Shown: positions 1 through 64,000 of the stretch, piece after piece
Layout of the letters: every line of letters starts with the position of its first letter
Numbering within the stretch: the stretch's first letter is position 1
Source: Alistipes sp.
GTDB lineage: Bacteria > Bacteroidota > Bacteroidia > Bacteroidales > Rikenellaceae
NCBI GenBank assembly: GCA_017517705.1
Contig: JAFWYM010000024.1
Span: forward strand, 9,800-73,799
Length of the DNA stretch: 64,000 nt
Direction of reading: 5' to 3'
The notes under the pieces: generated by a model
Seen by the model: the letters and a program-made list of their open reading frames with translations, nothing else
Told to the model about the DNA's origin: nothing
Databases searched by the model: none
Translations under genes and position numbers: made by a program

Positions 1-660
1 GAATTTGATAAATTTGCACGCCTGCACTGCGGCATCAACTCTATGACGATGCACGACTATCGTCGCGACATCACAGGCTACGTGTCGCCCACGATTATCG
101 AGGAGCGCCATCTAAATGTGGCAGCGATGGATGTGTTCTCGCGCCTCATGATGGATCGTATCATCTTCCTTGGCGCGCCCATCTACGACGATGTTGCCAA
201 CATCATACAGGCGCAGCTCTTGTTCCTCGAGTCGGTAGCTGCCGACAAGGATATTCAGCTATATATCAACTCCCCGGGTGGCTCCGTAAGTGCCGGCCTG
301 GGCATCTACGACACCATGCAGCTCATACGACCGGATGTGGCGACTACATGTTCGGGCATGGCGGCATCGATGGGTGCTGTGCTACTCACGGCAGGTGCTG
401 CGGGCAAGCGCGCAGCATTGCCCCACTCGCGCGTGATGATACACCAGCCTCTCGGTGGCGTGCAGGGTCAGGCCTCGGACATCGAGATTACGGCACGCGA
501 GATAGCCAAGACCAAGCGCGAGTTGTACGAGATTCTCGCACATCACTCGGGTGTAGACATCGCAAAAATCGAGGCTGATGCCGACCGTGACTACTGGCTT
601 ACGGCGACGGAGGCTAAGGAGTATGGCCTTATCGACAGCGTACACACAAAGAGAGAGTAA
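1..660 (+). CDS. clpP: ATP-dependent Clp protease proteolytic subunit (5' end probably outside the window)
   Basis: Catalytic motifs GMAASMG, RVMIHQP and DRD. The frame is open from base 1 ([15 protein letters not shown]) and resembles the Bacteroidales ClpP N-terminus, so the ATG at 43 is probably internal. Confidence 0.97.
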
Positions 661-682
661 TATCACACAACAACGGATATAG

Positions 683-1957
683 ATGACACAGAGATCACGA
701 AAGACAACAGACCATAAAGGCACGCACTGCTCGTTCTGTGGTACCCCCGCTGAGGAGGCTCCATTGATGTTCAATGGTGCTGATGGCTCGTCTATATGCT
801 CCTCGTGTGTGGAGCATGGCTACGAGCTTCTTGTCGAGCACGGCATCGTGGCGGGCGTAGCCAATGGCACAAGGGCTAAGGGGGGTAAGACGACCTCTAA
901 GTTTAAGCCTCTTACGAAGGAGGACCTTGTGCGCCCCGATCGCATCAAGAGCTTCCTCGACGACTACGTCATTGGTCAGGATGCCGCAAAGCGCTATATG
1001 TCTGTGGCGGTGTACAACCACTATAAGAGATTGCTCGCCAAGGGCAAGACCGAGGATGTGGAGTTGGATAAGTCGAATATCGTGCTTGTGGGCCCCACGG
1101 GTACGGGTAAGACGCTTATGGCACGCACCATAGCACGCCTTCTGCACGTGCCCTTCTCTATTGTCGATGCCACGGCACTCACACAGGCAGGATATGTGGG
1201 CGAGGATGTCGAGAGCATACTCTCACGCCTGCTGCAGGCTGCCGACTACGACGTGGAGGCTGCCGAGCGCGGTATCATCTTCATCGACGAGATAGATAAG
1301 ATTGCACGTAAGGGCGACAACCCCTCAATCACGCGCGATGTCTCGGGCGAGGGTGTGCAGCAGGCACTGCTCAAGATTCTCGAGGGCACGGTTGTCAATG
1401 TGCCACCACAGGGTGGCCGTAAGCACCCCGACCAGAAGTATATTCAGGTCGACACGTCGAACATATTGTTCATCTGCGGCGGCGCCTTCGACGGTATCGA
1501 GAAGAAGATTGCTATGCGCCTAAATACCAACGCTATAGGCTATGGCACACAGGCACGCAAGCGTATCGATGAGGATAACATCATGAGCTATATCCAGCCT
1601 CAGGATTTGCGCTCCTTCGGTCTTATCCCCGAGCTTATAGGCCGCCTTCCGGTGCTCACCTATATGGAGCCTTTGGAGCGCGCTGCACTGCGCTCGATAC
1701 TCACCGAGCCGAAGAACTCAATCATACGTCAGTATGAGACACTTATGGCTTTGGACGATATAAAGCTCACGTTTGACGATGATGTCCTCGATTATATCGT
1801 CGATAAGGCTATCGAATTTAAGCTCGGCGCACGTGGCTTGCGCTCTATCTGCGAGGCTATCATGATGGATGTTATGTTCGATATGCCCGAGGGCGATGCT
1901 AAGGAGTTCCGCGTAACGCTCGACTACGCCAAGTCGAAGATCGACAAGTCGGCATAA
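683..1957 (+). CDS. clpX: ATP-dependent Clp protease ATP-binding subunit ClpX
   Basis: N-terminal C4 zinc finger (CSFC...CSSC), Walker A GPTGTGKT, Walker [30 protein letters not shown]; directly follows clpP. Confidence 0.98.
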
Positions 1958-1966
1958 TGCACAGTT

Positions 1967-2010
1967 ACATAACAAAATAGGCTGCCTATGGGCAGCCTAT
2001 TTTGTTATGT
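1967..2010. terminator. Bidirectional intrinsic terminator between clpX and nhaD
   Basis: Perfect 20-bp inverted repeat ACATAACAAAATAGGCTGCC / GGCAGCCTATTTTGTTATGT with a 4-nt loop, between convergent genes. Confidence 0.9.
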
Positions 2011-2021
2011 GTCTAACGCCT

Positions 2022-3395
2022 TTAGAACAGCAGCGAGTATACCAATACGCCGGCAAAGAAGCCCAGAAGCACGATGGGCGTGAAGCGCTTGAGGTAGTAG
2101 CCAAACGATATCTTCTCCATACCCATAACCGTAACGCCCGCAGCCGAGCCGATGATAAGGATGCTACCGCCACATACGGCACTGTAGGCCAGAAGTGTCC
2201 AGAATGAGCTATCGGCAGCAAAGACACCGACATCTGCAAGTGGGTACATACCCATCGTTGCCGACACCAATGCCACGTTGTCGAGGAACGACGACAGCAC
2301 ACCGAGCGTGACAGCAATCATATCCGGATTTGTGAAGGTGTCGCTGAGGAAGTTCGCGAGGATGGCGAGCTCGCCCGTGACGATAAGCGCCTGAACAGAC
2401 ATAAGGATGCCGAGGAAGAAGAATACCGTGCTAACATCTACACGCGCAAATGAGCGGTGTACGCGCAGGTTCTGCGTAGCCTCATCCTCCGCATCGGCAT
2501 ACTTTCTATCCGTGATGACCCACAGCGCAACTAAACCAAGCAGCACGCCCATATATGGAGGCAGCTGTATAAGTGTCTGCAATACGGGTACTAATGCCAA
2601 CGATCCGAGGCCCACGTAGAGCACCATCTTACGCATCTTTGGGCTTACGTTTGACTGCGCACCATCGTTATCCGCAAGAGGCGTAGCCATAGCCTCCTTT
2701 GGGAGCATAAACGTGGCGCACACAAGCGGCACAAGGAGCATCGCCATAGAAGGAAGGATGAGCGAGCTTATCTGATGTGCGGCAGTAATGTTGCCACCGG
2801 TCCAGAGCAGCAGCGTGGTGACATCACCGATAGGTGAGCAGCTACCACCAGCATTGGCAGCAATGATAATCATAGAGCTGAACAACAGTCGCTTATCGCG
2901 CTCGGGGATAAGCTTGCGGGCGATGGCAATCATGACGATGACAGTCGCAAGATTGCCCAAGAGTATCGACATCAGGAATGTGATGGCGCACAAGATCCAG
3001 AGGAGCTTGCGCAGGCGTCCGGCGCGTATCGACTGCGATATTATGCCGAAGCCTCCATGTGTATCGACAATGTCGATGATGGCCATCGAGCCGAGGACGA
3101 AGAAGAGTGTCGTGGCCACATCGCCGAGGCCGTGCATAAGCTTAAACTCTATAAACTCGAATGCCAAGTCGCTCGAGGGCACCTCGCCCAACGCGGGGAA
3201 GGTGGCGCGTAGGAGGTCAAGGTTGGCGTGAGGGGCGAGCTCGAAGAATTGCTCGGCGTTGAGAAGGAATATGACCCATAGGAGGATGGACATACCCACG
3301 GCTGTCGCCGCCTTGTTGATCTTAATCACATCCTCGAAGGCAATAGCCAAGATGCCGAGGATGAAGATTACGGGCATTAAGTAGTAAAAAAACAT
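2022..3395 (-). CDS. nhaD: NhaD-family Na+/H+ antiporter (IT superfamily)
   Basis: About 12 hydrophobic segments; AANAGGSCSPIGDVTT, SSFLDNVALV and GGSILIIGSAAGV motifs. Confidence 0.85.
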   Translation of the reverse strand: MFFYYLMPVIFILGILAIAFEDVIKINKAATAVGMSILLWVIFLLNAEQFFELAPHANLDLLRATFPALGEVPSSDLAFEFIEFKLMHGLGDVATTLFFVLGSMAIIDIVDTHGGFGIISQSIRAGRLRKLLWILCAITFLMSILLGNLATVIVMIAIARKLIPERDKRLLFSSMIIIAANAGGSCSPIGDVTTLLLWTGGNITAAHQISSLILPSMAMLLVPLVCATFMLPKEAMATPLADNDGAQSNVSPKMRKMVLYVGLGSLALVPVLQTLIQLPPYMGVLLGLVALWVITDRKYADAEDEATQNLRVHRSFARVDVSTVFFFLGILMSVQALIVTGELAILANFLSDTFTNPDMIAVTLGVLSSFLDNVALVSATMGMYPLADVGVFAADSSFWTLLAYSAVCGGSILIIGSAAGVTVMGMEKISFGYYLKRFTPIVLLGFFAGVLVYSLLF

Positions 3396-3519
3396 AGACC
3401 TAATCTTTTATATTCACAAATATGTTTTACATGGTCACAAAAGTAGTTGTTTTTTATGAAAAAACAAGCATGGATATTCGATTATTTATTTTTCCGTTGA
3501 TTATTCCATCGTTTTTCAG

Positions 3520-3527
3520 TACCTTTG
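3520..3527 (+). promoter_or_regulatory. Bacteroidetes sigma-A -7 element (lysS)
   Basis: TACCTTTG matches TAnnTTTG, 33 nt upstream of the lysS ATG. Confidence 0.7.
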
Positions 3528-3560
3528 TCGCATTGAATATATAAATTTAAACGACATACT

Positions 3561-5294
3561 ATGAACATCGAACTCAGTGAACAGGAAGTATTGCGCCGCC
3601 AGTCGCTCAAGGCGTTGCGCGAGCTCGGCATCAATCCGTACCCCGCAGCACGCTACGAGGTAACTGCAAGCGCTAAGGAGATTGCCGAGAACTTCGACCC
3701 CGCGAAGGGTAACTATCAGGAGGTATCTATCGCCGGCCGTATCATGAGCCGCCGCATCATGGGCTCGGCATCGTTCTTCGAGCTGCAGGATGCCACAGGG
3801 CGTATTCAGGTATACATCCGCCGCGACGATATATGTCCCGAGGGCGATCCCACGCTCTACAACACAGTGTTTAAGAAGCTTCTCGACATCGGCGACTTTA
3901 TCGGTGTGGAGGGCTTCGCTTTCCATACCAACACGGGCGAGCTATCGGTACACTGCCGTAAGTTCACCGTACTCTCGAAGTCGGTACGTCCCCTGCCTGT
4001 CGTTAAGCAGAAGGATGGACAGACATTCGATGCTCTCACCGACCCCGAGGTACGCTATCGTCAGCGTTATCTCGACCTTGTGGTTAATCCTCATGTGAAG
4101 GAGACCTTCCTCAAGCGTGCCAAGATCATGCAGACGATGCGCGACTTCTTCAACGAGCGTGGCTACCTCGAGGTGGAGACTCCCATCCTCCAGCCCATAC
4201 CCGGAGGTGCTGCAGCACGCCCCTTCATCACACACCACAACGCCTTGGACATCGACTTCTACATGCGAATAGCTACGGAGCTATATTTGAAGCGCCTTAT
4301 TGTTGGTGGCTTCGATGGTGTCTACGAGTTCGGCAAGAACTTCCGCAACGAGGGCATGGATCGCACGCACAACCCCGAGTTTACGTGCATGGAGATATAT
4401 GTGGCGTACAAGGACTACATCTGGATGCAGGAGTTCACCGAGCAGATGTTGGAGCGCGTGGCTACGGCCGTGAACGGCACGACGGATGTTGTCATCGAGG
4501 GTAAGACAATCTCGTTCAAGGCTCCCTTCAAGCGTGTGACTATGACCGATGCCATACGCGAGAAGACGGGCTACGACATCACCGGACAGACCGAAGAGCA
4601 GCTTCGCGAGGCTTGTAAGCGCCTCAAAGTGGAGATTGACGAGACGATGGGTAAGGGTAAGCTTATCGATGCCATCTTTGGCCAGTACTGCGAGGGCGAC
4701 CTTATACAGCCCACCTTCGTTACGGACTATCCCATCGAGATGTCGCCACTATGCAAGCGCCACCGCGACAACGAGGATCTCACCGAGCGTTTCGAGCTCT
4801 TTGTGAATGGTAAGGAGCTTTGCAACGCCTACTCGGAGCTCAACGACCCCATCGACCAGCTTGAGCGCTTCGAGGAGCAGATGCGCCTCTCGGAGAAGGG
4901 TGACGACGAGGCTATGGTCATCGACATGGACTTCGTGCGTGCCTTGGAGTATGGCATGCCCTCATGCTCGGGTATGGGTATCGGCATAGACCGTCTCACG
5001 ATGTTTATGACGGGCGAGACATCTATTCAGGACGTGTTGTTCTTCCCGACGATGCGTCCCGAGAAGAAGGTTGTCGCCGACGATGAGGCGGTATACACTG
5101 CTGCGGGCATCCCTGCAGAGTGGGTTGCTACGATTCAGAAGATGGGCTACATCACCCTTGAGTCATTCAAGAATACAGCAGTAACGGATGGCATGAAGCT
5201 CTTCAACGACCTCTGTGGCTTCAACAAGAAGAACAAGCTGGGTCTTGCAACTGCTGAGATTAAGGCGTGGATCGAGAGCAACAAGGAGGCGTAA
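3561..5294 (+). CDS. lysS: Lysine--tRNA ligase (class II) with Bacteroidales C-terminal extension
   Basis: OB-fold (VSIAGRIMSRR), YRQRYLDL, EVETPIL, FRNEGMDRTHNPEFT, GMGIGIDRL; about 70 extra C-terminal residues (DUF4332-like, from memory). Confidence 0.98.
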   Translation: MNIELSEQEVLRRQSLKALRELGINPYPAARYEVTASAKEIAENFDPAKGNYQEVSIAGRIMSRRIMGSASFFELQDATGRIQVYIRRDDICPEGDPTLYNTVFKKLLDIGDFIGVEGFAFHTNTGELSVHCRKFTVLSKSVRPLPVVKQKDGQTFDALTDPEVRYRQRYLDLVVNPHVKETFLKRAKIMQTMRDFFNERGYLEVETPILQPIPGGAAARPFITHHNALDIDFYMRIATELYLKRLIVGGFDGVYEFGKNFRNEGMDRTHNPEFTCMEIYVAYKDYIWMQEFTEQMLERVATAVNGTTDVVIEGKTISFKAPFKRVTMTDAIREKTGYDITGQTEEQLREACKRLKVEIDETMGKGKLIDAIFGQYCEGDLIQPTFVTDYPIEMSPLCKRHRDNEDLTERFELFVNGKELCNAYSELNDPIDQLERFEEQMRLSEKGDDEAMVIDMDFVRALEYGMPSCSGMGIGIDRLTMFMTGETSIQDVLFFPTMRPEKKVVADDEAVYTAAGIPAEWVATIQKMGYITLESFKNTAVTDGMKLFNDLCGFNKKNKLGLATAEIKAWIESNKEA

Positions 5295-5305
5295 AGATCT
5301 CCCTA

Positions 5306-5406
5306 ATGCAGGAAGATAGCAACATTGTAATATAACAGCCACCGATGGCGAGACGCTGATAGACGTCCGCCTCGAGGGGGATACTGTGTGGCTATCACGG
5401 TATTAA
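5306..5406 (+). pseudogene. Decayed N-terminal fragment of a RhuM-like (virulence RhuM family) gene
   Basis: ATG at 5306 gives MQEDSNIVI*Q; after a one-base frameshift it reads ATDGETLIDVRLEGDTVWLSRY*. This resembles the RhuM N-terminal pattern I(V)IYQ..DG.T.I.VRLE.(D/E)TVWL, recalled from memory. Confidence 0.6.
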
Positions 5407-5436
5407 CATAACAACTAAATTTAACATTATACGATT

Positions 5437-6192
5437 ATGAGAAAGAAGATTGTAGCAGGTAACTGGAAGATGAACACTCTCCCTGCTGAGGGTGTAGAGC
5501 TCGCCAAGGGTGTAGCTGCCGGTCGTGGTGAGGTGTGCGAGTGCGTAAACTTTATCGTATGTCCCCCCTTCACACACCTGCATAGTGTTATAGAGACGCT
5601 TAAGGGTACGAACATCGCTGTGGGTGCTCAGGATTGTGCTACCGAAGCTAAGGGTGCTTATACGGGCGAGGTTGCAGCCTCGATGATTGCTGCTCTCGGT
5701 TGTAAATATGTAATTCTCGGACACTCGGAGCGCCGCCAGTACTATGGCGAGACGTCGGAGACGCTCAACAAGAAGATGGCGCGCGCATACGAGAACAACC
5801 TCATCCCCATCTACTGCGTTGGCGAGAACCTCGACGAGCGCGAGGCAGGTCGTCACTTCGACGTCGTTAAGCAGCAGATCGAGGAGGTGGTATTCAACCT
5901 TAGCGAGGAGCAGTTTGCTACGCTTGTCATCGCCTACGAGCCCGTGTGGGCTATCGGCACAGGCAAGACCGCTACGGCAGAGCAGGCCGAGGAGATTCAC
6001 GCCTACATCCGCGAGGTGTTGCGCTCGAAGTTTGGCGCTGCAGCCGAGGAGTGCTCGATACTCTATGGTGGCTCATGCAAGCCCTCAAATGCCGGCGAGA
6101 TATTTTCTAAGGAGAATGTCGATGGCGGCCTTATTGGAGGTGCAGCACTTAGGGCTGAGGACTTCCTTGCCATAGGTAAGGCATTCAACTAA
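5437..6192 (+). CDS. tpiA: Triosephosphate isomerase
   Basis: VAGNWKMN, GHSERR, AYEPVWAIGTG, LYGGS, GGLIGGA. Confidence 0.99.
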   Translation: MRKKIVAGNWKMNTLPAEGVELAKGVAAGRGEVCECVNFIVCPPFTHLHSVIETLKGTNIAVGAQDCATEAKGAYTGEVAASMIAALGCKYVILGHSERRQYYGETSETLNKKMARAYENNLIPIYCVGENLDEREAGRHFDVVKQQIEEVVFNLSEEQFATLVIAYEPVWAIGTGKTATAEQAEEIHAYIREVLRSKFGAAAEECSILYGGSCKPSNAGEIFSKENVDGGLIGGAALRAEDFLAIGKAFN

Positions 6193-6212
6193 GGGTTGCA
6201 ATACAAATTTTC

Positions 6213-6250
6213 AGGGCTGACTTAATTATTTTTAAGTCAGCCCTTTTATT
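6213..6250. terminator. Intrinsic terminator between convergent tpiA and recO
   Basis: 13-bp inverted repeat AGGGCTGACTTAA / TTAAGTCAGCCCT followed by a T-run. Confidence 0.85.
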
Positions 6251-6266
6251 ATTATGGTAATGATTA

Positions 6267-6995
6267 TTAAAATACCTCTTGTAGGATGCGTAGCGACTCT
6301 ACCGTTTTGATGGACTCGAGGTGGTAGGCGTAGTACTTGAGCATCGCAGCAAGGAACTCCACGCGCTCGGTGCGGTTAAGGCCTATCTCACCGAGATAGC
6401 GTACATCGCACTCGAGCATATCGTGCAGGATGCGGGCATTCTCGGGCGTGAGGGCTGCACTCGGCATAAGGGCATAGGGGGTGAAGTGGCCATCGCGTAT
6501 ATCGAGCCATGCACCTTCGTGGTACTCATTGTCGGGCGAGAAGCCGAGGGGACGGCTGAGGTTGGCGAGAAACCATAGGTGGAAGTTGGCGATGCCCTCC
6601 TCCAGAGCATCGAGCGCCGCCACCGAGCCCCACACAAAGTCGAAGAGCCCCTCTGCGGGCTCACTCTCACGCACAAGACGGTAGAGCACCTCTGCCATGA
6701 AGAGCGCCATCGTCGACTTGCGCACATCGAAGGGTGTGGTTTGTAGTACGATGCCGGGCACCAGGTCTTTTATCCTGTGCATCGACATCTTCGGCGAGGT
6801 AAGGCCCTCGAACTCAACGGCAAACATAGGCTGTAGCAGCGCCATCTTAGACCCCTTGGCCGTGGGGCGCACACCCTGCACCATATAACTCTGTCGGCCG
6901 CATACGTCGGTGAGCATGTGTACGATAAGCCCCTTCTCGCCATACTTTAGTGTGCCGAGAACTATGCCACGTGCCTTATAACTCTTCATCGCCAT
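6267..6995 (-). CDS. recO: DNA repair protein RecO
   Basis: N-terminal OB-fold pattern GIVLGTLKYGEKGLIVHMLT...GRQSYMV, LQPMFAVEF; C-terminal KTVESLRILQEVF. Confidence 0.9.
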   Translation of the reverse strand: MAMKSYKARGIVLGTLKYGEKGLIVHMLTDVCGRQSYMVQGVRPTAKGSKMALLQPMFAVEFEGLTSPKMSMHRIKDLVPGIVLQTTPFDVRKSTMALFMAEVLYRLVRESEPAEGLFDFVWGSVAALDALEEGIANFHLWFLANLSRPLGFSPDNEYHEGAWLDIRDGHFTPYALMPSAALTPENARILHDMLECDVRYLGEIGLNRTERVEFLAAMLKYYAYHLESIKTVESLRILQEVF

Positions 6996-7057
6996 GTGCC
7001 GAACTACTTCTTAATTATTAATTACTTGTTACTAATTACTATTGGTGCGATGATTAT

Positions 7058-7266
7058 TGATTTTCTGGTGCTATGCACCTTCATCACAATAAAGCGTAGC
7101 ATTTTTCAAGCGAGCATGAAGTGCTACGCTTTATTGTGATGCTACCACGGTAGCAGAAAATCAAAACTCCAACTTACTATGCGTCTATATTTTATATATT
7201 TTATATTTACATTCCCCCTAAATCCCCCTTTGTCAAAGGGGGACTTGTGGCAAGGCGTTGCCTTGC
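7058..7266. repeat. Palindromic intergenic element, copy A (four-way-junction hairpin, 46-bp conserved hairpin, small hairpin)
   Basis: Outer stem 7058-7067/7154-7163, central 19-bp stem 7083-7101/7122-7140 and two side hairpins; 7201-7246 is nearly identical to 50338-50382. Confidence 0.75.
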
Positions 7267-7384
7267 ACACCTAAAGGTGTCAATTTAAATTGATAAAAAC
7301 AAAGAACACTTGTAATTAATTTATATTTAACAAATTAACAGTGGTGTTACAGAATTTATAGCATCAGTAGTAATTACTAATTAT

Positions 7385-8872
7385 TTACTCGTTGGGTTCG
7401 TGCCAGCGGCCATCGGCACGTATTATATCTATAAGGTGGTCGAGGGCGTCGCGCTGGTGTATGTTGCGCTCCACAACCTCGCGGCCGCGGTAGAGTGTTA
7501 TATGCTCGGGCGAGGAGCCCACATATCCGTAGTCGGCATCGGCCATCTCACCCGGGCCGTTTACTATGCAGCCCATGACACCAATCTTGAGATCCTTGAG
7601 GTGCGACGTGCGCGCCTTGATCTCCGCAAGCGTAGACTGTATGTCGTAGAGCGTGCGGCCACAACTCGGGCAGGCGATGTACTCCGTGCGCGAGAAGCGC
7701 AGGCGCGAGGCCTGCAACAACATAAGCTCAATGTCGTTTATCGTCGCTCGATCGATCGTAGGAGCATCAATCCACACGCCATCGGCGAGGCCATCAATAA
7801 GGAGCTGACCCATATCCGCAGCAGCATATATTGCAACGAGGGTGGGATCGCCCTCGACGTATCTGCGACGTAGCACCACAGGGCGACGGTCTGTGCGGTT
7901 GAGTATCGCCGCGCGCCACTCGTGTGTGGGGTTATCCGTGGTAGCATCTATGACAGCGTAATCTTCGGTTATCTCGCTATGCACCACAGGCTTGGCGTTT
8001 GTGCGAGGTGAGAAGCGCACGGGGTTGTACTCCGCGGTGTCGCGCACCTCGAACTCGGCACTGCGCCCCGCATAATACTCCGCAAGAATACGTCCTACGG
8101 GAACCTCATGTTCGGGGTCTTCGGTGAGCGACACGCGCAAAGTGTCGCCTATGCCATCGGCCAGAAGCGCACCGATACCCACGGCACTCTTAATGCGTCC
8201 CTCGATGCCATCGCCCGCCTCTGTAACACCGAGGTGTAGGGGGTAGTCCATGCCCTCCCTGTCCATCGCTGCGACAAGCAGACGGTAGGCATGCACCATC
8301 ACGCGCGTGTTGCTCGACTTCATCGACACAACCACATCGTTGAAGTCGGCACGACGACACATTCTTAAAAACTCCATAGCCGAGGCTACCATACCCTCGG
8401 GTGTGTCGCCATACTCGTCAAATATGCGCTTGGCGAGCGAGCCATGGTTTACGCCTATGCGCAGTGCCACACCGCGACGACGGCATATCTCGATAAGTCG
8501 TTCAAGCTCACCATTCGACGTGCGGAAGTTACCAGGGTTGATACGCACCTTATCCACCGCCTCGGCAGCAATCATCGCTATCTCGGGCGTGAAGTGTATG
8601 TCGGCAACGATGGCGGCACGACAGCCTGACGCCTTAAGCTGTTCCATTATCGGAGCGAGAGCCTCACCCTCCTTGCGCCCCTGTGCCGTGAGGCGTACAA
8701 TCTCGGCCCCAGCCGCGGCAATGCTCTCGGTCTGTGCCACGCTACGCTCGACATCCGCCGTTGGGGTATTGGTCATCGACTGCACGGCAATAGGACGATT
8801 ACCACCAATCGTCACACCACCAAACGAGACCTCGCGCGTGAGCCTGCGACTATACTTCAAAACTGTTCCCAT
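7385..8872 (-). CDS. ispG: (E)-4-hydroxy-3-methylbut-2-enyl-diphosphate synthase
   Basis: IAVQSMTNT, VADIHF, RINPGN, RIGVNHGSL, YPLHLGVTEAG, CPSCGRT, VMGCIVNGPGE. Start moved to ATG 8872 because a TAACTTTG promoter (reverse complement at 8896-8903) lies inside the longer ORF. Confidence 0.96.
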   Translation of the reverse strand: MGTVLKYSRRLTREVSFGGVTIGGNRPIAVQSMTNTPTADVERSVAQTESIAAAGAEIVRLTAQGRKEGEALAPIMEQLKASGCRAAIVADIHFTPEIAMIAAEAVDKVRINPGNFRTSNGELERLIEICRRRGVALRIGVNHGSLAKRIFDEYGDTPEGMVASAMEFLRMCRRADFNDVVVSMKSSNTRVMVHAYRLLVAAMDREGMDYPLHLGVTEAGDGIEGRIKSAVGIGALLADGIGDTLRVSLTEDPEHEVPVGRILAEYYAGRSAEFEVRDTAEYNPVRFSPRTNAKPVVHSEITEDYAVIDATTDNPTHEWRAAILNRTDRRPVVLRRRYVEGDPTLVAIYAAADMGQLLIDGLADGVWIDAPTIDRATINDIELMLLQASRLRFSRTEYIACPSCGRTLYDIQSTLAEIKARTSHLKDLKIGVMGCIVNGPGEMADADYGYVGSSPEHITLYRGREVVERNIHQRDALDHLIDIIRADGRWHEPNE

Positions 8873-9130
8873 AGATACTTCATTTTTAAGTAATGCAAAG
8901 TTAACGCTTTTTTGCAAAATATACACCACACAAAACGCACAAAGAGCCATCTCGTTGATTATCAGCAAATTAAAGTCCGCCCAAAACACATCATCGTAAC
9001 ACGCTGAAAATCAACGTGTTGAAAAATTAACAAAATTACAATTTATAACTCATTGATAATCAAGTATGTTTACACCGTGTCGCTGAAAAAATAGAGGGTC
9101 AAATATTTGGAGCAAAGCACCTCTATAGTG

Positions 9131-9138
9131 TAATTTTG
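9131..9138 (+). promoter_or_regulatory. Bacteroidetes -7 element for the CY-lipoprotein / rSAM-A operon
   Basis: TAATTTTG matches TAnnTTTG, 29 nt upstream of ATG 9168. Confidence 0.6.
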
Positions 9139-9167
9139 CAATAGGAAAACTATCCAATATCTCAATT

Positions 9168-9686
9168 ATGAAAAAGACAATTATACTTATCGGTTTAGGT
9201 GCGGCCTTCGTTGCGGTATCGGCGTGGGTAGCACTTAGTGGCGGGCGTAGCGCACGTGCCGTGCGCACGAAGTTCCGCTTAGGTGGTGCGATACTTACGA
9301 TTACGAGCGCCCTCACAGCGGCAAGCTGCGAAGGAGGCATTGGGGGCTTTATAACCTCCTGCTACGACCCAGTGATGCCACCACGCAATATGGTGTATGC
9401 CGACACAAAGATCGGCACCGAGCTACGTAATGGCGACATTGTCCCCATCACCATCTACAGCGAGTTTGCATCGGAGGGGTATATCTCACTCGAAAGCATA
9501 GAGGGCAAAGAGTTGCAGAGCTTAACTATTACACTGCCCGGAGATGGTGAGCACGACACCGTAGAGTTCACCATTGCTGTGGGCGACTATCGCGGTGAGG
9601 CCAAGTTGAAATCCTCATGCCAAGAGTGGGCGGACGACAAGGAGAACATACAGAGTGGCAGTATTGACATCGTAATAGTGGATTAA
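9168..9686 (+). CDS. Hypothetical membrane protein or lipoprotein with a TSCYDP motif; putative radical SAM substrate
   Basis: N-terminal hydrophobic helix, a basic stretch (RSARAVRTKFR), a second hydrophobic stretch ending in lipobox-like AASC, then ITSCYDPVMPP; 1 nt from the rSAM gene. Confidence 0.7.
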   Translation: MKKTIILIGLGAAFVAVSAWVALSGGRSARAVRTKFRLGGAILTITSALTAASCEGGIGGFITSCYDPVMPPRNMVYADTKIGTELRNGDIVPITIYSEFASEGYISLESIEGKELQSLTITLPGDGEHDTVEFTIAVGDYRGEAKLKSSCQEWADDKENIQSGSIDIVIVD

Positions 9687-9687
9687 T

Positions 9688-10719
9688 ATGGTATGGTGGC
9701 GTAGAGATAGAGTAAAGCTTGGCGTTGCGGTATTCGAGCTGACGGATGCCTGCAATCAGGCGTGCAGGTTCTGCTACAACTACTTCAAGGGCGACGCAAG
9801 CCCCAGAGCCATAGCACCTCCCGACTACCGTCAGGCGCGCCATACGCTGAAGCAACTGCTCCGACAGGCCGAGATAGGCTCCATATCCTTCTCCGGTGGC
9901 GAACCCATGCTTATGCCCAAGGTTCACGACCTCGCACTCAAAGCGCGCTTCGGTGGTGCCAATGTCAACATACTGACAAATGGAACTCTCCTCACGGAGA
10001 ACGATATAGCCATCTTCAACGATATAGGCATAGGCAAGATGCAGATACCCATCCTTGCTGACTGTGCCACCATCCACGACAGTATCACGCAGCGCGTGGG
10101 CACGTGGGAGAGGGCCATGCGTGCGGCACGCAACGTGGCAGCAACAAAGGGCGAGTGGCTCGTACCCGTAATGATACTCAGCCGCTTGAACATAGAGCGC
10201 ATCGAGGCAACAATGGTATTATACAAGGAGCTGGGTGCAAGCCTCGTGATGGTCAACCGCTTCAACATCGGTGGTCTGGGCAAGCATCACACCGCGGAAC
10301 TAAGCCTCAGCCACGAGGAGCTGCGCGATGCCTTCCGCCGTGTCGACAAGAGTGCGGGAGAGCTTGGCATGAAGGTTCATAGCGGGGTATGTACGCCAAT
10401 GTGCATCCTCGACCCTCGGGAGTACCCCAACATTATGTTTACGCACTGCTCCACGGACTTCAGCCAGCGACCACTAACGATAAACTATCGTGGCGAGGTG
10501 CGCTTCTGCAACCACTCGCCACGCATATTGGGCAATATACACGAAGAGAGTCTCGGCAGCATCATAGAGCGCGCCAACGGCGACAGCTATTTTGCCACCA
10601 CACCCTCACGATGTGCCGACTGCAAGCTATGGGAGCGGTGCCGCGGAGGATGTCGCGCGGCAGCCGAACAGCTATACGGCACCTTCGACAGAGCCGACCC
10701 CGTAATGGATATTACGTAA
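9688..10719 (+). CDS. Radical SAM/SPASM-domain protein (rSAM-A)
   Basis: CNQACRFC (CxxxCxxC), SGGEP, LTNG; SPASM-type cysteines THCST...EVRFC and CADCKLWERCRGGC. Confidence 0.92.
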   Translation: MVWWRRDRVKLGVAVFELTDACNQACRFCYNYFKGDASPRAIAPPDYRQARHTLKQLLRQAEIGSISFSGGEPMLMPKVHDLALKARFGGANVNILTNGTLLTENDIAIFNDIGIGKMQIPILADCATIHDSITQRVGTWERAMRAARNVAATKGEWLVPVMILSRLNIERIEATMVLYKELGASLVMVNRFNIGGLGKHHTAELSLSHEELRDAFRRVDKSAGELGMKVHSGVCTPMCILDPREYPNIMFTHCSTDFSQRPLTINYRGEVRFCNHSPRILGNIHEESLGSIIERANGDSYFATTPSRCADCKLWERCRGGCRAAAEQLYGTFDRADPVMDIT

Positions 10720-10820
10720 CACTGTAACTTATAACAGCACAACCCGGGGCGGCGTTAACGGGAGCGATGTGATACAAATAAAAAAGGGTGCCGACAATAG
10801 GTAATAATAGAAAAAAACAC

Positions 10821-10828
10821 TATCTTTG
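10821..10828 (+). promoter_or_regulatory. Bacteroidetes -7 element for the lipoprotein x3 / rSAM-B operon
   Basis: TATCTTTG, exact TAnnTTTG match, about 105 nt upstream of ATG 10935. Confidence 0.7.
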
Positions 10829-10934
10829 TGATTGTAAGGTTTTAAGATAACGTAACGGCCCAGCGTAAGGAGGCATTTGCCACGATTAAATTGTGAATAA
10901 ACAAATAAAGATCTACCAATTAACACTATAGAGT

Positions 10935-11390
10935 ATGAAGAGGTTGATATATTTTTTAATGACGCTTCTGGGCTTTGGCGCATCGGGGTGTGCCTATCAG
11001 GCTCCTATAGATGATGTGGTTGCCGAGTATGGCTGTCCGCATGTTGAGTTCCACCTCTCGGCACGTGTCGTAGATGAGACCGGAACACCGATCAAGGGCA
11101 TCGAAGTATACTGCGATGGCATACCCTTGGGCTACGAAAACAACACCTCGGATAGCGAGGGTAACATAAACGTTGTCGATGCCTACGTATGGCCTGGGGC
11201 ACAGTTCGAGGTGGAGTTTGTCGACCCTGATGGGATGGAGAATGGTGGCGACTTCGAGACTCTCACGCTCGACATCACCGACAAGGTTGAGCAGGTAGAG
11301 GAGAGTAGCGGCAACTGGTACGGGGGTGGCTTCCGCGCTGAGCTTGGCGAGGTTACACTTCACAAAAAAGATAGTGAGGTAAACAACTAA
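10935..11390 (+). CDS. Radical SAM-associated putative lipoprotein 1 (TIGR04134-like)
   Basis: Signal peptide with lipobox ASGC; AEYGCP, RVVDETGTPIKGIEV, FVDPDGMENGGDF, C-terminal LGEVTL; paralog of the next two genes. Confidence 0.8.
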   Translation: MKRLIYFLMTLLGFGASGCAYQAPIDDVVAEYGCPHVEFHLSARVVDETGTPIKGIEVYCDGIPLGYENNTSDSEGNINVVDAYVWPGAQFEVEFVDPDGMENGGDFETLTLDITDKVEQVEESSGNWYGGGFRAELGEVTLHKKDSEVNN

Positions 11391-11403
11391 TAATAAAACG
11401 ATT

Positions 11404-11844
11404 GTGAAACGATTGATCTATTTTCTGATGGCGATGCTCGGCTTCGGTGCAGTTAGTTGTGAAGAACTTGAAGGGGGCGGTAATTTGGATGCCTATGGCA
11501 CGCCGTACTCTGTGTTTAGGGTATCGCTGCGCGTAGTCGATGGCGAGAGAAATCCCATCCCGGGCATTCAGGTATCTGCGAAAAATGACTACAACACCAA
11601 GCCCCTCGCGACAACAAACGAGGAGGGTCGCCTGGAGGGCACATATAACAGTGTTTCGACGATGAATTACATCAATTTCTTGGATACTGATGGTGAGGCC
11701 AATGGCGGCTGGTTCGAGCCTCTGTCGATGAACGTTGGCGATAAGATCGTAAAGGTTAAGGATGGCGAAGGCTGGTGTAGAGGCGAGTATGAAGTGACGC
11801 TCGGCGACGTCACCTTAGATCTAAAAGGAGGAGAGCACAAATAA
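11404..11844 (+). CDS. Radical SAM-associated putative lipoprotein 2 (TIGR04134-like)
   Basis: GTG start; lipobox AVSC; DAYGTP, RVVDGERNPIPGIQV, FLDTDGEANGGWF, LGDVTL. Confidence 0.8.
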   Translation: MKRLIYFLMAMLGFGAVSCEELEGGGNLDAYGTPYSVFRVSLRVVDGERNPIPGIQVSAKNDYNTKPLATTNEEGRLEGTYNSVSTMNYINFLDTDGEANGGWFEPLSMNVGDKIVKVKDGEGWCRGEYEVTLGDVTLDLKGGEHK

Positions 11845-11862
11845 CGAATAAACAATACAGCT

Positions 11863-12216
11863 ATGTCACTTATTGGCAAGATTTTAACACGACTATTTGC
11901 ACTCTTTGGGATGACCCTCACGTGCGTGGCGTGCTACGGCATCCCCGAGGCGGAGTTTCACCCTGAGTTTGGAGCTTCGGGGCGCGTTGTGGACCCCGAG
12001 GGTAATGGCATCGAGGGCATCGAGGTGTCGATTGAGAGATCGGTCACAACCTCCGACCAGAGTGGCTGGTTTTATATCGACGGCGACACCCCCGAGGTGC
12101 TCTTCCGCGACATCGATGGCGAGGCTCATGGCGGGGAGTTCGAGGAGCTGAGGATAGAGATAGGGACGGTGAACAACGTCGTCGAGCTCGGCGACGTGGA
12201 ACTAAAGCGCAAGTAG
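11863..12216 (+). CDS. Radical SAM-associated putative lipoprotein 3 (TIGR04134-like, short form)
   Basis: Signal peptide ending LTCVAC followed by YGIP; RVVDPEGNGIEGIEV, FRDIDGEAHGGEF, LGDVEL. Confidence 0.78.
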   Translation: MSLIGKILTRLFALFGMTLTCVACYGIPEAEFHPEFGASGRVVDPEGNGIEGIEVSIERSVTTSDQSGWFYIDGDTPEVLFRDIDGEAHGGEFEELRIEIGTVNNVVELGDVELKRK

Positions 12217-12220
12217 GTGT

Positions 12221-13297
12221 ATGGGCAAGCGATTAGGTGTGCGCCAATGGATTGCGCTCAAGCTATTCAAGAAGTTACGACAGATACGTCGAGAGGAGCA
12301 TGTGCTCAACACGCTCTTCTGGGAGTGTACGTTGCGCTGCAACCTCAAGTGCCGCCACTGTGGTAGCGACTGCACGGTAGACCCCGCGATGAAGGATATG
12401 CCTGCCAAGGATTTCTTTCGTGTCTTAGACAACGAGATTACGCCCCACGTAAACCCCAATAAGGTGCTCATCATCCTCTCGGGTGGCGAGGTTCTCGTGC
12501 GCAAGGATCTCGAGGAGATAGGCATCAACCTCTACCGTCGTGGCTATCCGTGGGGTATGGTCACAAATGGTCTCGGCCTCACGCGCGAGAGGCTCAACTC
12601 GCTCATACGCTCGGGTCTGCACTCCATAACAGTGTCGCTCGATGGCTTCGAAGAAGAGCACCTCCACATACGTCAACATCGCGATAGCTTCGCACGTGCC
12701 GTAGAGGCTGTGCGCATGATCTCGGCAGATAAGGAGCTCGCCTCGGATGTGGTCACCTGCGTGACTCCCGCCCTTATGCCTAAGCTCGCGGAGTTCAAGG
12801 AGTTTCTCTACTCGCTCGGTGTGCGTCGCTGGCGACTATTCACCATCTTTCCCGTAGGCCGTGCCGCTGCCGATCCCACGCTGCAACTCAACGACGAAGA
12901 GTTTACCGCGCTGATGCAGTTTATCGAGACAACACGCAAGGAGGGACGTATCATGGCGTCGTACGGCTGCGAGGGCTTCCTTGGTGGCTATGAGATGCGT
13001 GTGAGGACAAACCCCTTTGAGTGCTATGCGGGCGTTGGCGTGGCGTCGATACGCGTCAATGGCGACATCTCGGGATGTACGAGCGTGAGGGCCAACTTCA
13101 CGCAGGGCAACATCTACCGCGACAACTTCTGGGATGTATGGCAAAACCGCTTTGAGAAGTTCCGCAACCGCGCGTGGGCTAAGCGTGGCAAGTGCGCCGA
13201 GTGTAAGATGTGGCAGTACTGCGAAGGTAACGGCATGCACCTCTACGACGACGATGGCAACCTGCTGGTATGCCACTATCAGCGACTACGCAGATAG
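12221..13297 (+). CDS. Radical SAM/SPASM enzyme, rSAM/lipoprotein system (TIGR04133-like; rSAM-B)
   Basis: CNLKCRHC, SGGE, MVTNG; SPASM-type CYAG...GDISGC and CAECKMWQYCEGNGMH; lies directly after three lipoprotein genes. TIGR assignment is from memory, not searched. Confidence 0.88.
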   Translation: MGKRLGVRQWIALKLFKKLRQIRREEHVLNTLFWECTLRCNLKCRHCGSDCTVDPAMKDMPAKDFFRVLDNEITPHVNPNKVLIILSGGEVLVRKDLEEIGINLYRRGYPWGMVTNGLGLTRERLNSLIRSGLHSITVSLDGFEEEHLHIRQHRDSFARAVEAVRMISADKELASDVVTCVTPALMPKLAEFKEFLYSLGVRRWRLFTIFPVGRAAADPTLQLNDEEFTALMQFIETTRKEGRIMASYGCEGFLGGYEMRVRTNPFECYAGVGVASIRVNGDISGCTSVRANFTQGNIYRDNFWDVWQNRFEKFRNRAWAKRGKCAECKMWQYCEGNGMHLYDDDGNLLVCHYQRLRR

Positions 13298-13374
13298 CCG
13301 ATAGTTGGTGGCGAGCAACTATTATCCTTGGCACCACCTTCACGACATACCACTACCCCATATCCCCCGGTCTA

Positions 13375-13412
13375 TTCCTCGCCTACTTCCCCTATGGGGA
13401 AGATGCGAGGAA
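13375..13412 (+). terminator. Probable terminator of the rSAM-B operon
   Basis: Nested stems TTCCTCGC/GCGAGGAA and CTTCCCC/GGGGAAG, about 80 nt after the stop codon. Confidence 0.6.
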
Positions 13413-13647
13413 TCATTTTACCCCAAAAATGAGTCATTTCACGGAAATTTTCGGGATAAGTTGCTATTTTTTGCAATTTATTCACTATCTTGCACCCGAA
13501 TATGGTGCGTCCGAGCGTTGATACTTAGGGGCGAGTTGCAGTCGGGCTGTGGCTGTGGCCGTCACCGTGGGGGGCTCTACCTCAAGATAACACTTGGCAA
13601 ACCATTGAGCATAAGGATATTATTAACTTAAAACTTCTTATAGGATT

Positions 13648-14130
13648 ATGAAAAAGATTATGTTTTTGATGCTCGCCCTCTTCGTGGGCTTCAGCGCATC
13701 GGCACAGTCAATGCCCGACGTAAAGGTTGAGAACCAGGAGGGTAAGATTATCTCTACACGCGACTTGGTGGATGGCACACCTATGATCATCTCATTCTGG
13801 TCGACAACGTGCAAGCCCTGCATCATGGAGCTTAACGCCATCAACGACAACCTCTACGACTGGCTCGAGGAGGTAGACATGAAGGTTGTTGCCGTATCTG
13901 TTGACGATGCACGTGCCATCAGCCGTGCCCGCGCGATGACACAGGGTCAGGGCTGGGACGACTATACATGTATCTACGACAAGAACCAGGACTTCAAGCG
14001 CGCCATGAACGTGAGCCTCACGCCCCACACCTTCATCGTTGACGGCAAGGGTAACGTGGTATACTCTCACTCGGGCTACACTCCCGGTAGCGAGCAGGAG
14101 CTCTTTGAGAAGATCAAGGCGTTGAAATAG
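13648..14130 (+). CDS. Exported TlpA/AhpC-TSA-like thioredoxin-fold disulfide reductase
   Basis: Signal peptide (ASA-Q), SFWSTTCKPC (CxxC), cis-Pro region LTPHTFIVD. Confidence 0.9.
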   Translation: MKKIMFLMLALFVGFSASAQSMPDVKVENQEGKIISTRDLVDGTPMIISFWSTTCKPCIMELNAINDNLYDWLEEVDMKVVAVSVDDARAISRARAMTQGQGWDDYTCIYDKNQDFKRAMNVSLTPHTFIVDGKGNVVYSHSGYTPGSEQELFEKIKALK

Positions 14131-14204
14131 TTGCAATGCGAGCAGATGTGGCAGCCGAGTGTTGCCACCTCTGCTTTGAACATTAATCGAAAAAACTTTA
14201 CGGA

Positions 14205-15905
14205 ATGAAGAAATTTTTACTCACATTTAGCATAGTTGTTGCATCTATGTTCGCCGCCGAGGAGGCTGCAGCGCAGATCAAGGCCGGCGAGGGTCAGGTG
14301 TCGATATCGTTGGAGAGTAACAATATCTTGTACTTCAACGACAAGAACCTCATAGAGTTCAACAGCAAAAACGAGCGCGAGAAGCCCTTTGGATCTATCG
14401 ACTACCTAAAGGTTGACTACTCGAAGGGACGCTTCTCGGCAGGTGTGCAGATTGACGGTTACCTGCCCTCACTCAGCGGTTACGACATCACCGAGTACCA
14501 AAAATCGCAGCTTCAGGGCTTTGGCGATAAGGCTACGCCCGTAACGGCATTCTTCACCAAGTATATCCAGTGGGAGGATCAGAACTGGGGTGTGCGCCTT
14601 GGCGATATATACGACCAGTTTGGCAATGGACTCATCTTCCGTGCATACGAGGAGCGCGCCTTGGCCTTCAACAATGCGTTGGCAGGTGCCCGCGCATACT
14701 ACAACCTCAACAACTATTTTAACGTGAAGGTTGTTGCCGGTATGCCTCGCTTGTACGATATGCGCGTACCCAACTGGATCTATGGTGCCGACCTCTCGCT
14801 CTCGCTCTCGGATATCATCGGCTGGAACAATGGCTTGGTGTCGGTTGAGGGTAGCTACGTGGGTCGCAACCAGAAAGATGCAACAAAGTTGGGATTGGAG
14901 AGCGACTACCTCAATATGCTCTCTGGCCGCCTAAACTTCGAGACTGCAGGTTTCACCTTCCGTGGTGAGTATGTGGCAAAGTTGAACGAGGATATCCACA
15001 ATCGCATGTGGCCGGCAAGCAAGGGTCACGTGGCACACGTCGACCTCGGCTACAACTACAAGCGTTTCTCAGCCTCTGCCACATTCCGCTATCAGAAGAA
15101 CATGAACACCCCGATATTGGTCTCGATGAATAACCTCTATGGCGGTAATGTTATGAGCTACATTCCGTTGCTCACACGCCAGCATACATATATGCTTGCT
15201 AACCTCAATCCCTACCGTGGCACTACGGTATTTACCGCGGGTGAGATTGGCGGTCAGGCCGACGTCTACTACTCGTTGCGCAACAAGAAGGCTCGTGGCA
15301 AGTATTGGAACTTCCACGCCAACATCTCTGTGTTTAACACCATAAAGCACAAGATGAATGGTAAAGGCAAAACGATTGATGGCCGTAATGCCTGGATCGA
15401 CTTCAACTTCGATGTTGAGCGACAGTGGAACAAGAGCCTCAAGACAACATTCCTCTACTCATTCCAGCGTTGGGACGAGTCTCTCAACCACTGGGACTCG
15501 GAGGCGATCTCTGCAGAGTATTGCGCTTCGCACATCTTCGTGGGCGATGTAACATATAAGTTTAACAAGAAGCACTCGTTGCGTGTCGAGGCTCAGTACC
15601 TTGCCTCTGACGACTACGAGGGCGACTGGGTAGCAGGCTTGGTAGAGTATAACTTTGCACCTATGTTCAGTTTCTACGTTAGCGATATGTGGAACTGCGA
15701 AAAGATGGAGGCGAACTACAACTCTAACACCGACAAGAACTACCTACTCCACTACTATCAGGTGGGTATGACATTCACACACAGCCACTACAGAGCACAG
15801 TTGGCATACGGTCGTAATCGTGCCGGTTACGTATGTTCGGGAGGTGCATGTCGCTACCAGCCCGCATATACGGGTGTAAACCTTGCGCTAACTATTACAT
15901 TCTAA
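14205..15905 (+). CDS. Outer-membrane beta-barrel protein (DUF6029-like) with a C-terminal CSGGAC motif
   Basis: Signal peptide, alternating amphipathic strands, terminal Phe (NLALTITF), GYVCSGGACRYQP near the C-terminus. Family name from memory. Confidence 0.75.
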   Translation: MKKFLLTFSIVVASMFAAEEAAAQIKAGEGQVSISLESNNILYFNDKNLIEFNSKNEREKPFGSIDYLKVDYSKGRFSAGVQIDGYLPSLSGYDITEYQKSQLQGFGDKATPVTAFFTKYIQWEDQNWGVRLGDIYDQFGNGLIFRAYEERALAFNNALAGARAYYNLNNYFNVKVVAGMPRLYDMRVPNWIYGADLSLSLSDIIGWNNGLVSVEGSYVGRNQKDATKLGLESDYLNMLSGRLNFETAGFTFRGEYVAKLNEDIHNRMWPASKGHVAHVDLGYNYKRFSASATFRYQKNMNTPILVSMNNLYGGNVMSYIPLLTRQHTYMLANLNPYRGTTVFTAGEIGGQADVYYSLRNKKARGKYWNFHANISVFNTIKHKMNGKGKTIDGRNAWIDFNFDVERQWNKSLKTTFLYSFQRWDESLNHWDSEAISAEYCASHIFVGDVTYKFNKKHSLRVEAQYLASDDYEGDWVAGLVEYNFAPMFSFYVSDMWNCEKMEANYNSNTDKNYLLHYYQVGMTFTHSHYRAQLAYGRNRAGYVCSGGACRYQPAYTGVNLALTITF

Positions 15906-15933
15906 CGAACAATAATTTAACCTGATTATAACA

Positions 15934-17022
15934 ATGAAAATCACAAAGTTTTTGGCGCTTATATGCGCTATGGCAACCCTCTTTGTTGGTTGCGAGGGTA
16001 ACGGCGGTGACGAGAACTCAGCCACAGGCAATGCGGTACTTACCGCCGATAAGGATGTTGCCGTTATGGGCGAGCCCATCACCTTCACCGTGACAAGCGA
16101 GGGTGCGGATGTTACTGCCGAGGCTAAGATATACAACAAGGCAACATACAAGGAGGTGAGCAACCCTTTCGTGAGTGATGTAGATGGTAAGTATGAGTTC
16201 TATGCCGTATATGGCACGTCTATTACGAAGAGCATCGAAATCTCTGTTGTACCCTCAATCCCCGTACTCCCTGAGGATGAGGAGCCCACAAATACGACAT
16301 TCAACCACCGCATTCTCTTGGTTGACCACACGGGTACGAAGTGTGGCTATTGCCCACAGATGATGGCTGCACTCCGCAAGGTTGCTGCCGACGACAATTA
16401 TCACGACAAATTCTACGAGGCTATGGCGCACACCTACAATAGCGACGACCCCTCGTGGTCGCGCTCTGCAGAGGTTGTCACATCGCACTATGGTAGCCTT
16501 ATTAATGGTTATCCCTCGCTCACATTCAACTTCTACCACCCTATTCCGGGCGAGAGAAATGACAAGAGCATCAAGTTGCAGATCGACGCATTGTGGAAGG
16601 CTGATGGTGCCGATGCAGGTGTGATGGCAGCCGCGACAGGTGGCAATACCATGGTAGCTGTGAAGGCCCAGGTTAAGGCAAAGGTAGCCGGCGACTATCG
16701 TGTAACAGCTTGGCTGTTGGAGGATAATATCTATGCGCAGCAAGCTGGCACTACAGACGAGTCATACTACACACATAACAACTCTATCCGCCATATTGCC
16801 ATATCTAATCCTATCACAGGCTTCGACCTCGGCACCATCGAGGCCGGTGCAACAGCCGAGAAGGAGATGGCCTTGGAGATTCAGAGCCTAAAGTGGGCAA
16901 ACGAGAACCTCAAGGTTATGGTTATCGCCACGGTATACAATAGCAGCACCAAAAATTATGACGTAGCGAACATCGCCATCTGCCCCATCAACGGCTCGGT
17001 TAAGTACGACTACAAGAAGTAA
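15934..17022 (+). CDS. Omp28-related thioredoxin-like outer-membrane lipoprotein 1
   Basis: Lipobox FVGC; ILLVDHTGTKCGYCP, GYPS cis-Pro, WLLEDNI, HNNSIR. Confidence 0.85.
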   Translation: MKITKFLALICAMATLFVGCEGNGGDENSATGNAVLTADKDVAVMGEPITFTVTSEGADVTAEAKIYNKATYKEVSNPFVSDVDGKYEFYAVYGTSITKSIEISVVPSIPVLPEDEEPTNTTFNHRILLVDHTGTKCGYCPQMMAALRKVAADDNYHDKFYEAMAHTYNSDDPSWSRSAEVVTSHYGSLINGYPSLTFNFYHPIPGERNDKSIKLQIDALWKADGADAGVMAAATGGNTMVAVKAQVKAKVAGDYRVTAWLLEDNIYAQQAGTTDESYYTHNNSIRHIAISNPITGFDLGTIEAGATAEKEMALEIQSLKWANENLKVMVIATVYNSSTKNYDVANIAICPINGSVKYDYKK

Positions 17023-17063
17023 TAAGTATAATCAGAATAAATCACTTAAAACTATTTATAACA

Positions 17064-18230
17064 ATGAAAATCACAAAGTTTTTCGCACTTATGTGTGCAG
17101 CTGCAGCCTTCGCTTTGGCAGGCTGCGAGGGCATCGAGGGTCCGTCTAATGACGGCGACAACAATGGTGGCAACAACAATGGCGGCAACAACAATGGCGG
17201 TGGAAACACTACCAGCGACCTCGTCCTCTCGGCTGAGGAGACTACGATAGCTCTTGGCGAGGATATTGTTCTCAACGTAACCGAGGGCGGTGTAGATGTT
17301 ACATCGGCAAGTGACTGCGTTATATACGACTACAAGACTATGGAGCCTGTCACAGGCAGCACACTGACACCCGACTCAACTGGTGTATACTCATTCTTCG
17401 CAACTAAGGGAAGCAAGTCATCTAACACGTTGTATGTAACCGTTTTGGCTAATGTTCCCACTCTTCCCGAGGATACAGATGCTGCAAATACCAAGTTCAA
17501 CCACCGTATCCTTATTGTAGACCACACGGGTATTAACTGTGGTAACTGCCCTAATATGATGGATAATCTCCTTGCATTGCACGATTCAGCGTGGAAAAAC
17601 AGCTACAATGAGGTAGCTTGCCACGGTGGTGGTTACGCTAATGGCGACCCCGCACGATCAGCCGCCGCAGCTGTTGTCGACGACTTCTACACGCCTAGTG
17701 GATACCCTGTGCTCAACGTTAACTTCTACAATGGCGTTGTAGAGAACTATTCAGGAGATTACTTCTTAGAGCTTATAGGCGAGAAGTTTACACAGCTTAT
17801 CAAGAAGGATGGTGCTGATGCAGGTATCGCTATTGCAACTACAGGAGATTCCACGACTGTATATGCATCGGTAGCAGTTAAGGCAGCTGTTGAGGCTGAG
17901 TACAAGGTTACTGCTTGGTTGCTCGAGAACAACATCTATGGTAATCAGTATGGCGCTTCTGAGGACTACCACAGAATCTACAACCACGCGTTGCGCAATA
18001 TTGGCGGACCATACTCTAAGTCAGACCTCTCAGGTAACTCTGTTGGCATAATCAAGGCCGGTGAGACCGCCGAGACAGGTTTCGAGATGGAAGTAAAATC
18101 TGGCTGGAAGCACGAGAATATGGAAGTACTTGTAATCGTCAGCGCTAAGAATAAGTCTAACCGCTGGGAGGTTGTTAACACCGCTTTATGCCCTGTTAAC
18201 GAGTCTGTAGGCTTCGAGTACCTTCAGTAA
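17064..18230 (+). CDS. Omp28-related thioredoxin-like outer-membrane lipoprotein 2
   Basis: Lipobox LAGC; ILIVDHTGINCGNCP, SGYP, WLLENNI, YNHALR; tandem paralog of 15934-17022. Confidence 0.85.
   Translation: MKITKFFALMCAAAAFALAGCEGIEGPSNDGDNNGGNNNGGNNNGGGNTTSDLVLSAEETTIALGEDIVLNVTEGGVDVTSASDCVIYDYKTMEPVTGSTLTPDSTGVYSFFATKGSKSSNTLYVTVLANVPTLPEDTDAANTKFNHRILIVDHTGINCGNCPNMMDNLLALHDSAWKNSYNEVACHGGGYANGDPARSAAAAVVDDFYTPSGYPVLNVNFYNGVVENYSGDYFLELIGEKFTQLIKKDGADAGIAIATTGDSTTVYASVAVKAAVEAEYKVTAWLLENNIYGNQYGASEDYHRIYNHALRNIGGPYSKSDLSGNSVGIIKAGETAETGFEMEVKSGWKHENMEVLVIVSAKNKSNRWEVVNTALCPVNESVGFEYLQ
17154..17198 (+). repeat. 15-bp in-frame tandem repeat (3 copies) encoding a Gly/Asn linker
   Basis: GGCGACAACAATGGT, GGCAACAACAATGGC, GGCAACAACAATGGC, encoding GDNNG-GNNNG-GNNNG. 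Confidence 0.9.
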
Positions 18231-18283
18231 TATACACGGGGGCTGATTAAATTACTTCTTGTTCAGCCTCAATAGTATAGCAC

Positions 18284-18317
18284 GAGTGCTATCCCTTTAG
18301 GATAGCACTCCTTTTTT
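18284..18317 (+). terminator. Intrinsic terminator of the TlpA-barrel-Omp28 operon
   Basis: 11-bp stem GAGTGCTATCC / GGATAGCACTC followed by CTTTTTT. Confidence 0.85.
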
Positions 18318-18366
18318 ATATATCGCGACTACAACATTGTGTAATCGTGACAGAAACATTACAATC

Positions 18367-18763
18367 AGTTCCTTCGACTGCGCTTGCGCTCCGCTCAGGA
18401 TGACATGGTGAGGACTACCATGTTTTCGTAATGTCATTCTGAACGAAGTGAAGAATCTGGAAGCGACGATGGAACAAAGAGGCAAAGTGTCCTCGCGGGC
18501 AGATCCTTCGACTCCGCTAACGCTCCGCTCAGGATGACAAGAGGGGGGGCGCTCAGGATAACATGGGGGGCTCCGCTCAGGATGACATGGCGAGGGCTAC
18601 CATGTTTTCGAAATGTCATTCTGAACGAAGTGAAGAATCTGGAAGAGACAATGGAACAAAGAGGCAAAGTCTCCTCGCGGGCAGATCCTTCGACTCCGCT
18701 AACGCTCCGCTCTGGATGACAGGGGGGGCTCAGGATGACAAAGGGGGACTCCGCTCAGGATGA
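18367..18763. repeat. REP/BIME-like palindromic cluster 1 with a 182-bp tandem duplication
   Basis: Arms TGTCATTCTGAACGAAGTGAAGAATCT (ATGTCATT at 18431 and 18613, period 182) and AGATCCTTCGACTCCGCTAACGCTCCGCTCAGGATGACA, plus several GCTCAGGATGACA half-copies. Confidence 0.85.
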
Positions 18764-18942
18764 AAAAGCGCACTATAGGAACTCACGGTAAACCGTAGCT
18801 CCTATCACCTCCCAAACATCGAGGGTATTAAGATAGGGTATTGACGCGAAAAATGGCGTCGAGAGATAGATTGCTCACTAACACAGCAACCTCTTATGCA
18901 AAGCTGCGAGGGACACGCCGCAGAGGCTCCAAACTAAACAAT

Positions 18943-19947
18943 TTAGAGCTCGAAAGATGACTTCTCAGGAAACATCCCCCTCAAAAACGCAACCATACGG
19001 TCACGATCGACATCCGAAGAGTACTCGCTATCGTTCATACAGAACATCAGGGGGTTATACTTCTCGAACTCCTTCTTATAGTCGGGGCTCACAAGCTTGA
19101 TCCAACGCGAGTCGGCAGCATAGTGTCCACTCATAAGTGCCTTGACAAGGTCCCCGGGCGTATTGATGCGATTGTAACGCCCCACCTTGCGAAGCTCAGC
19201 CTGACCCGTGGCTACGACATAGTAGCTCACAAAGCAGCGCTGCATATCCTTATTGTTACGAAAGCGGCGATACGACGTACGCTCCCACGCATCCTTCATC
19301 TGTGCCACACAGTACTCGTAGTCGCTCTTACGATAAGCATCGAAGTTATGGTGTGGAGCATGGCATATAAGCTTACCCCACTTCTCATTCACGAGCTTCT
19401 GCATGTGGAAGAGCACACGCGCATAGTTGCCTCCCGTGCGTGCGCGGCGACGATTCATACGAGCACCCATAAGTCGCACAATGGGCGAGCCGTCGGGCTT
19501 GAAGAAAACGTCCGGTGTGGTGGGCGCACCAAAGAAAGTGTCGTCGTTGCCGAAGATGAAGTGCTCGGCGAGACCCGGAATCTTATATATGCAGCTCTCG
19601 ATGGCGTGCGACGAGAATACGGGCAAGGCCTCAGCAGGGAGGATGTCCTTATGGTCGACGATGCTAATCTTGGGATGGTTGAGATTCAACCACTTGGGGT
19701 GTTGCGAGTCGGTGATAATGTAGATATGGTTGACCCATGGAGCATACTTCTCCACAGAGCGTAACGAGAAGAGCAACTCATCGTTATCTCTCCAGCGCGA
19801 CTCACTGCAGCTCTGCGGTGAAGGCCCACTCTTGGGTCTGGCCGGCATATAACGATCGCGCTTCTCTCTCCACTCCGGATCACTACCATCTACCCACGCA
19901 TATACGAGGTCGATGGGAAAATCTATACGCTCGTCGGTCTCTACCAT
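18943..19947 (-). CDS. Stealth-family hexose-1-phosphate transferase (capsular polysaccharide phosphotransferase-like)
   Basis: CR1 IDLVYAWVDGSDPEW; CR2 RWRDNDELLFSLRSVEKYAPWVNHIYIIT; FSSHAIES, FGNDD, CMND. Confidence 0.9.
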   Translation of the reverse strand: MVETDERIDFPIDLVYAWVDGSDPEWREKRDRYMPARPKSGPSPQSCSESRWRDNDELLFSLRSVEKYAPWVNHIYIITDSQHPKWLNLNHPKISIVDHKDILPAEALPVFSSHAIESCIYKIPGLAEHFIFGNDDTFFGAPTTPDVFFKPDGSPIVRLMGARMNRRRARTGGNYARVLFHMQKLVNEKWGKLICHAPHHNFDAYRKSDYEYCVAQMKDAWERTSYRRFRNNKDMQRCFVSYYVVATGQAELRKVGRYNRINTPGDLVKALMSGHYAADSRWIKLVSPDYKKEFEKYNPLMFCMNDSEYSSDVDRDRMVAFLRGMFPEKSSFEL

Positions 19948-20051
19948 ACAATAAATTTAGGTCATAAGCCCTACATCTTCAAGGCTCAAGGCAGCATACT
20001 TTACCATCATAAACAGCCCCGAGGTACCCTAAGGACATAGCTTTACCGATA

Positions 20052-20059
20052 CAAAGATA
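20052..20059 (-). promoter_or_regulatory. Bacteroidetes -7 element (Stealth gene)
   Basis: Reverse complement TATCTTTG. Confidence 0.6.
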
Positions 20060-20147
20060 ACAAATTTTTCCTCTTTACAACAAAACCATATAAAATTTTG
20101 CCCCAACATACCACTTGCTGGCATCGTTCACACCCCGCAAAGAGCAC

Positions 20148-22538
20148 TTAGAAGGGGTAGCCCACACCAAAGTTCAGAGCCATATTATTCCACTTGAAGT
20201 TGTGTATCCATCGCTTACCCTCGGGCATACCCGGGTTATGAAGCTGGATGCCGAGATCGAAGCGTAGGATGACATAGGTGACATCGAGACGCAGGCCAAC
20301 ACCCGCATCGAAGCCCAACTGCCGATAGAAGTTATCGAAGTGAAAGACCTCCTCGGGGTTGCTATCTTCCGTATCGCGGAGATACCACACATTACCCGCA
20401 TCTAAAAAGATCGCTCCGTTGAATATCCACCATATAGGGAAGCGGTACTCGAGGTTGGCCTCAAGACGCACATCACCCACCTGCGCAGGGTATGAGGCAT
20501 CATTCACCTCAGGCTTGTTACCCGGGCCCAGCGTACGAGGCACCCAGCCACGCATAGAGTTGGCACCACCGCAGTAGAACATACGGTCGAAGGGGATAGA
20601 GTGGCCACGCGAGTTACCATACGTGACACCCACACCCGCGAATAGTCTGCCCGCAAGAGCCATATTGTGCCCCAGGTCGATCTTATGGCTGGCACTAAGA
20701 TCTGCACGCACATATTGCGAGTAGCGCACACCGAGAATCTCGTAGTAGTCCTTACCGGGTGCCGGGCGCGAGAAGAGGTGCTCGAGACCGTGAATAAGGT
20801 TACCCGAGGTCTCGACATTAGCACGCACGACGGTGACATTCTGGTCGAAGTCCGAGCGCTGCGTATTATAGATGAACGACGCGGAGAGTCCTGCGTTGAG
20901 CTGCGGCTCGAACGACGTACGCAGATATTTGTTGTCGATATCGGCAATAAACTGCGGGTCTACCTCCTTGACGTCGATCCAGTTAATATCGATGGGGCGC
21001 AAAACAAACGATGAACGCTCACCCTGCTGCCAGCTATAGGCCCAACGCGTGGTGAAGATGTTGCGACGATAGTAGGGACGATTCTGATAGTCGAAGGCGA
21101 GCTCGAGGCGCGTGCGAGGCTGTGCTATGTGCATGCTCGGGGTAATGTTAAAGGGGGCAAGGAAGTTGGGGAACGACAGTCCTGCGGTGATGTTAAACTC
21201 CTGAGCACTACGCTTCTTAACATCACGGGCATACATAAACTCGAAACCAAAGCGCGCAGCGATATCGAAGGCCTCGGCACCACGAAAGACATTCTTGTTG
21301 GAGTAACCGAGCGTGGCACTGAGACCATAGAACGTACTTGTCGACGAGGCCTCAACCTCAACCTTAATGGCCTGCTTAAGCACCGGCGTGCAGTATATGT
21401 TACAATCGATGTAGCCCTCGCGTATGCTTATGAGCTCATTGCCATTATCACCACCGAGGTAGGTGACATAGTTATCCTCAAGCCCCTCCACACGCGAGAA
21501 GTCTATCTTCGTATTACGGAAGGCTCCGAGCGACATAAGCTCCTTATTCGTGTACGACATCTGCTCGGCGCTATACAGGTAGTTGGGATACAACGGTATC
21601 ACACGACGAAGCACAGCGTCGCGCAAACGGAACGTGGAGTTGAGGTCGCGGATGATGGAGAGACCATAGTACTCCGTGGTGTCGATAACAGCATCTGCCT
21701 TGAAGCCGCGCGTAGAACGCAACATGGGGTCGTAGGTGGGATAGACATTGATGTTGCGCAGGCGGTAGACGGCATTATCCTCCCACACCTGCTGGCCACG
21801 CTCGTTGATAGCCACAAGCGTAGGACGTATTATCATCTTCACATCGGCAGAGGTCTTATGACCCAGGGTATCCACGCTGTACGATATGTTGTTTACCGTG
21901 AAATCCAAGTATCCCTGGTTATTGAGGTTGGCAGCAATGCGGTTACGCTCGGCATCCAGACGCGAGATATCGAGGACATCGCCCCTATGTAAGAGTGTAG
22001 CTGCCGTGTCTGCAAGGACAATCGAGCGCAGCGACTCATCGCGGAAGTCGTAACCGAGAGTATCGATTCGCGTAGGCGCACCCTGACGTAGTATGTAGGT
22101 GAGCTCGGCACGACGCTTACGGCGCGTAGTATCCACCTTGCACTCCACGTTCGAGGAGAAGTATCCGCGTGTGTGCATATATGTCTGTAGGTTCTGCAAC
22201 GACTTTTCGGTGAGCACCGAGTCGAGCAACACGGGCTCCTCGCCCACCTTGCGCTTGAAGTTATTCCACCAGTTAGTCTTATTGGGGTTGGCCCTCGCGT
22301 AGATCCATACATAGAAGTCCATACCCAAGATGCGCTTATTGGGCGACTGACGCACGTATGTCTCCAAGTCGTCGCGGTCGTCCGTGATACGCTCCTCGCG
22401 CGGCGTAGACCTATCCTCCTCGAAGGTTACCTTCGACAGCAGATAGCTACCCTCAGGTAGCAAGCGCGTGACGTTACAGGCAGTAGCCACAACCACCGCA
22501 ACAACAATCACAACATATCGTACTACCCTATGCCACAT
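20148..22538 (-). CDS. Omp85/BamA-TamA family lipoprotein (TamL-like)
   Basis: Lipobox ATAC, POTRA-like N-terminus, FYCGGANSMRGW, RLEANLEYRFPI, FLDAGNVW, terminal NFGVGYPF. Confidence 0.88.
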   Translation of the reverse strand: MWHRVVRYVVIVVAVVVATACNVTRLLPEGSYLLSKVTFEEDRSTPREERITDDRDDLETYVRQSPNKRILGMDFYVWIYARANPNKTNWWNNFKRKVGEEPVLLDSVLTEKSLQNLQTYMHTRGYFSSNVECKVDTTRRKRRAELTYILRQGAPTRIDTLGYDFRDESLRSIVLADTAATLLHRGDVLDISRLDAERNRIAANLNNQGYLDFTVNNISYSVDTLGHKTSADVKMIIRPTLVAINERGQQVWEDNAVYRLRNINVYPTYDPMLRSTRGFKADAVIDTTEYYGLSIIRDLNSTFRLRDAVLRRVIPLYPNYLYSAEQMSYTNKELMSLGAFRNTKIDFSRVEGLEDNYVTYLGGDNGNELISIREGYIDCNIYCTPVLKQAIKVEVEASSTSTFYGLSATLGYSNKNVFRGAEAFDIAARFGFEFMYARDVKKRSAQEFNITAGLSFPNFLAPFNITPSMHIAQPRTRLELAFDYQNRPYYRRNIFTTRWAYSWQQGERSSFVLRPIDINWIDVKEVDPQFIADIDNKYLRTSFEPQLNAGLSASFIYNTQRSDFDQNVTVVRANVETSGNLIHGLEHLFSRPAPGKDYYEILGVRYSQYVRADLSASHKIDLGHNMALAGRLFAGVGVTYGNSRGHSIPFDRMFYCGGANSMRGWVPRTLGPGNKPEVNDASYPAQVGDVRLEANLEYRFPIWWIFNGAIFLDAGNVWYLRDTEDSNPEEVFHFDNFYRQLGFDAGVGLRLDVTYVILRFDLGIQLHNPGMPEGKRWIHNFKWNNMALNFGVGYPF

Positions 22539-22542
22539 ACCT

Positions 22543-23481
22543 CTATCCCTGGATGCTACGCACGAAGGCGAGCCATAGCTCCGCCTCGCCCGTATGATTC
22601 AATACGTCGTAACTCAACCTGCCATCCTCAAATTCTGCGTTGCCATACCACTCGTACGTGGCATTGCCCTCCAAGCTCGTGACAATAGAGGGCTGCAGGC
22701 GTGTGGTGCAGTACACCCTGCCACCACGGTTCGTTACCTCCATACGCGACGCCTCGGGGACGATGCCCAGGAGCGTTGCTGCCGTAGCCGAGGCCGTCAT
22801 CGCCGTGCCACATGAGAGCGTTATGCCCGCACCACGCTCGTACGTAGCGACAAAGATGCCGCCATCCCTACGCTCGTAGAGCGAGACGTTAACACCGTGA
22901 GGGAACAACTCCCTGGCACCCTTGACGCGCTCGCCAAGCTCCGCGAGCAGAGCGAGATCTATGCTTTCGACCGCAGCGACAATATGAGGATTACCCAAGT
23001 TCAATGCCGTGAAGCGCAACGACGGGTGTAAACCGTGAATCACGTGCCCTAAGAAGCTCTCCTCGGCGCCAAAGAAGGCAAAATCGTCGCTATAGGTGCG
23101 TATCGGAATATCTACCTTGAAGGAGGGGATGCCAGGAGCAATATCCCGGGCACGCTCGATGGCATAGTCGCGGCCTCCCGAGCGAAGGATGCCCGACTGA
23201 AGGTAACCACGCTCATAGGCTAAGCGTGCCACACAGCGTATGCCATTGCCACACATCTCAGCATGCGTACCATCGGGATTGAGCATATCCATACCATAGA
23301 CACCATCGTCGTCGCGCACAACAAGGAGGATGCCATCGCTGCCAATGCCCGACGTTCTATCCGAGGCTGCACGCGCAAATGCCGACCAGTCGACACGACG
23401 CAACGCCTCACTACGTGTGGTATCCACCATAATGAAGTCGTTACCCGAGCCGTGACACTTGATTATCTCCATAGCCTGCAT
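22543..23481 (-). CDS. dapF: Diaminopimelate epimerase
   Basis: KCHGSGNDF, GIGSDG, AEMCGNG, GNPH, GVNV, YERGAGITLSCGTA. Confidence 0.96.
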   Translation of the reverse strand: MQAMEIIKCHGSGNDFIMVDTTRSEALRRVDWSAFARAASDRTSGIGSDGILLVVRDDDGVYGMDMLNPDGTHAEMCGNGIRCVARLAYERGYLQSGILRSGGRDYAIERARDIAPGIPSFKVDIPIRTYSDDFAFFGAEESFLGHVIHGLHPSLRFTALNLGNPHIVAAVESIDLALLAELGERVKGARELFPHGVNVSLYERRDGGIFVATYERGAGITLSCGTAMTASATAATLLGIVPEASRMEVTNRGGRVYCTTRLQPSIVTSLEGNATYEWYGNAEFEDGRLSYDVLNHTGEAELWLAFVRSIQG

Positions 23482-23626
23482 CTTATTGTATATATTCGGT
23501 CAAAGTTACAAATAATTTTCACGTCGTCAAAATTACACTCCCTGAAAGTGCAATTTTTATGTCAGCAGGTTGCATATATCTCATTTTTTTCGTAACATTG
23601 TAACACGAACAATAAAACAACAGGCT

Positions 23627-24421
23627 ATGATCGAGAAGTTTATTATGGCAGGCGACACGCCTATGCACGTTGCCGACACGGAGCGTGGCGACAGATGCGT
23701 GGTATTACTACACGGATACTTGGAATCGATGTTGGTGTGGGATGAGTTTGTGCCACTGCTGCGCGACAGCGTGCGTGTTGTCACGCTCGACCTTCCCGGT
23801 CACGGCATCTCGGTCGTTAAGGATGAAGTACACACAATGGAGTATCTTGCTGACTGCGTGGCTAATACGATGGAGGTTCTCGGCATCGAGCGCTATACGG
23901 TTGTAGGACACTCGATGGGTGGATATGTAGCCTTGGCTATGTGCGACAACTATAGCGATAGGCTCGAGGGCATCGTGCTCCTAAGCTCGCTGACGATGGC
24001 CGATAGCACCGAGAAGTGCGACCGTCGCCGTCGCGAGATAGAACTTGTAAAGGCGGGAAAGAAGAGCACCATGGCGCGCCTTGTGCCGCACGCGGGATTC
24101 GCACCCGCAAACGTAGCACGCCTGAAGGATCATATCGAAGATCTAGCCGAGCTGATACTCATAACCGAGGATGAGGGCGTTATCGCCATCCTTGGCGGAA
24201 TGATCGAGCGTAAGAGCCGCGGTGAGCAGCTACGCCAAAGTGGCATACCTCACATGTTCATCTTCGGACGCCACGACTACTACATACCCCAAGAGCAGGC
24301 TGACGAGATGATCGAGGCCGACCCCGAGGCACGCATCGTGTGGCTCGAACATTCGGGACACATGGGCTTCATCGAGGAGCCCGAGTTATGCGCCAGCGCT
24401 ATTCTTGAATTTGTGGGTTAG
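23627..24421 (+). CDS. Alpha/beta-fold hydrolase
   Basis: VLLHGY, LDLPGHG, nucleophile elbow GHSMGG, C-terminal [11 protein letters not shown] 23627 chosen over the ORF-track start at 23570. Confidence 0.9.
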
Positions 24422-25636
24422 CGAGTGACTCGAGGGTGCCTGGTAGAGACGCACATCGAAGAGGGGCGCAAGGGCGATGATATGCGATATAACTTCGGTC
24501 TGTAGATGCTCGTAGGGCACCCAGTTGACATCCGACGAGAAGAAGTACAACTCCATGGGGAGTCCCCACTCCGTAGGCTGGAGCTGGCGTACCATAACCA
24601 TCATACCGTGGTGAACACGTGGATGAGTATTGAGATACTCCGTGATAGCACGCATATATAGATCGAGATTGGTGAGCACACCACCCTCAGCGCTCTGCAT
24701 CGACATACGCTCGACAAGTGGCGCCAGCGACCTCTCGTTTCGCAACCTCTCAACAAACTCCTCCGAGGCGAAGTGTACACTCGTCATATCGACATTCAAC
24801 GAGCGCTTAACACGACGACCTCCGGCATCACGCATAGCCTGCCAGTTGTCAAAGGGCTCGCTAATAAGCAGATAGGGAGGTATTGTGAGTAGCGTATTAT
24901 CCCAGCAGCGTATCTTTATCGTCGTGAGCGACACCTCGACAACCGTGCCATCAACACCACGGCTCGGCATCTCTATCCAGTCGCCCACCTTGAGCATATC
25001 GTTGGCCGCGAGCTGTATGCCGGCAACAAGGCCAAGGAGCGTATCCTTGAAGATGAACGATATAACGGCAGCCGAAGCACCAAGACCCGTAAGAAGACCT
25101 GCGGGTGAGATATTCAGGATGATGGCGATAACAAGGATGATGCCTATCAACGCCAGGAGCACTTGGACAATCTGCAACAGACCCTTGATAGGCTTACCGT
25201 GCCATGCAGGGCGATTAACGATGAGCTTAAACGTAGCCTCAAAGAAGGTACTTATAAAGCGCAGACTGGTGATAACGATAGCTATCTGAACCACACGCAC
25301 CAGTAATGTCGTAATCCACGTCGCCTTAATACCAAGTGCCGAGATAGCCAACGGAAGCATCATACTCAACACCACGGGTGTGATTATGTCACACAGATGC
25401 TTCATAACCTTCTGGTCGAAGAGTACATTGTCCCATGATGCCTTAGTACGCAATGTTACCCAATGTACACCGCGCATAACGCCCCAACGAAAGAGGATGT
25501 TGATGAGCAGAATCAACACCAAGACATAGATAAGCACTATAAATCCATCGAGCTTATCGGCCACATCTACGGCGAGACCCCAGCTCACAAGACGCTCGTT
25601 TATCCATTGGTTGACGGTGTGATCAAAGATGTTCAT
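24386..25636 (-). CDS. Small-conductance mechanosensitive channel (MscS family, YbdG-like)
   Basis: [67 protein letters not shown]. Confidence 0.92.
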
Positions 25637-25650
25637 CGTCGAGAGTTGTG

Positions 25651-26277
25651 TTAAAAGTTAATGCCGAAGCCCACAAACACCATCTGATTGAATGCCTTGC
25701 GGTTAACATCCTTGGGTGCATAGCCAAAGGGCTCCTTGATGACAGGGCGCGGGTTCATCATCAGTGCGTTGTAGCCCAGCGTGATGTCGTACTTCATATC
25801 GCCACCGGGGGCCTGCAGACGGTAGCCTATACCTCCCGAGAAGGTAGTGCCGAAGCGTAGGCCCTTATCGAAGAGAACATTGGTACCCATATTCACGAAG
25901 TTAAACAGACAGTTCTTACGCTTGCCATAGAAGTAGTGCGCCGTGACAGCGATGGGCACCGTAGTATAGTTATACTGTATCTGTGCTCCAGCCTCGAAGC
26001 CCACACGCCAATGGTTGTTTATGAGGTAGCCACCCGTGAGCATCACGTTACCACCCATCTTCGCCTGGCTCTTATAGGCACGCATGGGCTTCTCACCCAC
26101 GATACGCATATAGTCGAGCTCGTAGAACACAAGACCCAGACGTCCCGTGGCACCCCACTCCCATCCCGAGTAGTGTCGCGTCTTTCGCTCTATCTCCTCG
26201 GGGGTCTCACGGCGCTTAGCCTCGGCCGTGGGTATTGTCATAAGTGCTAAAAGCACAAGCAGCATTAATCTCTTCAT
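25651..26277 (-). CDS. Hypothetical small outer-membrane beta-barrel protein
   Basis: Signal peptide (AEA-K), amphipathic Gly/aromatic strands, terminal VFVGFGINF. Confidence 0.65.
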   Translation of the reverse strand: MKRLMLLVLLALMTIPTAEAKRRETPEEIERKTRHYSGWEWGATGRLGLVFYELDYMRIVGEKPMRAYKSQAKMGGNVMLTGGYLINNHWRVGFEAGAQIQYNYTTVPIAVTAHYFYGKRKNCLFNFVNMGTNVLFDKGLRFGTTFSGGIGYRLQAPGGDMKYDITLGYNALMMNPRPVIKEPFGYAPKDVNRKAFNQMVFVGFGINF

Positions 26278-26326
26278 ATCGATATGTTCTATATACTCTT
26301 AAACGTCTATGCGATGTGCTTATTGT

Positions 26327-27349
26327 CTACAAGCCACGCACAGCCCTCTCCCACGCCCACGCAGCCTTGAGCGTATCTTCGAGTTTGCGCTCCGCACGCC
26401 AGCCGAGCTCCTCATTGGCGCGTGTCGTATCTGCCCACACGGCCGTGACATCGCCTGCACGACGCTCTGCTACGCGGTAGTTTAGCTTAAGGTTGTTGGC
26501 ACTCTCGAAGCCCTTGACCAACTCAAACACCGACACGGGGTGTCCCGTACCTATGTTGAACACCTCGTAGCTATCCTTCGTGCGACCCTCAACCATACGG
26601 TCGATAGCCACAACGTGCGCACGTGCGAGGTCTACAATGTCGATATAGTCGCGTAGGCACGAGCCATCAGGCGTAGGATAGTCGTCGCCAAAGATGCTCA
26701 GACACTCGCGTATGCCCGCCGCCGTCTGTGTGATGTAGGGGACGAGATTGTTGGGCACGCCACGTGGCAACTCACCTATGAGCGCCGAGGGGTGTGCTCC
26801 AATAGGGTTGAAGTAACGCAATGCTATACCATTCATTGCGCCATTGGCACGCACCGTGTCGCGAAGGATATCCTCCGACATCTGCTTCGTATTGCCATAG
26901 GGCGATGTCGCAGGCTTACGCTCCGTGAGCTCCGTGACGGGGAGCACCTCGGCATCGCCATAGACGGTTGCCGACGACGAGAAGAGCACATTGCTACGGC
27001 CATACTCCTTCATAAGCTCAAGGATCGTCACAAACGACACAAGGTTGTTGTGGTAGTACTTCAGTGGCTCGGTCACAGACTCACCCACAGCCTTGAATGC
27101 CGCAAAGTGGATGACCGACTGAAAGTCGTACGTCTCAAAGACCTTACGCATAGCCCCCTTATCGCAGCAGTCGGCCTCGACGAACTTAGGCTCCACACCC
27201 GTAATCTTACGTATGCCCTCGAGCGAGGAGGCGTCACTATTGGAGAAGTTGTCCACAACGACAACATCGTAGCCCGCATTTATAAGCTCCACCGTCGTGT
27301 GCGACCCTATATAGCCAGCACCACCAGCCACAAGCACCATCTTATTCAT
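26327..27349 (-). CDS. galE: UDP-glucose 4-epimerase
   Basis: GGAGYIGSH, IHFAAFKAVGES, FSSSATVYG, YGNTK, LRYFNP, RDYIDIVDLA. Confidence 0.97.
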   Translation of the reverse strand: MNKMVLVAGGAGYIGSHTTVELINAGYDVVVVDNFSNSDASSLEGIRKITGVEPKFVEADCCDKGAMRKVFETYDFQSVIHFAAFKAVGESVTEPLKYYHNNLVSFVTILELMKEYGRSNVLFSSSATVYGDAEVLPVTELTERKPATSPYGNTKQMSEDILRDTVRANGAMNGIALRYFNPIGAHPSALIGELPRGVPNNLVPYITQTAAGIRECLSIFGDDYPTPDGSCLRDYIDIVDLARAHVVAIDRMVEGRTKDSYEVFNIGTGHPVSVFELVKGFESANNLKLNYRVAERRAGDVTAVWADTTRANEELGWRAERKLEDTLKAAWAWERAVRGL

Positions 27350-27419
27350 AGCATTTCGAATTATTCAACCCACAAAGATAATAAAACTATTAAACAAAAA
27401 GAGCGCCGAAGCACTCTTT

Positions 27420-27983
27420 TTATTTTCCGTTGTATGTATTCATCGTGCGATCGGGGCCTATCGACACAAACGACAAGACGGCGTCGCCGAAGAGTTTTAG
27501 TCTTTCGGGCATCTCCTTGAGTTCGTCAGCCGAGAAGTTGCCCAAGACATAGTCCACCTGATGGCCTCGCGGGAAGTCGCCACCGACACCGAAGCGCAAA
27601 CGCGCATACTGGTTGTCGCCAAGCATCTCGGTGATGTTTTTCAATCCGTTGTGTCCACCCTCCGAGCCATTCTTGCGCATGCGGAACGTGCCAAAAGGGA
27701 GGGCTATATCGTCCGAGATGACAAGCAGGTTTTCGCGCGGTATGCGCTCCTGCTCCATCCAGTACCTCACAGCCTTACCCGAGAGGTTCATATATGTCGA
27801 GGGCTTCAATAGGAGTACCGTGCGACCACGATGCTTGAGTGTCGCCATAGCACCATAACGCACCGTCGTAAAAGAGATATTGGATGCCTCAGCCAAGGCA
27901 TCCAACACTCTGAAACCTATGTTGTGGCGCGTTGCAGCATACTCCATTCCGATATTGCCCAACCCGACAACAAGATACTTCAT
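27420..27983 (-). CDS. pth: Peptidyl-tRNA hydrolase
   Basis: VVGLGN, TRHNIGF, KPSTYMNLSG, GGHNGLK. Confidence 0.97.
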   Translation of the reverse strand: MKYLVVGLGNIGMEYAATRHNIGFRVLDALAEASNISFTTVRYGAMATLKHRGRTVLLLKPSTYMNLSGKAVRYWMEQERIPRENLLVISDDIALPFGTFRMRKNGSEGGHNGLKNITEMLGDNQYARLRFGVGGDFPRGHQVDYVLGNFSADELKEMPERLKLFGDAVLSFVSIGPDRTMNTYNGK

Positions 27984-28032
27984 TTCGTTGTGGTTTTAGT
28001 TCGTTTCCTACGCTATCCACATAGCCCTACGA

Positions 28033-28593
28033 CTACTGAGCAGCACGTGAAGCACGTGTTACGCGAACAGCGCAAACAGCAGTAGTAGCGGGAGTTACGA
28101 ATGTGAGGTTCTCATGCTTAAGGTCGCCTACGAAGATAGTCTGACCAACCTGCAAGGGAGTAACATCAACCACGATCTCATCGGGAATGTACTCTACGAG
28201 AGCCTTAACCGTAAGCTTACGAGCTGCGAGCTGGAGCTTACCACCGATCTTAACACCCTCAGCGTTACCTGTAAGACGTACAGGAACATTAACTGCAACG
28301 GGCTTACCCTCCTGAACACGGTAGAAATCTACGTGGAGAACCTGCTCGCGTACGGGGTGATACTGAACCTCACGCATTACGGCCTTCTCGATCTTACCGT
28401 CGATGTTGAGCTCTACGATGTACGAGTTGGGAGTATAGATGAGCTGGTTGAGCTCCTTAGCGTCGATGGTGAATGTCACCTCCTCACCGCCACCGTAAAT
28501 GATGCAGGGCACCTGACCCTCGCGACGTGCTGCCTTAGCGTACTTCTTACCGAACTCCTTACGGGCAGTACCGTTAATCTGAATTGACTTCAT
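28033..28593 (-). CDS. rplY: 50S ribosomal protein L25/Ctc (long form)
   Basis: VPCIIYG, REVQYHPV, LHVDFY, VPVRLTG, GVKIGGKL; co-oriented with pth. Confidence 0.96.
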   Translation of the reverse strand: MKSIQINGTARKEFGKKYAKAARREGQVPCIIYGGGEEVTFTIDAKELNQLIYTPNSYIVELNIDGKIEKAVMREVQYHPVREQVLHVDFYRVQEGKPVAVNVPVRLTGNAEGVKIGGKLQLAARKLTVKALVEYIPDEIVVDVTPLQVGQTIFVGDLKHENLTFVTPATTAVCAVRVTRASRAAQ

Positions 28594-28622
28594 AAATGTA
28601 TAAATATTAATAGTTTAACTTC

Positions 28623-28686
28623 GATGCCACTCAGCGGCGATAGTCAGTCGCAACCCCATAGGCATCTGCTTTGGACGGCAAAGATA
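28623..28686 (-). promoter_or_regulatory. rplY promoter (-7 element at 28679-28686) and structured 5' leader
   Basis: Reverse complement TATCTTTG; leader stems GAUGCC/GGCAUC and GCGA/UCGC enclose an internal loop. Confidence 0.5.
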
Positions 28687-28869
28687 CAAAAAAAGTGGCA
28701 ATTAGCAATTTTTTCGAGTTTTTTTGTACAGCAATGACCCCTCTTGCAGTTTTTGCAGTGGCCACAGCCTACCCTCTCGCCACGAGTGGAGGACAACTAC
28801 GGGCGGGTGCGTAGGCTTGTGCAGGAGGTGAAGTAGTAGACGTCTACTTATTTAGCATGGTTCCGAGCT

Positions 28870-29694
28870 CTACGATATGGCGAAGTCGCGGAGGGCATCG
28901 TTCAGCGAGGTCTTCTTATCCGTAGACTCCTTGCGGCGGCCGATAATCAAGGCGCACTGCACGCCATACTCGCCCGCGGGGAACTTCTTATTATAGGTAC
29001 CCGACACCACTACCGAGCGTGGGGGTACGTAGCCCTTATACTCCACGGGCTCCGTGCCCGTGACGTCGATGATATGCGTCGAGCCGGTAATCACCGTGTT
29101 CGAGCCGAGCACCGCCTCGCGACATACGTGTGCGCCCTCGACAACAATCGAGCGCGAGCCTATGAAGCAGTTATCCTCGATAATGACGGGTGAGGCCTGC
29201 ACGGGCTCCAGCACACCGCCTATGCCTACGCCACCCGAGAGGTGGACATTCTTGCCTATCTGCGCACACGAGCCCACCGTAGCCCACGTGTCGACCATAG
29301 TACCCGTATCGACATAGGCACCGATGTTTACATACGAGGGCATAAGTATCGCTCCCGGGGCTATATAGGCACCATAGCGAGCTACGGCATGTGGCACAAC
29401 CCTCACGCCAAGCTCCTCGTAGCCGCGCTTAAGCTCCATCTTATCGTACCACTCGAGCTCGCCCGCCTGCATCGTGCGCATGGTCTGTATGGGGAAGTAC
29501 ATGATGATGGCCTTCTTGACCCACTCGTTCACCTGCCACTGGCTATTCTCCAGGTCTATAGGCTCGGCACAGCGCAACGCGCCCTTATCCACAGCCTCAA
29601 CGATGCTGCGTATCGTAGCCTTAACCTCCTCCTTCTGAAGCAATGAGCGGTCCGCCCACGCCTCCTCTACAATCTTCTTCTCTATCTCAAACAT
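28870..29694 (-). CDS. dapD: 2,3,4,5-tetrahydropyridine-2,6-dicarboxylate N-succinyltransferase
   Basis: WQVNEWVKKAI, VNIGAYVD, DTWATVGSCAQIG, GGVLEP, STDKKTSLNDALR. Confidence 0.96.
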   Translation of the reverse strand: MFEIEKKIVEEAWADRSLLQKEEVKATIRSIVEAVDKGALRCAEPIDLENSQWQVNEWVKKAIIMYFPIQTMRTMQAGELEWYDKMELKRGYEELGVRVVPHAVARYGAYIAPGAILMPSYVNIGAYVDTGTMVDTWATVGSCAQIGKNVHLSGGVGIGGVLEPVQASPVIIEDNCFIGSRSIVVEGAHVCREAVLGSNTVITGSTHIIDVTGTEPVEYKGYVPPRSVVVSGTYNKKFPAGEYGVQCALIIGRRKESTDKKTSLNDALRDFAIS

Positions 29695-29706
29695 GACAAT
29701 TAGCAA

Positions 29707-31578
29707 TTAATTCATTAACACATCTATAGCCCCAAGCAGCGCCTCCTCGTCGTAGCCACAGTCGGCATACAACTCCGCGGGCTTACCCTGCTCCACGAAG
29801 CAGTCGTCGATGCCGAGGTTTTTCACACGGGGCGTAAATCCCTCGCGGCTGAGGTGCGCAACGACGGCCTCACCCACGCCTCCGCGAATGATGCCATCCT
29901 CGATGGTGATCACACGCTTAAAGCGCTTACCCACCTCGCGCAACAACCTATCGTCTAAGGGCTTAGCATATCTAAGGTCGTAGACGGCAACGCTGTGCTT
30001 GCTACGCTCGGCAGCACGCAGTGCCACATTTGCCATAGTGCCGATGGCGACAATGGCAACATCCTGACCCTCGCGCAAACGCTCACCACAGCCCACCTCG
30101 ACACCTTCAAAGGGGGTATTCTCCCACTCTACGCCCTCGCCAACACCTCGCGGGTAGCGCACGACCGTAGGATAGTCGGCCTTGGATGCCGTATACATCA
30201 TCTGGCGCAACATCCACTCGTTGCGCGGTGCGGCAATCACCACATTGGGCACACAGCCGAAGTAGGCCAGATCGAAGGCTCCGTGGTGTGTAGCACCATC
30301 CTCGCCAACGATGCCGGCGCGGTCGAGGCATAATACCACAGGTAACTTTTGCAACGCCACATCGTGGATGACATTGTCGTAGGCACGCTGCATAAACGAC
30401 GAATATATGTTACAGAAGGGGCGTCCTCCCGCTGCGGCTATGCCTGCAGAGAAGGTCACAGCATGCCCCTCGGCAATGCCCACATCGAAGCATCGCTCGG
30501 GCATCTGACGCATGACGATATTCATCGAGCACCCCGAGGGCATGGCGGGCGTGATGCCCACGATGCGCTCATCCTCGCGTGCAAGGTCCAGGAGCGTCTG
30601 GCCAAAGACATCCTGATAGCGCGCTGCGGCATAGCTACCCTTGATGCGCTCGCCCGTAGCCACATCGAAGCGTCCGGGAGCGTGCCATACTGCAGGGTCA
30701 GCCTCAGCCGGAGCATAGCCCTTACCCTTCGTGGTCTTTACGTGCAGGAGCTTGGGGCCTCCAATCTGCTTTAGCGCCTCGAAGGTGCGTATCAGCTCAT
30801 CTATATTATGGCCATCCACAGGCCCGAAGTATCTGAAGTTGAGACTCTCAAAGAGGTTGCTATTCTGCAACAACCCCTGCTTCACGGCATTTCCGGCCTT
30901 GCGCACCAAGCGATGCACGGGGGGCACGACGGCAAGGCCGCGCCAGAGCGTATTCTTAAGGTTGTTATACCAGCGCGACGTAGACATACGCACGAGGTAG
31001 CGGTCGAGAGCTCCCGAGGGCTTATCTATGGACATCTCGTTGTCATTCAATATAACGAGGATGTCGGTCTTAGGCGAGGCACCCGCATTATTCAACCCCT
31101 CGAAGGCGAGGCCTCCGGTGAGGGCTCCGTCGCCGATGACGGCCACAACATGATCACCCCTACCCTGCATCTCCAGAGCCTTGGCCATACCGAAGGCCGC
31201 CGAGATACTCACCGAGGCGTGACCTGCGCCAAAGGCGTCGTAGCGACTCTCCTCAATACGCGGGAAGCCACTTATGCCACCACGCATGCGGTTGCGAAGG
31301 AAGGCATCGCGACGCTCCGTAATAATCTTATGGGCGTAAGCCTGATGTCCCACATCCCAGACTATGCGATCGTCGGGCGTGGCATAGACATAGTGCAACG
31401 CCACCGTGAGCTCCACGGTGCCGAGGCTCGAGCCCAGATGGCCGGGGTTCACGGCGCAACACTCGACGATATAGCGACGCAACTCCTCGGAGTAACCCTT
31501 AAGCTCCTCCCTCGAGAGACGACGCAGATCGTCGGGACTATCCACCGCCATAAGGCGCTTATACTCAACTTCACCCAT
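29707..31578 (-). CDS. dxs: 1-deoxy-D-xylulose-5-phosphate synthase
   Basis: GHLGSSLG, WDVGHQAYAHK, GDGALTGG, ILNDNEMSI, GIAEGHAV, DRAGIVGEDGATH. Start taken as ATG 31578. Confidence 0.97.
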   Translation of the reverse strand: MGEVEYKRLMAVDSPDDLRRLSREELKGYSEELRRYIVECCAVNPGHLGSSLGTVELTVALHYVYATPDDRIVWDVGHQAYAHKIITERRDAFLRNRMRGGISGFPRIEESRYDAFGAGHASVSISAAFGMAKALEMQGRGDHVVAVIGDGALTGGLAFEGLNNAGASPKTDILVILNDNEMSIDKPSGALDRYLVRMSTSRWYNNLKNTLWRGLAVVPPVHRLVRKAGNAVKQGLLQNSNLFESLNFRYFGPVDGHNIDELIRTFEALKQIGGPKLLHVKTTKGKGYAPAEADPAVWHAPGRFDVATGERIKGSYAAARYQDVFGQTLLDLAREDERIVGITPAMPSGCSMNIVMRQMPERCFDVGIAEGHAVTFSAGIAAAGGRPFCNIYSSFMQRAYDNVIHDVALQKLPVVLCLDRAGIVGEDGATHHGAFDLAYFGCVPNVVIAAPRNEWMLRQMMYTASKADYPTVVRYPRGVGEGVEWENTPFEGVEVGCGERLREGQDVAIVAIGTMANVALRAAERSKHSVAVYDLRYAKPLDDRLLREVGKRFKRVITIEDGIIRGGVGEAVVAHLSREGFTPRVKNLGIDDCFVEQGKPAELYADCGYDEEALLGAIDVLMN

Positions 31579-31935
31579 TCTTTGCTTCGTTATATCATTT
31601 GCCACAACTACATGCAATGATTCTACAAATATAGTGATTTTTTATGGAACGCCCAACTATGAAGTCGTTTAAATTTCGTCGACACCATCCACATTGAGCT
31701 ATTTACGCTCTTTGTCCGCTACTGTTCAACCACATAGCATCCGTCTCATACGTCCCGAAATATATGCTACCGACAGGGATGCACCTTTATGGCAATCTGA
31801 AGAACATACCCCAAACGACTTTTAAAAGACAAAAACCGTACTCCAAAAAATAAAAATCGAAACTAAGGGATAAAAAATTGCTCATTTTTACAAAAAAATT
31901 CGTATCTTCGCAAATCATTAATATGTAATTCTATT

Positions 31936-32655
31936 ATGGCAACATCGAAATACCGCAGAATACTTCTTAAGCTTAGCGGCGAGTCGCTGCAGGGCAAGCA
32001 AAACTATGGTCACGACGTCGAGGTACTCAACGCCTATGCCGAGCAGATCAAGCGCATCAAGGATATGGGTGTGGAGATAGGCATCGTCATCGGCGGTGGC
32101 AACATCTTCCGTGGCATACAGGGCGCAGGCCGTGGCTTCGACCGCGTGAAGGGCGACCAGATGGGTATGCTCGCAACGATAATCAACTCGTTGGCATTGC
32201 AGTCGGCATTAGAGTCGGCAGGCGTAAAGTGCAAGGTGCTCACATCGATACGCATGGAGCCCATTGGCGAGTACTACTCTAAGGCTAAGGCCATAGAGTA
32301 TCTCGAGGCGGGATATGTCGTCATCATCGGAGGTGGCACATCGAACCCCTACTTCTCGACAGACACAGCCTCGGCACTCCGCGGCATAGAGATCGAAGCC
32401 GAGGTTATGTTCAAGGGCACACGTGTGGATGGCATTTACACGGCCGACCCCGAGAAGGATCCCACAGCAACGAAGTTCGACACCATAACCTTCGATGAGG
32501 TATTGGCACGTCGCTTGAAGGTGATGGATCAGACGGCCTTCACGCTATGTCGCGAAAACCACCTCTCGCTCATAGTCTTCGATATGGACACACCCGGCAA
32601 CCTCGAGCGCGTTGTCGCCGGCGAGAATATTGGCACGATAGTTACTGAGGAATAA
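31936..32655 (+). CDS. pyrH: UMP kinase
   Basis: LLKLSGESL, IGGGNIFRG, DQMGMLAT, PYFSTD, VDGIYTADP. Confidence 0.98.
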   Translation: MATSKYRRILLKLSGESLQGKQNYGHDVEVLNAYAEQIKRIKDMGVEIGIVIGGGNIFRGIQGAGRGFDRVKGDQMGMLATIINSLALQSALESAGVKCKVLTSIRMEPIGEYYSKAKAIEYLEAGYVVIIGGGTSNPYFSTDTASALRGIEIEAEVMFKGTRVDGIYTADPEKDPTATKFDTITFDEVLARRLKVMDQTAFTLCRENHLSLIVFDMDTPGNLERVVAGENIGTIVTEE

Positions 32656-32670
32656 ATAAAGATTTTTGAT

Positions 32671-33267
32671 ATGGCAATGCAAACAAAACACAAGAAGCGT
32701 GGCTCGACACTCACGCTCATCCTTATGCTCATAGTACTCCTTGGCCTTGTGGTAGCGATAATCTTCTGGCCCGTGGAGGCCAAGGCTTCACCCGAGCCTG
32801 CGCTCACCGAGCAGGACGACCTCGAGGAGACGACACTCGTACGCACGGGCGACATAGCCCCCGACTTTACGGTTAAGATGACCGACGGCCGCAAGCTGAC
32901 ACTCTCGGCACTGCGCGGCAAGGTTGTCCTGGTGAACTTCTGGGCCACGTGGTGTCCTCCCTGCCGTCAGGAGCTGGCACACATGCAGACGGGCATCTTA
33001 GATCCCTTTGCGGGCACAGATCTTGTGGTGATACCTATCTCGCGCGGCGAGACACGCGCGACGGTTGAGTCATTCATCCACAAGATGGGCTACACCTTCC
33101 CCGTAGGTATCGACGAGAATAAGTCGATATACCTCAAGTATGCCACCAACTACGTACCTCGCTCGTTCGTCATCGACCGCGAGGGTAAGGTAGTATACAG
33201 CGTCGCAGGCTACGACGAGACTGTCGCTCGCGAGATCAACGAGGCCATAACCAACGCCCTACGCTAA
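32671..33267 (+). CDS. Membrane-anchored TlpA/ResA-like disulfide reductase
   Basis: Single N-terminal transmembrane helix; APDFT, VLVNFWATWCPPC, VPRSFVID. Confidence 0.9.
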   Translation: MAMQTKHKKRGSTLTLILMLIVLLGLVVAIIFWPVEAKASPEPALTEQDDLEETTLVRTGDIAPDFTVKMTDGRKLTLSALRGKVVLVNFWATWCPPCRQELAHMQTGILDPFAGTDLVVIPISRGETRATVESFIHKMGYTFPVGIDENKSIYLKYATNYVPRSFVIDREGKVVYSVAGYDETVAREINEAITNALR

Positions 33268-33299
33268 GATTGCAATCAAACCAACAAAGAGATAAAAGT

Positions 33300-33857
33300 A
33301 TGGATACCAAGACTATTTTAAATGAGACGACCGACCGTATGCAGCGCGCCGTAGACCACCTTACTGAGGAGCTGCTCAACATCCGCGCAGGCAAAGCATC
33401 GGTGAATGTCTTAAATGGTGTATTTGTCGACTATTACGGCTCGCAGACACCCGTATCGGGCGTAGCCAGCGTAACGGTGCCCGACGCCAAGACCGTGCTT
33501 ATCCAGCCTTGGGATAAGAATATGATTCGTTTGATCGAGAAGGCCATCATCGACTCTAACATAGGCCTTACACCCTCGAACAATGGCGAGCAGATTCGTC
33601 TCTCGATACCCCCTCTTACGGAGGAGCGCCGTAAGGAGATTGTTAAGAAGGTTAAGGGCGAGGGTGAGACCGCACGCATAAGCCTACGTAACGCACGCCG
33701 CGATGCTGTCGAGGCCTTCAAGAAAGCACAGAAGGATGGCATGTCGGAGGACGAGCAGAAGGATGGCGAGGCTCAGGTGCAGAAGCTCCTCGAGAAGTTC
33801 TCAAAGCTCCTCGACGTGGAGCTCGAGAAGAAGGAGAAGGAGGTAATGACCGTATAA
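33300..33857 (+). CDS. frr: Ribosome recycling factor
   Basis: IRAGKAS, IQPWDK, IGLTPSNNG, PPLTEERRKE, LRNARRD. Start taken as ATG 33300. Confidence 0.97.
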   Translation: MDTKTILNETTDRMQRAVDHLTEELLNIRAGKASVNVLNGVFVDYYGSQTPVSGVASVTVPDAKTVLIQPWDKNMIRLIEKAIIDSNIGLTPSNNGEQIRLSIPPLTEERRKEIVKKVKGEGETARISLRNARRDAVEAFKKAQKDGMSEDEQKDGEAQVQKLLEKFSKLLDVELEKKEKEVMTV

Positions 33858-33878
33858 GGTAGCCCCACCTACCGCTAT

Positions 33879-33921
33879 CTACCGCCGATGGATGGGATGT
33901 CTCACCATTGGCGGTAGTTTG
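33879..33921 (+). terminator. Terminator after frr
   Basis: CTACCGCCGATGG / CCATTGGCGGTAG stem (one G-U pair) followed by TTTG. Confidence 0.65.
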
Positions 33922-33967
33922 TATACACGACACCTATGATCTGTAGAACATACCTATAATAAATAAT

Positions 33968-35479
33968 ATGAACACCGCAACCATCATCGCTCTTATCTCT
34001 GGCGTGGGCGCCACTGTCGTTGCCTTCATTGTCGGGCGCATGGTTAACGCAAAAGCCGATAATAACACCGAGCTCGACACTCAGAAGGAGCATATCAATA
34101 CACTTAACCGCACCCTTGCCGAGCGCGACCATAAGATCGACTCCCTCATTGAGGAAGTTAGGCGTCTCACGGCCGAGCGCGATGTGGCGCACGCCAAGGC
34201 TGCGGCTGCAGAGGAGCAGGCGGAGCGCCTACGCCGCGAGGGACGCGAGGCGCTCGAAACACAGCAGGCGACACTAAAGGAGGCCTACGAGCAGCAACTT
34301 GCACATCTGAATAGACTCATTGAGGAGCAGCGCGAGGCCAACAAGCGCCAAGTGGAGGATCAGATGAAACTCATAAGCGAGCAGATGGTGGCCACCTCGG
34401 AGCGCGTGCTCAAGGCTCGCCAGGAGGAGCTCGGCGAGCGCAACGTGGAGCAGATGGCCAAGATTGTCGACCCCATAAACCTCGGACTTAAACTCATGCG
34501 CGAGGCTATCGACAACTCACAGAAGGAGCACAACGAGGCGATGACACGCCTCGATGCCACCATCGAGGCCAACATGAAAAATAGCCGCAACCTCGGCGAG
34601 ACTGCCGACCGTCTCACACGAGCACTTACGGGTGAAGTTAAGGTGCAGGGCAACTTCGGTGAGCTGAAGCTACGACAGCTCCTCGAGGATCTCGGTCTCA
34701 AGGAGGGCGAGCAGTACACCACACAGCAGGCGCTGAAGGATAAATTCGGCTCGCGCATAAAGAGCGACGACGACAAACGCCTAATCCCCGACTTCATACT
34801 CCACTTCCCCGACAACCGCGATGTCGTAGTCGACTCGAAGGTTAACATTATGCACTACGAGCTATACGTCAATGCCGAGGATGAAGCCACACGCTCGCAA
34901 CTATTGAAGGAGCATATCGCCAGCGTACGCCGCCAGGTCGACCTCCTCGCGAAGAAGGACTACAGCTCGTTCCTCGACTCGGGCTACGGCAAGCTCAACT
35001 TCGTCATTATGTATATGTTCCACGAGGGGGCACTCAACCTCGCACTTATGAACGACAACGGCCTATGGAAGTATGCCTACGACAATGGCGTACTCATTAT
35101 GGGGCCGCAGACGATGTATATGAACCTGCGCGTGCTGGAGCTTATGTGGACACAAAACCGCCAACTGAACAATCAACAGGCTATCATCAACGCCGCAGAG
35201 GAGATGATTAAGCGCGTACAGGTCTTTGCCGAGCGCTTCAAGAGTATCGAGGACGACTTCAACGCTACGCAGCGTCACTTCGTGGAGCTCAAACGCTCTA
35301 TAGCCAACAGTGGCCAGAGCATCATCACCTCTGCTCGCCACGTGATGGACTTCGGCGTCAAGGAGAATAAGAAGAAGGCGAGCATAGATGTCGTCTTTCC
35401 GAAAGATGAGGGCCTCGCAATAACCAATGATAATATCGAAATAGAGGCGACAGAGGCATCTACAGAGTCGATTTCGTAG
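33968..35479 (+). CDS. rmuC: DNA recombination protein RmuC
   Basis: N-terminal transmembrane helix, long coiled coil, QGNFGELKL, PD-(D/E)xK-like IPDFILHFPDNRDVVVDSK, VLIMGP. Confidence 0.93.
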   Translation: MNTATIIALISGVGATVVAFIVGRMVNAKADNNTELDTQKEHINTLNRTLAERDHKIDSLIEEVRRLTAERDVAHAKAAAAEEQAERLRREGREALETQQATLKEAYEQQLAHLNRLIEEQREANKRQVEDQMKLISEQMVATSERVLKARQEELGERNVEQMAKIVDPINLGLKLMREAIDNSQKEHNEAMTRLDATIEANMKNSRNLGETADRLTRALTGEVKVQGNFGELKLRQLLEDLGLKEGEQYTTQQALKDKFGSRIKSDDDKRLIPDFILHFPDNRDVVVDSKVNIMHYELYVNAEDEATRSQLLKEHIASVRRQVDLLAKKDYSSFLDSGYGKLNFVIMYMFHEGALNLALMNDNGLWKYAYDNGVLIMGPQTMYMNLRVLELMWTQNRQLNNQQAIINAAEEMIKRVQVFAERFKSIEDDFNATQRHFVELKRSIANSGQSIITSARHVMDFGVKENKKKASIDVVFPKDEGLAITNDNIEIEATEASTESIS

Positions 35480-35719
35480 GGCAACAAGAAAAAAGTGTAA
35501 TTTTTTAGAAAAATTTTTTTTAGCTATATTTCGATATTTTACTTGCCAAAAGTATTATCTTTATATCCATAATATCCGATATATAATATGGTCAAAATGT
35601 GGGTGTTATAAAAATAACATCGCCTTATTCAGGGGATCGAGGGGTATGAGCATCAATTTTAATTATGCACATATCCCTCTATTCATAGTTTTTGCTTATA
35701 TAGCTATAAGTATTTTTAG

Positions 35720-35751
35720 TTTGGAGAATTAGATTTCTTGCCATATATTTG
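35720..35751 (+). promoter_or_regulatory. Full-consensus Bacteroidetes promoter with no downstream CDS
   Basis: TTTG (35720-35723), a 20-nt spacer, then TATATTTG (35744-35751). Confidence 0.75.
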
Positions 35752-35757
35752 CACCAG

Positions 35758-35955
35758 AAACAAAGAGAAAAGGCCACAAAAAGGCGAGCAAGAGAGTCGT
35801 CCGGCCAAACAGAAAAAGGGATAATTGAGATTGAGAATATATTAGATATAAAGATGTGTAAGATGTAAGCGTAAAAATTTAGTAGTGTAAAAAGTTAATA
35901 ATTGTTTGTGTCCGTGAGCTGCCCGATTAATCCGTCGGGCAGTTCCATTTTTATT
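35758..35955 (+). ncRNA. Candidate small RNA (about 195 nt)
   Basis: Bounded by a consensus promoter and the terminator GAGCTGCCCGA/TCGGGCAGTTC plus T-run; no ORF beyond a few codons was noticed. Confidence 0.5.
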
Positions 35956-36129
35956 TACCAACGTGAATAACGAGCAGCCACATCGTGATAACCGAAAACG
36001 AAATAGCCGAAAGTTGCGCCGGGGAGCGAAAAGGCTTTCATCGCACCCTCTCAGCGTGGGTGTTGGGGAGAATAGGTAGAATATGGAGTTTAGGGAGTTT
36101 AAGGAAACTATAATTTACTACATTTCGCA

Positions 36130-36772
36130 AACTACTCGTATTACCCATACTACCCAGCCTCCCCACACTCAGATCCTTCGACTGCGCTTGCGCTCCGCTC
36201 AGGATGACAACGTGCCCTATAGACACTCTTGGCAACCCATAGTAACACATAGCTCCAATCACCCCCCCCCTGAACATCACGGGTATTATTTTTAATACCC
36301 GCAAGGCGGGGAGAGAGGGCGGGCATGTGACGAGAAAGGAACACGGTTGTCATGCTGAGCGTAGTCGAAGCATCTGGTACGTGGCGGTGTGCATGGAGTA
36401 CGATAACGAATAAAACATCACGGGTATTAAAAATAATACCCGCAAGAGTGTGAGTGGTGTTTATGTGCAGTGGCGAACTGAACACGGGTATTATTTTTAA
36501 TACCCGCAATACGGTAGAGGGGGGCTGTCATTCTGAACGAAGTGAAGAATCTGAGTGTGGGGAGAGTGGGTAATATGAGTAATATGGGTAGTATGGGTAG
36601 TTATTTGATAGCGCTCTACCCAGTCTACCCTCTCTACCCAATCTACCCAGGCTCCCCATAACTGCGCTATAAATTATGCGTCTCTTCGTCTCTTCGTCCC
36701 TACCGGATCCTTCGACTGCGCTTACGCTCCGCTCAGGATGACATAGAGGAAGAGGCTCCGCTAAGGATGACA
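36130..36772. repeat. REP/BIME-like palindromic cluster 2
   Basis: Same family as 18367-18763 (arms at 36171, 36348, 36526, 36705), plus three 22-bp CGGGTATTA-N4-TAATACCCG palindromes (36280, 36421, 36485) and degenerate 9-nt tandem repeats. Confidence 0.85.
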
Positions 36773-36846
36773 ATGTGCTCCATAAATATCGAGGCCGACT
36801 AAAAATCACTTTTCAGTCGGCCTCATACTCAATCCCTCGCGGGATA

Positions 36847-38034
36847 CTACTTCAATACGTTAAGCTTCTTGCCTACCTTAATGAAGGCCTCAACACAGCG
36901 GTCGAGCTGCTCGGTAGTGTGACCTGCCGACACCTGAACGCGGATACGTGCCTGACCCTTAGGTACTACGGGGTAGTAGAAGCCCGTAACGAATACGCCC
37001 TCCTGCTGCAACTCCGCAGCGAAGTCCTGAGAGAGCTTAGCGTCGTAGAGCATAACAGCGCAGATAGCCGACTGCGTAGGCTTGATATCGAAGCCTGCAG
37101 CAACCATCTTTGAGCGGAAGTGCTCAACGTTAGCAACAAGCTGATCGTGCAAAGCATCGCTCTCCTCGAGCATCTTGAACATCTCGATCGAGGCTCCCAC
37201 AACGGCAGGGGGCAACGAGTTAGAGAAGAGGTAGGGACGTGAACGCTGGCGGAGCATGTCGATAATCTCCTTGCGACCTGTCGTGAAGCCACCCACGGCA
37301 CCACCAAAGGCCTTACCAAGCGTACCTGTGAGGATATCCACCTTGCCACGGAGGTCGTAAAGCTCGGTAATACCGCGACCAGTCTTACCAAGAACACCTG
37401 CCGAGTGACACTCATCGACCATAACGAGAGCGTCGTACTTCTCCGCCAACTCGCAAATCTTATCCAGCGGAGCAGCATTACCGTCCATAGAGAAGACACC
37501 ATCGGTAACGATGATGCGGAAGCGCTGCGCCTGAGCCTGCTTCAAGCACTCCTCCAACTCAGCCATATCGGCATTAGCATAGCGGTAGCGCTGAGCCTTA
37601 CAGAGGCGTACACCGTCGATGATAGAGGCGTGGTTGAGAGCATCCGAGATGATAGCATCCTCGGCCGTAAAGAGGGGCTCGAAGACACCACCATTAGCAT
37701 CGAAGCAGGCAGCGTAGAGGATGGTATCCTCCGTGCCGAAGTAGTCGGCGATAGCCTTCTCGAGCTCCTTGTGCATATCCTGGCAACCACAGATGAAACG
37801 TACAGACGACATACCGAAGCCACGCTCATCCATAGCGCGCTTAGCGGCGTCGATAAGACGCTGGTTGTCCGAGAGGCCGAGGTAGTTGTTGGCACAGAAG
37901 TTCAAAACGGGGCGGTTAGCCACGTCGATCTCTGCACGCTGGGGCGACTCGATAATACGCTCAGTCTTGTACAAGCCGGCAGCCTTAATCTCGGCCAGCT
38001 CGTTCTGCAAATGCTGCTGAAATTTTCCGTACAT
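36847..38034 (-). CDS. kbl: Glycine C-acetyltransferase (2-amino-3-ketobutyrate CoA ligase)
   Basis: NFCANNYLGL, SVRFICG, SDALNHASIIDG, TDGVFSMDG, TGTLGKAFGG, RQRSRPYLFSN. Confidence 0.97.
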   Translation of the reverse strand: MYGKFQQHLQNELAEIKAAGLYKTERIIESPQRAEIDVANRPVLNFCANNYLGLSDNQRLIDAAKRAMDERGFGMSSVRFICGCQDMHKELEKAIADYFGTEDTILYAACFDANGGVFEPLFTAEDAIISDALNHASIIDGVRLCKAQRYRYANADMAELEECLKQAQAQRFRIIVTDGVFSMDGNAAPLDKICELAEKYDALVMVDECHSAGVLGKTGRGITELYDLRGKVDILTGTLGKAFGGAVGGFTTGRKEIIDMLRQRSRPYLFSNSLPPAVVGASIEMFKMLEESDALHDQLVANVEHFRSKMVAAGFDIKPTQSAICAVMLYDAKLSQDFAAELQQEGVFVTGFYYPVVPKGQARIRVQVSAGHTTEQLDRCVEAFIKVGKKLNVLK

Positions 38035-38248
38035 TGTCTTAATAATTTAAGTTGTTATTGTATAGTTTCCTTCTCTCAGACTCCATTATGTCATCCGTGG
38101 TAACACCACCGCGACACAATACGTTACAAAGTTAGTAATTTTTGACATAAAAACAACACGGATACTGAGAATTTTATTCGCTATATGCTTAAAAGGGCCA
38201 AGCACCCAAAAATCGGCCGATACTAAGGGGATTATCCAAATTTATCGC

Positions 38249-38342
38249 TATCTTTGCCATCGTAACGATGAGCCTACTACTGCGCTGTATTACATATAAT
38301 TATTGTATCACGCGCTGTGACCACATCTTTTTCGTACCTTTG
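38249..38342 (+). promoter_or_regulatory. Two tandem -7 elements upstream of queD-polA
   Basis: TATCTTTG (38249-38256) and TACCTTTG (38335-38342). Confidence 0.55.
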
Positions 38343-38386
38343 TGGTATGGCTTGTATAGTGAATTGAAACTAAAAACAATAAAAGA

Positions 38387-38839
38387 ATGTCAATAATAAG
38401 ACTTACTAAGGAGTTTACCTTCGAAGCAGCACATATGCTCGAGGGTTACGACGGTCTCTGTCGCGAGATTCACGGACACTCATACCGTCTCTTTGTCACC
38501 GTCAAGGGCGAGCCACAGAGCGACCCCAGCTCGCCGAAGCTCGGCATGGTGATGGACTTCGGCATACTTAAGCGCATCGTCAACGAACAGATTGTCGAGC
38601 GCCTCGACCACGCCTTTATGATGCGACGCTCGGAGCGTGCCGAGGAGGTGGCAGAGACTCTCGGCATGCAGTTTTCGAAGGTGGTGCTCACGGAGTATCA
38701 GCCTACGTGCGAGAATATGCTTGCCGACTTTGCCGAGCGCATACTCGGAGCCCTGCCCGACGAGGTGGAGCTATGCTCGCTGAAGCTCCACGAGACAGCA
38801 ACATCCTTTGCCGAATGGTATGCATCCGATAACCTGTAA
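38387..38839 (+). CDS. queD: 6-carboxytetrahydropterin synthase
   Basis: FTFEAAH, LCREIHGHSY, MVMDFG, LDH, PTCEN, LHET. Confidence 0.9.
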   Translation: MSIIRLTKEFTFEAAHMLEGYDGLCREIHGHSYRLFVTVKGEPQSDPSSPKLGMVMDFGILKRIVNEQIVERLDHAFMMRRSERAEEVAETLGMQFSKVVLTEYQPTCENMLADFAERILGALPDEVELCSLKLHETATSFAEWYASDNL

Positions 38840-38845
38840 CCGACC

Positions 38846-41716
38846 ATGCAAAAGAGATTATTCCTCATCGACGCCTATGCGTTGATATTCAAATACTACT
38901 ACGCCTTTATGGGACGACCTATGCGCAATCGCGATGGGCTGAATACCTCCGTGGTATTCGGCTTCACCAAGTTCTTGCGCGACATTCTCAAGCGCGAGAA
39001 GCCCGACCTTATAGGCGTAGCATTCGACCCTCCCGGAGGATGTTTTCGCCGCGAGATATATGCCGAATATAAGGCCAACAGACCCCCCACACCCGAGGAT
39101 ATCAAAATATCGGTACCCTACGTCAAGCGCCTTCTCGAGGCTATGAACATCCCCATACTGGAGGTTGCGGGCTATGAGGCTGACGATGTAATAGGCACGC
39201 TCGCAAAGCGTGGCGCTGCAGCGGGATATAGCGTATTTATGGTGTCGCCCGACAAGGATTACGGTCAGCTTGTAGACGATAACTGCGTGATATACAAGCA
39301 GAAGGGCGATGAATGTGAGATTGTCGACCGCGCAGCCATCGAGGCTAAGTATGGCTTCAGCGATCCTCTGCTTGTACGCGATATGCTTGCCCTGTGGGGC
39401 GACTCGTCGGACAACATCCCCGGAGTCCCGGGCATCGGCGAGAAGGGTGCCACGAAGCTGGTGAGAGAGTGGGGCACGGCGGAGAACATCCTCGCCAATG
39501 CCGATAAGATTGGCGGAAAGACGGGCAAGAGTCTTACCGAGTGGGGAGAGAAGCTACTCCTTAGCAAGGATCTCACAACAATACGTTTAGATGTGCCGAT
39601 AGAGTTGGATGAGGCTAACCTTATGCTCTCAGAACCTAACTACACGCTCCTACGCGGCCTATACGCCGAGCTTAACTTCTCGTCGTTCCTTCGCGACTTG
39701 GAGAATGTTGCAGCCCCCGAGCCCACAACCTCGCGTCCTACGCAGGCACCACAGATACAGCTCCAGGAGGTGGCACGCGCCAAGGCCGAAGCTAAGCGCC
39801 GTGCAAGCCTCGAGGGCCAGGGCGATCTCTTTGCCATGACGGCGGCACCCGCAGCGACAGAGGCTACAACCGAGGAGCCCGAGATAACGGAGGTTGCCGG
39901 CATGCAGACTATTCTGACCACACCCCACGAATACCGCACAGTACACAACATCGATGAGCTACGCGAATTATGTGGCTACCTCGCACGCTTCGATGAGTTC
40001 TGCTTCGACACCGAGACCACGGGACTCGACCCTATAACGTGCCGTATCGTCGGCATGTCGTTCGCAGCAGAGCCCTTCAAGGCGTGGTATCTCCCCTTCC
40101 CCACAGATGGGGACAAGGCGGAGGAGTACATAGCGCTACTGCGCCAACTATTCGAGGACGAGGCGAAAACTAAGATCGGCCAGAACATCAAGTTCGACCT
40201 GATGGTACTCCGCACCTTGGGCATAGAGCTACGTGGCAAGAAGATAGACACCATGCTACTACACTACATCATCGATGCAGAATCGCGCCACAATATGAAC
40301 TTCCTCGCTGAGCGCTATCTCAACTACACCCCCATTGCCATCGAGACACTCATTGGCAAGGGCGCCAAGCAGCTAACGATGGATATGGTTGGCGTTGAGC
40401 GTGTTGCGGAGTATGCTGCCGAGGATGCCGATGTCACACTACGCCTTAAGCACATACTTATAAAGGAGGTCGAGAGACTCGGGATGATGGATCTATACCT
40501 CAAGGTCGAGGAGCCGATGATAGATGTGCTTGCGGCAATGGAGCTTGAAGGTGTATGTATAGATGTAGCCAAGCTACGCGACTATGCCGTGGGACTTAGA
40601 GCCCTCCTTGCGCGCCTTGAGAACGATGTGCGCGAGATGGCAGATGAGCCTACGCTCAACATCAACTCATCGCGACAACTCGGCGAAGTGCTCTTCGGTA
40701 AGCTGCGCATCACGGAGAAGCCTAAGATGACGAAGATGAAGCAGTTCTCAACCGAGGAGGAGTATCTCCAGGGCTTCGCCCACGATTTCCCGATTGTCGG
40801 CAAGGTACTCGAATATCGAGGCGTCAAGAAGCTCCTCTCCACATACGTCGATGCTCTACCCGAGCTCGTAAACCGCATCTCAGGGCGCATACATACGTCA
40901 TATAACCAAGCCGTTACAGCCACGGGGCGACTATCATCGACAAACCCCAACCTGCAGAATATACCCATCCGCGATGACCTCGGCAAGCCCATACGCGAGG
41001 CCTTCATCGCCTCGGATAAGGATCACATTCTTGTTGCTGCTGACTACTCGCAGATAGAGTTGCGCCTCATGGCGCACCTGAGTGGCGATGAGGCACTCAT
41101 CGAAGCTTTCAATCGTGGCGACGATATTCACTCTGCCACGGCCGCGCGACTATTCCATAAGAGTGCCGACGATGTCACCACCGACGAGCGCCGTAGAGCT
41201 AAAACGGCGAACTTCGGCATCATATACGGCATCTCGGCATTCGGTCTTGCCCAGCGCCTCGACATCCCCAATCGCGAGGCTAAGGCTCTCATCGAAAACT
41301 ACTTCGCCTCATATCCCGCCATCAAGGCATACATGGATAATGCCATTGCAAAGGCTGCGAGCGACGGGTATGTGGAGACTATGTTTGGTCGCCGCCGCAT
41401 ACTCCACGACATAACCTCATCGAATCGTACCGTGCGTGGTGTCGCCGAACGCAACGCCATAAATGCTCCCATACAGGGCTCCGCTGCCGATATTATGAAG
41501 CTCGCGATGATAGAGATTGCACGACGCTTTACCGAGGCAGGCATACGCTCAAAGATGATTATGCAGGTACACGATGAGGTCGTTATCGACACCCTACGCT
41601 CCGAACTCGATGACGTCAAGCGCATAGTCAAGGAGGCTATGGAGAGCGTGGCAGAGCTGCGAGTGCCACTTATTGCCGAGGTGAATAGCGGCGAATGCTG
41701 GCTCGAAGCACACTAA
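38846..41716 (+). CDS. polA: DNA polymerase I
   Basis: 5'-3' exonuclease (LIDAYALIF, YEADDVIGTL, GDSSDNIPGVPGIGEK), 3'-5' exonuclease (FDTETTGLD), polymerase motifs ADYSQIELR, AKTANFGIIYG and QVHDE. Confidence 0.99.
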   Translation: MQKRLFLIDAYALIFKYYYAFMGRPMRNRDGLNTSVVFGFTKFLRDILKREKPDLIGVAFDPPGGCFRREIYAEYKANRPPTPEDIKISVPYVKRLLEAMNIPILEVAGYEADDVIGTLAKRGAAAGYSVFMVSPDKDYGQLVDDNCVIYKQKGDECEIVDRAAIEAKYGFSDPLLVRDMLALWGDSSDNIPGVPGIGEKGATKLVREWGTAENILANADKIGGKTGKSLTEWGEKLLLSKDLTTIRLDVPIELDEANLMLSEPNYTLLRGLYAELNFSSFLRDLENVAAPEPTTSRPTQAPQIQLQEVARAKAEAKRRASLEGQGDLFAMTAAPAATEATTEEPEITEVAGMQTILTTPHEYRTVHNIDELRELCGYLARFDEFCFDTETTGLDPITCRIVGMSFAAEPFKAWYLPFPTDGDKAEEYIALLRQLFEDEAKTKIGQNIKFDLMVLRTLGIELRGKKIDTMLLHYIIDAESRHNMNFLAERYLNYTPIAIETLIGKGAKQLTMDMVGVERVAEYAAEDADVTLRLKHILIKEVERLGMMDLYLKVEEPMIDVLAAMELEGVCIDVAKLRDYAVGLRALLARLENDVREMADEPTLNINSSRQLGEVLFGKLRITEKPKMTKMKQFSTEEEYLQGFAHDFPIVGKVLEYRGVKKLLSTYVDALPELVNRISGRIHTSYNQAVTATGRLSSTNPNLQNIPIRDDLGKPIREAFIASDKDHILVAADYSQIELRLMAHLSGDEALIEAFNRGDDIHSATAARLFHKSADDVTTDERRRAKTANFGIIYGISAFGLAQRLDIPNREAKALIENYFASYPAIKAYMDNAIAKAASDGYVETMFGRRRILHDITSSNRTVRGVAERNAINAPIQGSAADIMKLAMIEIARRFTEAGIRSKMIMQVHDEVVIDTLRSELDDVKRIVKEAMESVAELRVPLIAEVNSGECWLEAH

Positions 41717-41739
41717 GAGATAGATAGTATTGTCGGTAT

Positions 41740-41769
41740 GGCCTATGCTTAAAATATTGAGTATAGGCC
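41740..41769 (+). terminator. Possible polA terminator hairpin
   Basis: GGCCTATGCTTA / TGAGTATAGGCC with two G-U pairs; no clear U-tract. Confidence 0.45.
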
Positions 41770-41864
41770 AAACTTATAATATTATAAAAATTTTTAGCTT
41801 GACAATATCATTTTTTTGTTCTATTTTTGCACCAAGAAACAAGAACAATAAAACTAAAAATACT

Positions 41865-42239
41865 ATGACTACAAAATTTTATAAGTGCAATGTTTGCGGA
41901 AATGTGATACATAAGGTTGTGGACTCTAAAGTCCCCGTGGTATGTTGTGGACAGAAGATGGAGGAGCTCATCCCCAATACGGTAGATGCCAGTGGCGAGA
42001 AGCATGTGCCCGTGGTTACGCTTCTTGGCGATGGTCGCCTCAGAGTAGACGTTGGTAGCGTTCCACATCCTATGACCGACGAGCACCACATAGCCTTCGT
42101 ATATGTAGAGACACAGCGTGGCGGCATACGTGTAGACCTTACGGAGACGCCTTCGGCCGAGATATTCGTTGGCGATGATAAGCCCGTTGCCGTATACGAG
42201 TATTGCAATCTTCATGGGCTCTGGAAGACGGAGTTGTAA
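41865..42239 (+). CDS. dfx: Desulfoferrodoxin / superoxide reductase
   Basis: YKCNVCGN...VCCG (desulforedoxin centre), EKHVP, HPM..EHHI, YCNLHGLW; promoter TATTTTTG at 41822. Start moved from 41730 to ATG 41865. Confidence 0.95.
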   Translation: MTTKFYKCNVCGNVIHKVVDSKVPVVCCGQKMEELIPNTVDASGEKHVPVVTLLGDGRLRVDVGSVPHPMTDEHHIAFVYVETQRGGIRVDLTETPSAEIFVGDDKPVAVYEYCNLHGLWKTEL

Positions 42240-42330
42240 CCCGGCAATCATACTGAACGGGGGGGGTAGATCATTATTATCATGTAACACACCTTCGGTA
42301 TAACGCCCCATTCCCGCTCTACTATATAAC

Positions 42331-42364
42331 AAAACAGAGGCTCGAATAATCGAGCCTCTGTTTT
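42331..42364. terminator. Bidirectional terminator between dfx and the exbD operon
   Basis: Perfect inverted repeat AAAACAGAGGCTCGA / TCGAGCCTCTGTTTT. Confidence 0.9.
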
Positions 42365-42384
42365 ATTAGGTTGGATATAACCTA

Positions 42385-42837
42385 TTAGCGGTTTGTCTCG
42401 CTTGCGCGTGCTGCGTATGCGATATTGAGCGCCTCAGCCTTACGTAACTCCTGCTTTACAGCGGTGAGCTTACCTACTGTTGCACCCTCATCCACACGAA
42501 GGTTAACAACGATGTCCTTAGGACCTACGCCCTTGGTAACTGTCGTTGCCGAGATAAAGTCTCGGATATCCTCTACTTCACGGGTCTGGTCGTTGAGCTG
42601 AATCTTCAACGCATCCTCACCCTTAGCTGCGCCAAGGGGCTTACCCATCCAAATGTTCACAAGATTCTTCTTGTCGAGCTCAGTGATCTCTATAGCCTCG
42701 GGCATCTGCACCGAAACCAACGGATCTACCTCACGCATCGTCGTTGCTGCCATGAAGAAGAACAGAAGCATAAACACGATGTCGGGAAGTGATGATGTCG
42801 ACATAGCGGGCACTTCACGCTTGCCCTTTTTTGCCAT
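42385..42837 (-). CDS. exbD: ExbD/TolR family biopolymer transporter
   Basis: STSSLPDIVFMLLFFFM transmembrane segment with the conserved Asp; periplasmic LRVDE. Confidence 0.9.
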   Translation of the reverse strand: MAKKGKREVPAMSTSSLPDIVFMLLFFFMAATTMREVDPLVSVQMPEAIEITELDKKNLVNIWMGKPLGAAKGEDALKIQLNDQTREVEDIRDFISATTVTKGVGPKDIVVNLRVDEGATVGKLTAVKQELRKAEALNIAYAARASETNR

Positions 42838-42848
42838 TACTGCCATAA

Positions 42849-43445
42849 CTACTTCTTTGTTTGATCGTTAGGTTCTGCCTCAGATATCTTCATAGGTACA
42901 GCCTTACGGATGTTACCGGCCTGGATGTCGTCCAACTCGTCATACGCCTTGCCATATACCTGACGCGATACGTCGTCGCGATAGAGGCTGAAGGCATGAG
43001 TAAGCTCATCCTGCACCTTGAGATATACCTTATACTCTGTTTCATCGTCGGCCTTAAGAGATACCAGACCCTCGCTGACTTTGTACATGCCGCCGTCAAT
43101 CTCGGTATCCTTCTTGTTCGATCTTTCGGGATCTACAAGGAAGAAGTATACCTCGCGAGAGAGACGTGAGTGCTCGCCGCTACGACGCAAGTCGCTTGAG
43201 CGGTACTCCTCCGTACCAACCATGATAGCACCACTACGTGATACGTTTACCTTAAGTACGTTACGCTCGTTTACGTCAACATCGTTCTGCTGCTCTGTCG
43301 GGTCGATCCAAGGCGGAAGCGTTCGCTTCATACCTGTGTCGACATCCATCGTAGTTGTCACCAAGAAGAATATCAACAGCAGGAACGCGATATCCGCCAT
43401 TGAACTGGAGTTAATCTCTCCAGCCTTTTTCTTAGCTTTTGCCAT
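42849..43445 (-). CDS. exbD: ExbD/TolR family biopolymer transporter (second copy)
   Basis: NSSSMADIAFLLLIFFLVTTTM, LKADDET, VPMKISEAEP. Confidence 0.9.
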   Translation of the reverse strand: MAKAKKKAGEINSSSMADIAFLLLIFFLVTTTMDVDTGMKRTLPPWIDPTEQQNDVDVNERNVLKVNVSRSGAIMVGTEEYRSSDLRRSGEHSRLSREVYFFLVDPERSNKKDTEIDGGMYKVSEGLVSLKADDETEYKVYLKVQDELTHAFSLYRDDVSRQVYGKAYDELDDIQAGNIRKAVPMKISEAEPNDQTKK

Positions 43446-43448
43446 AAA

Positions 43449-44402
43449 CTACGATTTATAAATACCACGAATAGCCGAGAACAAGGCTGCCAATGCAGCA
43501 CCGGCGAATGTGATGTAAGTTACCAAAATACTTGTGTCGGCAACCATGTACTCGAATGTGCCGAATACTGTGCGTGTTGCAGGGTCAGTACCGATACCGA
43601 GGTCATAACCTGCAGCATCCTTCAACGTAGCACCCTCTGTCCAACCATTGCTTGAAGCAATGAAGTATGATACAGCAACAACAACGACAACAACAACCAA
43701 TGCCAAGATGGTCTTCTTCAAACCACCGGCGTTGAGCATCATGTTCCAGATGGCGCTCATTACGATGAAGCAAACAGCGAATACCATCAAGAAGTAGAAC
43801 CACATAAGGTTCCAGTGGATAGCCGTAGCAAGAGCAACCATATTCTCACCATCAGCCTTAGCAACCTCGTTAGCCTTGATAGAGGTAGCGATGTTCTCCT
43901 CCATAATGGTAACGTTCTCCTTATACTGGTTAAGAGTGTCGTTCAAAGCCTTGAAGTCGGCAACAACCTTCTCAGCCTCCTCAAGAGCCTTCTTGCTGCC
44001 CTTCTTATCCTTCAACTCCTCAATCTTATTCTGAGCCTCAAGAGCAGCCTCACGGTTGTCTGAAACCTTCTTCTCGTACTCGGGGATAAGCTTCTCGATA
44101 GTGTTCGCGAGCTTCTCCTTCTCAGCCTCGATGGCATCAAGGGTAAGGATACCCTCGTCGAGCTGGTTGGCAAAGATGATGCCAAGCGCCTCGATACCCT
44201 CCTGTGCCGACTCTACGGGCACGGGCTGGTCATCCTCAGTATTCACAGCAACACCATTAGCATCGAACTTCTGCACAAGAGGTGTGCTTGTGGCAATCTT
44301 TGCAGAGTCGGGAGCATTCCAACCTGCTACGATAGCCCACGCAACCATTGCTACCGACACCAAGGCGAAAGCCAAGAATACGTAACTATGTAATTTTCTC
44401 AT
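43449..44402 (-). CDS. Hypothetical membrane protein in the exbB-exbD operon with a long coiled-coil loop
   Basis: One N-terminal and three C-terminal transmembrane helices, separated by about 170 soluble Glu/Lys/Ala-rich residues. Confidence 0.75.
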   Translation of the reverse strand: MRKLHSYVFLAFALVSVAMVAWAIVAGWNAPDSAKIATSTPLVQKFDANGVAVNTEDDQPVPVESAQEGIEALGIIFANQLDEGILTLDAIEAEKEKLANTIEKLIPEYEKKVSDNREAALEAQNKIEELKDKKGSKKALEEAEKVVADFKALNDTLNQYKENVTIMEENIATSIKANEVAKADGENMVALATAIHWNLMWFYFLMVFAVCFIVMSAIWNMMLNAGGLKKTILALVVVVVVVAVSYFIASSNGWTEGATLKDAAGYDLGIGTDPATRTVFGTFEYMVADTSILVTYITFAGAALAALFSAIRGIYKS

Positions 44403-44435
44403 AATTGACTGTTTCTTAAAAATAGTTGGTCTTAA

Positions 44436-45212
44436 TTATCGCTTGCTGTATGCTGTGAGCATATCAATCAAGGTGATTGAAGTATCCTCCATCTTAACTA
44501 CCTGACCCTCGATCTTAGAGAGGATGTAGTTGAAGAACACCTGAAGGATAACGGCAGAGATAAGACCCATCAAGGTAGTCAAAAGAGCCACCTTAATACC
44601 ACCGGCAACGACTGCGGGAGAGATAGTAGCCTGAGCCTGAATGTCATCGAATGCCTGGATCATACCCACAACGGTACCCATGAATCCGAGTGAAGGAGAC
44701 AAAGCGATGAACAACGAGATCCAAGAGAGACCTGACTCGAGGTGACCCTGCTGAACTGAACCGTAAGAAACGACAGCCTTCTCAACAGCCTCCAAGCCCT
44801 GATCGTAGCGAAGAAGACCCTGGTAGTAAATCGATGCAACAGGGCCACGTGTGTTGCGGCAGTACTCCATAGCAGCCTCAATACCCTGAGTGTTAAGCAA
44901 CTCCTCAACAGTAGCAGTAAACTTCTTGGTGTTGATCTGAGACATAGTCAGGTAGAGGATACGCTCGATAGCGATAGCCAAACCGAGAACCAAGCAGACA
45001 AGCACGGGAAGCATCCACTCCCAACCACCTTCCAAGAACTTCTTCATAAGAGCGAAGTGCATAGGCTCACCAGCCAACTCCTCAGCCTCAGCCTCGGGTG
45101 CAACCTGCTCTACTGCAGCCTCCTGTACGGGAGCCTGGTTAGCATCATCCTGTGCATAAGCAGCGCCGAATGAAAGAGTGGCAGCTGCCAAAACCAAAAA
45201 TAATTTTTTCAT
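44436..45212 (-). CDS. exbB: MotA/TolQ/ExbB proton channel protein
   Basis: GGWEWM, GLAIAIER, SPSLGFMGTVVGMIQAF, GGIKVALLTT. Confidence 0.93.
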   Translation of the reverse strand: MKKLFLVLAAATLSFGAAYAQDDANQAPVQEAAVEQVAPEAEAEELAGEPMHFALMKKFLEGGWEWMLPVLVCLVLGLAIAIERILYLTMSQINTKKFTATVEELLNTQGIEAAMEYCRNTRGPVASIYYQGLLRYDQGLEAVEKAVVSYGSVQQGHLESGLSWISLFIALSPSLGFMGTVVGMIQAFDDIQAQATISPAVVAGGIKVALLTTLMGLISAVILQVFFNYILSKIEGQVVKMEDTSITLIDMLTAYSKR

Positions 45213-45480
45213 AATGTTTTGTTAGTTAAAATTTGTAATTTTTAGTAGTTGTTATCTCTATAATTTGTTTTAAATTAATTAATCCTCAAATTTTATTCAC
45301 GCCAAGAATCTTACATTCCAAACGCATATATAGGAGCACAATGCCCCCTAAGTATCTCAAAACTAAATGTCAATCAAGCCATTACACGCCCTCACTAAGT
45401 CATACCACCATTCCGGCACCCTCTTTAGGGGACATTTTGCAGTGCGAAATATACGCATTATTTCCGAAAAGTGCAACGCT

Positions 45481-46518
45481 TTAGAGCGTAAATTCGCCAC
45501 GCAGAGGCCTGCGCATCAAACTAAGAGTTTCCGAAAGTGGCAAATTTTTGCCTAAAACGTACATTAGCTTTGTCACGGCAGCCTCGATAGTCATATCGTG
45601 ACCAGAGACCACGCCCGCCTCCTGCAACGCAAGGCCCGTTTCGTAGAGGTGCATCTGCACGGCACCATCCTTACACTGCGACACGTTAACTACTACGACA
45701 CCACGATCGATAGCCTCCTTCACCAGATCGACGAACCACTGCGACGTCGGGGCGTTGCCAGCACCATAGGTCTCGAGCACCACACCACGAGCACCACTCT
45801 CGATAAGCATGGCGCGTAGTGTCGCAGGACGTATGCCCGGGAAGAGCTTTACCACCACGACCTCATCCGAGAGCGCCTCACTTATGCGGAACTCGTCCGA
45901 AAAGTCAGGGGCATAGGGCGCTATTGCCGAAGTGTTGTACTGTATGTTTACGCCGACATCCGCTAACGCTACATAGTTGAACGAGGCAAAGGCATTGAGT
46001 GCCTCGGCGCTGAATTTCGTCGTGCGGTTACCACGGAAGAGGCGGTTTTGGAAGTATAGCGCCACCTCGGGGACAAGCGGACAGCCATCCTCGTTGCGTG
46101 CTCCCGCAATCTCGATAGCCGTAATAAGATTCTCACGACCGTCGGTGCGGAGGATGCCTATAGGTATCTGGCTGCCGGTGAATATCACGGGCTTAGCCAA
46201 ATTCTCGAGCATGAAGCTAAGCGCCGATGCCGAGTACGACATAGTATCCGTGCCGTGGAGTATGACAAAGCCGTCGTAGCGAGCGTAGTTATCGCGGATG
46301 ATGCGTGCCATGTTTGCCCAGTTCTCCACCGAGACATTCGACGAGTCGATGGGGGGCTTTATGGTGAGCACCTCAATATCAACGTTTAGTCGCTTAAGTG
46401 ATGGAAACTCCTCGTATATTCCGCTGAAGTCGAAGGGGACAAGGGCACCTGTGGCCTCGTCGGTCTTCATACCGATGGTACCACCGGTGTATATGATAAG
46501 TATCGATGATCGTTTCAT
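45481..46518 (-). CDS. ansA: L-asparaginase type I
   Basis: IYTGGTIGM, IDSSN, HGTDTMSY, TGSQIP, ETYGAGN. Confidence 0.95.
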   Translation of the reverse strand: MKRSSILIIYTGGTIGMKTDEATGALVPFDFSGIYEEFPSLKRLNVDIEVLTIKPPIDSSNVSVENWANMARIIRDNYARYDGFVILHGTDTMSYSASALSFMLENLAKPVIFTGSQIPIGILRTDGRENLITAIEIAGARNEDGCPLVPEVALYFQNRLFRGNRTTKFSAEALNAFASFNYVALADVGVNIQYNTSAIAPYAPDFSDEFRISEALSDEVVVVKLFPGIRPATLRAMLIESGARGVVLETYGAGNAPTSQWFVDLVKEAIDRGVVVVNVSQCKDGAVQMHLYETGLALQEAGVVSGHDMTIEAAVTKLMYVLGKNLPLSETLSLMRRPLRGEFTL

Positions 46519-46644
46519 AAACGAGCCTCATGTGGCGTTAGTGCCACACATATTATTACAAAGGTACACAAAAAAAACGTACGATGAACCTTTTTATGCA
46601 AAAAAATCACGCCGGGGCCCTATATTCCTACATTTGAGGCTCCG

Positions 46645-47421
46645 CTACAGGGCGAAAATCCTACGCGCCGTGGCAGTTGTTACGGCATCCACACGTTCAG
46701 TTGCTAAGCCGTGAATATCAGCGACTTTGCGGCATACATACTCCACGTATGACGACTCGTTGCGCTTGCCACGGTGAGGCACGGGCGTGAGGTAGGGGCA
46801 GTCCGTCTCGAGGATGAGCAGCTCGGTAGGCAGCTCCGCGACGACCCTATCGAGTCCCGAATTTTTAAACGTGACAACACCGCCGATGCCAAAGACAAAG
46901 TCGCCGTGCTTCAGCAGCTTACGCGCCATGTCGGCATCCGAGGCATAGGCGTGGAAGACACCCCTAAGACCGCGCCCGCGATATGTCGCTACGGCATCGA
47001 GCATCTCGTCGTATGCCGAGCGCGTGTGTATCGCGACAGCCTTGTCGTACTTTAGCGCAAGCTCGAGTTGAGCGTGTAGCACCTCGCGTTGCTCGCGATA
47101 GAAATCCCTGCTCCAATAGAGATCTAAGCCTATCTCGCCCACGCCACAGAGCGCCATAGGAGGGTTGTTTAGTAGCGCCTCAACCATGTCGAGCTCTTCC
47201 CGCCAGCGTGGGTTGTCGTTTACCGACGTGGGGTGTAGTCCCACCATCGGGCGACAGTAGTCGGGGTGGGCTTTAGCGAGGTCGAACATGCGATCGCGAC
47301 TCTCGGAGTCTATGTCCGGCAGGAGTAGCATCTCTACACCCACCTCGCGGGCTCGTGCCAAGGCCTCGGCACGATCTGCATCGAACTCCTCGGTATATAT
47401 ATGTGAGTGTGTATCAATCAT
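46645..47421 (-). CDS. tatD: TatD family hydrolase
   Basis: IDTHSH, VGLHP, VGEIGLD, IHTR, GVFH, LETDCPYL. Confidence 0.95.
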   Translation of the reverse strand: MIDTHSHIYTEEFDADRAEALARAREVGVEMLLLPDIDSESRDRMFDLAKAHPDYCRPMVGLHPTSVNDNPRWREELDMVEALLNNPPMALCGVGEIGLDLYWSRDFYREQREVLHAQLELALKYDKAVAIHTRSAYDEMLDAVATYRGRGLRGVFHAYASDADMARKLLKHGDFVFGIGGVVTFKNSGLDRVVAELPTELLILETDCPYLTPVPHRGKRNESSYVEYVCRKVADIHGLATERVDAVTTATARRIFAL

Positions 47422-47442
47422 ATAGCCTATATGTATACTCTA

Positions 47443-48543
47443 CTAAACTTTTTCGTAGCGCTTACCCGGCAGCGCTCGTATGCGCCCCTTAAGTTCGAGC
47501 TCCATCATCTCCATGGCGAGCTCGCCGATAGATAACCCTGTGATGGCGAGCATAGCAGCATGGTCGAGTGTCGCGGCACTATCGAAAGCCCTAAGTATCA
47601 GTCGCTCGTTGGCTGTTAGGTCATCGTCGTCGCACTCTGTCGTGGGCTGCACCTCCTTGGCTGTTATCTGCCAGCCGAGGTCATCTATAATATCCCGAGC
47701 CGAGAGTATCAGGCGTGCCTTACCACTGCGTATCAGGTTGTTGGTGCCAAACGACATGCCATCTGTTATGCGCCCGGGCACGGCCATCACGATGCGTCCA
47801 TAGCTGTCGGCCATCTCAGCAGTGCTCAGAGCACCTCCCGTTGCGGGCGACTCAATGACAACAACGCCCGCGCTCATACCCGCGATGATGCGGTTGCGAG
47901 CAAGAAAGAGGTTGCCATTCTGCTTCGTGCGTGAGTGTAGCTCCGAGACTATGGCACCTCCATTGCGTACTATATCCTCAGCCAGGGCATGGTGCGGCGT
48001 AGGTGTCACCTCGGGGAGCACGCTCGCAACGACAGCGATTGTCGTCGCGCCATGTGCGAGTGCAGCGCGATGACAGGCACCATCGACACCATAAGCGAGG
48101 CCACTCACGACACACAAATCGTCGATGGCCTCCGCAAGGTCTCCTATCAGCTTGTCCACGACATGTATGCCCGAGGGCGATACCTCGCGCGTGCCCACCA
48201 TCGAGAGCGTGCGCAGCGATAGCGCCTCGACGTTGCCACGCACGAAGAGCACATGAGGTCTATCCGAGGCTTCACGTAGCGGTGCGGGATACTCCATGTC
48301 CGTTGCTGCGATTATGCGTATGTCGTGCTTGCGGCAGTACTCCACCTCGGCCTTCGCCTCGCGCATACCTTCGCCCGCGATGATGCGCTCGGCAAGCTCG
48401 GGGCGTAGCTTGGCATCGTCAACGAGGGCCGCGCGCGACGCTGCGTAGACCTCCTCGGCACTGCCGAAGTGGTCTACGAGGTACGCTGCCCCGCGACTGC
48501 CTACGCCACGGACAAAGATAAGAGCTAAATCTTCTAACGTCAC
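47443..48543 (-). CDS. dprA: DNA-processing protein DprA
   Basis: MVGTR, VSGLAYGVD, FLARNRIIAG, GGALSTA, VMAVPG, C-terminal winged-helix LELKGRI. Confidence 0.95.
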   Translation of the reverse strand: MTLEDLALIFVRGVGSRGAAYLVDHFGSAEEVYAASRAALVDDAKLRPELAERIIAGEGMREAKAEVEYCRKHDIRIIAATDMEYPAPLREASDRPHVLFVRGNVEALSLRTLSMVGTREVSPSGIHVVDKLIGDLAEAIDDLCVVSGLAYGVDGACHRAALAHGATTIAVVASVLPEVTPTPHHALAEDIVRNGGAIVSELHSRTKQNGNLFLARNRIIAGMSAGVVVIESPATGGALSTAEMADSYGRIVMAVPGRITDGMSFGTNNLIRSGKARLILSARDIIDDLGWQITAKEVQPTTECDDDDLTANERLILRAFDSAATLDHAAMLAITGLSIGELAMEMMELELKGRIRALPGKRYEKV

Positions 48544-48572
48544 CGCTTCTGAGTTTGTAACATCAACCTTAA

Positions 48573-50075
48573 TTATCCGCAGTGGAAGAATCTCTCCACC
48601 AATGCCAACATCTGTGCGCGGTCGTTGCCTATATCCTCACGCAGCGTGCGGTCGTCATACGAACGTAACATCTTGAGTATGCCGTCGATCATCGCAGGGC
48701 TGAAGACACCACGCGCCTCGAATATCTCCCTCTGGCGCTCAAGACAGTCTGCCGAGGCAGCACAGCTATCGGGCAACTGAGCCAACACCTTGAGTTTGTC
48801 GGCATTCTCCTTCTTGTGTATGTTTACATTTACGTACGTACGCTCGGCAATCTCTAAGGCATTGTCGAGCTCGAAGCCATAGCGACAAGCCACAACGAGG
48901 CCGGCGATAAGCTCGTATACATCTGCCGAGCCATCGGGTGAGCGCATCTCGACGGTCTGCTTCTGCGATGTGTCGTAGTCGTGGGCCTTCTCCAATGGAT
49001 TGGCTATCTGGCACATATCGCTCTTTGCTGTCCAGCCTAAGGGTACGCGCACCAGCACCGAGCGGTTGCGGTCGCCCCAGCATACGTTTGTGGGCGCCTC
49101 CTGATGTGGCACAAGGCGGAAGTATGACGTGGGAATGGTGTTGCCAAAGGCCGTAATCGATGGCGCGAGCTCCATCATGCCGGCTATGGCGCGACGTGCC
49201 GTCGCGGAGAGTACGCCACCGTCGAGCATCATATTCTTGCCATCCTTGACGATGCGCATGTGTATGTGAAGGCCTGAGCCCGCCTTGCCTACCGTAATCT
49301 TCGGTGCGAAGGTTATGTCGAAGCCGTAGCGGTATGCGAGGTTGCGTATTATCCACTTGGCGATGACGAGCTGGTCGGCAGCATCGGCCGCAGCCACGGG
49401 GAGGAACTCTATCTCGTTCTGCTCGTATACGCGGCCGTCGATGGTGAAGTTACCCACCTCCGAGTGGCCATACTTTATCTGGCCTCCCGCCTGCGCGATA
49501 TATGCCATACACTCCGTGCGGAACTCGTTGAACTTGGCGTAGGGTGCCGACTCATGGTATCCCTTCTGGTCTGTTGCGGGGAATAGCCCCTCGTCGGGCG
49601 CTATGACGTAGTACTCCAACTCGCCCATGGCCTCGAAGTCCATGCCTGTGACCTCGCGGAAGGCGTTGAGCGCCTTGAGGAGTGTGTAGCGCGGTGCCGA
49701 TGCAAGGGGCTCGCCATCCTTGTTGAAGAAGGAGCATAGCATCGTTATTGTTGGTATCTCGGCAAAGGGTTCGTGGAAGGCTGTGCTGAAGCGTGGCACG
49801 ACATAGAGGTCGCTGCTTCCCGCCTCGATAAAGTTGAAGAGGCTTGAGCCGTCGACACGCTCACCACAGGTGAGTATGGTATCTAAGTACTCGGCATTGT
49901 TGATAACGAAGTTGAGGGTCTTGAGGCGACCATCACCTGCGGGGTACATAAAGTTGACCATGCGTATATCGTTCTTGGTGATATACTCTACAATATCGGC
50001 CTTGGTGAACTCCTTTGCGGGCTTGCCCAAGAAGCTAACGAGCTTGTTGGGATTAAGTGCTAACTCTCGATTCAT
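48573..50075 (-). CDS. glnA: Glutamine synthetase, type I-like
   Basis: VDGSS, GELEYY, HSEVG, QNEIEF, GSGLHIH, SYFRLVPHQEAP, NRSVLVRVP, EMRSPD. Confidence 0.85.
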   Translation of the reverse strand: MNRELALNPNKLVSFLGKPAKEFTKADIVEYITKNDIRMVNFMYPAGDGRLKTLNFVINNAEYLDTILTCGERVDGSSLFNFIEAGSSDLYVVPRFSTAFHEPFAEIPTITMLCSFFNKDGEPLASAPRYTLLKALNAFREVTGMDFEAMGELEYYVIAPDEGLFPATDQKGYHESAPYAKFNEFRTECMAYIAQAGGQIKYGHSEVGNFTIDGRVYEQNEIEFLPVAAADAADQLVIAKWIIRNLAYRYGFDITFAPKITVGKAGSGLHIHMRIVKDGKNMMLDGGVLSATARRAIAGMMELAPSITAFGNTIPTSYFRLVPHQEAPTNVCWGDRNRSVLVRVPLGWTAKSDMCQIANPLEKAHDYDTSQKQTVEMRSPDGSADVYELIAGLVVACRYGFELDNALEIAERTYVNVNIHKKENADKLKVLAQLPDSCAASADCLERQREIFEARGVFSPAMIDGILKMLRSYDDRTLREDIGNDRAQMLALVERFFHCG

Positions 50076-50119
50076 AGTCGTAGCGTTTTATATGTAAGAT
50101 TCTAAGCAAAGTTACGAAA

Positions 50120-50476
50120 TTTAGTTGGAACGTGCAAAATATTGATTGAGGTAATAATGGTCTATTGTAGTATATGTGGTATAAGCCTCTTTGCTTTGTG
50201 GCGGAGCGCCTATGTTTTGTAGTATAGCTGCCTTACGCAAATAAATTTGCAAGACAGCTATACTATAAAACACCACCTGCGGTGGAGAACAAAGCAAAGA
50301 GAGCGATGCACTAATCGATTCACTAATAATTAGGGGGTTATATTTACAATCCCCCTAAATCCCCCTTTGATAAGGGGGACTTAGCGCGGCGTATACGCCA
50401 CGCGAGTGCTACCCGCGCCATAGTGCAATTATGGCATGAGCGATACGAACAAGTCGATTTTAGTTGGAACGTGCAA
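50120..50476. mobile_element. Putative non-autonomous palindromic insertion (element copy B) bracketed by an 18-bp direct repeat
   Basis: TTTAGTTGGAACGTGCAA at 50120-50137 and 50459-50476; four-way hairpin 50187-50301; 45-bp block 50338-50382 shared with 7201-7246. Confidence 0.55.
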
Positions 50477-50495
50477 CACCTTACTTTGTAATAAG

Positions 50496-50523
50496 AAGGC
50501 GAGCAAGAGTCTCCTCGCCCGCC
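50496..50523 (-). terminator. Terminator of the lipoprotein gene
   Basis: GGCGAG / CTCGCC stem; the minus strand continues TTCTTATT. Confidence 0.55.
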
Positions 50524-50547
50524 TTTAACATCTCGGTTTAGCTGTTA

Positions 50548-51618
50548 CTACCAATTATAGTCATCCTGCTCGCTACCATAAGAATAATTTCGGTACCCCT
50601 CTTCTATGGGAGTATCCTCGTAGTGAATTTCGAACATATTAGTGCCTAATACTTCGTCTTCTCCATAATAATCCAATGTAAACACAGTCTGTTTCAATCT
50701 ATATAAATATGCTTTAAATGATTTCCAATCTACCACTGTTTTATCTGCCTTTGTCCACTTGAAGTCAAGCGAGAATTCTTTATATGTTTGTGACAAATCA
50801 TCTTTGCTATACCAATTATCGTTACCTAGTCCATTCATATTTGAATACGTCTTTTCCAAAACTTTATTTTCAGGAGTAAATGTATAGGTGTGACCTAATG
50901 TAGAGAGTGTTATCTCTCCATTGTCAAGATAATCACCAACAATAACCTTTAGACCAAATGCCATACGCTTTACATATATAGATAGTGTTGCATTATCCTC
51001 AGTAGGAATATAATTAGTTACATAACCATAGTATATATCAACATCCTCTGGATAAGTATATGTTTTGCCATCTTTTGCCTTAAATGATTGGCTTAAACCA
51101 TTAATATAACCTGTAGCTGAGTTAAAATATCTATCAGAGTCATAAGTAAACTCATTCGTTAGCTTGGTGATAGAATTAGAAGACGAACCATTATATTTAT
51201 TGCGACCTCTGAATGGCTCGTCATAACCCAAATAGTAATTTTGGTCAACGAGAATAGAGTCGCAATAAACCTTATCTTTACCATCATCAACCAATAATAC
51301 AGTTATTGAATAACTATAATTCTCAACAACTTCCAATTCTACATCATCAAGGCTGTCAAAAAGACCATAAGCATAACACTCATAACTTCCTGTTGTGGCT
51401 GGCTTGTGATATACAGAAATTCCATACAGGTCGCGGTCGTCGGGGGTGAAGCGCGTGAGTGGATTGTGGGTTATATCGACATCGCCGTTTGTGCGGAGTC
51501 TAATGGTGTAGGTCTTGGCCTCCTCGTTGGGCGTCGCGGGAGTCTCGACATTATTCTCGCAGGCAACAGCGCCTAAAGCGAGAGTAAATGCAGCTAAGAG
51601 TAGATGTTTTGCTCTCAT
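50548..51618 (-). CDS. Hypothetical surface lipoprotein (possibly fimbrillin-like) with an AT-rich core
   Basis: Lipobox AVAC followed by acidic ENNVE; TR...DLYGISVY motif; Tyr/Asn/Thr-rich beta-type sequence. Confidence 0.75.
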   Translation of the reverse strand: MRAKHLLLAAFTLALGAVACENNVETPATPNEEAKTYTIRLRTNGDVDITHNPLTRFTPDDRDLYGISVYHKPATTGSYECYAYGLFDSLDDVELEVVENYSYSITVLLVDDGKDKVYCDSILVDQNYYLGYDEPFRGRNKYNGSSSNSITKLTNEFTYDSDRYFNSATGYINGLSQSFKAKDGKTYTYPEDVDIYYGYVTNYIPTEDNATLSIYVKRMAFGLKVIVGDYLDNGEITLSTLGHTYTFTPENKVLEKTYSNMNGLGNDNWYSKDDLSQTYKEFSLDFKWTKADKTVVDWKSFKAYLYRLKQTVFTLDYYGEDEVLGTNMFEIHYEDTPIEEGYRNYSYGSEQDDYNW

Positions 51619-51619
51619 A

Positions 51620-51925
51620 ATAATAGTTTATTTGTGCCCACCGCACCTCCAACGACGGATTAGTATAAAAAGAAAGTGTGGAGATGTTCGTTTATCAGGA
51701 AATAGGCATTTGGCGTGGCCCGTACAACAATAAACTATACTCCACACCTGTACAGTATGGAGTAGGCACAGAACGTGCCGACAAAGCATACCAATACAAG
51801 TGATGTAAGCATCCGTTATCCCGTTGTACTAAAATCGCCAAATTTTATTTCCGAGGATTAGCGAAACACTTTCACTAAAAATAATATGTCTGCCGAGGGA
51901 ATACACCCACGGTATCACAAAGGTA
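51620..51925 (-). promoter_or_regulatory. Promoter (TACCTTTG at 51918-51925) and an approximately 290-nt structured leader
   Basis: Stems 51835-41/51858-64, 51708-15/51836-43, 51722-28/51823-29, 51738-44/51758-64 and 51765-69/51775-79. Confidence 0.6.
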
Positions 51926-52078
51926 GGAATTTATTTATTAACCGCCAAGCGTTTGAAAAAGAATAACTGAAAAAAGAGAGTGCTGCCTTTGGTTTGACCC
52001 CACAATGCGATACTCCCCCCGCCCCAAGCACATGAGTCCCACTCTTGCGGATGACTAAAAAGTAAATTTGTCATCCCC

Positions 52079-52360
52079 AAAAATGCCACCGATGGGTCAC
52101 AACAGTTTCTTGTCAGAAGGGCGCCGAGTGCTACACTCGGCAAAAATGCCACCGATGGGTTGCGCGAGTTTCTTGTCAGAAGGGGTTAGCTGTGGCCTCG
52201 ATAAAGAGAAAGCCCGGATGGAACGCACGAGAGTTTCTTGTCAGAAGGGCGCCGAGTGCTACACTCGGCAAAAATGCCACCGATGGGTAGTACTTGAGGT
52301 ACGTCCCATTGGTGGCATTTTTTGTTAGGGGCCGCAATCGACCCCTTATCACAAGAAACT
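52079..52360. repeat. Tandem and inverted repeat array of about 64 bp downstream of fusA2
   Basis: Identical 57-bp copies at 52104-52160 and 52232-52288, partial copies at 52079 and 52167, and an inverted copy at 52305-52360. Confidence 0.85.
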
Positions 52361-54512
52361 ACTCTTCGTCGGTGTCGGTGTACTCCTTCAGAAGCTTCTC
52401 CTGAACATCGGCGGGCACCTGCTCGTATGATGCAAACTGCATGGTGTAGGTCGCAGCTCCCGATGTCAACGATGACAACGATGTAGAGTAGCGGTACAAC
52501 TCTGCAAGAGGCACACGTGCGTTGAGACGGTCGAAGCCCTTGTCCGACTCCATACCCATGATCATTGCACGGCGGTTCTGAAGGTCGCTCATCACGGCAC
52601 CCATATACTCGCTCGGCGTGAGAACCTCGACGTTGTAGATAGGCTCCATAATCTTAGGTCCTGCATTGCGGAAGGCCTCCTTGAAGGCATTACGGCCGGC
52701 AAGCTTAAACGAAAGCTCGTTTGAATCTACCGGGTGCATCTTACCGTAGTAGATGGTAACGCGGATGTCGCGGGCGTAAGAGCCTGTCAACGGACCCTCG
52801 TCCATCTTCTCCATGATACCCTTCAAGATTGCGGGCATGAAGCGGGCATCGATAGCACCACCAACGATAGAGTTGTAGTACTGAAGCTTACCACCCCATG
52901 GGAGGTCGTACTCCTCCTTGCCCTTAACGCTCACGGCAATCTCCTGGCCGTTAACCTTATACTTCGTAGGCTCGGGCATGCCGTCGTAGTAGGGCTCGAT
53001 GACCATGTGAACCTCACCAAACTGGCCTGAACCACCCGACTGCTTCTTGTGGCGGTAGTCGGCCTGAGCAACCTTGGTGATAGTCTCGCGATACGGAATC
53101 TTAGGAGCGAAGTACTCAATCTCCATCTTATTCTCTGCCGAGAGGCGCTGCTTGAGGATGTTGAGGTGGTGCTCACCCTGACCCTGTATGATTGTCTGCT
53201 TAAGCTCCTTAGAGTACTCAACGAGGATTGTGGGATCCTCATACTTGGCGTCGTTGAGGAGCTTGCCGAGCTTCTCCTCGTCGCCCTGCTCCTTAGCCTT
53301 CACGGCAGCACGGTAGCGAGGCTCGGGGAAGACGATAGGCTCAACAGTCACGGGCGCTGCGGGCGCTGCGAGGGTGTCGTTAGTACGTGTGCCCTTGAGC
53401 TTCACGGTGCAGCCGATGTCGCCGGCCGAGAGCTCCGTAACCTTCACGCGGTTCTTGCCTGCTACGGCGAAGAGCTGCGAGAGCTTCTCCTTATTGCCTG
53501 TGCGTGAGTTCACGAGCTCCATACCCTCGGTAATCTTACCGCGCACCACGCGGAAGTAGGTGATCTCACCGATATGCTGCTCGATCTGGCTCTTGAATAC
53601 GAATGCTACAGCGGGCTCCTCGGCATTTGCCATGAGCTCCTCGCCCTCGGTTGAGAGGAATGCGGGAGCCTTCAACGGACCCGGTGCTACGTTGATGATG
53701 AACTCCATGATACGCTTTGTGCCGATGTCGCGCTTACCCGAAGCACAGAAGATGGGCATAATATCGCGCTTAGACACGCCGAGCTTCAAGCCCGAGCGGA
53801 TGTCGTCCTGCGTGAGCGAGCCCTTCTCGAAGTAGAGTTCCATGAGGGCATCGTCGTATACGGCAGCAGCCTCGGCAAGCTCCTGATTGAGTGCGTTGGC
53901 GCGATCCATCTCGCTCTCGGGAATGGGGTGCTCCTCGCGCTTGCCATTCTCGTCGACAAACTTATACATCTTCATCATCAACACGTCGATGAACGAGTCG
54001 AAGCCTGCACCCTGATTTACGGGGTACTGAACGATGACGGGCTTAACTGAAGAGTTGGCGCGAATACCCTCGACCGTAGCCTCGAAGTTGGCCTTGTCGC
54101 CATCGAGCTGGTTTACAACACCGATGAGGGGCTTGTTGAGGATGCGTGCGTAGCGCGACTGAAGCTCCGAGCCTACCTCCCAGCCGTTCTGTGCGTTGAG
54201 AACCATGACACCCACGTCACCCACCTTGAAGGCAGAGAACAACGAGCCACAGAAGTCGTCCGAACCGGGGCAGTCGATGATGTTGAGCTTACGATCCATG
54301 AACTCTGTGAAGAGGGTTGTAGAGTATATCGAGCGTTTGTATTCGTGCTCGATATCCGTGTTGTCCGAGATTGTATTGTTATTCTCGATACTACCCCTGC
54401 GATCAATAACCTTACCCTCGAAAGCCATTGCCTCTGCAAGGGTAGTTTTTCCGGCGCCGGGCGCACCAATAAGAACGATGTTCTTAATCTCTTTTGCTGA
54501 ATAGTTTTTCAT
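52359..54512 (-). CDS. fusA2: Elongation factor G paralog EF-G2
   Basis: GAPGAGKT; non-canonical DCPGSDDF and NQLD; YRETI, KKQSGGSGQFG, domain IV insertion, MEPIYNVEV. Start taken as ATG 54512. Confidence 0.92.
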   Translation of the reverse strand: MKNYSAKEIKNIVLIGAPGAGKTTLAEAMAFEGKVIDRRGSIENNNTISDNTDIEHEYKRSIYSTTLFTEFMDRKLNIIDCPGSDDFCGSLFSAFKVGDVGVMVLNAQNGWEVGSELQSRYARILNKPLIGVVNQLDGDKANFEATVEGIRANSSVKPVIVQYPVNQGAGFDSFIDVLMMKMYKFVDENGKREEHPIPESEMDRANALNQELAEAAAVYDDALMELYFEKGSLTQDDIRSGLKLGVSKRDIMPIFCASGKRDIGTKRIMEFIINVAPGPLKAPAFLSTEGEELMANAEEPAVAFVFKSQIEQHIGEITYFRVVRGKITEGMELVNSRTGNKEKLSQLFAVAGKNRVKVTELSAGDIGCTVKLKGTRTNDTLAAPAAPVTVEPIVFPEPRYRAAVKAKEQGDEEKLGKLLNDAKYEDPTILVEYSKELKQTIIQGQGEHHLNILKQRLSAENKMEIEYFAPKIPYRETITKVAQADYRHKKQSGGSGQFGEVHMVIEPYYDGMPEPTKYKVNGQEIAVSVKGKEEYDLPWGGKLQYYNSIVGGAIDARFMPAILKGIMEKMDEGPLTGSYARDIRVTIYYGKMHPVDSNELSFKLAGRNAFKEAFRNAGPKIMEPIYNVEVLTPSEYMGAVMSDLQNRRAMIMGMESDKGFDRLNARVPLAELYRYSTSLSSLTSGAATYTMQFASYEQVPADVQEKLLKEYTDTDEE

Positions 54513-54747
54513 AGTATAATAGTTTTTTAGGTTTTTTTCCTCTCTCCAAAAAGCCCTGTGGCTCAACCGCGAAGTCGCCCCACAACTGCTTAATGAGCTT
54601 TGCGGATTATAAAGTTAAAGACTTTTTTTTAAACTACAAAATATTAAATCAAGAATCTGCATAATTCAACTATTTTTTGGCTTTTTATGCCGTCGCCATG
54701 GCATAACAATGCGTCATTTTGCAGTCGACAAGAATAGCCACCGATAA

Positions 54748-54774
54748 CAAAAAAGCCCTCCGTGAGGAGAGCTT
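54748..54774 (-). terminator. Terminator after the MATE gene
   Basis: Minus strand AAGCTCTCC-TCAC-GGAGGGCTT followed by TTTTT. Confidence 0.7.
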
Positions 54775-54836
54775 ATATAGCATGCAAATATATTCTTTTG
54801 CGAAAAGCAATATTGTCTATACCTATATTATATATA

Positions 54837-56294
54837 TCAGTTTGGGTGGTTGAAGCGCAGATTACGCTCCATACGTCGCAGCTTGCGTATCTGGAAGTAG
54901 AGGAGCGTGCCGGCAACCAGCACCGACAGTAGGTCGGCTATAGGCATAGATATCCATGCACCCACGGCACCATACTTGGGCGTGAGCGTGAGCAGTAGCG
55001 GCAGGAGGAAGAGCATCTGGCGTGTCGTCGAGAGGAACATAGCCAGCGGCGCACGGCCGATATACTGGAAGAAGCTACCCGCAACAATCTGGAAGCCCAC
55101 GAGCGGGAATACCATCATCGCGATGCCGAGGCCTTGGGCCACAACCTCGACCATAGCCTGATCGGAGGCACCATTACTCGTATCGACAAAGGCGGCAGCG
55201 ACCTGCGTGGGGAAGAGCATGCCGATAATAAAGGCGATGGTCGTGACACACGAGGCAGCGATGATTGTATATTTGAGCACCTTGATAACGCGCCCATATT
55301 GTTTCGCACCGTAGTTATACCCCACAATGGGCTGCATGCCCTGATTGAAACCCTGACCCACCATGATGAAGAGGAGTATCACGCGGTTCATGATGCCGTA
55401 GGCACCAACATATACATCGCCCACATTGCCGTCGAATGTCGCTGCCGAGACCACATCGAACTCACCCGTGCCACCATAGCGCAGAAGCGCGGTGTTCATA
55501 AAGCGTGTTACGAGCGAGGCACAGACGTTCAAAAGGAATGGCGCCATGCCGATAGATATGATGGCCTTGACGATGGGCATCTTAAAGCGTAGGCTGCGCC
55601 CCCTAAAGCGCAGGAAGCTGCGCTTCGACGTGTAGTGATGTATCTGCACGCTGAGGGCTACTGTCTGGGCTATGACAGTTGCTAACGCCGAGCCCTCGAT
55701 ACCCCAGCCGAAGCCGAAGATAAAGAGGGGATTGAGCACGGTACATAGGGCCATCGACAGGAGCATGATATACATCGCCTTGCGCGGGTAGCCCGAGGCG
55801 CGTAGCTGCTCGTTGAGGCCGAGGTATAGGTGCGTGATGATGTTACCGAACATTATGATGCGCATAAACCTGCGCGCATAGTCAAGAGTCTCAGCACTCG
55901 CCTCGCCACCCGAGAAGAAGAGGAGTATCGGGTCGAGGAAGAAGAGGAAGACGAGCATGATGCTCACGCCGAGCGTGAGGTTGAGCAATACGGCATTACC
56001 CAGAATATCCTCTGCGGCACGCTTGTTACCCTCACCAAGACGTATGGATATGCGTGCTGCAGCACCCACACCCACCATGGCACCAAAGGCCGAGGCTATG
56101 TTCATTATGGGTAGTGTGACGGCCATACCCGAGATGGCAGCGCCACCAACGCCGTGGCCGATGAATATGCTATCGATGATATGGTATAGCGACGATGAGG
56201 CCATAGCTATGATGGCCGGTATGGCATACCGCGCCAGAAGCTTGCCTATAGAGTCGGTACCAAGCGATATCGTATTGTTTTGTACTACTGACAT
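54837..56294 (-). CDS. MATE family efflux transporter
   Basis: RYAIPAIIAM, DSIFIGHGVG, LNPLFIFGFGWGIEGSALAT, GMQPIVGYNYGAK; 12 transmembrane segments. Confidence 0.95.
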   Translation of the reverse strand: MSVVQNNTISLGTDSIGKLLARYAIPAIIAMASSSLYHIIDSIFIGHGVGGAAISGMAVTLPIMNIASAFGAMVGVGAAARISIRLGEGNKRAAEDILGNAVLLNLTLGVSIMLVFLFFLDPILLFFSGGEASAETLDYARRFMRIIMFGNIITHLYLGLNEQLRASGYPRKAMYIMLLSMALCTVLNPLFIFGFGWGIEGSALATVIAQTVALSVQIHHYTSKRSFLRFRGRSLRFKMPIVKAIISIGMAPFLLNVCASLVTRFMNTALLRYGGTGEFDVVSAATFDGNVGDVYVGAYGIMNRVILLFIMVGQGFNQGMQPIVGYNYGAKQYGRVIKVLKYTIIAASCVTTIAFIIGMLFPTQVAAAFVDTSNGASDQAMVEVVAQGLGIAMMVFPLVGFQIVAGSFFQYIGRAPLAMFLSTTRQMLFLLPLLLTLTPKYGAVGAWISMPIADLLSVLVAGTLLYFQIRKLRRMERNLRFNHPN

Positions 56295-56315
56295 CCTTCG
56301 TTTAATGGTGCAAAA

Positions 56316-56900
56316 TTACGTATTGTCTGCAAAACGAGCAAGTGCCACAACCATATTATCCTCCGTAGTCGATATATCGATTAGACAATCGCCACAATCG
56401 ACAAGACGCCCCCTTAGCAGGCTCCCCGCTGCCTCCATAGCGTATATCTGCAGGTCGTCGCGCAGGTCCACACCACGATGCCCGTAGAGCTTATACATCG
56501 CCTCCTTCGCCGTCCACACCTTTGCAGGCCAGAGCGCATCGGAACATAGCTGTTGCTCCATGAGGCTCATATATCGCTCTTTGGCACGCTCGAAGTCGCG
56601 CTCAGCCGACTCAATATCTACGCCCACAGCACACTCCCCGATGGCTACAGCTACACTCCCGCCACCGTGCGCCACGCTTATATACGTATTGGGGATGTCA
56701 ACCACAGGTGCTCCCACCTCGTTGTAGTCGATGACAACGCTCCGCCCCAGCTCGCGACGTACTATGCGTCGCCATGCCAGATGCTCGCCACGGCGGCGCT
56801 CATTCTGAAAGCGCGAGGCCGAGGCTATGTCGGCTGCCGTGAGGAGAGTATCGCAGCAGGCATAGACCGGAGGGATAGGCTCGATGAAGAGTTTAACCAT
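56316..56900 (-). CDS. 4'-phosphopantetheinyl transferase superfamily protein
   Basis: ISVAHG, VGVDIE, WTAKEAMYK; 8-nt overlap with the gldE stop codon. Confidence 0.85.
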   Translation of the reverse strand: MVKLFIEPIPPVYACCDTLLTAADIASASRFQNERRRGEHLAWRRIVRRELGRSVVIDYNEVGAPVVDIPNTYISVAHGGGSVAVAIGECAVGVDIESAERDFERAKERYMSLMEQQLCSDALWPAKVWTAKEAMYKLYGHRGVDLRDDLQIYAMEAAGSLLRGRLVDCGDCLIDISTTEDNMVVALARFADNT

Positions 56901-58179
56901 CGACCTCAACCTTTATCTTATCCACCCTACGGCCATCCATCGTGGCGATGAAGAACTTAACGCCGTGCGACGACATCTCGTCGCCACGACGCGGCAGGTC
57001 GCGCTTAAGCTCCATCATCAACCCTGCCAATGTCTCGGCATGACCCTCGACATCGCTGAAGGCATCATCCTCGTAGCCTATGGCACGCACAAACTCGCCG
57101 ATATGAATCTTGGCATCGAAGATATATGTTCGCTCGCCAATCTTCTCGTATAGCTTATCCTCGTCATCATCGCTCTCGTCGGTAATCTCGCCCACAACCT
57201 CCTCGAGGATATCCTCCAGCGACACGAGACCCTGCGTTGCACCATACTCGTCGACAACGATGGCTATGTGTGTCTTCTTCTTTTGAAACTCCTTAAGCAG
57301 ATCGTCAATCATCATGTGCTCGGGGACAAAGTAGGGCTTACGTAAGAGCTGTTGCCACTCGAAGTCATCCTCCTTAGCGATGTACGGAAGGAGATCCTTG
57401 ACGTACAATACGCCACGCACATCGTCGAGGTCGTCACCATAGACGGGTATGCGCGAGTAGCCCGTAGTGACGATGGTGTTACGCACCTCGTCGTAGCCCT
57501 GAGAGTACTCCAAGCCCGTGATGTCGACCCTCGAATGCATAATCTCGACAACCTCCGTCTGTCCGAACGACACAATGCCCGAGAGCATCTTCTGCTCCTC
57601 CTCCGAGCCTGTCTCGGTGAGATCCACGGCATCGGCAAGCTCCTCGATGGAGATCTCGGCATTCTTTGTCGCAAGGCGGCTCACACGGCTCGACGTACGT
57701 ATGAGGATAAAGGCCAACGGGTATACCAGCCAACGTAAGAACTTCAACGGCGCCGAGAAGAAGGCTGCCATCCTCGCGGGATTCGCCTGTGTAAACACCT
57801 TGGGCATAATCTCGCCAAAGAGCAACAGCAGGAAGGTGATGACGATGGTGTTAAATATAAACTCCCACACGCCCGTGAAGATGAATATCTCATCGACAAG
57901 CTGCGTAGCGATGATTACGAGGCAGATGTTTACCATGTTGTTCACTACGAGTATCGTCGCGAGCAACCTATCGGGGTTTGCCAACAGGTCGAGCACACGG
58001 TGTGCAGTGTTGTCGTTGCGCGTCTGGAAGCCCTCGATGTCGCTGCGCGTGAGCGAGAAGAATGCCACCTCCGAGCCCGAGGCCATACCCGAGAACAGAA
58101 GCAGCACGACGGTAAGAGCACCAAGGCCTACAACAGCCCAGATGTCAATGCTCTCCTTAATCACTATTGCATCCATCAT
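56893..58179 (-). CDS. gldE: GldE / HlyC-CorC family CNNM-CBS transporter
   Basis: SGSEVAFFSL, LLATILVVNNMVN, LFGEIMPK, GYSRIPVY, IVVDEYG, LEDILEEVVGEITDE. Confidence 0.88.
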   Translation of the reverse strand: MMDAIVIKESIDIWAVVGLGALTVVLLLFSGMASGSEVAFFSLTRSDIEGFQTRNDNTAHRVLDLLANPDRLLATILVVNNMVNICLVIIATQLVDEIFIFTGVWEFIFNTIVITFLLLLFGEIMPKVFTQANPARMAAFFSAPLKFLRWLVYPLAFILIRTSSRVSRLATKNAEISIEELADAVDLTETGSEEEQKMLSGIVSFGQTEVVEIMHSRVDITGLEYSQGYDEVRNTIVTTGYSRIPVYGDDLDDVRGVLYVKDLLPYIAKEDDFEWQQLLRKPYFVPEHMMIDDLLKEFQKKKTHIAIVVDEYGATQGLVSLEDILEEVVGEITDESDDDEDKLYEKIGERTYIFDAKIHIGEFVRAIGYEDDAFSDVEGHAETLAGLMMELKRDLPRRGDEMSSHGVKFFIATMDGRRVDKIKVEVDG

Positions 58180-58186
58180 CCTATGT

Positions 58187-59548
58187 TTAGAAGAGTGAAC
58201 CTCCATTGTTGTTCGTCGACACCTCCTGCTCAGGTGCTACCTTAACCTCGCGATTCTGGAATATGGTGCGTGGGCGCGACTCATTGTCTGCCTCAAAGGG
58301 CACATTCAGGCGCACATACGCCGGGTTACGCTTCTGCATGGTTATCTGGCGGTAGCGATCCTGCTGCGGAGTGATGGTAACAGCCTCGCGAGGCTTCACG
58401 ATGGGAGGGTTCTTCGGGAGCTGGGGCTTTGCCGGCTCCTTCTTCTCAACCACATCATCAAAGGGATTATCATCCTCGGGGTTGACGTACTCAACGTTGA
58501 TGTTGAGGTTCTTGCCATCGGCAAAGCGCGTAGCTACGACCACAAGCTCCAACTCATCATCGGCCAACGATGGCTTCTCGCTGGCACCCCAGATGATGTC
58601 GGCAGCGTGGATGTTACCATCCTCGTCGGTATAGCTCGCATGCTTCTGTATATACTCCATAGCCATCGTAACATCGTCCTGCGTGAGAAGGTCGATGTTC
58701 GACACCGAGAAGCTCAGCAATATCTCCTTGGCTCCCGAGATATGGTTGTCGTCCAGCAATGACGACGATAGAGCACCCTCGGCAGCATCGAGCGAGCGAT
58801 TCTCGCCCGAGCCCTTCATCACCGACATATGCGCGCGACCACTACCACGCATCACGCGCTCCACATCCGCAAAGTCGACACGCACGAGCGCAAACGACAC
58901 GGTTATAAGCTCGGCGATACCCTTTGTCGCCATGCCGAGCACATCGTCAGCCTTGCCAAAGGCCTCCTTGAGGGGTAGTTTACCGTAGAGCTTACGCAGA
59001 CGCTCGTTGTCGATAACGAGCAGCGAGTCCACCCACTTATTCAGCTCGCTGATGCCATCCACCGCACTATTGTAACGACCCGGGCCCTCCATGCGGAAGG
59101 GCATCGTAACCACCGCCACAGTGAGGATGCCGAGCTCGTGTGCGAGCTTGGCAATAACAGGCGAGGCACCCGTACCCGTACCACCACCCATACCTGCTGC
59201 GATGAAGAGCATGCGTACGCCCGACGTCTCGAGGAGACTGCGTAGCTGCTCCTCACTCTCGATAGCATACTTACGACCCACGGCAGGGTCATTACCCGCG
59301 CCTATGCCCGGGCCTATCTGTATCTTATTTACTACGTTGCAGTTGTTAAGCGCCTGCTTATCGGTATTACACACGACAAAGTTCACACCCGTGATGTTCA
59401 TCGTCTGCATATGATTCACGGCATTACCTCCGGCACCACCTACGCCGATGACCATAATCATCGACTCGCTATCGAACTGCATCGACGAGAGGCTATCACC
59501 GGCGATCGCCAATGCCAACTCATCTGTCTCTTTATGTTTGTTGTCCAT
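58187..59548 (-). CDS. ftsZ: Cell division protein FtsZ
   Basis: VIGVGGAGGNAVN, CNTDKQAL, GAGNDP, AGMGGGTGTG, VDFADV. Confidence 0.98.
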   Translation of the reverse strand: MDNKHKETDELALAIAGDSLSSMQFDSESMIMVIGVGGAGGNAVNHMQTMNITGVNFVVCNTDKQALNNCNVVNKIQIGPGIGAGNDPAVGRKYAIESEEQLRSLLETSGVRMLFIAAGMGGGTGTGASPVIAKLAHELGILTVAVVTMPFRMEGPGRYNSAVDGISELNKWVDSLLVIDNERLRKLYGKLPLKEAFGKADDVLGMATKGIAELITVSFALVRVDFADVERVMRGSGRAHMSVMKGSGENRSLDAAEGALSSSLLDDNHISGAKEILLSFSVSNIDLLTQDDVTMAMEYIQKHASYTDEDGNIHAADIIWGASEKPSLADDELELVVVATRFADGKNLNINVEYVNPEDDNPFDDVVEKKEPAKPQLPKNPPIVKPREAVTITPQQDRYRQITMQKRNPAYVRLNVPFEADNESRPRTIFQNREVKVAPEQEVSTNNNGGSLF

Positions 59549-59623
59549 AACCCTATTATCAATATCACGGGGAGCGTAGACATCCTAAATGATAGTCATC
59601 TCGACGTCGCCCCTATCCCTAAT

Positions 59624-61069
59624 CTAAATCTCTTGTTCGTCGTCGCTGCCGGCAAAGGCATTGCCCATCTTCTCAACCTTATCCTTAAACCAGCGGAATA
59701 AGCCCTTAGACTCGTTGTCACCCTCCACCTCAAACTCTTTATCGGAGCCTACATCGGGTGTTGTGGGCTTTATTGTCTCATGCTTGGGCGCCTCGTCCTG
59801 AACCTCCGCCGTAGGACGCTGTGTCTCACGCTCAGGCTCTGTCGCAGGCTTCACCGGGGGCGTATAGGTCTCGGTGCGTGGCGTAAATGGTCGCTCTGCC
59901 ACGGCACAACTGCCGCGCTTAGCACCATAGACAAGCAACGATGCCACCGTGGCGTATGCCGAGGTTGTGATATGCTCGGCCATGGTCTCCGTGAAGCCAT
60001 ACTCGGGGAATACCGAGCGTACATCGTCGATGCCGAGCTCGCGGGCAAAGAGCTTCTCGATATTAGGCATTGCGGCACCACCACCCGTGAGGAGCACGAT
60101 GGGGTTAAAGCGGCTACCGCAGCGTGCATCCTTAACCTCGTTGCGCACCCACTCGGCAATCTCCTTGAGGCGCGCCTCGATGATGGCAGCAAGGTTACGG
60201 CGAAGGATATTCTTGGGTGTGCCGTGGCGCGCTGTCGAGAATACAATCTTGTCGTCGATGGTATCCTCCGTTATTGCCGAGCCATACTTAACCTTAAGGT
60301 TCTCGACATAGTTTGCCGGTATACCATAGGCTCGAATGTCGTCGTTAAGAGTATTCACGCCGAGGGGTATCGAGGCTATGTATCGTACCTTGCCATCCAT
60401 CAGCACCGTCACGTCGGTAAGGCCACCGCCAAGGTCGATGACGATGGCACCCTCCTCGATATCCTCGGATGTGGCCACCGAGAGGAACGATATGAGGGCG
60501 TTGGGCACAAACTCCTTCACCTTGATGCCCTGGCGCAGCAGACACTGGCGCAGACGCTCACGCATAGTGCGGTCGGTGAGGATGAAGTTATACGTCGCGG
60601 CAAGCACCTGACCATAGGCTCCCACAGGCACTGTGACAACCTTGTCGTCGACGGTATATAGCAGGGGCTCGATGGTGATGATCTCCTCGCGGTCGTCGGG
60701 GAGCTTCACGCTACGCATACGACGGTCGAGGCTCTGGAGGTCGTTCTCGGTGATCTGGTTGCAGCCATTGCCAAGCTCATCCTGCACATATACGTGATCC
60801 TTAACCTGCACGCAGCGGATGAAGTCGCCCGCAAGGCCTGCATATACCTCCGTGATCTTGATGCCGAGCTGCTGCTCTAAGCGCTCCTTGGCGCTCTTGA
60901 CGGCGGCACCCACAAGCTCGTCGTTCTCCACGCGGCCGGCATTCATACCATCCACAGGCACAGAGACGATGCCCAGAATATCTACACGTCCATCCTCCTC
61001 CACTGCTCCTACAGCTATCACCACATTCGACGTTCCCACGTCTAATGCCACAATTTGCTTACCTTTCAT
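59624..61069 (-). CDS. ftsA: Cell division protein FtsA
   Basis: ALDVGTSNV, VIDLGGGLTD, AAIIEARLKEI, LLTGGGA; lies between ftsQ and ftsZ. Confidence 0.95.
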   Translation of the reverse strand: MKGKQIVALDVGTSNVVIAVGAVEEDGRVDILGIVSVPVDGMNAGRVENDELVGAAVKSAKERLEQQLGIKITEVYAGLAGDFIRCVQVKDHVYVQDELGNGCNQITENDLQSLDRRMRSVKLPDDREEIITIEPLLYTVDDKVVTVPVGAYGQVLAATYNFILTDRTMRERLRQCLLRQGIKVKEFVPNALISFLSVATSEDIEEGAIVIDLGGGLTDVTVLMDGKVRYIASIPLGVNTLNDDIRAYGIPANYVENLKVKYGSAITEDTIDDKIVFSTARHGTPKNILRRNLAAIIEARLKEIAEWVRNEVKDARCGSRFNPIVLLTGGGAAMPNIEKLFARELGIDDVRSVFPEYGFTETMAEHITTSAYATVASLLVYGAKRGSCAVAERPFTPRTETYTPPVKPATEPERETQRPTAEVQDEAPKHETIKPTTPDVGSDKEFEVEGDNESKGLFRWFKDKVEKMGNAFAGSDDEQEI

Positions 61070-61105
61070 CGTTGTATCTCTTATTTATTTTTTTCGTTCA
61101 TACCA

Positions 61106-62197
61106 TTACTTACACACCACCTGACCATCGTAGCGTAGGCTTATGCTCCTAAACCTATCCCAGCCCACGTTATCCAGACCCTTGCGATAGAAGAGGATGA
61201 GGTCATCAAGTTTCGCACCGAGCCTCTCCGTTGTGCCAAGGTCTACAGTGAAGCGTCCCGAGCGCGGTATTATCGCCAGCTGCAGGGGCTTACCCTTGCC
61301 TCCCGTAGCTACAATCTGTACCACCTCAGCACTCCAAAACTCACTCTCACCCACGACACCCAAAAATGCTATGAGGTTATTAAACTCCTCCTCGACGATG
61401 CGTATCTCCTTCTGCTTGTGGCGTATATCGCCTATGGCGCGCTCTATCGCAGCAATCTCGCCATTTATCCTGCGCTCCACAGCACTATGGTTGGCTCGCG
61501 CCTCGCTCTTCTTCTGCTTTAGCACGGCAGCCATAACCTCAGCCTCGGCCTCGGAGGTGAATAGCCCGCGCTTCACGCCGAGCGACGTAACCTCACGCAG
61601 GCGTGCATTGTTATCCCTGAGCGCCTCGTAGTGGGGCATCTTAGACTCCTCTAAGGTAGCAATGTCGTGTTCCAAGGCTGTAATAGTGTCGCGCACCATA
61701 TCCCTCGCATAGCCCATATACGTAGGCTCGAAGAGCGGAGCATAGTCGCCCGTGATGACGGGCACATGTACGCTGTAGCCATCCGTGGCGGGGAGGAGAT
61801 AGCCCTCACGTGTCATATACATATCGTAGCCCGTGACCCTCAGGCGCGCAATGGGCTCACGCTGGCGTATGTCGATATTCACACAGCCGTCGTATGTCGT
61901 ATATACGTTGGCCTCCTCCACGGCACTATGGCGCTTGAGCGTTGCCTCGAGGGCTGCAATGTCGGTCTTATCAAGGCTTCGACCCTGGGGCGTGAGGTTG
62001 TGCAGCGCCAGCCACTCCTCTATCGAACGATTGTCGATAAGCGGGTGATCACCACCTCCCGTGATGGTTATACGGGTGCTCCGTATCTCCGTCGTGGCGT
62101 TATGCTCCGCAGAGAGGCTATTAGCCCACACCACAACGGCAATGACCAAGCCCCACAGCGCCACAAAGCCTATATATCTACCAACCTGCTTAAGCAT
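61106..62197 (-). CDS. ftsQ: Cell division protein FtsQ-like, with a coiled-coil insertion
   Basis: Single N-terminal transmembrane helix, POTRA-like region (VEEANVYTTYDG...IRQREPIAR), C-terminal ISLRYDGQVVC; lies between murC and ftsA. Confidence 0.8.
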   Translation of the reverse strand: MLKQVGRYIGFVALWGLVIAVVVWANSLSAEHNATTEIRSTRITITGGGDHPLIDNRSIEEWLALHNLTPQGRSLDKTDIAALEATLKRHSAVEEANVYTTYDGCVNIDIRQREPIARLRVTGYDMYMTREGYLLPATDGYSVHVPVITGDYAPLFEPTYMGYARDMVRDTITALEHDIATLEESKMPHYEALRDNNARLREVTSLGVKRGLFTSEAEAEVMAAVLKQKKSEARANHSAVERRINGEIAAIERAIGDIRHKQKEIRIVEEEFNNLIAFLGVVGESEFWSAEVVQIVATGGKGKPLQLAIIPRSGRFTVDLGTTERLGAKLDDLILFYRKGLDNVGWDRFRSISLRYDGQVVCK

Positions 62198-62199
62198 AC

Positions 62200-63606
62200 C
62201 TACTTGCCAATCTTGTTACTTAGTACCTCGGCAACATCCCTACACACCACGTCGATGTTACCCGCACCGAAGGTCACCACGACGTCAGTATCCTCGCCTC
62301 TTAGGTGCTCGGCAAGGGCATCGCGCTCAACAAGCTCCCACTCCGCGGTTATCGCCACACCCAGCATCTCGGAGCATACGCCCTCAATGGGGAGCTCGCG
62401 AGCCGGGTAAATGGGCAGGAGTATCACCTTATCGGCCAACGACAATACCTCGGAAAACTCCGCTGCAAAGTCGCGCGTGCGGGTGTAGAGGTGGGGCTGG
62501 AATATCGCCGTGAGCCTGCGCTTGGGGTATATCTCCCTGAGCGACATTATCGTGGCGCGCAGCTCCTCGGGGTGGTGGGCGTAGTCGTCGATGTACACCT
62601 GTGTGGGGGTGTTGATATAGACCTCCATACGGCGCTTAACACCCTCGAACGACGCTAAGGCCTCGGCCACAGCCCTACGATCCAACTCCTTACCCTCGAT
62701 CTTTGCGGCACACCACAGCATAGCCACGGCAGCCACCGAGTTCTCGACATGCACCTTGCCCGGGATGCCGAGGACACAACCCTCAATCCTGCCATCGGGT
62801 GTGACGATGTCGTAGCTGTAGCGCCCATCCTCGCGGAGCGCGATACGCTCGGCATGGAAGTCGCCACCGCCATCTGCCGAATAACGATAGAGGCTGCGAT
62901 GCGAGGTGTCGAACTTCAGGTCTATGCCCTCCTTGAGTATCAATGCACCACCCTCCTTTATCTGTGCCGCAAACTGCTCGAAGCTCTCCTTCATTGCCTC
63001 TGCCGTGCCGTAGATGTCGAGGTGGTCGGCATCCGTTGCCGTAATCACCGCCACATCGGGATAGAGGCGAAGAAACGAGCGGTCATACTCGTCGGCCTCG
63101 AGGACGAGGCGTCGCCCTATGCCCAAGACGAGGTTCGAGGCGAAATTTCGCGAGATGCCTCCGAGGAAGGCGCTGCCCTCCTTGGCTGCTGCATGGTTGA
63201 GCCATGCGGCGAGCGTCGATGTCGTCGTCTTGCCGTGCGTGCCTGCCACAGCCATGCCCAACTTACCCGTAGCAAGGTGTCCAAGCATCTGCGAGCGCTT
63301 CTCTATCTGAAAACCCCTTGTGCGCAGCCATGCCCACTCACGATGGTCGGCAGGTATTGCCGGCGTATATACCACGAGAGTCTCTTCAGCATTGCGCATA
63401 GCCTCGGGTATAAGCGCGGGGTCATCGTCGTAGTGTATCGTAGCACCCTCAGCCTCGAGAGCACGTGTGAGGGGTGTTGCCGTGCGGTCGTAGCCCGCCA
63501 CGGCATAACCCTCATGCAAGAAGTAGCGCGCAAGGGCGCTCATGCCTATGCCTCCGATGCCGAGGAAATATATGTTTCGCAACTTACCGTTCATACTCCT
63601 TGTCAT
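62200..63606 (-). CDS. murC: UDP-N-acetylmuramate--L-alanine ligase
   Basis: GIGGIGMSALA, VAGTHGKTTTS, EADEYDRSF, DDYAHHP, FQPHLYTRT. Confidence 0.98.
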   Translation of the reverse strand: MTRSMNGKLRNIYFLGIGGIGMSALARYFLHEGYAVAGYDRTATPLTRALEAEGATIHYDDDPALIPEAMRNAEETLVVYTPAIPADHREWAWLRTRGFQIEKRSQMLGHLATGKLGMAVAGTHGKTTTSTLAAWLNHAAAKEGSAFLGGISRNFASNLVLGIGRRLVLEADEYDRSFLRLYPDVAVITATDADHLDIYGTAEAMKESFEQFAAQIKEGGALILKEGIDLKFDTSHRSLYRYSADGGGDFHAERIALREDGRYSYDIVTPDGRIEGCVLGIPGKVHVENSVAAVAMLWCAAKIEGKELDRRAVAEALASFEGVKRRMEVYINTPTQVYIDDYAHHPEELRATIMSLREIYPKRRLTAIFQPHLYTRTRDFAAEFSEVLSLADKVILLPIYPARELPIEGVCSEMLGVAITAEWELVERDALAEHLRGEDTDVVVTFGAGNIDVVCRDVAEVLSNKIGK

Positions 63607-63609
63607 TTA

Positions 63610-64000
63610 CTATTGAGCTGCTGCAAGCTCACTATCTATCACCGCAACAACCCTATCCGCCGAGTCGCCAATGGCGAGCTCCGCAATATTGGCACTGAGT
63701 CGTGCAAGGCGTTCCTTATCTCCGGCCAGCGCCACAGCCTCCTGCATACCGCGCTCGATGGCCTCGCTGTCGCGCACCATCTCCGCAGCGCCCTTTTCGA
63801 CCAAGGCCATAGCATTCTTGGTCTGGTGATCCTCGGCGACATTGGGCGAGGGCACAAATATCGTAGGCTTAGCAACGAGACATAGCTCCGACACGGTGCA
63901 GGCACCGCTACGCGAGAGCACCACGTCGGCAGCAGCATAGGCGTAGTCCATACGGTCAATAAATGCTCCCTGCCAGATATTCTTCGTGGGGTGCTCCTCG
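63610..64000 (-). CDS. murG: MurG glycosyltransferase (C-terminal part; 5' end beyond the window)
   Basis: FIDRMDYAYAAADVVLSRSGACTVSEL, VPSPNVAEDHQTKNA. Confidence 0.95.
   Translation of the reverse strand, partial: EEHPTKNIWQGAFIDRMDYAYAAADVVLSRSGACTVSELCLVAKPTIFVPSPNVAEDHQTKNAMALVEKGAAEMVRDSEAIERGMQEAVALAGDKERLARLSANIAELAIGDSADRVVAVIDSELAAAQ

Follow-up and report, generated by a model that had tools for sequence, protein, structure and literature searches.

A gene for a radical SAM/SPASM enzyme (rSAM-A) in Alistipes sp. stands directly behind a gene for a 172-residue protein with two hydrophobic segments, a lipobox and a Cys-Tyr pair, which raises the question whether this partner protein is the substrate of the enzyme and, if so, how it would be recognized and what would be done to it. 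Much new peptide chemistry comes from radical SAM/SPASM enzymes, whose substrates, as far as known, are mostly short secreted peptides served by proteases and exporters of their own. We consider it probable, at roughly 60%, that the partner is a protein substrate of rSAM-A and that its Cys-Tyr dyad is modified in the cytoplasm before export.

Locus layout and the partner protein

The features of the locus are listed below, with positions in the window (the whole 64-kb stretch of DNA that was analysed).

9106..9138, + strand: Bacteroidetes-type promoter consensus TTTG-N21-TAATTTTG, 5' of the partner gene (consensus match)
9168..9686, + strand: partner gene, proposed substrate, 172 aa, with leader, lipoprotein signal peptide, CY motif and beta-sandwich domain
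9171..9278, + strand: leader, an N-terminal extension (residues 2-37) of hydrophobic helix 1 and the basic GGRSARAVRTKFR segment (conservation)
9279..9329, + strand: signal-peptide hydrophobic region (residues 38-53) and lipobox Cys54 (TAAS-C)
9357..9380, + strand: proposed modification site S64-C65-Y66-D67-P68-V-M-P (conservation; low-confidence linker)
9384..9677, + strand: C-terminal beta-sandwich domain, residues 73-170 (AF2)
9688..10719, + strand: rSAM-A, radical SAM/SPASM enzyme, 343 aa, without an RRE domain (PF04055, PF13186)
9751..9774, + strand: CxxxCxxC radical SAM cluster motif of rSAM-A, C22, C26 and C29 (invariant in alignment A2)
10390..10653, + strand: SPASM region of rSAM-A with eight invariant Cys, C235, C239, C254, C274, C309, C312, C318 and C322
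10935..13297, + strand: three TIGR04134 lipoprotein genes and the TIGR04133 gene rSAM-B, context outside the module

The partner gene ends with a TAA stop at 9684-9686 and, after a single base, rSAM-A starts with an ATG at 9688, in agreement with the 1-nt gap given in the preliminary description. Translation of the 9168-9686 reading frame also returned the order of segments described there, namely a helix, a basic segment, a second hydrophobic segment, the lipobox Cys54 (codon 9327-9329) and, 11 residues on, CYDP (9360-9371). Every sequence detail of that description that was checked held up. The segments behind the label "double-signal" were therefore recovered, while the label itself is better replaced by a leader extension fused to an ordinary lipoprotein signal peptide. 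Since the full promoter consensus at 9106-9138 sits about 30 nt before the partner ATG, the long N-terminus is very probably translated; the window holds six matches to this consensus versus 0.38 expected. A GTG start at V32 (position 9261), which would drop the first helix and leave a canonical lipoprotein signal, was rejected as the main form because residues 1-31 are the best conserved, the extension is homologous in distant branches and the promoter precedes the ATG at 9168. On the + strand no terminator-like site was found between 8900 and 13800, and the partner, rSAM-A, the TIGR04134 genes and rSAM-B probably share one transcription unit.

The partner N-terminus reads MKKTIILIGLGAAFVAVSAWVALSGGRSARAVRTKFRLGGAILTITSALTAASC54EGGIGGFITSC65YDPVMPP and was predicted by AF2 to form helices at residues 2-23 and 29-52. 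With a mean hydropathy of 2.16, helix 1 is hydrophobic enough for a true membrane helix, and a hairpin topology would be possible. The leader is the most conserved part of the partner family, with A13, F14, V17, S18, W20, V21, S24, S28, A29, A31, R33, K35 and F36 invariant in alignment A1; across all branches K35 is invariant and G26 and G39 are nearly so. Compared by sequence pattern, RTKFR-LGGAILTITSALTAAS-C54 fits the charged n-region, hydrophobic h-region and lipobox of lipoproteins. Cys54 is invariant in A1, and in 137 of 146 representative family members a Cys follows a small residue, the median distance from it to the first CY downstream being 8 aa. We infer from this pattern that the partner would undergo signal-peptide cleavage and lipidation.

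The family motif following the lipobox reads [VTI]-[ST]-C-Y-[DE]-P-[AV]-P-P. C65 and Y66 are invariant and D67 and P68 at least 90% conserved in A1; across the family the residue after CY varies (D, E, A, K or V), and for this reason no acceptor beyond the Tyr is defined. In the AF2 model the CY site (pLDDT 42-58) lies in a linker, probably a flexible one, between the signal peptide and the confidently predicted C-terminal beta-sandwich (pLDDT about 95). Foldseek searches with the C-terminal domain retrieved generic Ig/macroglobulin-like sandwiches only, and the fold was dropped as a functional clue. The partner matched no Pfam or NCBIfam model, and its profile found nothing significant in a PDB sequence search. 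A match of one distant partner to a chryseobasin-related RiPP model was discarded (20.8 bits, cutoff 40), as it covers the hydrophobic signal region only.

Conservation and co-occurrence of the pair

The preliminary description had suggested testing whether CY and a K-x-x-L-G-G leader are conserved beside rSAM-A homologs. Both were kept in many Bacteroidales families and at enzyme identities as low as 33-41%, where the leaders of the different branches are still homologous. A leader-bearing gene adjoins the radical SAM gene at all 13 loci in Rikenellaceae genomes and at 88-91 of the 93 loci overall; loci without a recognized one are contig ends or, in Odoribacter, hold a diverged leader with its CY retained. 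Uncut loci contain between one and five leader-bearing genes, at some loci up to five in tandem, and behind the leader [VTI]-[ST]-C-Y-[DE]-P occurs once to four times, with two to four copies in some members. With a leader-only profile, which has no CY columns and was applied to the fetched rSAM-A homolog loci only, CY was found downstream of the leader in 92 of 93 distinct leader-bearing ORFs beside the enzyme genes. The distance was at most 40 aa past the leader end in 84 of these ORFs, compared with 4.6% of background ORFs, and the pattern is far beyond chance. A leader-profile search of 1.84 billion proteins returned at least 915 representative clusters (50% identity) at E<=1e-3; CY was present in 146 of the best 148 representatives, a count that is partly circular in that the profile used there contained CY columns. 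The proteins range from 72 to 388 aa, and the part after the CY motif is swapped among them, being a beta-sandwich, a TonB C-terminal domain (103 and 40.5 bits in distant partners), a SusC-like N-terminal domain or a short acidic tail.

Of 151 Rikenellaceae genomes, 13 had both the enzyme and the partner and 138 had neither. The close rSAM-A and the A1-type partner occur in the same 10 genomes and a distant pair in 3 more, and the source genome has one rSAM-A enzyme and one leader-bearing gene. The enzyme was detected in about 8% of sampled Bacteroidales species, and carriers of the module, from many Bacteroidales families, include gut Alistipes and the cultured Dysgonomonas gadei. All-against-all ORF clustering of 80 loci revealed no other conserved neighbour genes (protease, transporter, RRE). 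Partner and rSAM-A form a strictly co-occurring, minimal two-gene module, in which the conserved elements are an N-terminal region of roughly 50 residues and at least one [ST]-C-Y-[DE]-P motif shortly after a lipobox Cys or a signal-peptidase site. No description of the family was found in a full-text literature search, and the pair is an undescribed two-gene system across Bacteroidales. The repeated CY motifs, the tandem partner paralogs and the strict co-occurrence would fit an enzyme and its substrate.

The enzyme and the possible modification

rSAM-A carries the CxxxCxxC motif, matches both Pfam models (PF04055, 65 bits, cutoff 29.5; PF13186, 25.8 bits, cutoff 21.5) and ends with C309ADC312KLWERC318RGGC322, the full CxxCx5Cx3C SPASM end that had been claimed for it. 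C22, C26, C29 and the eight SPASM cysteines are invariant down to 38% identity in alignment A2. No NCBIfam cutoff was reached. The best scores were those for GeoRSP (TIGR04303; 94.2 bits, cutoff 400, with 85.4 bits for the Dysgonomonas homolog) and PqqE (TIGR02109; 91.4 bits, cutoff 381). The thioether RiPP maturase models StsB and SkfB gave 54.3 bits (cutoff 625) and 44.8 bits (cutoff 300), anaerobic sulfatase maturase (TIGR03942) 42.4 bits (cutoff 349), and PapB was absent from the 25 families listed. Compared with solved structures, rSAM-A was closest to SkfB, then to PqqE, with anaerobic sulfatase maturase also among the matches. All family scores being far under cutoff, the earlier statement that no characterized family fits was upheld, and this extends to the cofactor-biosynthesis and RiPP families, with GeoRSP at 94 and PqqE at 91 bits. 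Neither of the two outcomes that the preliminary description had named as refuting its reading was observed.

We propose that rSAM-A, without an RRE, would bind the N-terminal extension of the partner together with the n-region of its signal peptide as a leader, at a consensus of about S-x-L-x-x-x-[ST]-G-G-x3-4-V-[KR]-x-K-x-x-L-G. The flexible Cys-Tyr dyad would be modified by 5'-deoxyadenosyl radical chemistry with the help of two auxiliary Fe-S clusters. Sec would then export the modified pre-protein, which would receive its lipid at Cys54 and be cleaved by signal peptidase II, and the mature lipoprotein would bear the modified CY about 11 residues from its lipid anchor. As the general secretion machinery would remove the leader, no dedicated protease or exporter would be needed. 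A broader reading, to which we give somewhat less than even odds, is that the module represents a new Bacteroidales maturation class, with a RiPP-style leader before a Sec/lipoprotein signal and a new Cys-Tyr-based modification, such as a thioether ring between adjacent residues or a Cys-Tyr link, made by a dedicated SPASM enzyme beside the membrane anchor; signal peptidase would double as leader peptidase, and the targets would be diverse envelope proteins, including those with a TonB C-terminal domain.

Our first guess for the modification, possible rather than probable, is that an intramolecular thioether joins the sulfur of Cys65 to Tyr66 or to another carbon close by (-2 Da). Of the peptide-modifying enzymes nearest in structure, SkfB makes a thioether and PqqE a Glu-Tyr C-C bond. 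In CteB-type thioether synthases the substrate Cys may occupy a free site on one auxiliary cluster and, taken with the eight conserved SPASM cysteines of rSAM-A, this weakly favours non-thioether chemistry. Rather unlikely, we think, is a C-C or C-O crosslink through the Tyr ring of the same pair, as in PqqE, RrrB or cyclophane-like chemistry, for example from the ring to the beta-carbon two positions on, with the Cys serving for recognition or cluster contact only. Such a crosslink agrees with PqqE as the second-best family and structure match, with the invariant Tyr, with the conservation of all eight SPASM cysteines and with the residue at +2 after Tyr (P, V, T, M or I), which always has beta-hydrogens. 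However, neither cyclophane nor PqqE chemistry, as known, would explain an invariant Cys just before the Tyr, and the HxsC and PqqE models score far under their cutoffs.

Oxidation of Cys65 of the same substrate to formylglycine, which would place an aldehyde near the lipid anchor, is improbable. Anaerobic sulfatase maturase, a SPASM enzyme and one of the structure matches, does act on a Cys of exported sulfatases before secretion, but rSAM-A scores 42 bits on TIGR03942 against a cutoff of 349, the partner lacks the sulfatase motif C/S-x-P/A-x-R and the invariant Tyr would be left unexplained.

The surroundings of the pair bear on a different role for the partner. rSAM-B (12221-13297), whose C-terminal end reads CAECKMWQYCEGNG, scores 586 bits on TIGR04133 (cutoff 425) versus 45.7 bits for rSAM-A, so that the two enzymes belong to different families, in line with the different subfamilies first proposed. 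In the TIGR04134 lipoproteins an invariant Y-G follows the lipobox, and one paralog type (LTCVACYG) also holds C-Y. The partner itself was rejected as a diverged TIGR04134 lipoprotein: it gave no hit at E<=0.01 (cutoff 39.8 bits), has Y-D instead of Y-G, and hhalign reported a probability of 35% with the signal peptide alone aligned. The partner and rSAM-A are interleaved with the TIGR04133/TIGR04134 system, among TIGR04134 genes and beside rSAM-B, in about 32 Alistipes loci. This arrangement, together with the C-Y of that one paralog type, would suit a partner acting as a membrane-anchored accessory or scaffold, with rSAM-A working on other proteins (e.g. TIGR04134) or making a small-molecule cofactor. 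We hold this to be improbable as well, since in Tidjanibacter and all distant taxa the pair occurs by itself, with no TIGR04133/4 genes, and since tandem paralogs, repeated short motifs and swappable C-terminal domains are typical of substrates and not of scaffolds.

Very unlikely is a splicease-type rSAM-A that would cut a tyramine equivalent out of the same substrate at its Tyr. Spliceases are radical SAM enzymes that target a Tyr in peptides as well as proteins, and some of them lack an RRE (PMC11414181); the TIGR04134 lipoproteins nearby also carry the invariant Y-G. But the splicease substrate motif is X-Y-G (PMC11414181), while in the partner motif D or E follows the Tyr and Gly seldom or never does, being absent at +1 among the residues listed (covering 135 of 148 motifs), and on TIGR04103 rSAM-A reaches 39.9 bits where rSAM-B reaches 95.9.

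Comparison with known systems

With the partner read as the substrate of rSAM-A, the module would be unusual in consisting of two genes only and in targeting full-size envelope proteins by a leader that forms part of their secretion signal. If this is true, C-Y would be a new motif for modification, modification and export would be coupled in a new way, and the module would provide an entry point to the long-uncharacterized adjoining TIGR04133/4 lipoprotein system. Moreover, the short motif and portable leader could serve as a protein-engineering tag. A precedent of a SPASM enzyme acting on a whole protein is the CrpC/CrpA pair (PMC13692751).

The sactipeptide and ranthipeptide thioether synthases SkfB, AlbA, CteB, PapB and QhpD and the protein-modifying CrpC share with rSAM-A the radical SAM plus SPASM/twitch architecture and a Cys-containing substrate encoded alongside. 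In contrast to these enzymes, rSAM-A lies far under all of their model cutoffs and has no RRE domain, its proposed substrate is an exported protein with the leader fused to a signal peptide, and the partner offers a single Cys-Tyr dyad instead of a Cys-rich core. PqqE, the second-best match in sequence and structure, resembles rSAM-A in that its substrate residue is a Tyr. However, the rSAM-A loci lack PqqD, PqqB and PqqC, the partner has no E-x3-Y motif, and the proposed substrates are envelope proteins of 72-388 aa, unlike PqqA.

Anaerobic sulfatase maturase, a further precedent for a SPASM enzyme that acts on whole proteins, follows the same logic: it works in the cytoplasm on a Cys of a protein whose secretion signal is still in place, and neither a protease nor a transporter is dedicated to the task. 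Its target motif is another one, and sulfatases have no counterpart of the leader extension found in the partner. Finally, the TIGR04133/4 system also combines a SPASM radical SAM enzyme with neighbouring lipoproteins that have a conserved Tyr motif 10-15 residues past the lipid-anchor Cys, and both systems are Bacteroidales-specific, uncharacterized and in Alistipes often part of one gene array. The motif there is x-Y-G-x-P as opposed to C-Y-[DE]-P in the partner, and the conserved N-terminal extension, the putative leader, distinguishes the partner from the TIGR04134 proteins.

The locus and its predicted transcription unit

Translation of the predicted substrate gene (partner) bore out the layout in the preliminary description, namely a helix, a basic segment, a hydrophobic stretch, Cys54 and CYDP eleven residues on, as well as the 1-nt gap to the gene of the radical SAM/SPASM enzyme rSAM-A.

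Features of the partner/rSAM-A locus and its surroundings
9106-9138, full Bacteroidetes promoter consensus, TTTG-N21-TAATTTTG, upstream of the ATG at 9168
9168-9686 (+), partner gene, ORF of 172 aa
Partner residues 4-24, hydrophobic helix 1, mean hydropathy 2.16
Partner, after helix 1, basic segment GGRSARAVRTKFR, five Lys/Arg
Partner residues 38-53, second hydrophobic stretch
Partner C54, lipobox-like site TAAS-C54
Partner C65-Y66, Cys-Tyr (CY) motif C65-Y66-D-P-V-M-P-P, eleven residues past C54
9684-9686 (+), partner stop TAA, a single base ahead of the rSAM-A ATG
9688-10719 (+), rSAM-A, radical SAM/SPASM gene, 343 aa, ATG at 9688, CxxxCxxC
10935-12216, three TIGR04134 'radical SAM-associated putative lipoprotein' genes, directly ahead of rSAM-B
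11863-12216, VACYG-type TIGR04134 paralog
12221-13297 (+), rSAM-B, second radical SAM gene, TIGR04133, 586 bits (cutoff 425)
13648-17022, downstream operon: TlpA/ResA-like thioredoxin, DUF6029 protein (493 bits), Omp28-like lipoprotein

The promoter consensus was matched 6 times in the window (0.38 expected) and no terminator-like site was found on the + strand between 8900 and 13800. Given this promoter and terminator-free span, the partner, rSAM-A and TIGR04134/TIGR04133 genes may form one transcription unit starting just ahead of the ATG at 9168. The partner gave zero matches to Pfam or NCBIfam models. Its C-terminal part is modelled as a confident beta-sandwich (AF2, pLDDT about 95) whose structure matches are generic Ig/macroglobulin-like only, and the CY site falls in a low-confidence linker between signal peptide and folded domain.

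rSAM-A terminates, as described, in a cysteine-rich SPASM end, CADCKLWERCRGGC; its CxxxCxxC and eight C-terminal cysteines are invariant in homologues down to 38% identity. rSAM-B ends in CAECKMWQYCEGNG, and the proposal that the two enzymes belong to different subfamilies is supported by the TIGR04133 score of 45.7 bits for rSAM-A versus 586 for rSAM-B. The Pfam matches of rSAM-A are the generic Radical_SAM and SPASM models only, and it reaches no curated NCBIfam cutoff: its best scores, GeoRSP at 94 bits (cutoff 400) and PqqE at 91 (cutoff 381), lie far below. Hence rSAM-A does not group with a known cofactor family, and the pair stays outside characterised families, as had been suggested. 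An N-terminal RRE domain is absent from rSAM-A, the radical SAM motif beginning at residue 22. The window derives from an Alistipes-like Rikenellaceae bacterium; its nearest counterparts among public loci, in Alistipes MAGs, share 80% identity in the rSAM-A protein.

Distribution and anatomy of the two-gene module

A word-indexed search yielded 23 partner clusters, which were aligned (A1). Among 151 Rikenellaceae genomes, 13 carry an rSAM-A homolog, all 13 loci with an adjoining motif-bearing partner gene, and both genes are missing from the other 138; a close enzyme and a match to the A1 partner profile occur in exactly the same 10 genomes. The window's own genome holds one enzyme and one leader-bearing gene. 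Used to scan 185,579 species genomes, the enzyme alignment retrieved 80 loci, in Alistipes, Tidjanibacter, Coprenecus and Cryptobacteroides at 59-80% enzyme identity and in Prevotella, Dysgonomonas gadei ATCC BAA-286, Paludibacter, Microbacter, Odoribacter, Prolixibacteraceae and others at 33-41%. Within the Bacteroidales the enzyme is present in 24 of 301 species and 21 of 209 genera. Nearly all loci have one to five tandem leader-bearing genes beside the radical SAM gene, mostly upstream and at times downstream, each with one to four C-Y motifs, so that the (T/S)CY motif and leader, whose conservation the preliminary description had put forward for checking, are kept down to 33-41% enzyme identity. 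Since all-against-all clustering of neighbouring ORFs revealed no other conserved neighbour gene, the module consists of two components. Four module loci (L079, L088, L091, L093) are labelled Rickettsiales, Hyphomicrobiales or Leptospiraceae MAGs, reflecting either mis-binned Bacteroidota contigs or spread beyond the phylum.

In A1 the N-terminal 45 residues of the partner are best conserved; Cys54, Cys65 and Tyr66 are invariant, D67 and P68 at least 90% conserved, and CYD(P) is present twice in several members. Motifs follow the consensus [VTI]-[ST]-C-Y-[DE]-P-[AV]-P-P. An iterated leader-only profile, with the CY columns left out, matched 93 distinct proteins in 88 loci, 92 of them with CY downstream and the sole exception truncated by a contig end; CY stood at most 40 residues past the leader end in 84, versus 4.6% of background ORFs. 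A profile of the N-terminal module, run as an exhaustive HMM search against 1.84 billion representative proteins, matched 915 clusters at E<=1e-3, of which 445 passed E<=1e-10. CY occurs in 146 of the 148 best clusters (the other two resemble broken fragments), a partly circular count because this profile held the CY columns, from which the leader-only control is free.

Across branches the leader runs from an aromatic/hydrophobic helix through [ST]-G-G, 3-4 residues and V-[KR]-x-K-x-x-L-G to a hydrophobic stretch, with K35 invariant and G26 and G39 near-invariant. Helix 1 is membrane-helix-like by hydrophobicity in the window's branch and one distant branch; the Dysgonomonas/Prevotella branch has an amphipathic, Arg-containing version (F-x-x-L-F-R-L-F-S-F-L-A-D-K-T), which argues that helix 1 is probably a recognition element and not an obligatory transmembrane segment. 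The basic segment, second hydrophobic stretch and lipobox have the layout of a putative ordinary lipoprotein signal peptide. Of 146 representatives, 137 have a Cys with a small residue before it, at a median distance of 8 residues ahead of the first CY, and a few members have A-x-A-like signal peptidase I sites instead. The post-motif part is interchangeable: a beta-sandwich in the window's protein, elsewhere TonB C-terminal domains (103 and 40.5 bits), a SusC-like N-terminal domain or short acidic tails.

Five-gene tandem arrays at three loci (L083:2221-4008, L084:1375-2846, L090:2304-4035) encode short proteins of 50-130 aa with a signal-like N-terminus and 1-3 C-Y motifs spaced by low-complexity polar sequence; within the family, this form comes closest to RiPPs.

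The adjoining TIGR04133/TIGR04134 system

TIGR04134 genes and rSAM-B are intermingled with the pair at about 32 loci in Alistipes, most commonly as lipoproteins, partner, rSAM-A, rSAM-B (in the window partner, rSAM-A, lipoproteins, rSAM-B), and the pair is free-standing in Tidjanibacter and all distant taxa; thus the two systems are separable yet recurrently linked. In profile comparison, homology of TIGR04134 to the partner was limited to the signal peptide. Order differs from species to species: Alistipes loci L014-L067 show both these orders and a third (lipoprotein, partner, rSAM-A, other gene, lipoproteins, rSAM-B), and since ispG, on the opposite strand, adjoins every variant, this suggests repeated rearrangement within one island.

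The three TIGR04134 lipoproteins share an invariant Y-G 10-15 residues past the lipobox Cys (AEYGCP, DAYGTP, ACYGIP). Spliceases target X-Y-G, so rSAM-B may have a splicease-like activity on lipoproteins; on TIGR04103 (nif11-class maturase 3) it scores 95.9 bits versus 39.9 for rSAM-A. One paralog type combines C-Y and Y-G, with the signal LTRLFALFGMTLTC followed by VACYG (besides the window, L019:2596-2952, L021:2625-3020, L023:3063-3419 and others). It is always the final lipoprotein gene of the array, directly 5' of the partner/rSAM-A pair or rSAM-B, and both enzymes could use its product as a substrate. The downstream operon, whose Omp28-like lipoprotein has a weak thioredoxin-like region, is an envelope thiol-redox set that lies beside two Cys-related radical SAM systems.

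Proposed maturation and comparison with known enzymes

The module is a strict two-gene unit with a conserved leader and an often-repeated C-Y beside a secretion signal. We infer the signal processing, topology and chemistry. rSAM-A would bind the N-terminal extension and n-region in the cytoplasm and modify the Cys-Tyr dyad by radical chemistry; export of the product through Sec and lipidation at Cys54 would follow, and signal peptidase II would remove the leader along with the signal peptide, which would explain why the module holds no protease or exporter genes.

Among solved structures, those nearest to rSAM-A in sequence profile as well as fold are the thioether synthase SkfB and PqqE, which forms a Glu-Tyr C-C bond; both are distant. 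The invariance of the Cys and the position of SkfB as closest relative lead us to favour an intramolecular thioether, as a guess with a probability of about 0.3. A C-C or C-O link to the Tyr ring is a less probable outcome, and formylglycine is improbable. Least likely is tyramine splicing, as spliceases work at X-Y-G (PMC11414181) and Gly is missing among the residues tallied after Tyr in partner motifs.

No Pfam or NCBIfam model describes either protein, the cultured Dysgonomonas member included, and no description of the family was found in the literature searched. We regard rSAM-A as a putative radical SAM/SPASM maturase whose substrate family, motif and leader arrangement are new. Exported sulfatases are targets of the anaerobic sulfatase maturase, one of two precedents for such a system. 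The other is whole-protein modification by a SPASM enzyme, CrpC acting on CrpA (PMC13692751).

Follow-up and report, generated by a model that had tools for sequence, protein, structure and literature searches.

The radical SAM enzyme rSAM-B and the three lipoprotein paralogs encoded directly upstream of it (P1, P2 and P3) form a tight operon in the window, the 64,000-nucleotide stretch of an Alistipes sp. contig analyzed here (Table 1). Comparisons across the NCBIfam family TIGR04133, to which rSAM-B belongs, indicate that an x-Tyr-Gly-x-Pro motif in these lipoproteins is very probably the target of the enzyme and that the Tyr-Gly dipeptide would be the site of catalysis. The assignment of the motif as target follows from the finding that the gene neighboring a TIGR04133 gene encodes a protein with a YG(x)P motif in 104 of 105 evaluable loci, whatever the architecture of that protein. 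For the reaction itself, our best reading, which we hold tentatively and at somewhat less than an even chance, is that P1–P3 are substrates of rSAM-B and that a tyramine equivalent is excised at the YG site.

Table 1. Features of the P1–P3/rSAM-B operon (window coordinates)
Feature	Position	Strand	Description
P1	10935-11390	+	151 aa; lipoprotein precursor; signal peptide MKRLIYFLMTLLGFGASG, lipobox Cys19, linker, motif, β-sandwich domain
P1 motif AEYGCP	11022-11039	+	residues 30-35; X = Glu31, then Tyr32, Gly33; candidate modification site
P2	11404-11844	+	146 aa; lipoprotein precursor; GTG start; lipobox Cys19
P2 motif DAYGTP	11488-11505	+	residues 29-34; X = Ala30; by translation
P3	11863-12216	+	117 aa; shorter paralog; N-terminus ...GMTLTCVAC-YGIP; Tyr25 straight after Cys24
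P3 motif ACYGIP	11929-11946	+	X = Cys24; by translation
rSAM-B	12221-13297	+	358 aa; radical SAM/SPASM enzyme

The four open reading frames lie on one strand, with gaps of 13 nt between P1 and P2, 18 nt between P2 and P3 and only 4 nt between P3 and rSAM-B. The three lipoproteins align with pairwise identities of 40–42%, P3 included, and Y32, G33 and P35 (P1 numbering) are unchanged among them. On the TIGR04134 profile, which has a cut-off of 39.8 bits, P1 and P2 score above it at 72.8 and 75.2 bits and P3 falls under it at 27.0 bits. Lipidation is predicted at lipoboxes ending in LLGFGASG-C19 (P1), LGFGAVS-C19 (P2) and LTCVA-C24 (P3), where Cys24 of P3 is probably either the lipidated residue itself or a Cys that follows the lipidated one by three residues. 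The original prediction had pointed to AEYGCP, DAYGTP and ACYGIP as a motif kept close to the lipid anchor in otherwise divergent paralogs, with the Tyr of the third directly following a Cys; translation bears out both statements and places the Tyr 13 and 12 residues past the lipobox Cys in P1 and P2 and right behind Cys24 in P3. In an AlphaFold2 model of P1 (mean pLDDT 84.5), residues 16–29 have pLDDT values below 50 and the strands begin at residue 36, the start of a β-sandwich domain (residues 36–141) with a predicted fold like that of transthyretin, CarboxypepD_reg and CnaB domains. Neither a PqqD-like open reading frame nor a PqqD-like Pfam match was found between positions 9168 and 13297, and the operon holds no RhaA-type helical leader. 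We rejected a downstream TlpA-like gene, a DUF6029 gene and two CxxC lipoprotein genes as parts of the system because none of them lies near TIGR04133 in the 109 other loci. A second radical SAM enzyme, rSAM-A, was likewise set aside as separate: a conserved partner of its own, which carries a Cys-Tyr motif, accompanies it, and outside the source lineage it occurs unlinked to TIGR04133.

The pairing of enzyme and lipoprotein is already catalogued in NCBIfam as the 'rSAM/lipoprotein system' TIGR04133 (rSAM/SPASM) and TIGR04134 (lipoprotein), both of them hypothetical equivalogs with neither target site nor chemistry in their definitions, and TIGR04134 homologs are named 'radical SAM-associated putative lipoprotein' in the source annotations. 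Literature searches on these two names, or on splicease together with lipoprotein, returned nothing relevant; the sole mention of TIGR04134 that we found refers, through a misprint, to a T9SS domain. The locus resembles the catalogued system in that the scores of rSAM-B, P1 and P2 exceed the curated cut-offs, enzyme and lipoprotein genes are neighbors and the paralogous lipoproteins stand in tandem upstream. It differs in that the set of partners found here is broader, extending to helical and disordered proteins, tiny lipopeptides and a few proteins without a lipobox. What is new is that, as judged from their sequences, YG(x)P alone unites the partners of TIGR04133 enzymes.

The survey behind this statement covered 110 TIGR04133 loci from 91 Bacteroidales species. 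The YG(x)P partner is encoded upstream and has a signal peptide in 100 of the 104 positive loci; in the other four it lies downstream, three of these partners having a signal peptide without the Cys and the fourth being a small open reading frame without an obvious signal peptide. The folds of the partners are unrelated, and include β-sandwich proteins, helical proteins (AAVYGSPEV), disordered proteins (VMYGVRVP) and lipopeptides of only 22–40 mature residues (KYGGPPxDY), in which nothing is conserved beyond K-Y-G-G-P-P-x-D-Y. The source genome itself holds a second TIGR04133 gene, whose partner lacks the β-sandwich and carries LMYGVPMPDG. The system occurs in 85–91 of 401 sampled Bacteroidales species and in 66 of 237 genera, and the laboratory strain Bacteroides thetaiotaomicron has both TIGR04133 and TIGR04134. 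Because YG(x)P follows TIGR04133 enzymes across unrelated architectures, the link between motif and enzyme is stronger than the three paralogs had suggested.

The original prediction depended on YG being conserved in the wider family, and it is. YG.P is present in 119 of 120 close homologs and the remaining one still has YG, and in the aligned columns of 131 representatives (50%-identity clusters) the Tyr is 99%, the Gly 98% and the Pro 98% conserved. Overall the Pro at Y+3 is ∼80–98% conserved, and partners without it exist (e.g. MYGALY, YGVRR and YGVDI). The residue X is variable (K, E, M, L, V, C or A) where YG is fixed, and it differs between paralogs in 12 of 20 loci with several partners. 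The distance from Cys to Tyr spans 1 to 74 residues, and the order C-Y-G-x-P seen in P3 is the rule where the enzyme belongs to clade 2 or 3 (AACYG.P, F[QE]ACYG.P). An aromatic residue is frequent at Y+7 (YGxPxxx[FY]), and in the β-sandwich class a further block, DxDGxxNGGxF, is invariant; it is absent from helical and disordered partners. At the N-terminus, the lipobox Cys is 95% and the signal-peptide Gly13 99% conserved among the representatives. Signal peptides are conserved by clade, with LGF in 34 of 87 clade-1 partners versus 4 of 280 background lipoprotein-like open reading frames. An acidic residue occurs at +2 to +6 after the Cys in 84% of family representatives, which as a pointer to a cell-surface location is only suggestive.

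The motif is also rare. YG.P occurs at 0.091 per 1000 residues in the source genome (open reading frames of at least 150 aa), and its occurrence in P1–P3 is far above chance. Among ∼399 lipoprotein-like N-termini, it was found no more than 70 residues from the Cys in P1, in the partner of the second system and in one evidently spurious open reading frame. This screen was crude, missing P2 (GTG start) and P3 though both carry the motif; the spurious frame aside, it returned no further lipoprotein-like open reading frame with YG.P in the source genome.

rSAM-B scores 586.2 bits on TIGR04133 against a cut-off of 425, covers profile positions 2–349 of 350, and matches the Pfam families Radical_SAM (PF04055) and SPASM (PF13186). 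Its CX3CX2C motif is formed by Cys40, Cys44 and Cys47, and nine more cysteines (51, 180, 250, 268, 286, 325, 328, 334 and 351) are kept in at least 108 of 110 family members, a pattern that points to auxiliary Fe–S clusters. On TIGR04103, the PlpX family model, rSAM-B reaches only 95.9 bits, where the cut-off is 725; this match ranks seventh among its NCBIfam matches and is not above its AhbD, NirJ or TIGR04053 scores. TIGR04133 enzymes of clades 2 and 3 score 72–122 bits on the same model. These scores place rSAM-B outside the PlpX family model. The proposal that rSAM-B acts at the YG site as a PlpX-type enzyme fared unevenly, gaining from the motif–enzyme link across unrelated partners and losing from the place of rSAM-B outside that model.

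Several features are shared with the tyramine spliceases (the type I systems PlpX/PlpY and PcpX/PcpY and the binary RhaX, RcsX and RasX). Both groups are radical SAM enzymes with SPASM domains, and in both the substrate carries an invariant Tyr-Gly after a variable residue (EYG, AYG and CYG here) and is encoded next to the enzyme. Some substrates have multiple sites, and whole proteins can be acted on by spliceases. Known spliceases act at XYG sites and can work on leaderless proteins (PMC11414181; PMC10533398). The splice tag of PlpA2, PIRP(L/G)YGLPI (PMC10533398), itself fits x-Y-G-x-P. Even true spliceases leave some YG sites alone, as with DYG in RcsA. The family of tyramine spliceases is IPR026482 (PMC11002830). 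The present system differs from them in lacking both a Y protein and a leader of the Nif11 or NHLP kind, in that its substrates are predicted to be Sec/SPII-exported lipoproteins with folded domains and not leader–core peptides, and in the nearly invariant Pro at Y+3. In type I spliceases the activating helix comes from a PqqD-like Y protein, in the binary types from the precursor leader; in the present system the conserved helical signal peptide might take that role. Degenerate-pattern scans of a collection of genome contigs for the PlpA2 and PlpA3 cores found no match.

The phylogenetic placement of rSAM-B leans toward TIGR04103-like enzymes. TIGR04133 is monophyletic (UFBoot 100) and, in two trees, joins 17 TIGR04103/TIGR03913-like SPASM enzymes (UFBoot 99; FastTree 0.999) to the exclusion of NirJ2/AhbD-, TIGR04053- and ACGX-like SPASM proteins and rSAM-A. 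These 17 sequences are Bacteroidota enzymes that stand in for proven spliceases in the trees, and none of them reaches the cut-off of TIGR04103, which we take to correspond to IPR026482. The third-best family of the TIGR04103-like enzymes in the trees is TIGR04133, at 155–184 bits. Two points, the proximity of TIGR04133 to TIGR04103-like enzymes and the free variation of X beside a fixed YG, speak for the original prediction, and splicease chemistry is plausible.

If P1, P2 and P3 are indeed substrates, the reaction could proceed as follows. As a cytoplasmic Fe–S radical SAM/SPASM protein, rSAM-B would have to act on the pre-lipoproteins while they are unfolded, ahead of Sec export and lipidation, for which anaerobic sulfatase-maturating enzymes (anSMEs) offer a parallel, exported sulfatases being handled likewise. 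The enzyme would read the linear x-Tyr-Gly-x-Pro segment just past the signal peptide, and we infer that the signal peptide (LLGF...C), whose conservation is unusual, may act as a docking helix in the manner of a leader. Hydrogen abstraction at the Tyr would lead to the loss of a tyramine equivalent (C8H9NO, −135.07 Da), with the carbonyl of X becoming bonded to the one that had belonged to the Tyr. An α-keto-β-amino amide would result, derived from Glu in P1, Ala in P2 and Cys in P3 and positioned in the tether between anchor and domain. Such a group might then act as an electrophilic warhead; its placement at the cell surface and a role in protease inhibition, both raised in the original prediction, are conjecture.

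It is a realistic possibility, though one short of an even chance, that rSAM-B alters the same Tyr-Gly by another radical reaction: a C–C or C–O cross-link of the Tyr (as in a triceptide cyclophane or a PqqE-like Glu-Tyr bond), β-hydroxylation, epimerization, or removal of the side chain by a Cα–Cβ lyase. The product in these cases might stiffen the tether or shield it from proteases. The motif–enzyme evidence is independent of the type of reaction, rSAM-B lies outside the TIGR04103 cut-off, and a model of an rSAM-B homolog resembles the structures of SkfB, SuiB, CteB, PqqE and anSME, so that the closest solved folds are those of cross-linking or oxidizing SPASM enzymes. Nor does XYG splicing explain the near-invariant Pro at Y+3 or the frequent aromatic residue at Y+7. 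Other observations speak against such reactions. PqqE, which is among both the sequence and the fold matches, and the triceptide and cyclophane synthases are likewise SPASM enzymes that act on an aromatic residue lying within a short motif, but TIGR04133 partners have no conserved residue with which the Tyr could be cross-linked: X, Y+2 and everything after the Pro vary. The KYGGPP lipopeptides have Gly at Y+2, which excludes an Ω-X-X(Cβ) triceptide link. Scores of rSAM-B and other TIGR04133 clades on the PqqE model are only 67–88 bits. The anSMEs (TIGR03942) also share features with rSAM-B, being SPASM enzymes, present in Bacteroides, that modify a short linear motif of proteins with signal peptides while these are in the cytoplasm and still to be exported, and the modeled rSAM enzyme superposes on anSME with a TM-score of 0.66–0.70 (normalized to anSME). 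The anSMEs oxidize the Cys or Ser of C/S-x-P-x-R to formylglycine. In contrast, x-Y-G-x-P contains no conserved Cys or Ser, C/S-x-P-x-R is absent from the partners, and the sequence family is a different one, with TIGR03942 not appearing among the best 25 NCBIfam matches of rSAM-B. Finally, the Pro is missing in MYGALY, YGVRR and YGVDI, which leaves Tyr-Gly as the sole strict invariant and is exactly what a splicease requires, and the trees lean to TIGR04103-like enzymes.

It is considerably less probable that YG(x)P and the signal peptide serve only for docking, with catalysis elsewhere in the partner or on the lipid-anchor Cys. Binding at one segment and modification of another is common among RiPP enzymes, in P3 and in clades 2 and 3 the motif sits directly beside the Cys, and the β-sandwich class has the DxDGxxNGGxF block as a second invariant element. 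However, this block is missing from helical and disordered partners, and the 22–40-residue partners conserve no residues outside the motif region at which catalysis could occur. The Cys, for its part, stands at no fixed offset from the motif, given a Cys–Tyr distance that ranges so widely. A structural or sorting role (capping the N-terminus of the domain, directing export or marking a protease site), in which the link to the radical SAM gene has no enzymatic meaning, is very improbable: the P1 motif does immediately precede strand 1 of the domain and a motif often stands ahead of each domain copy in multi-domain relatives, but it is duplicated by itself in linkers (e.g. PPMYGTPDMYGPLPVEYGTP) and missing from some tandem β-sandwich copies and is therefore not an element of the fold. 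We rejected the N-cap because motif and domain each occur without the other; the restriction of the motif to rSAM-adjacent lipoproteins in the source genome and its near-universal pairing with the enzyme also argue against a structural or sorting role.

Whichever reaction takes place, the probable target in a pair that had come without any proposed chemistry is narrowed to one invariant Tyr-Gly dipeptide. If tyramine splicing is correct, backbone editing to β-amino-acid and ketoamide units would no longer be confined to small secreted peptides but would reach lipoproteins that dominant gut bacteria export; the signal peptide would double as a leader, and protein engineers would gain compact natural splice tags as well as a new lineage of enzymes. 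If another reaction is responsible, Tyr in envelope proteins would undergo a post-translational modification of a new kind. The most far-reaching picture, which we consider unlikely in its entirety, is that roughly one in five Bacteroidales species, B. thetaiotaomicron among them, make lipid-anchored proteins and very small lipopeptides bearing an α-ketoamide that is genetically encoded and is installed by a distinct splicease lineage with the Sec/SPII signal peptide as its leader. The warhead side chain at X (Lys, Glu, Met, Cys or Ala) would be diversified among paralogs, to yield a panel of covalent protease inhibitors or attachment points tethered to the membrane at the gut-bacterial envelope.

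There are natural cases in which the lipoprotein and radical SAM genes are in frame and separated by a single stop codon. We modeled such a pair with AlphaFold2 as a lipoprotein–stop–rSAM read-through fusion, using a 42-row alignment with L172 as the first row. The mean pLDDT is 75 and the enzyme part is well folded, but the model gives no confident docking of the motif. The signal peptide helix has pLDDT values of only 49–70, and the partner, motif region included, lies at 25–49, with only residues 47–49, beside the YG, reaching at least 50. Isolated β-bridges are predicted at residues 48 and 52, on either side of M-Y-G.

P1, P2 and P3, the three lipoprotein paralogs that are the candidate substrates, and rSAM-B, the adjoining radical SAM/SPASM enzyme, are closely spaced (13, 18 and 4 nt in that order), with a gap of 215 nt between P1 and rSAM-A, a second such enzyme upstream. 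A scan for terminator-like sites on the + strand found none in the row from the 172-aa gene to rSAM-B. Because rSAM-B falls in TIGR04133, and P1 and P2 in the lipoprotein family TIGR04134, the pairing is one already catalogued in NCBIfam as a 'hypothetical equivalog', without a function. Pfam gave nothing on P1–P3 beyond weak CarboxypepD_reg-like signals. A literature search found no paper on the TIGR04133/TIGR04134 pairing, and the sole mention of TIGR04134 in literature text was a misprint.

Positions of the genes and motifs in the window
Feature	Position	Strand	Assignment or remark
172-aa membrane protein	9168-9686	+	
rSAM-A	9688-10719	+	Pfam Radical_SAM + SPASM
P1	10935-11390	+	TIGR04134 72.8 bits (cut-off 39.8)
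P1 motif AEYGCP	11022-11039	+	codons translated
P1 block D-x-D-G-x-x-N-G-G-x-F	11223-11255		P1 residues 97-107; equivalents in P2, P3
P2	11404-11844	+	TIGR04134 75.2 bits (cut-off 39.8)
P2 motif DAYGTP	11488-11505	+	codons translated
P3	11863-12216	+	TIGR04134 27 bits (cut-off 39.8)
P3 motif ACYGIP	11929-11946	+	codons translated
rSAM-B	12221-13297	+	TIGR04133 586 bits (cut-off 425); Pfam Radical_SAM + SPASM
TlpA-like thioredoxin-fold protein, DUF6029 protein (493 bits), two paralogous lipoproteins (CGYC, CGNC)	13648-18230		

The paralogs are 40–42% identical in pairs, and both alignment and codon translation bear out the original prediction that all three keep x-Tyr-Gly-x-Pro near the lipidated Cys, Y-G-x-P being invariant. 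The lipobox Cys and the Tyr are 13 residues apart in P1 and 12 in P2, and in P3 the Tyr does follow a Cys with no residue between. Tyr–Gly also proved to be conserved in the wider family: YG.P is present in 119 of 120 close homologs (source labels mostly Alistipes), the remaining one having YG only, and searching 1.8 billion cluster representatives with a profile returned 4954 relatives. Of the best 150 of these, the 131 single-domain ones show Tyr, Gly and Pro at 99, 98 and 98% in the aligned columns. Genome-wide, YG.P occurs at 0.091 per 1000 residues, and in a crude screen of ∼399 lipoprotein-like N-termini the only ORFs with it no more than 70 residues from the Cys were those adjoining a TIGR04133 gene and one that is evidently spurious.

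The AlphaFold2 model of P1 (mean pLDDT 84.5) has a helical signal peptide, a disordered linker (residues 16–29, pLDDT <50) and a beta-sandwich at residues 36–141, for which Foldseek returned transthyretin-, CarboxypepD_reg- and CnaB-like domains, with no function-specific match. In many relatives the linker repeats the motif in tandem, two or three times (e.g. PPMYGTPDMYGPLPVEYGTPHADF, TEMYGSPYPAPMYGSPYSDF and DEYGCPYMEYGCPNVHY), multi-domain relatives have it on some domain copies and lack it on others, and it is also present in partners without any beta-sandwich domain. The motif is therefore separable from the fold. The D-x-D-G-x-x-N-G-G-x-F block is conserved as strongly as YG in the 131 TIGR04134 representatives (97–100%, Phe 92%), along with a later Trp and Gly, is missing in the non-sandwich partners, and looks like a loop of the sandwich that binds a metal or ligand.

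Within the phylum, a sample of 401 genomes has TIGR04133 in Bacteroidales only. In that order it matches in 91 of 401 species (85 of them above the cut-off) and in 66 of 237 genera, and the control set includes a match in B. thetaiotaomicron. We gathered 110 TIGR04133 loci, five of them cut by contig ends, and sorted their enzymes by similarity into three groups (n = 66, 33 and 11). An upstream same-strand ORF encoding a signal peptide and then YG is present in 100 of the 105 evaluable loci; three have a downstream partner with a signal peptide ending ...IIAQ-YGAP, without Cys, one has a small downstream ORF with IYGPMP and LYGPPP, and one yielded no candidate YG partner. Partners were detected with simple signal-peptide regular expressions, so the tally of 100 + 4 of 105 could move by a few loci.

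The partner architectures at the surveyed loci are mutually unrelated, comprising TIGR04134 beta-sandwiches, helical proteins (motif AAVYGSPEVI), disordered proteins of 60–100 aa (VMYGVRVP...DSLPPV) and lipopeptides with only 22–40 mature residues (C-x4-6-KYGGPPxDY-). At a second TIGR04133 gene in the same genome (on another contig, C12, ∼135512–137045; locus L026, 1021–2556; 562 bits), the upstream partner is a 148-aa lipoprotein with helical repeats (GVPFPDGRxAIxMTEERAAEIMEMIK, twice), no beta-sandwich and LMYGVPMPDG beyond the lipobox, its gene being in frame with that of the enzyme with one TAA codon between. In group 1 the residue before Tyr, X, varies among K, E, M, L, V, C and A; the partners in groups 2 and 3 nearly all have Cys there (F[QE]ACYG[TAP]P or AACYG.P), the same arrangement as Cys-Tyr-Gly in P3. 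X differs between paralogs in 12 of 20 multi-partner loci. Pro occupies Y+3, the third position after Tyr, in ∼80% of all sites. Because the partners recur across loci and the other window genes do not, the system consists of a TIGR04133 enzyme and one or more YG(x)P proteins. The motif is very probably the site that the rSAM-B enzyme recognises and modifies, and comparative genomics could hardly tie the two together more firmly.

Two of the partner classes have further features. In other Bacteroidales genomes (L062, L072, L074-L076, L080, L084, L085, L088), up to five partner genes form an array upstream of one TIGR04133 gene; the lipopeptide precursors in these arrays, C-x(4-6)-K-Y-G-G-P-P-x-[DNSTE]-Y-[KQR] with a mature part of 22–40 residues, would yield RiPP-like products whose release falls to signal peptidase II instead of a leader protease. 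In human-gut and other metagenome contigs (L172, L174, L203, L208, L211), relatives of rSAM-B at 62–65% identity have disordered partners of 88–98 aa that share a second block, DSLPPV(A/L)EQP, ∼20 residues beyond VMYGV(R/P)xP.

Spliceases, which belong to the rSAM/SPASM enzymes, cut a tyramine equivalent (C8H9NO, 135.06 Da) out of XYG sites and leave an alpha-keto-beta-amino amide (PMC11414181, PMC10533398, PMC11002830), a reaction feasible on whole proteins (PMC10533398). Their sites follow the same logic as the motif of the TIGR04133 partners, with Tyr–Gly alone strictly fixed and X variable: PlpXY accepts MYG and LYG, and the PlpA2 tag, PIRPLYGLPI, is itself x-Y-G-x-P (PMC10533398). The genome-mining survey of Scott et al. 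(2022), as summarised in PMC10849128 and PMC10533398, looked beside every SPASM protein in the UniProt reference proteomes for YG-rich genes and reported 939 predicted systems, plus 27 characterised ones, from 189 genera. The PlpX family is IPR026482 (PMC11002830). The ketoamide products of spliceases inhibit serine and cysteine proteases.

TIGR04103, the PlpX-type splicease model, is presumably the same family as IPR026482. rSAM-B scores 95.9 bits on it against a cut-off of 725 and so is not a member, this score being about equal to its AhbD, NirJ and TIGR04053 scores; the group 2 and 3 enzymes score 72–122 bits. The earlier interpretation is partly supported, through the link between enzyme and motif (104 of 105 loci, with unrelated partners). 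Tyramine excision at Tyr–Gly is still our single best guess at the reaction, a tentative one. Close behind it, and also conceivable, is some other radical reaction on the Tyr of this site, which stays alive because Pro at Y+3 is near-invariant and rSAM-B lies outside TIGR04103; the absence of a conserved cross-link partner residue and the KYGGPP class, in which Y+2 is Gly, speak against its common cyclophane and thioether forms.

Kinship with the splicease lineage was addressed with trees. The best NCBIfam families of 17 Bacteroidota SPASM enzymes are TIGR04103 or TIGR03913 (200–530 bits), and the third-best is always TIGR04133 (155–184 bits). With FastTree (134 sequences) and IQ-TREE (LG+G4, 1000 ultrafast bootstraps, 50 sequences), TIGR04133 is monophyletic (0.90 and 100, respectively) and shares a strongly supported split with these 17 enzymes (0.999 and 99); NirJ2/AhbD-like, TIGR04053-like and ACGX-like SPASM proteins and rSAM-A are on the opposite side in both trees. 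TIGR04133 thus groups with the TIGR04103/TIGR03913-like enzymes, which stand in for proven spliceases in both trees; this is no placement among the latter. Since sampling was narrow and guided by HMM similarity, there is moderate support for TIGR04133 as kin to the splicease lineage. In another class of Bacteroidota (L139, L140), a 474-aa SPASM enzyme (TIGR03913, GDL-motif peptide maturase, 531 bits; TIGR04103, 424 bits) has in front of it a 58-aa peptide, MGIMMPYGAA...GDL..., with P-Y-G at the N-terminus and a helical C-terminal part, possibly a splicease-type pair with the core ahead of the recognition helix.

rSAM-B has the CX3CX2C motif and, besides, nine Cys that at least 108 of the 110 family members share, a set that fits SPASM-type auxiliary clusters, and the model of a homolog superposes on SkfB, SuiB, CteB, PqqE and anSME. 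Because such an enzyme would act in the cytoplasm and the partners bear Sec/SPII signal peptides, modification would be expected to come ahead of export. The same order is seen with anSME, which modifies proteins before export in anaerobic sulfatase maturation. The signal peptides of the partners are unusually conserved and clade-specific: LLGF and a 99%-conserved Gly13 in the TIGR04134 class, LGF in 34 of 87 group-1 partners versus 4 of 280 background lipoprotein-like ORFs of the genome, ...LFxFQAC in group 2 and ...TGSFSxxLAAC in group 3. This suggests, as a working hypothesis, that the signal peptide also serves as a docking 'leader', likened to the activating helix that spliceases require from a Y protein or leader (PMC11414181). 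In 84% of representatives at least one of the positions +2 to +6 counted from the Cys is acidic (in 44%, two or more are), a pattern compatible with the Bacteroidota surface-export signal, without proving it.

In many of 80 metagenomic relatives, the lipoprotein and rSAM genes are in frame with a single stop codon between. AlphaFold was run on an 88-aa partner of the VMYGVRVP type joined to its own enzyme, with an alignment of 11 read-through fusions and 31 further rSAM homologs. The enzyme part is well folded and the partner has pLDDT 25–49, with only residues 47–49 at 50 or more; isolated beta-bridges at residues 48 and 52 flank M49-Y50-G51, in a model read from its pLDDT and secondary structure, neither of which speaks to docking.

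The TlpA-like, DUF6029 and CxxC-lipoprotein genes downstream were rejected as parts of the system because 350 nt separate rSAM-B from the next gene and none of them is near TIGR04133 in the 109 other loci, where the 172-aa gene does not recur either. Positions 9168–10719 probably hold a second, separate rSAM–substrate pair. rSAM-A is a generic SPASM enzyme (best NCBIfam matches ∼94 bits, far under the cut-offs). The protein that always precedes it (∼170–250 aa) has a TM helix, then a basic loop and another hydrophobic stretch, followed by a Cys-Tyr that is invariant and mostly reads C-Y-D/E (SCYDPVMPP in the window; MCYDTVA, TCYDMPAQ, TCYDVQMPPPPP, NCYDVPEYD and TCYEPAQE in relatives). Of 200 other Bacteroidales species, 12 have an rSAM-A homolog, mostly without TIGR04133 linkage; in close relatives, the pair is directly upstream of the rSAM-B homolog. 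Gene order is fluid among close relatives (L150-L162, rSAM-B 84–88% identical): the lipoprotein genes are upstream of the 172-aa/rSAM-A pair in L150-L152, where rSAM-A abuts rSAM-B, and between rSAM-A and rSAM-B in L157 and the window, and L156 and L162 have no rSAM-A within 3 kb.

Follow-up and report, generated by a model that had tools for sequence, protein, structure and literature searches.

What do four adjacent genes do together in the cell envelope, if every one of their products carries a pair of cysteines? The genes are found in an Alistipes-like gut bacterium, as four open reading frames on the same (+) strand at positions 13648-18230 of a stretch of 64,000 nucleotides (the window), and one strong terminator closes the unit. 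A sequence-only reading had proposed that electrons pass from a periplasmic TlpA-type protein through an outer-membrane barrel to lipoproteins on the cell surface. Here we ask how far this interpretation can be carried.

Four genes and their cysteine pairs

The features of the locus are the following.

13648..14130, + strand: exported thioredoxin-fold redoxin of the TlpA/ResA type, 160 aa (signal peptide, Pfam and PDB matches)
13810..13821, + strand: CKPC active-site codons of the redoxin (re-translation; W-x-x-x-CKPC, here WSTTCKPC)
14148..14168, + strand: weak 8-bp hairpin with a poor T-tail between the redoxin and barrel genes (consensus scan)
14205..15905, + strand: DUF6029 outer-membrane beta-barrel, 566 aa (PF19494, 1.7e-147; AlphaFold2 model)
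14610..14678, + strand: loop 3 of the barrel, residues 136-158 (per-segment conservation 0.80; motif Y-x-Q-F-G-x-G-L..R..E.R)
15825..15866, + strand: loop 12 of the barrel, the cysteine hairpin that links strand 23 to the final strand (DSSP strands 541-545 and 548-552)
15934..17022, + strand: lipoprotein 1, Omp28/HBP35-type, 362 aa (Pfam Omp28, 6.7e-19, 68.8 bits)
17064..18230, + strand: lipoprotein 2, Omp28/HBP35-type, 388 aa (Pfam Omp28, 3.6e-21, 76.2 bits)
18284..18320, + strand: intrinsic terminator at the end of the unit (stem of 11 bp with 6 GC pairs, and a T-run)

Re-translation confirmed all four reading frames on the + strand, and the coordinates of the motifs agree with those read earlier. 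The cysteine pair claimed for every product is indeed there (CKPC, CSGGAC, CGYC and CGNC); besides its pair, each of the four proteins has at least one unpaired cysteine. The family assignments to AhpC-TSA/Redoxin, DUF6029 and Omp28 hold in Pfam profile matches. The intergenic gaps are 74, 28 and 41 nt in order, a spacing that suggests co-transcription of the four genes. We were not able to find a clear promoter for the unit. The single terminator said to end the operon was found as a GC-rich hairpin with a T-run at 18284-18310, starting 54 nt past the last stop codon. The weak hairpin at 14148-14168 may be a partial attenuator, of uncertain significance.

The first product had been described as an exported redoxin of the TlpA type, and its signal peptide (signal peptidase I site between ASA and Q), its fold matches and the CKPC motif all bear this out. 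In Pfam it matches AhpC-TSA (3.8e-18), Redoxin (7.6e-17) and also Thioredoxin_8; among structures it matches PDB 2m72 (E = 4.7e-41) and those of ResA (E about 1e-9). It scores below the NCBIfam cut-offs for ResA (56.1 bits vs 170), TlpA (41.9 vs 230) and DsbE (37 vs 123), and since it misses them we assign it to a separate TlpA-like subfamily, as the orthologue of no named enzyme. Elsewhere the genome encodes a protein with a DsbD_TM domain (a 636-aa frame), and this DsbD-type membrane protein could be the electron feed for the redoxin.

The second product, encoded in a single copy in this genome, has a signal peptide, ends in Phe and matches PF19494 with 492.7 bits (cut-off 27) over model positions 1-538. 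Its AlphaFold2 model (mean pLDDT 90.6, pTM 0.86) has 24 long strands by DSSP. There is no plug in the model and there are no N- or C-terminal periplasmic domains, the mature protein starting directly at strand 1; a TonB box is likewise absent. Foldseek returns only a generic likeness to LptD, PapC/FimD and TonB-dependent barrels (TM 0.36-0.46, 8-10% identity), with 8bmx among the matches.

The cysteines of the barrel, C544 and C549, lie in the motif CSGGAC (residues 544-549, at 15834-15851), which is followed by R550 and P553. The pair had been noticed in this one sequence; as C-x2-G-x-C it is kept in 130 of the 130 barrels that we examined (30/30, 80/80 and 20/20) and is thus real and invariant. 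By the usual topology rule, the modelled hairpin would belong to the last of the extracellular loops. Conservation along the barrel peaks in loop 3 (0.80), where Q138, G140, G142 and R146 are invariant, and loop 12 reaches 0.76, whereas most other extracellular loops range from 0.20 to 0.35. Loops 3 and 12 are therefore the top-conserved parts of the barrel, while the remaining outer loops are its least conserved ones, which marks the two as its likely functional centre.

The last two products are 41% identical to each other and both are retained in the nearest Alistipes loci (L033-L039). Their Pfam Omp28 scores compare with a cut-off of 34.9 bits; in NCBIfam they fall below the cut-off of lipoprot_Omp28 (NF033782; 49.9 and 43 bits vs 150), and lipoprotein 2 also below that of Omp28_seleno. 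Judged by these matches, they are divergent Omp28 relatives (PF11551) with an extra Ig-like domain. Lipoprotein 1 consists of the lipid Cys20, a flexible linker, the Ig-like domain (31-106), a thioredoxin-like domain with CGYC (residues 137-140, at 16342-16353) and a C-terminal beta-sandwich. Lipoprotein 2 has its lipid Cys at position 21, followed by a Gly/Asn-rich linker, and CGNC at residues 159-162 (17538-17549). The claim that both are thioredoxin-like stood up to profile and structure searches, which find a thioredoxin fold related to HBP35: the AlphaFold2 model of lipoprotein 1 (pLDDT 92.9) has HBP35 (5y1a) as its best Foldseek match (1.3e-13), and a profile of the family finds 5y1a (3.9e-23), Omp28 (2r2c, 3.5e-20) and thioredoxins (about 1e-7). 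In an alignment of 67 lipoprotein sequences the lipid Cys, T133, C137, C140 and P194 are invariant, P194 being likely the cis-Pro of thioredoxins.

Recurrence in Bacteroidota and targeting of the partners

Next, we asked whether the gene set is found elsewhere. Its recurrence in Bacteroidota, stated in the sequence-only reading, can now be put in numbers, with the set appearing as a self-contained unit at 100 loci across the phylum. The redoxin gene is directly upstream of the barrel gene in 24/29, 72/80 and 19/20 loci (the last two sets giving about 90% of the 100 loci), the two genes being separated by a median of about 16 nt, and signal peptides are present in the redoxin orthologues as well. 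A thioredoxin-fold partner with a CxxC motif adjoins the pair in 77/80 and 20/20 loci. There is no fourth conserved gene family, as all others are limited to at most 11 of the 100 loci. The W-C-x-P-C motif is kept in all redoxins of the module. The recurrence of these motifs at about 100 independent loci puts their pattern far beyond chance.

The co-occurrence analysis that had been suggested was run on one sample of 401 Bacteroidota genomes: DUF6029 and Omp28 occur together in 69 and are both missing from 287, counts that include kin genomes which are not independent and so overstate the support. Omp28 is found alone in 10 genomes, all of them weak matches. The barrel is found alone in 35, and 31 of these belong to a single family, in which the partner has been replaced by an unrelated Redoxin-fold protein with CPHC, which here too is either lipid-anchored or equipped with a type IX secretion tail. 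The middle residues of the partner's CxxC vary widely (GY, GN, GW, VN, PN, GP, TF and others), which would fit varied redox potentials, but also the binding of metal or haem. The best explanation of these comparisons seems to be a constant core, the redoxin-barrel pair, with the surface partner as its variable output. About one in four Bacteroidota have DUF6029, among them Alistipes and Bacteroides from the human gut and P. gingivalis, a pathogen of the mouth; a literature search found no paper describing the redoxin-barrel-partner module.

Where do the partners go? The targeting is of two kinds, a lipid anchor or a type IX secretion tail. Por_Secre_tail is found on 23 of 35 long Omp28-like neighbours, and many orthologous partners have canonical acidic export signals, for example SDDD or SSDD. 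In the window, a Pfam search for Por_Secre_tail matched neither lipoprotein. The sequence-only reading had pointed to acidic residues behind the lipid Cys as a signal for surface export. Such residues are present, in EGNGGDE after the lipobox FVGC of lipoprotein 1 (+2, +7 and +8) and in EGIEGPSNDGD after the lipobox LAGC of lipoprotein 2 (+2 and +5), but they match only loosely the published signal, in which two acidic residues stand side by side at about +3 to +5 (PMC5080379). The earlier claim that these are surface lipoproteins is thus backed by paralogues with type IX tails, and less so by the export signals of the two proteins themselves. The partners as a group are aimed at the cell surface, and from these relatives we infer the same for the lipoproteins of the window.

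A possible thiol relay and its rivals

Taken as a whole, the interpretation that the sequence-only reading gave of the locus is partly supported. Our preferred reading, to which we give slightly less than an even chance, is that the locus is one example of a thiol-redox module of the envelope that has three components, is spread throughout the phylum and leads from the periplasm to the surface. The evidence that redoxin, barrel and partner are coupled is all genomic, and sequence places an invariant cysteine pair in each of three compartments. Reducing equivalents would enter the periplasm via the DsbD-type protein of the genome and reduce the TlpA-like redoxin, which would hand them on to the lipoproteins of the surface, with the barrel as the crossing point in the outer membrane; these in turn would reduce extracellular or surface targets, or swap disulfides with them. 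The barrel would be the physical link, its luminal site formed by loop 3 and the cysteines of loop 12 being reduced from the periplasmic side and oxidised from the outer side. Alternatively, the barrel might hold the thioredoxin domain of the partner within reach of TlpA.

The first of these two ways can be stated more precisely. Since topology puts the cysteine pair in the extracellular half of the barrel with its 24 strands, the lumen, if open, would be the only access to it for periplasmic TlpA. The hairpin and loop 3, in a lumen without a plug, would then form a fixed redox disulfide that TlpA reduces and the thioredoxin-fold protein of the surface oxidises, a proposal that we regard as plausible, though less likely than not.

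We know of no way in which a Gram-negative cell sends protein-borne reducing power past its outer membrane. Nevertheless, Bacteroidota do display thioredoxin-like proteins at the surface, such as HBP35 (haem acquisition in P. gingivalis) and an Omp28-related protein (destruction of host trypsin by Paraprevotella). If the redoxin-barrel pair powers proteins of this kind, their recycling would be explained. It would also mean a new function for outer-membrane barrels and a function for DUF6029.

The main rival, in our view an unlikely one, is that the barrel is a dedicated translocon or assembly platform for the neighbouring thioredoxin-like proteins, as are ushers, Slam and LptD/LptE. TlpA would then act in maturation, maintaining the proper state of the cysteines in cargo and barrel during transit, and there would be no steady flow of electrons. 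A barrel of 24 strands without a plug suits this, and its closest solved folds are translocation pores, namely the ushers PapC/FimD and the lipoprotein-housing LptD, although this likeness is generic, with TM below 0.5. Furthermore, PorA of P. gingivalis appears to be encoded just after Omp28 (PG2173), as judged from the order of locus tags, and no flippase for surface lipoproteins is known in Bacteroidota. On the other hand, partners with type IX tails or lipoboxes have general export routes and yet stay linked to the redoxin and the barrel, and HBP35 itself is not exposed at the surface when type IX secretion is absent. A translocon also leaves two things unexplained, namely the invariant cysteine hairpin of the barrel and the invariant, dedicated redoxin.

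Potentially, the locus could serve nutrient capture, which we consider quite improbable. The lipoprotein would bind haem, metal, cystine or another disulfide, the barrel would be a passive channel for uptake whose disulfide is purely structural, and periplasmic TlpA would reduce the imported ligand or keep ligand-binding cysteines reduced. Pairs of a barrel and a surface lipoprotein, such as SusCD and BtuBG, are the standard design of uptake in Bacteroidota, and the appearance of 8bmx in the Foldseek matches speaks for this reading; the DUF6029 barrel, however, has neither TonB box nor plug. HBP35 is able to bind haemin and is required for growth under haemin limitation (PMC2907840), and variable residues within CxxC would suit ligand binding, while the replacement of the partner by a Redoxin-fold protein with CPHC points to redox catalysis rather than to a particular ligand pocket. 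In addition, the cysteine loop is more conserved than a structural staple needs to be.

Finally, it is very improbable that all components act on the periplasmic side, with the lipoproteins facing inward in a local redox quality control or assembly of the barrel or other outer-membrane proteins: the loose export signals in the window, the listing of PG2175 as periplasmic and the presence of PG2173-PG2175 in vesicle proteomes without a defined orientation would agree with it, but many orthologous partners carry SDDD/SSDD signals or type IX tails, HBP35 and the Paraprevotella protein 00502 have been shown to act at the surface, and the conserved sites of the barrel are in loops of the extracellular side.

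Comparison with known systems

How does the proposed thiol-redox module compare with systems that have been studied? Among barrels, the ushers PapC/FimD, with 24 strands, and LptD/LptE, with 26 strands around a lipoprotein, are similar in strand number, come out as the top Foldseek matches and act together with a partner protein that is located inside the lumen or over it; the function of LptD also depends on disulfides. Unlike these, DUF6029 is without plug or periplasmic domains, and it shares no sequence homology with them (TM 0.36-0.46).

Among surface proteins, HBP35 of Porphyromonas gingivalis is surface located and has CxxC-dependent thioredoxin activity in vitro (PMC2907840). Like the lipoproteins of the window, it has a thioredoxin-like domain followed by a beta-sandwich, and it shares CGYC-P with lipoprotein 1 (Foldseek E = 1.3e-13, TM 0.62 on the target, at a sequence identity of only about 19%). 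It differs in that it reaches the surface by a type IX secretion C-terminal domain, whereas the proteins of the window are lipid-anchored; it has no reported TlpA-like or barrel co-worker, and its studied role is the binding of haemin. In Paraprevotella clara, the type IX secreted, Omp28-related protein 00502 recruits the host protease trypsin, which is rich in disulfides, at the surface and promotes its autodegradation (PMC9477747). The likeness is taken from its annotation as an Omp28-related outer-membrane protein. With its multiple Ig domains and type IX tail, 00502 is far larger, the study makes no link to thiol chemistry, and the window has no such gene. Beyond 00502 and HBP35, we found no functional studies of Omp28-related surface proteins.

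A closer counterpart is the P. gingivalis trio PG2173 (Omp28, 2r2c), PG2174 and PG2175 (the thioredoxin-domain protein of 2m72, which the redoxin matches at 4.7e-41), all three of which have been detected in outer-membrane vesicles. With the gene order taken from the numbering of the locus tags, which puts PG2174 in the middle, the trio probably represents the module in a species that can be cultivated, with one Omp28 in place of the two paralogues with an extra Ig-like domain in the window. The literature reports no function for the trio; as the module has three parts only and is found in species amenable to genetics, the question can be tested directly.

The DsbD/CcdA pathways to TlpA, ResA and CcmG resemble the locus in its exported W-C-x-P-C redoxin and in the DsbD_TM protein of the genome. 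These reductive pathways end in the periplasm, at cytochrome c, Cu centres and DsbC/DsbG, and to our knowledge none of them crosses the outer membrane or uses a beta-barrel. Relays of DsbD alternate between cysteine pairs in thioredoxin folds and in other folds, and the pair of its N-terminal domain is on a beta-hairpin. The order of redoxin, barrel hairpin and thioredoxin-like partner would fit this logic, as an analogy and not as homology. If the disulfide of the barrel hairpin is indeed reduced by TlpA and oxidised by the surface protein, no earlier case of a thiol relay between proteins across the outer membrane of a bacterium would be known, and the module would be a counterpart of DsbD in that membrane, built on a beta-barrel.

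The four-gene locus and its products

The sequence-only reading had proposed a set of four genes, closed by one terminator, with a cysteine motif in every product. The ORF reading, the Pfam matches and a hairpin scan confirmed this.

Features of the locus in the window
13648-18230, forward strand: set of four ORFs, from the ORF reading of the window
ORF 1, forward strand: redoxin, 160 aa; signal peptide ending in ASA, before Q; WSTTCKPC; Pfam AhpC-TSA and Redoxin
ORF 2, forward strand: DUF6029 barrel, 566 aa; full-length match, 492.7 bits; last residue Phe; CSGGAC at residues 544-549
ORF 3, forward strand: lipoprotein, 362 aa; lipobox FVGC; CGYC; C-terminal Omp28 domain
ORF 4, forward strand: lipoprotein, 388 aa; lipobox LAGC; CGNC; C-terminal Omp28 domain
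18284-18310: terminator-type hairpin, 11-bp GC stem and T-run, at the 3' end of the gene set

The ORFs are separated by 74, 28 and 41 nt and, judged by this spacing alone, the four genes would probably be co-transcribed. Upstream of the set the Bacteroidetes-type promoter motif TAnnTTTG is absent apart from a near match (13465), and sigma-70-like matches are at chance level. The next gene upstream encodes a radical SAM protein; it ends at 13297 (350 nt before ORF 1) and is part of another system. After the terminator, at 18366-18770, lie two 159-nt direct repeats, 94% identical and 182 nt apart, with seven copies of a roughly 28-nt unit around CTCCGCTCAGGATGACA. Further downstream a convergent gene (18943-19947, reverse strand) encodes a Stealth-family protein (CR1-CR4); this family comprises capsule phosphotransferases, and the gene is not conserved beside the module in other loci.

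Both the redoxin and the Omp28 lipoproteins fail the curated NCBIfam cut-offs, though their families are known; all matches of the ORF 1 product to the ResA, TlpA and DsbE models are sub-threshold. Among structures, it matches the thioredoxin-like 2m72 from P. gingivalis, solved but uncharacterised, with E 4.7e-41, compared with about 1e-9 for ResA structures. The genome assembly (Alistipes-like Rikenellaceae, 2.0 Mb, 96% complete) has seven Redoxin-family matches. One of them, a membrane-anchored TlpA-like protein with WATWCPPC (32671-33267), is encoded in the window between pyrH-like and frr-like genes; with neither a barrel nor an Omp28 gene beside it, it counts as a separate redoxin of the envelope. 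The only DUF6029 gene and the only two Omp28 genes of the genome are all within this locus.

The two lipoproteins are 41% identical, and in both an acidic, Gly-rich linker follows the lipobox. In the model of the first (pLDDT 92.9), the lipid anchor and a disordered linker are followed by an Ig-like domain (31-106), a thioredoxin-like alpha/beta domain with CGYC and a beta-sandwich, and its only strong structural match is P. gingivalis HBP35 (5y1a, E 1.3e-13). The family profile likewise finds HBP35 (3.9e-23), then the Omp28 crystal fragment 2r2c (3.5e-20) and ordinary thioredoxins from 1e-7. Across 67 aligned lipoprotein partners invariance is confined to the lipid Cys, one Thr, both CxxC cysteines and one Pro, which probably occupies the cis-Pro place of the thioredoxin fold.

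Recurrence and variation of the module

We refer to the redoxin, the DUF6029 barrel and the thioredoxin-fold CxxC partner as the module. The closest barrel homologues are Alistipes MAG proteins (64-72% identity). A Pfam-model search found DUF6029 in 104 of 401 Bacteroidota genomes, nearly always in single copy. The earlier statement that the gene set recurs in Bacteroidetes was borne out in three samples of loci.

Neighbours of the DUF6029 barrel gene
29 loci from the Pfam search: redoxin directly upstream in 24; adjacent CxxC partner in at least 16 (BLAST only)
80 loci from named genomes: redoxin directly upstream in 72, median gap about 16 nt; CxxC partner in 77
20 most divergent DUF6029 matches of the Pfam search: redoxin directly upstream in 19; CxxC partner in 20

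The 80 named loci (Rikenellaceae, Bacteroides, Porphyromonas, Odoribacter, Prevotellaceae, Flavobacteriaceae, Weeksellaceae, Chitinophagaceae and Sphingobacteriales) were in part recruited via the cysteine motif itself, and the 20 divergent loci were picked to escape that bias. There are two main layouts: redoxin-barrel-partner on a single strand in Bacteroidales, including the window, and a partner divergent from redoxin-barrel in Flavobacteriales. Laboratory strains with the module include Bacteroides xylanisolvens or thetaiotaomicron relatives and Flavobacterium johnsoniae. When all remaining ORFs were clustered, no other family occurred in more than 11 of 100 loci, so that we see no fourth conserved component. 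A rare duplication was observed in a Tidjanibacter MAG, with two barrels within 6 kb (L040:268-2453 and L040:6001-9211, in the coordinates of that locus); a redoxin of its own accompanies one of them, and an Omp28-like lipoprotein of 1028 aa is encoded before the other.

The redoxin motif of the modules is always W-C-x-P-C, with CKPC in Bacteroidales and C[VAT]PC in Flavobacteriales. In all barrels examined (30 + 80 + 20), C-x2-G-x-C lies near the C-terminus, and other cysteines are absent from many of them. One locus, L128, seemed to be an exception, its barrel having no such motif and its partner no CxxC; a three-frame reading found CTNGVC in another frame (a frameshift or an assembly error), and in the partner CGPC directly before a masked N run, which removes the exception. 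In-frame TGA codons in several barrel-adjacent Omp28 matches, together with an NCBIfam model for an Omp28-related selenoprotein, led us to check for selenocysteine. Reading TGA as U in L134, L135, L136 and L008 gave no U-x-x-C in a thioredoxin context; these TGAs are ordinary stops or frame changes, and the question has no bearing on the window proteins.

The co-occurrence analysis proposed earlier gave 69 genomes with both DUF6029 and Omp28, 287 with neither, 35 with the barrel only and 10 with Omp28 only (all weak matches); these counts describe a pattern, with no statistical test, since related genomes among the 401 are not independent. Of the barrel-only genomes, 31 belong to one family, in which the third gene encodes a Redoxin-fold CPHC protein instead of an Omp28-like one.

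Redoxin-fold CPHC partners after a DUF6029 barrel (lipoprotein or type IX tail; coordinates of each locus)
L131:4229-5053
L132:5951-6487
L133:5988-7347

Omp28-like partners have the same two targeting devices. Their relative HBP35 is a cell-surface protein with CxxC-dependent insulin reduction (PMC2907840). A lipobox is recognisable in 87 lipoprotein partners; 83 of these carry one or more acidic residues, and 52 two or more, among the six residues that follow the lipid Cys, and many fit published export signals, e.g. SDDDD. The window's own two lipoproteins, to which such a surface-export signal was ascribed earlier, fit only loosely. Furthermore, redoxin-barrel pairs have 35 longer Omp28-like proteins as neighbours, and 23 of these have a type IX secretion C-terminal domain. 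A different thioredoxin fold in the same slot, targeted in the same two ways, indicates that the module needs a redox-active thioredoxin fold at the surface, not the Omp28 domain as such, and that the redoxin-barrel pair is its constant core. One lipoprotein encoded after a barrel in an Alistipes MAG (L044:4997-7990, 998 aa) combines three Omp28 domains and four CxxC motifs in one chain.

The barrel model and its cysteine hairpin

The barrel model (mean pLDDT 90.6, pTM 0.86) was built from the 80-sequence alignment and has 24 long strands by DSSP. Short turns (mostly 2-4 residues, two of 7 and 9) alternate with loops of 7-47 residues, a modelled pattern that is standard for outer-membrane barrels whose two ends lie in the periplasm. 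The model contains no plug or periplasmic domain. Foldseek returned no solved relative, only generic large barrels (LptD, PapC/FimD, TonB-dependent transporters) at TM 0.36-0.46.

Between strand 23 and the last strand, a small hairpin carries the two cysteines; it is made of strands 541-545 and 548-552 with a Gly-Gly turn. From DSSP order, pLDDT and the topology rule, this hairpin is predicted to be extracellular loop 12. Per-segment conservation of the barrel peaks in loop 3 (0.80; the motif is Y-x-Q-F-G-x-G-L..R..E.R) and next in loop 12 (0.76), both above every membrane strand, and it is lowest, at 0.20-0.35, in loops 1, 2, 5, 6, 8, 9 and 11. Loop 7 has 47 residues without secondary structure, yet a pLDDT of 82-90. 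As in porins, loops so conserved or so confidently placed would usually be folded into the lumen. On the earlier question whether CSGGAC lies in the lumen, the model of the barrel alone places it, by the topology rule, on loop 12 in the extracellular half, and a position inside the lumen seems plausible. For 24 strands at about 40 degrees tilt, we roughly estimate a C-alpha diameter near 44 Å; if empty, such a lumen could admit a thioredoxin-sized domain.

Proposed working and its alternatives

The module encodes, as one unit, three proteins that each have an invariant cysteine pair: a periplasmic thioredoxin fold, a barrel with the pair in a loop, and a thioredoxin fold targeted to the surface. 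The window genome also has a DsbD-type protein. The simplest reading is the earlier relay in a general form: reducing equivalents would pass from DsbD to TlpA and from there, at the barrel, to the surface partner.

Alternatively, the barrel could be a translocon or an assembly platform, and its size is like that of ushers and LptD. The small P. gingivalis protein PorA needs no type IX machinery to reach the surface (PMC7712824). By the order of locus tags, PorA (PG2172) comes after PG2173 (Omp28), the uncharacterised PG2174 and PG2175 (thioredoxin domain), which makes the DUF6029 barrel an obvious candidate for this route. On the other hand, general export routes are already open to the partners, and a translocon leaves the invariant barrel cysteines and the dedicated redoxin unexplained. 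The module might also serve nutrient capture, with a structural barrel disulfide: HBP35 binds haemin. Replacement of the partner by a plain redoxin, however, favours catalysis. A purely periplasmic system is contradicted by the type IX tails and by experiments that locate relatives at the surface. The only literature mention of DUF6029 is a passing one, of HHpred similarity to some Wzi-like barrels (PMC9603273); a role in polysaccharide export finds no support among the neighbours, as no polysaccharide genes recur in 100 loci.

We regard a periplasm-to-surface redox link that requires the barrel as a serious, if still tentative, possibility. That the barrel cysteines themselves are the relay is plausible but less likely. 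Geometry is the weak point of the relay reading: with the pair on the outer half of the barrel, TlpA must reach it via the lumen.

We found no paper on the module in the literature. A Paraprevotella type IX protein annotated as Omp28-related recruits host trypsin to the cell surface and destroys it, with no redox link drawn (PMC9477747); it shows that proteins of this family can play a part in dealings with the host. The module may be seen as extending an envelope thiol-redox pathway to the outer membrane, and the barrel relay, if proved, would be categorically new. In DsbD, the N-terminal domain carries a cysteine pair on a hairpin, and thioredoxin-fold and non-thioredoxin cysteine pairs alternate along the relay. 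In the module, a beta-hairpin cysteine pair comes between two thioredoxin folds, which by analogy would correspond to the alternation in DsbD.
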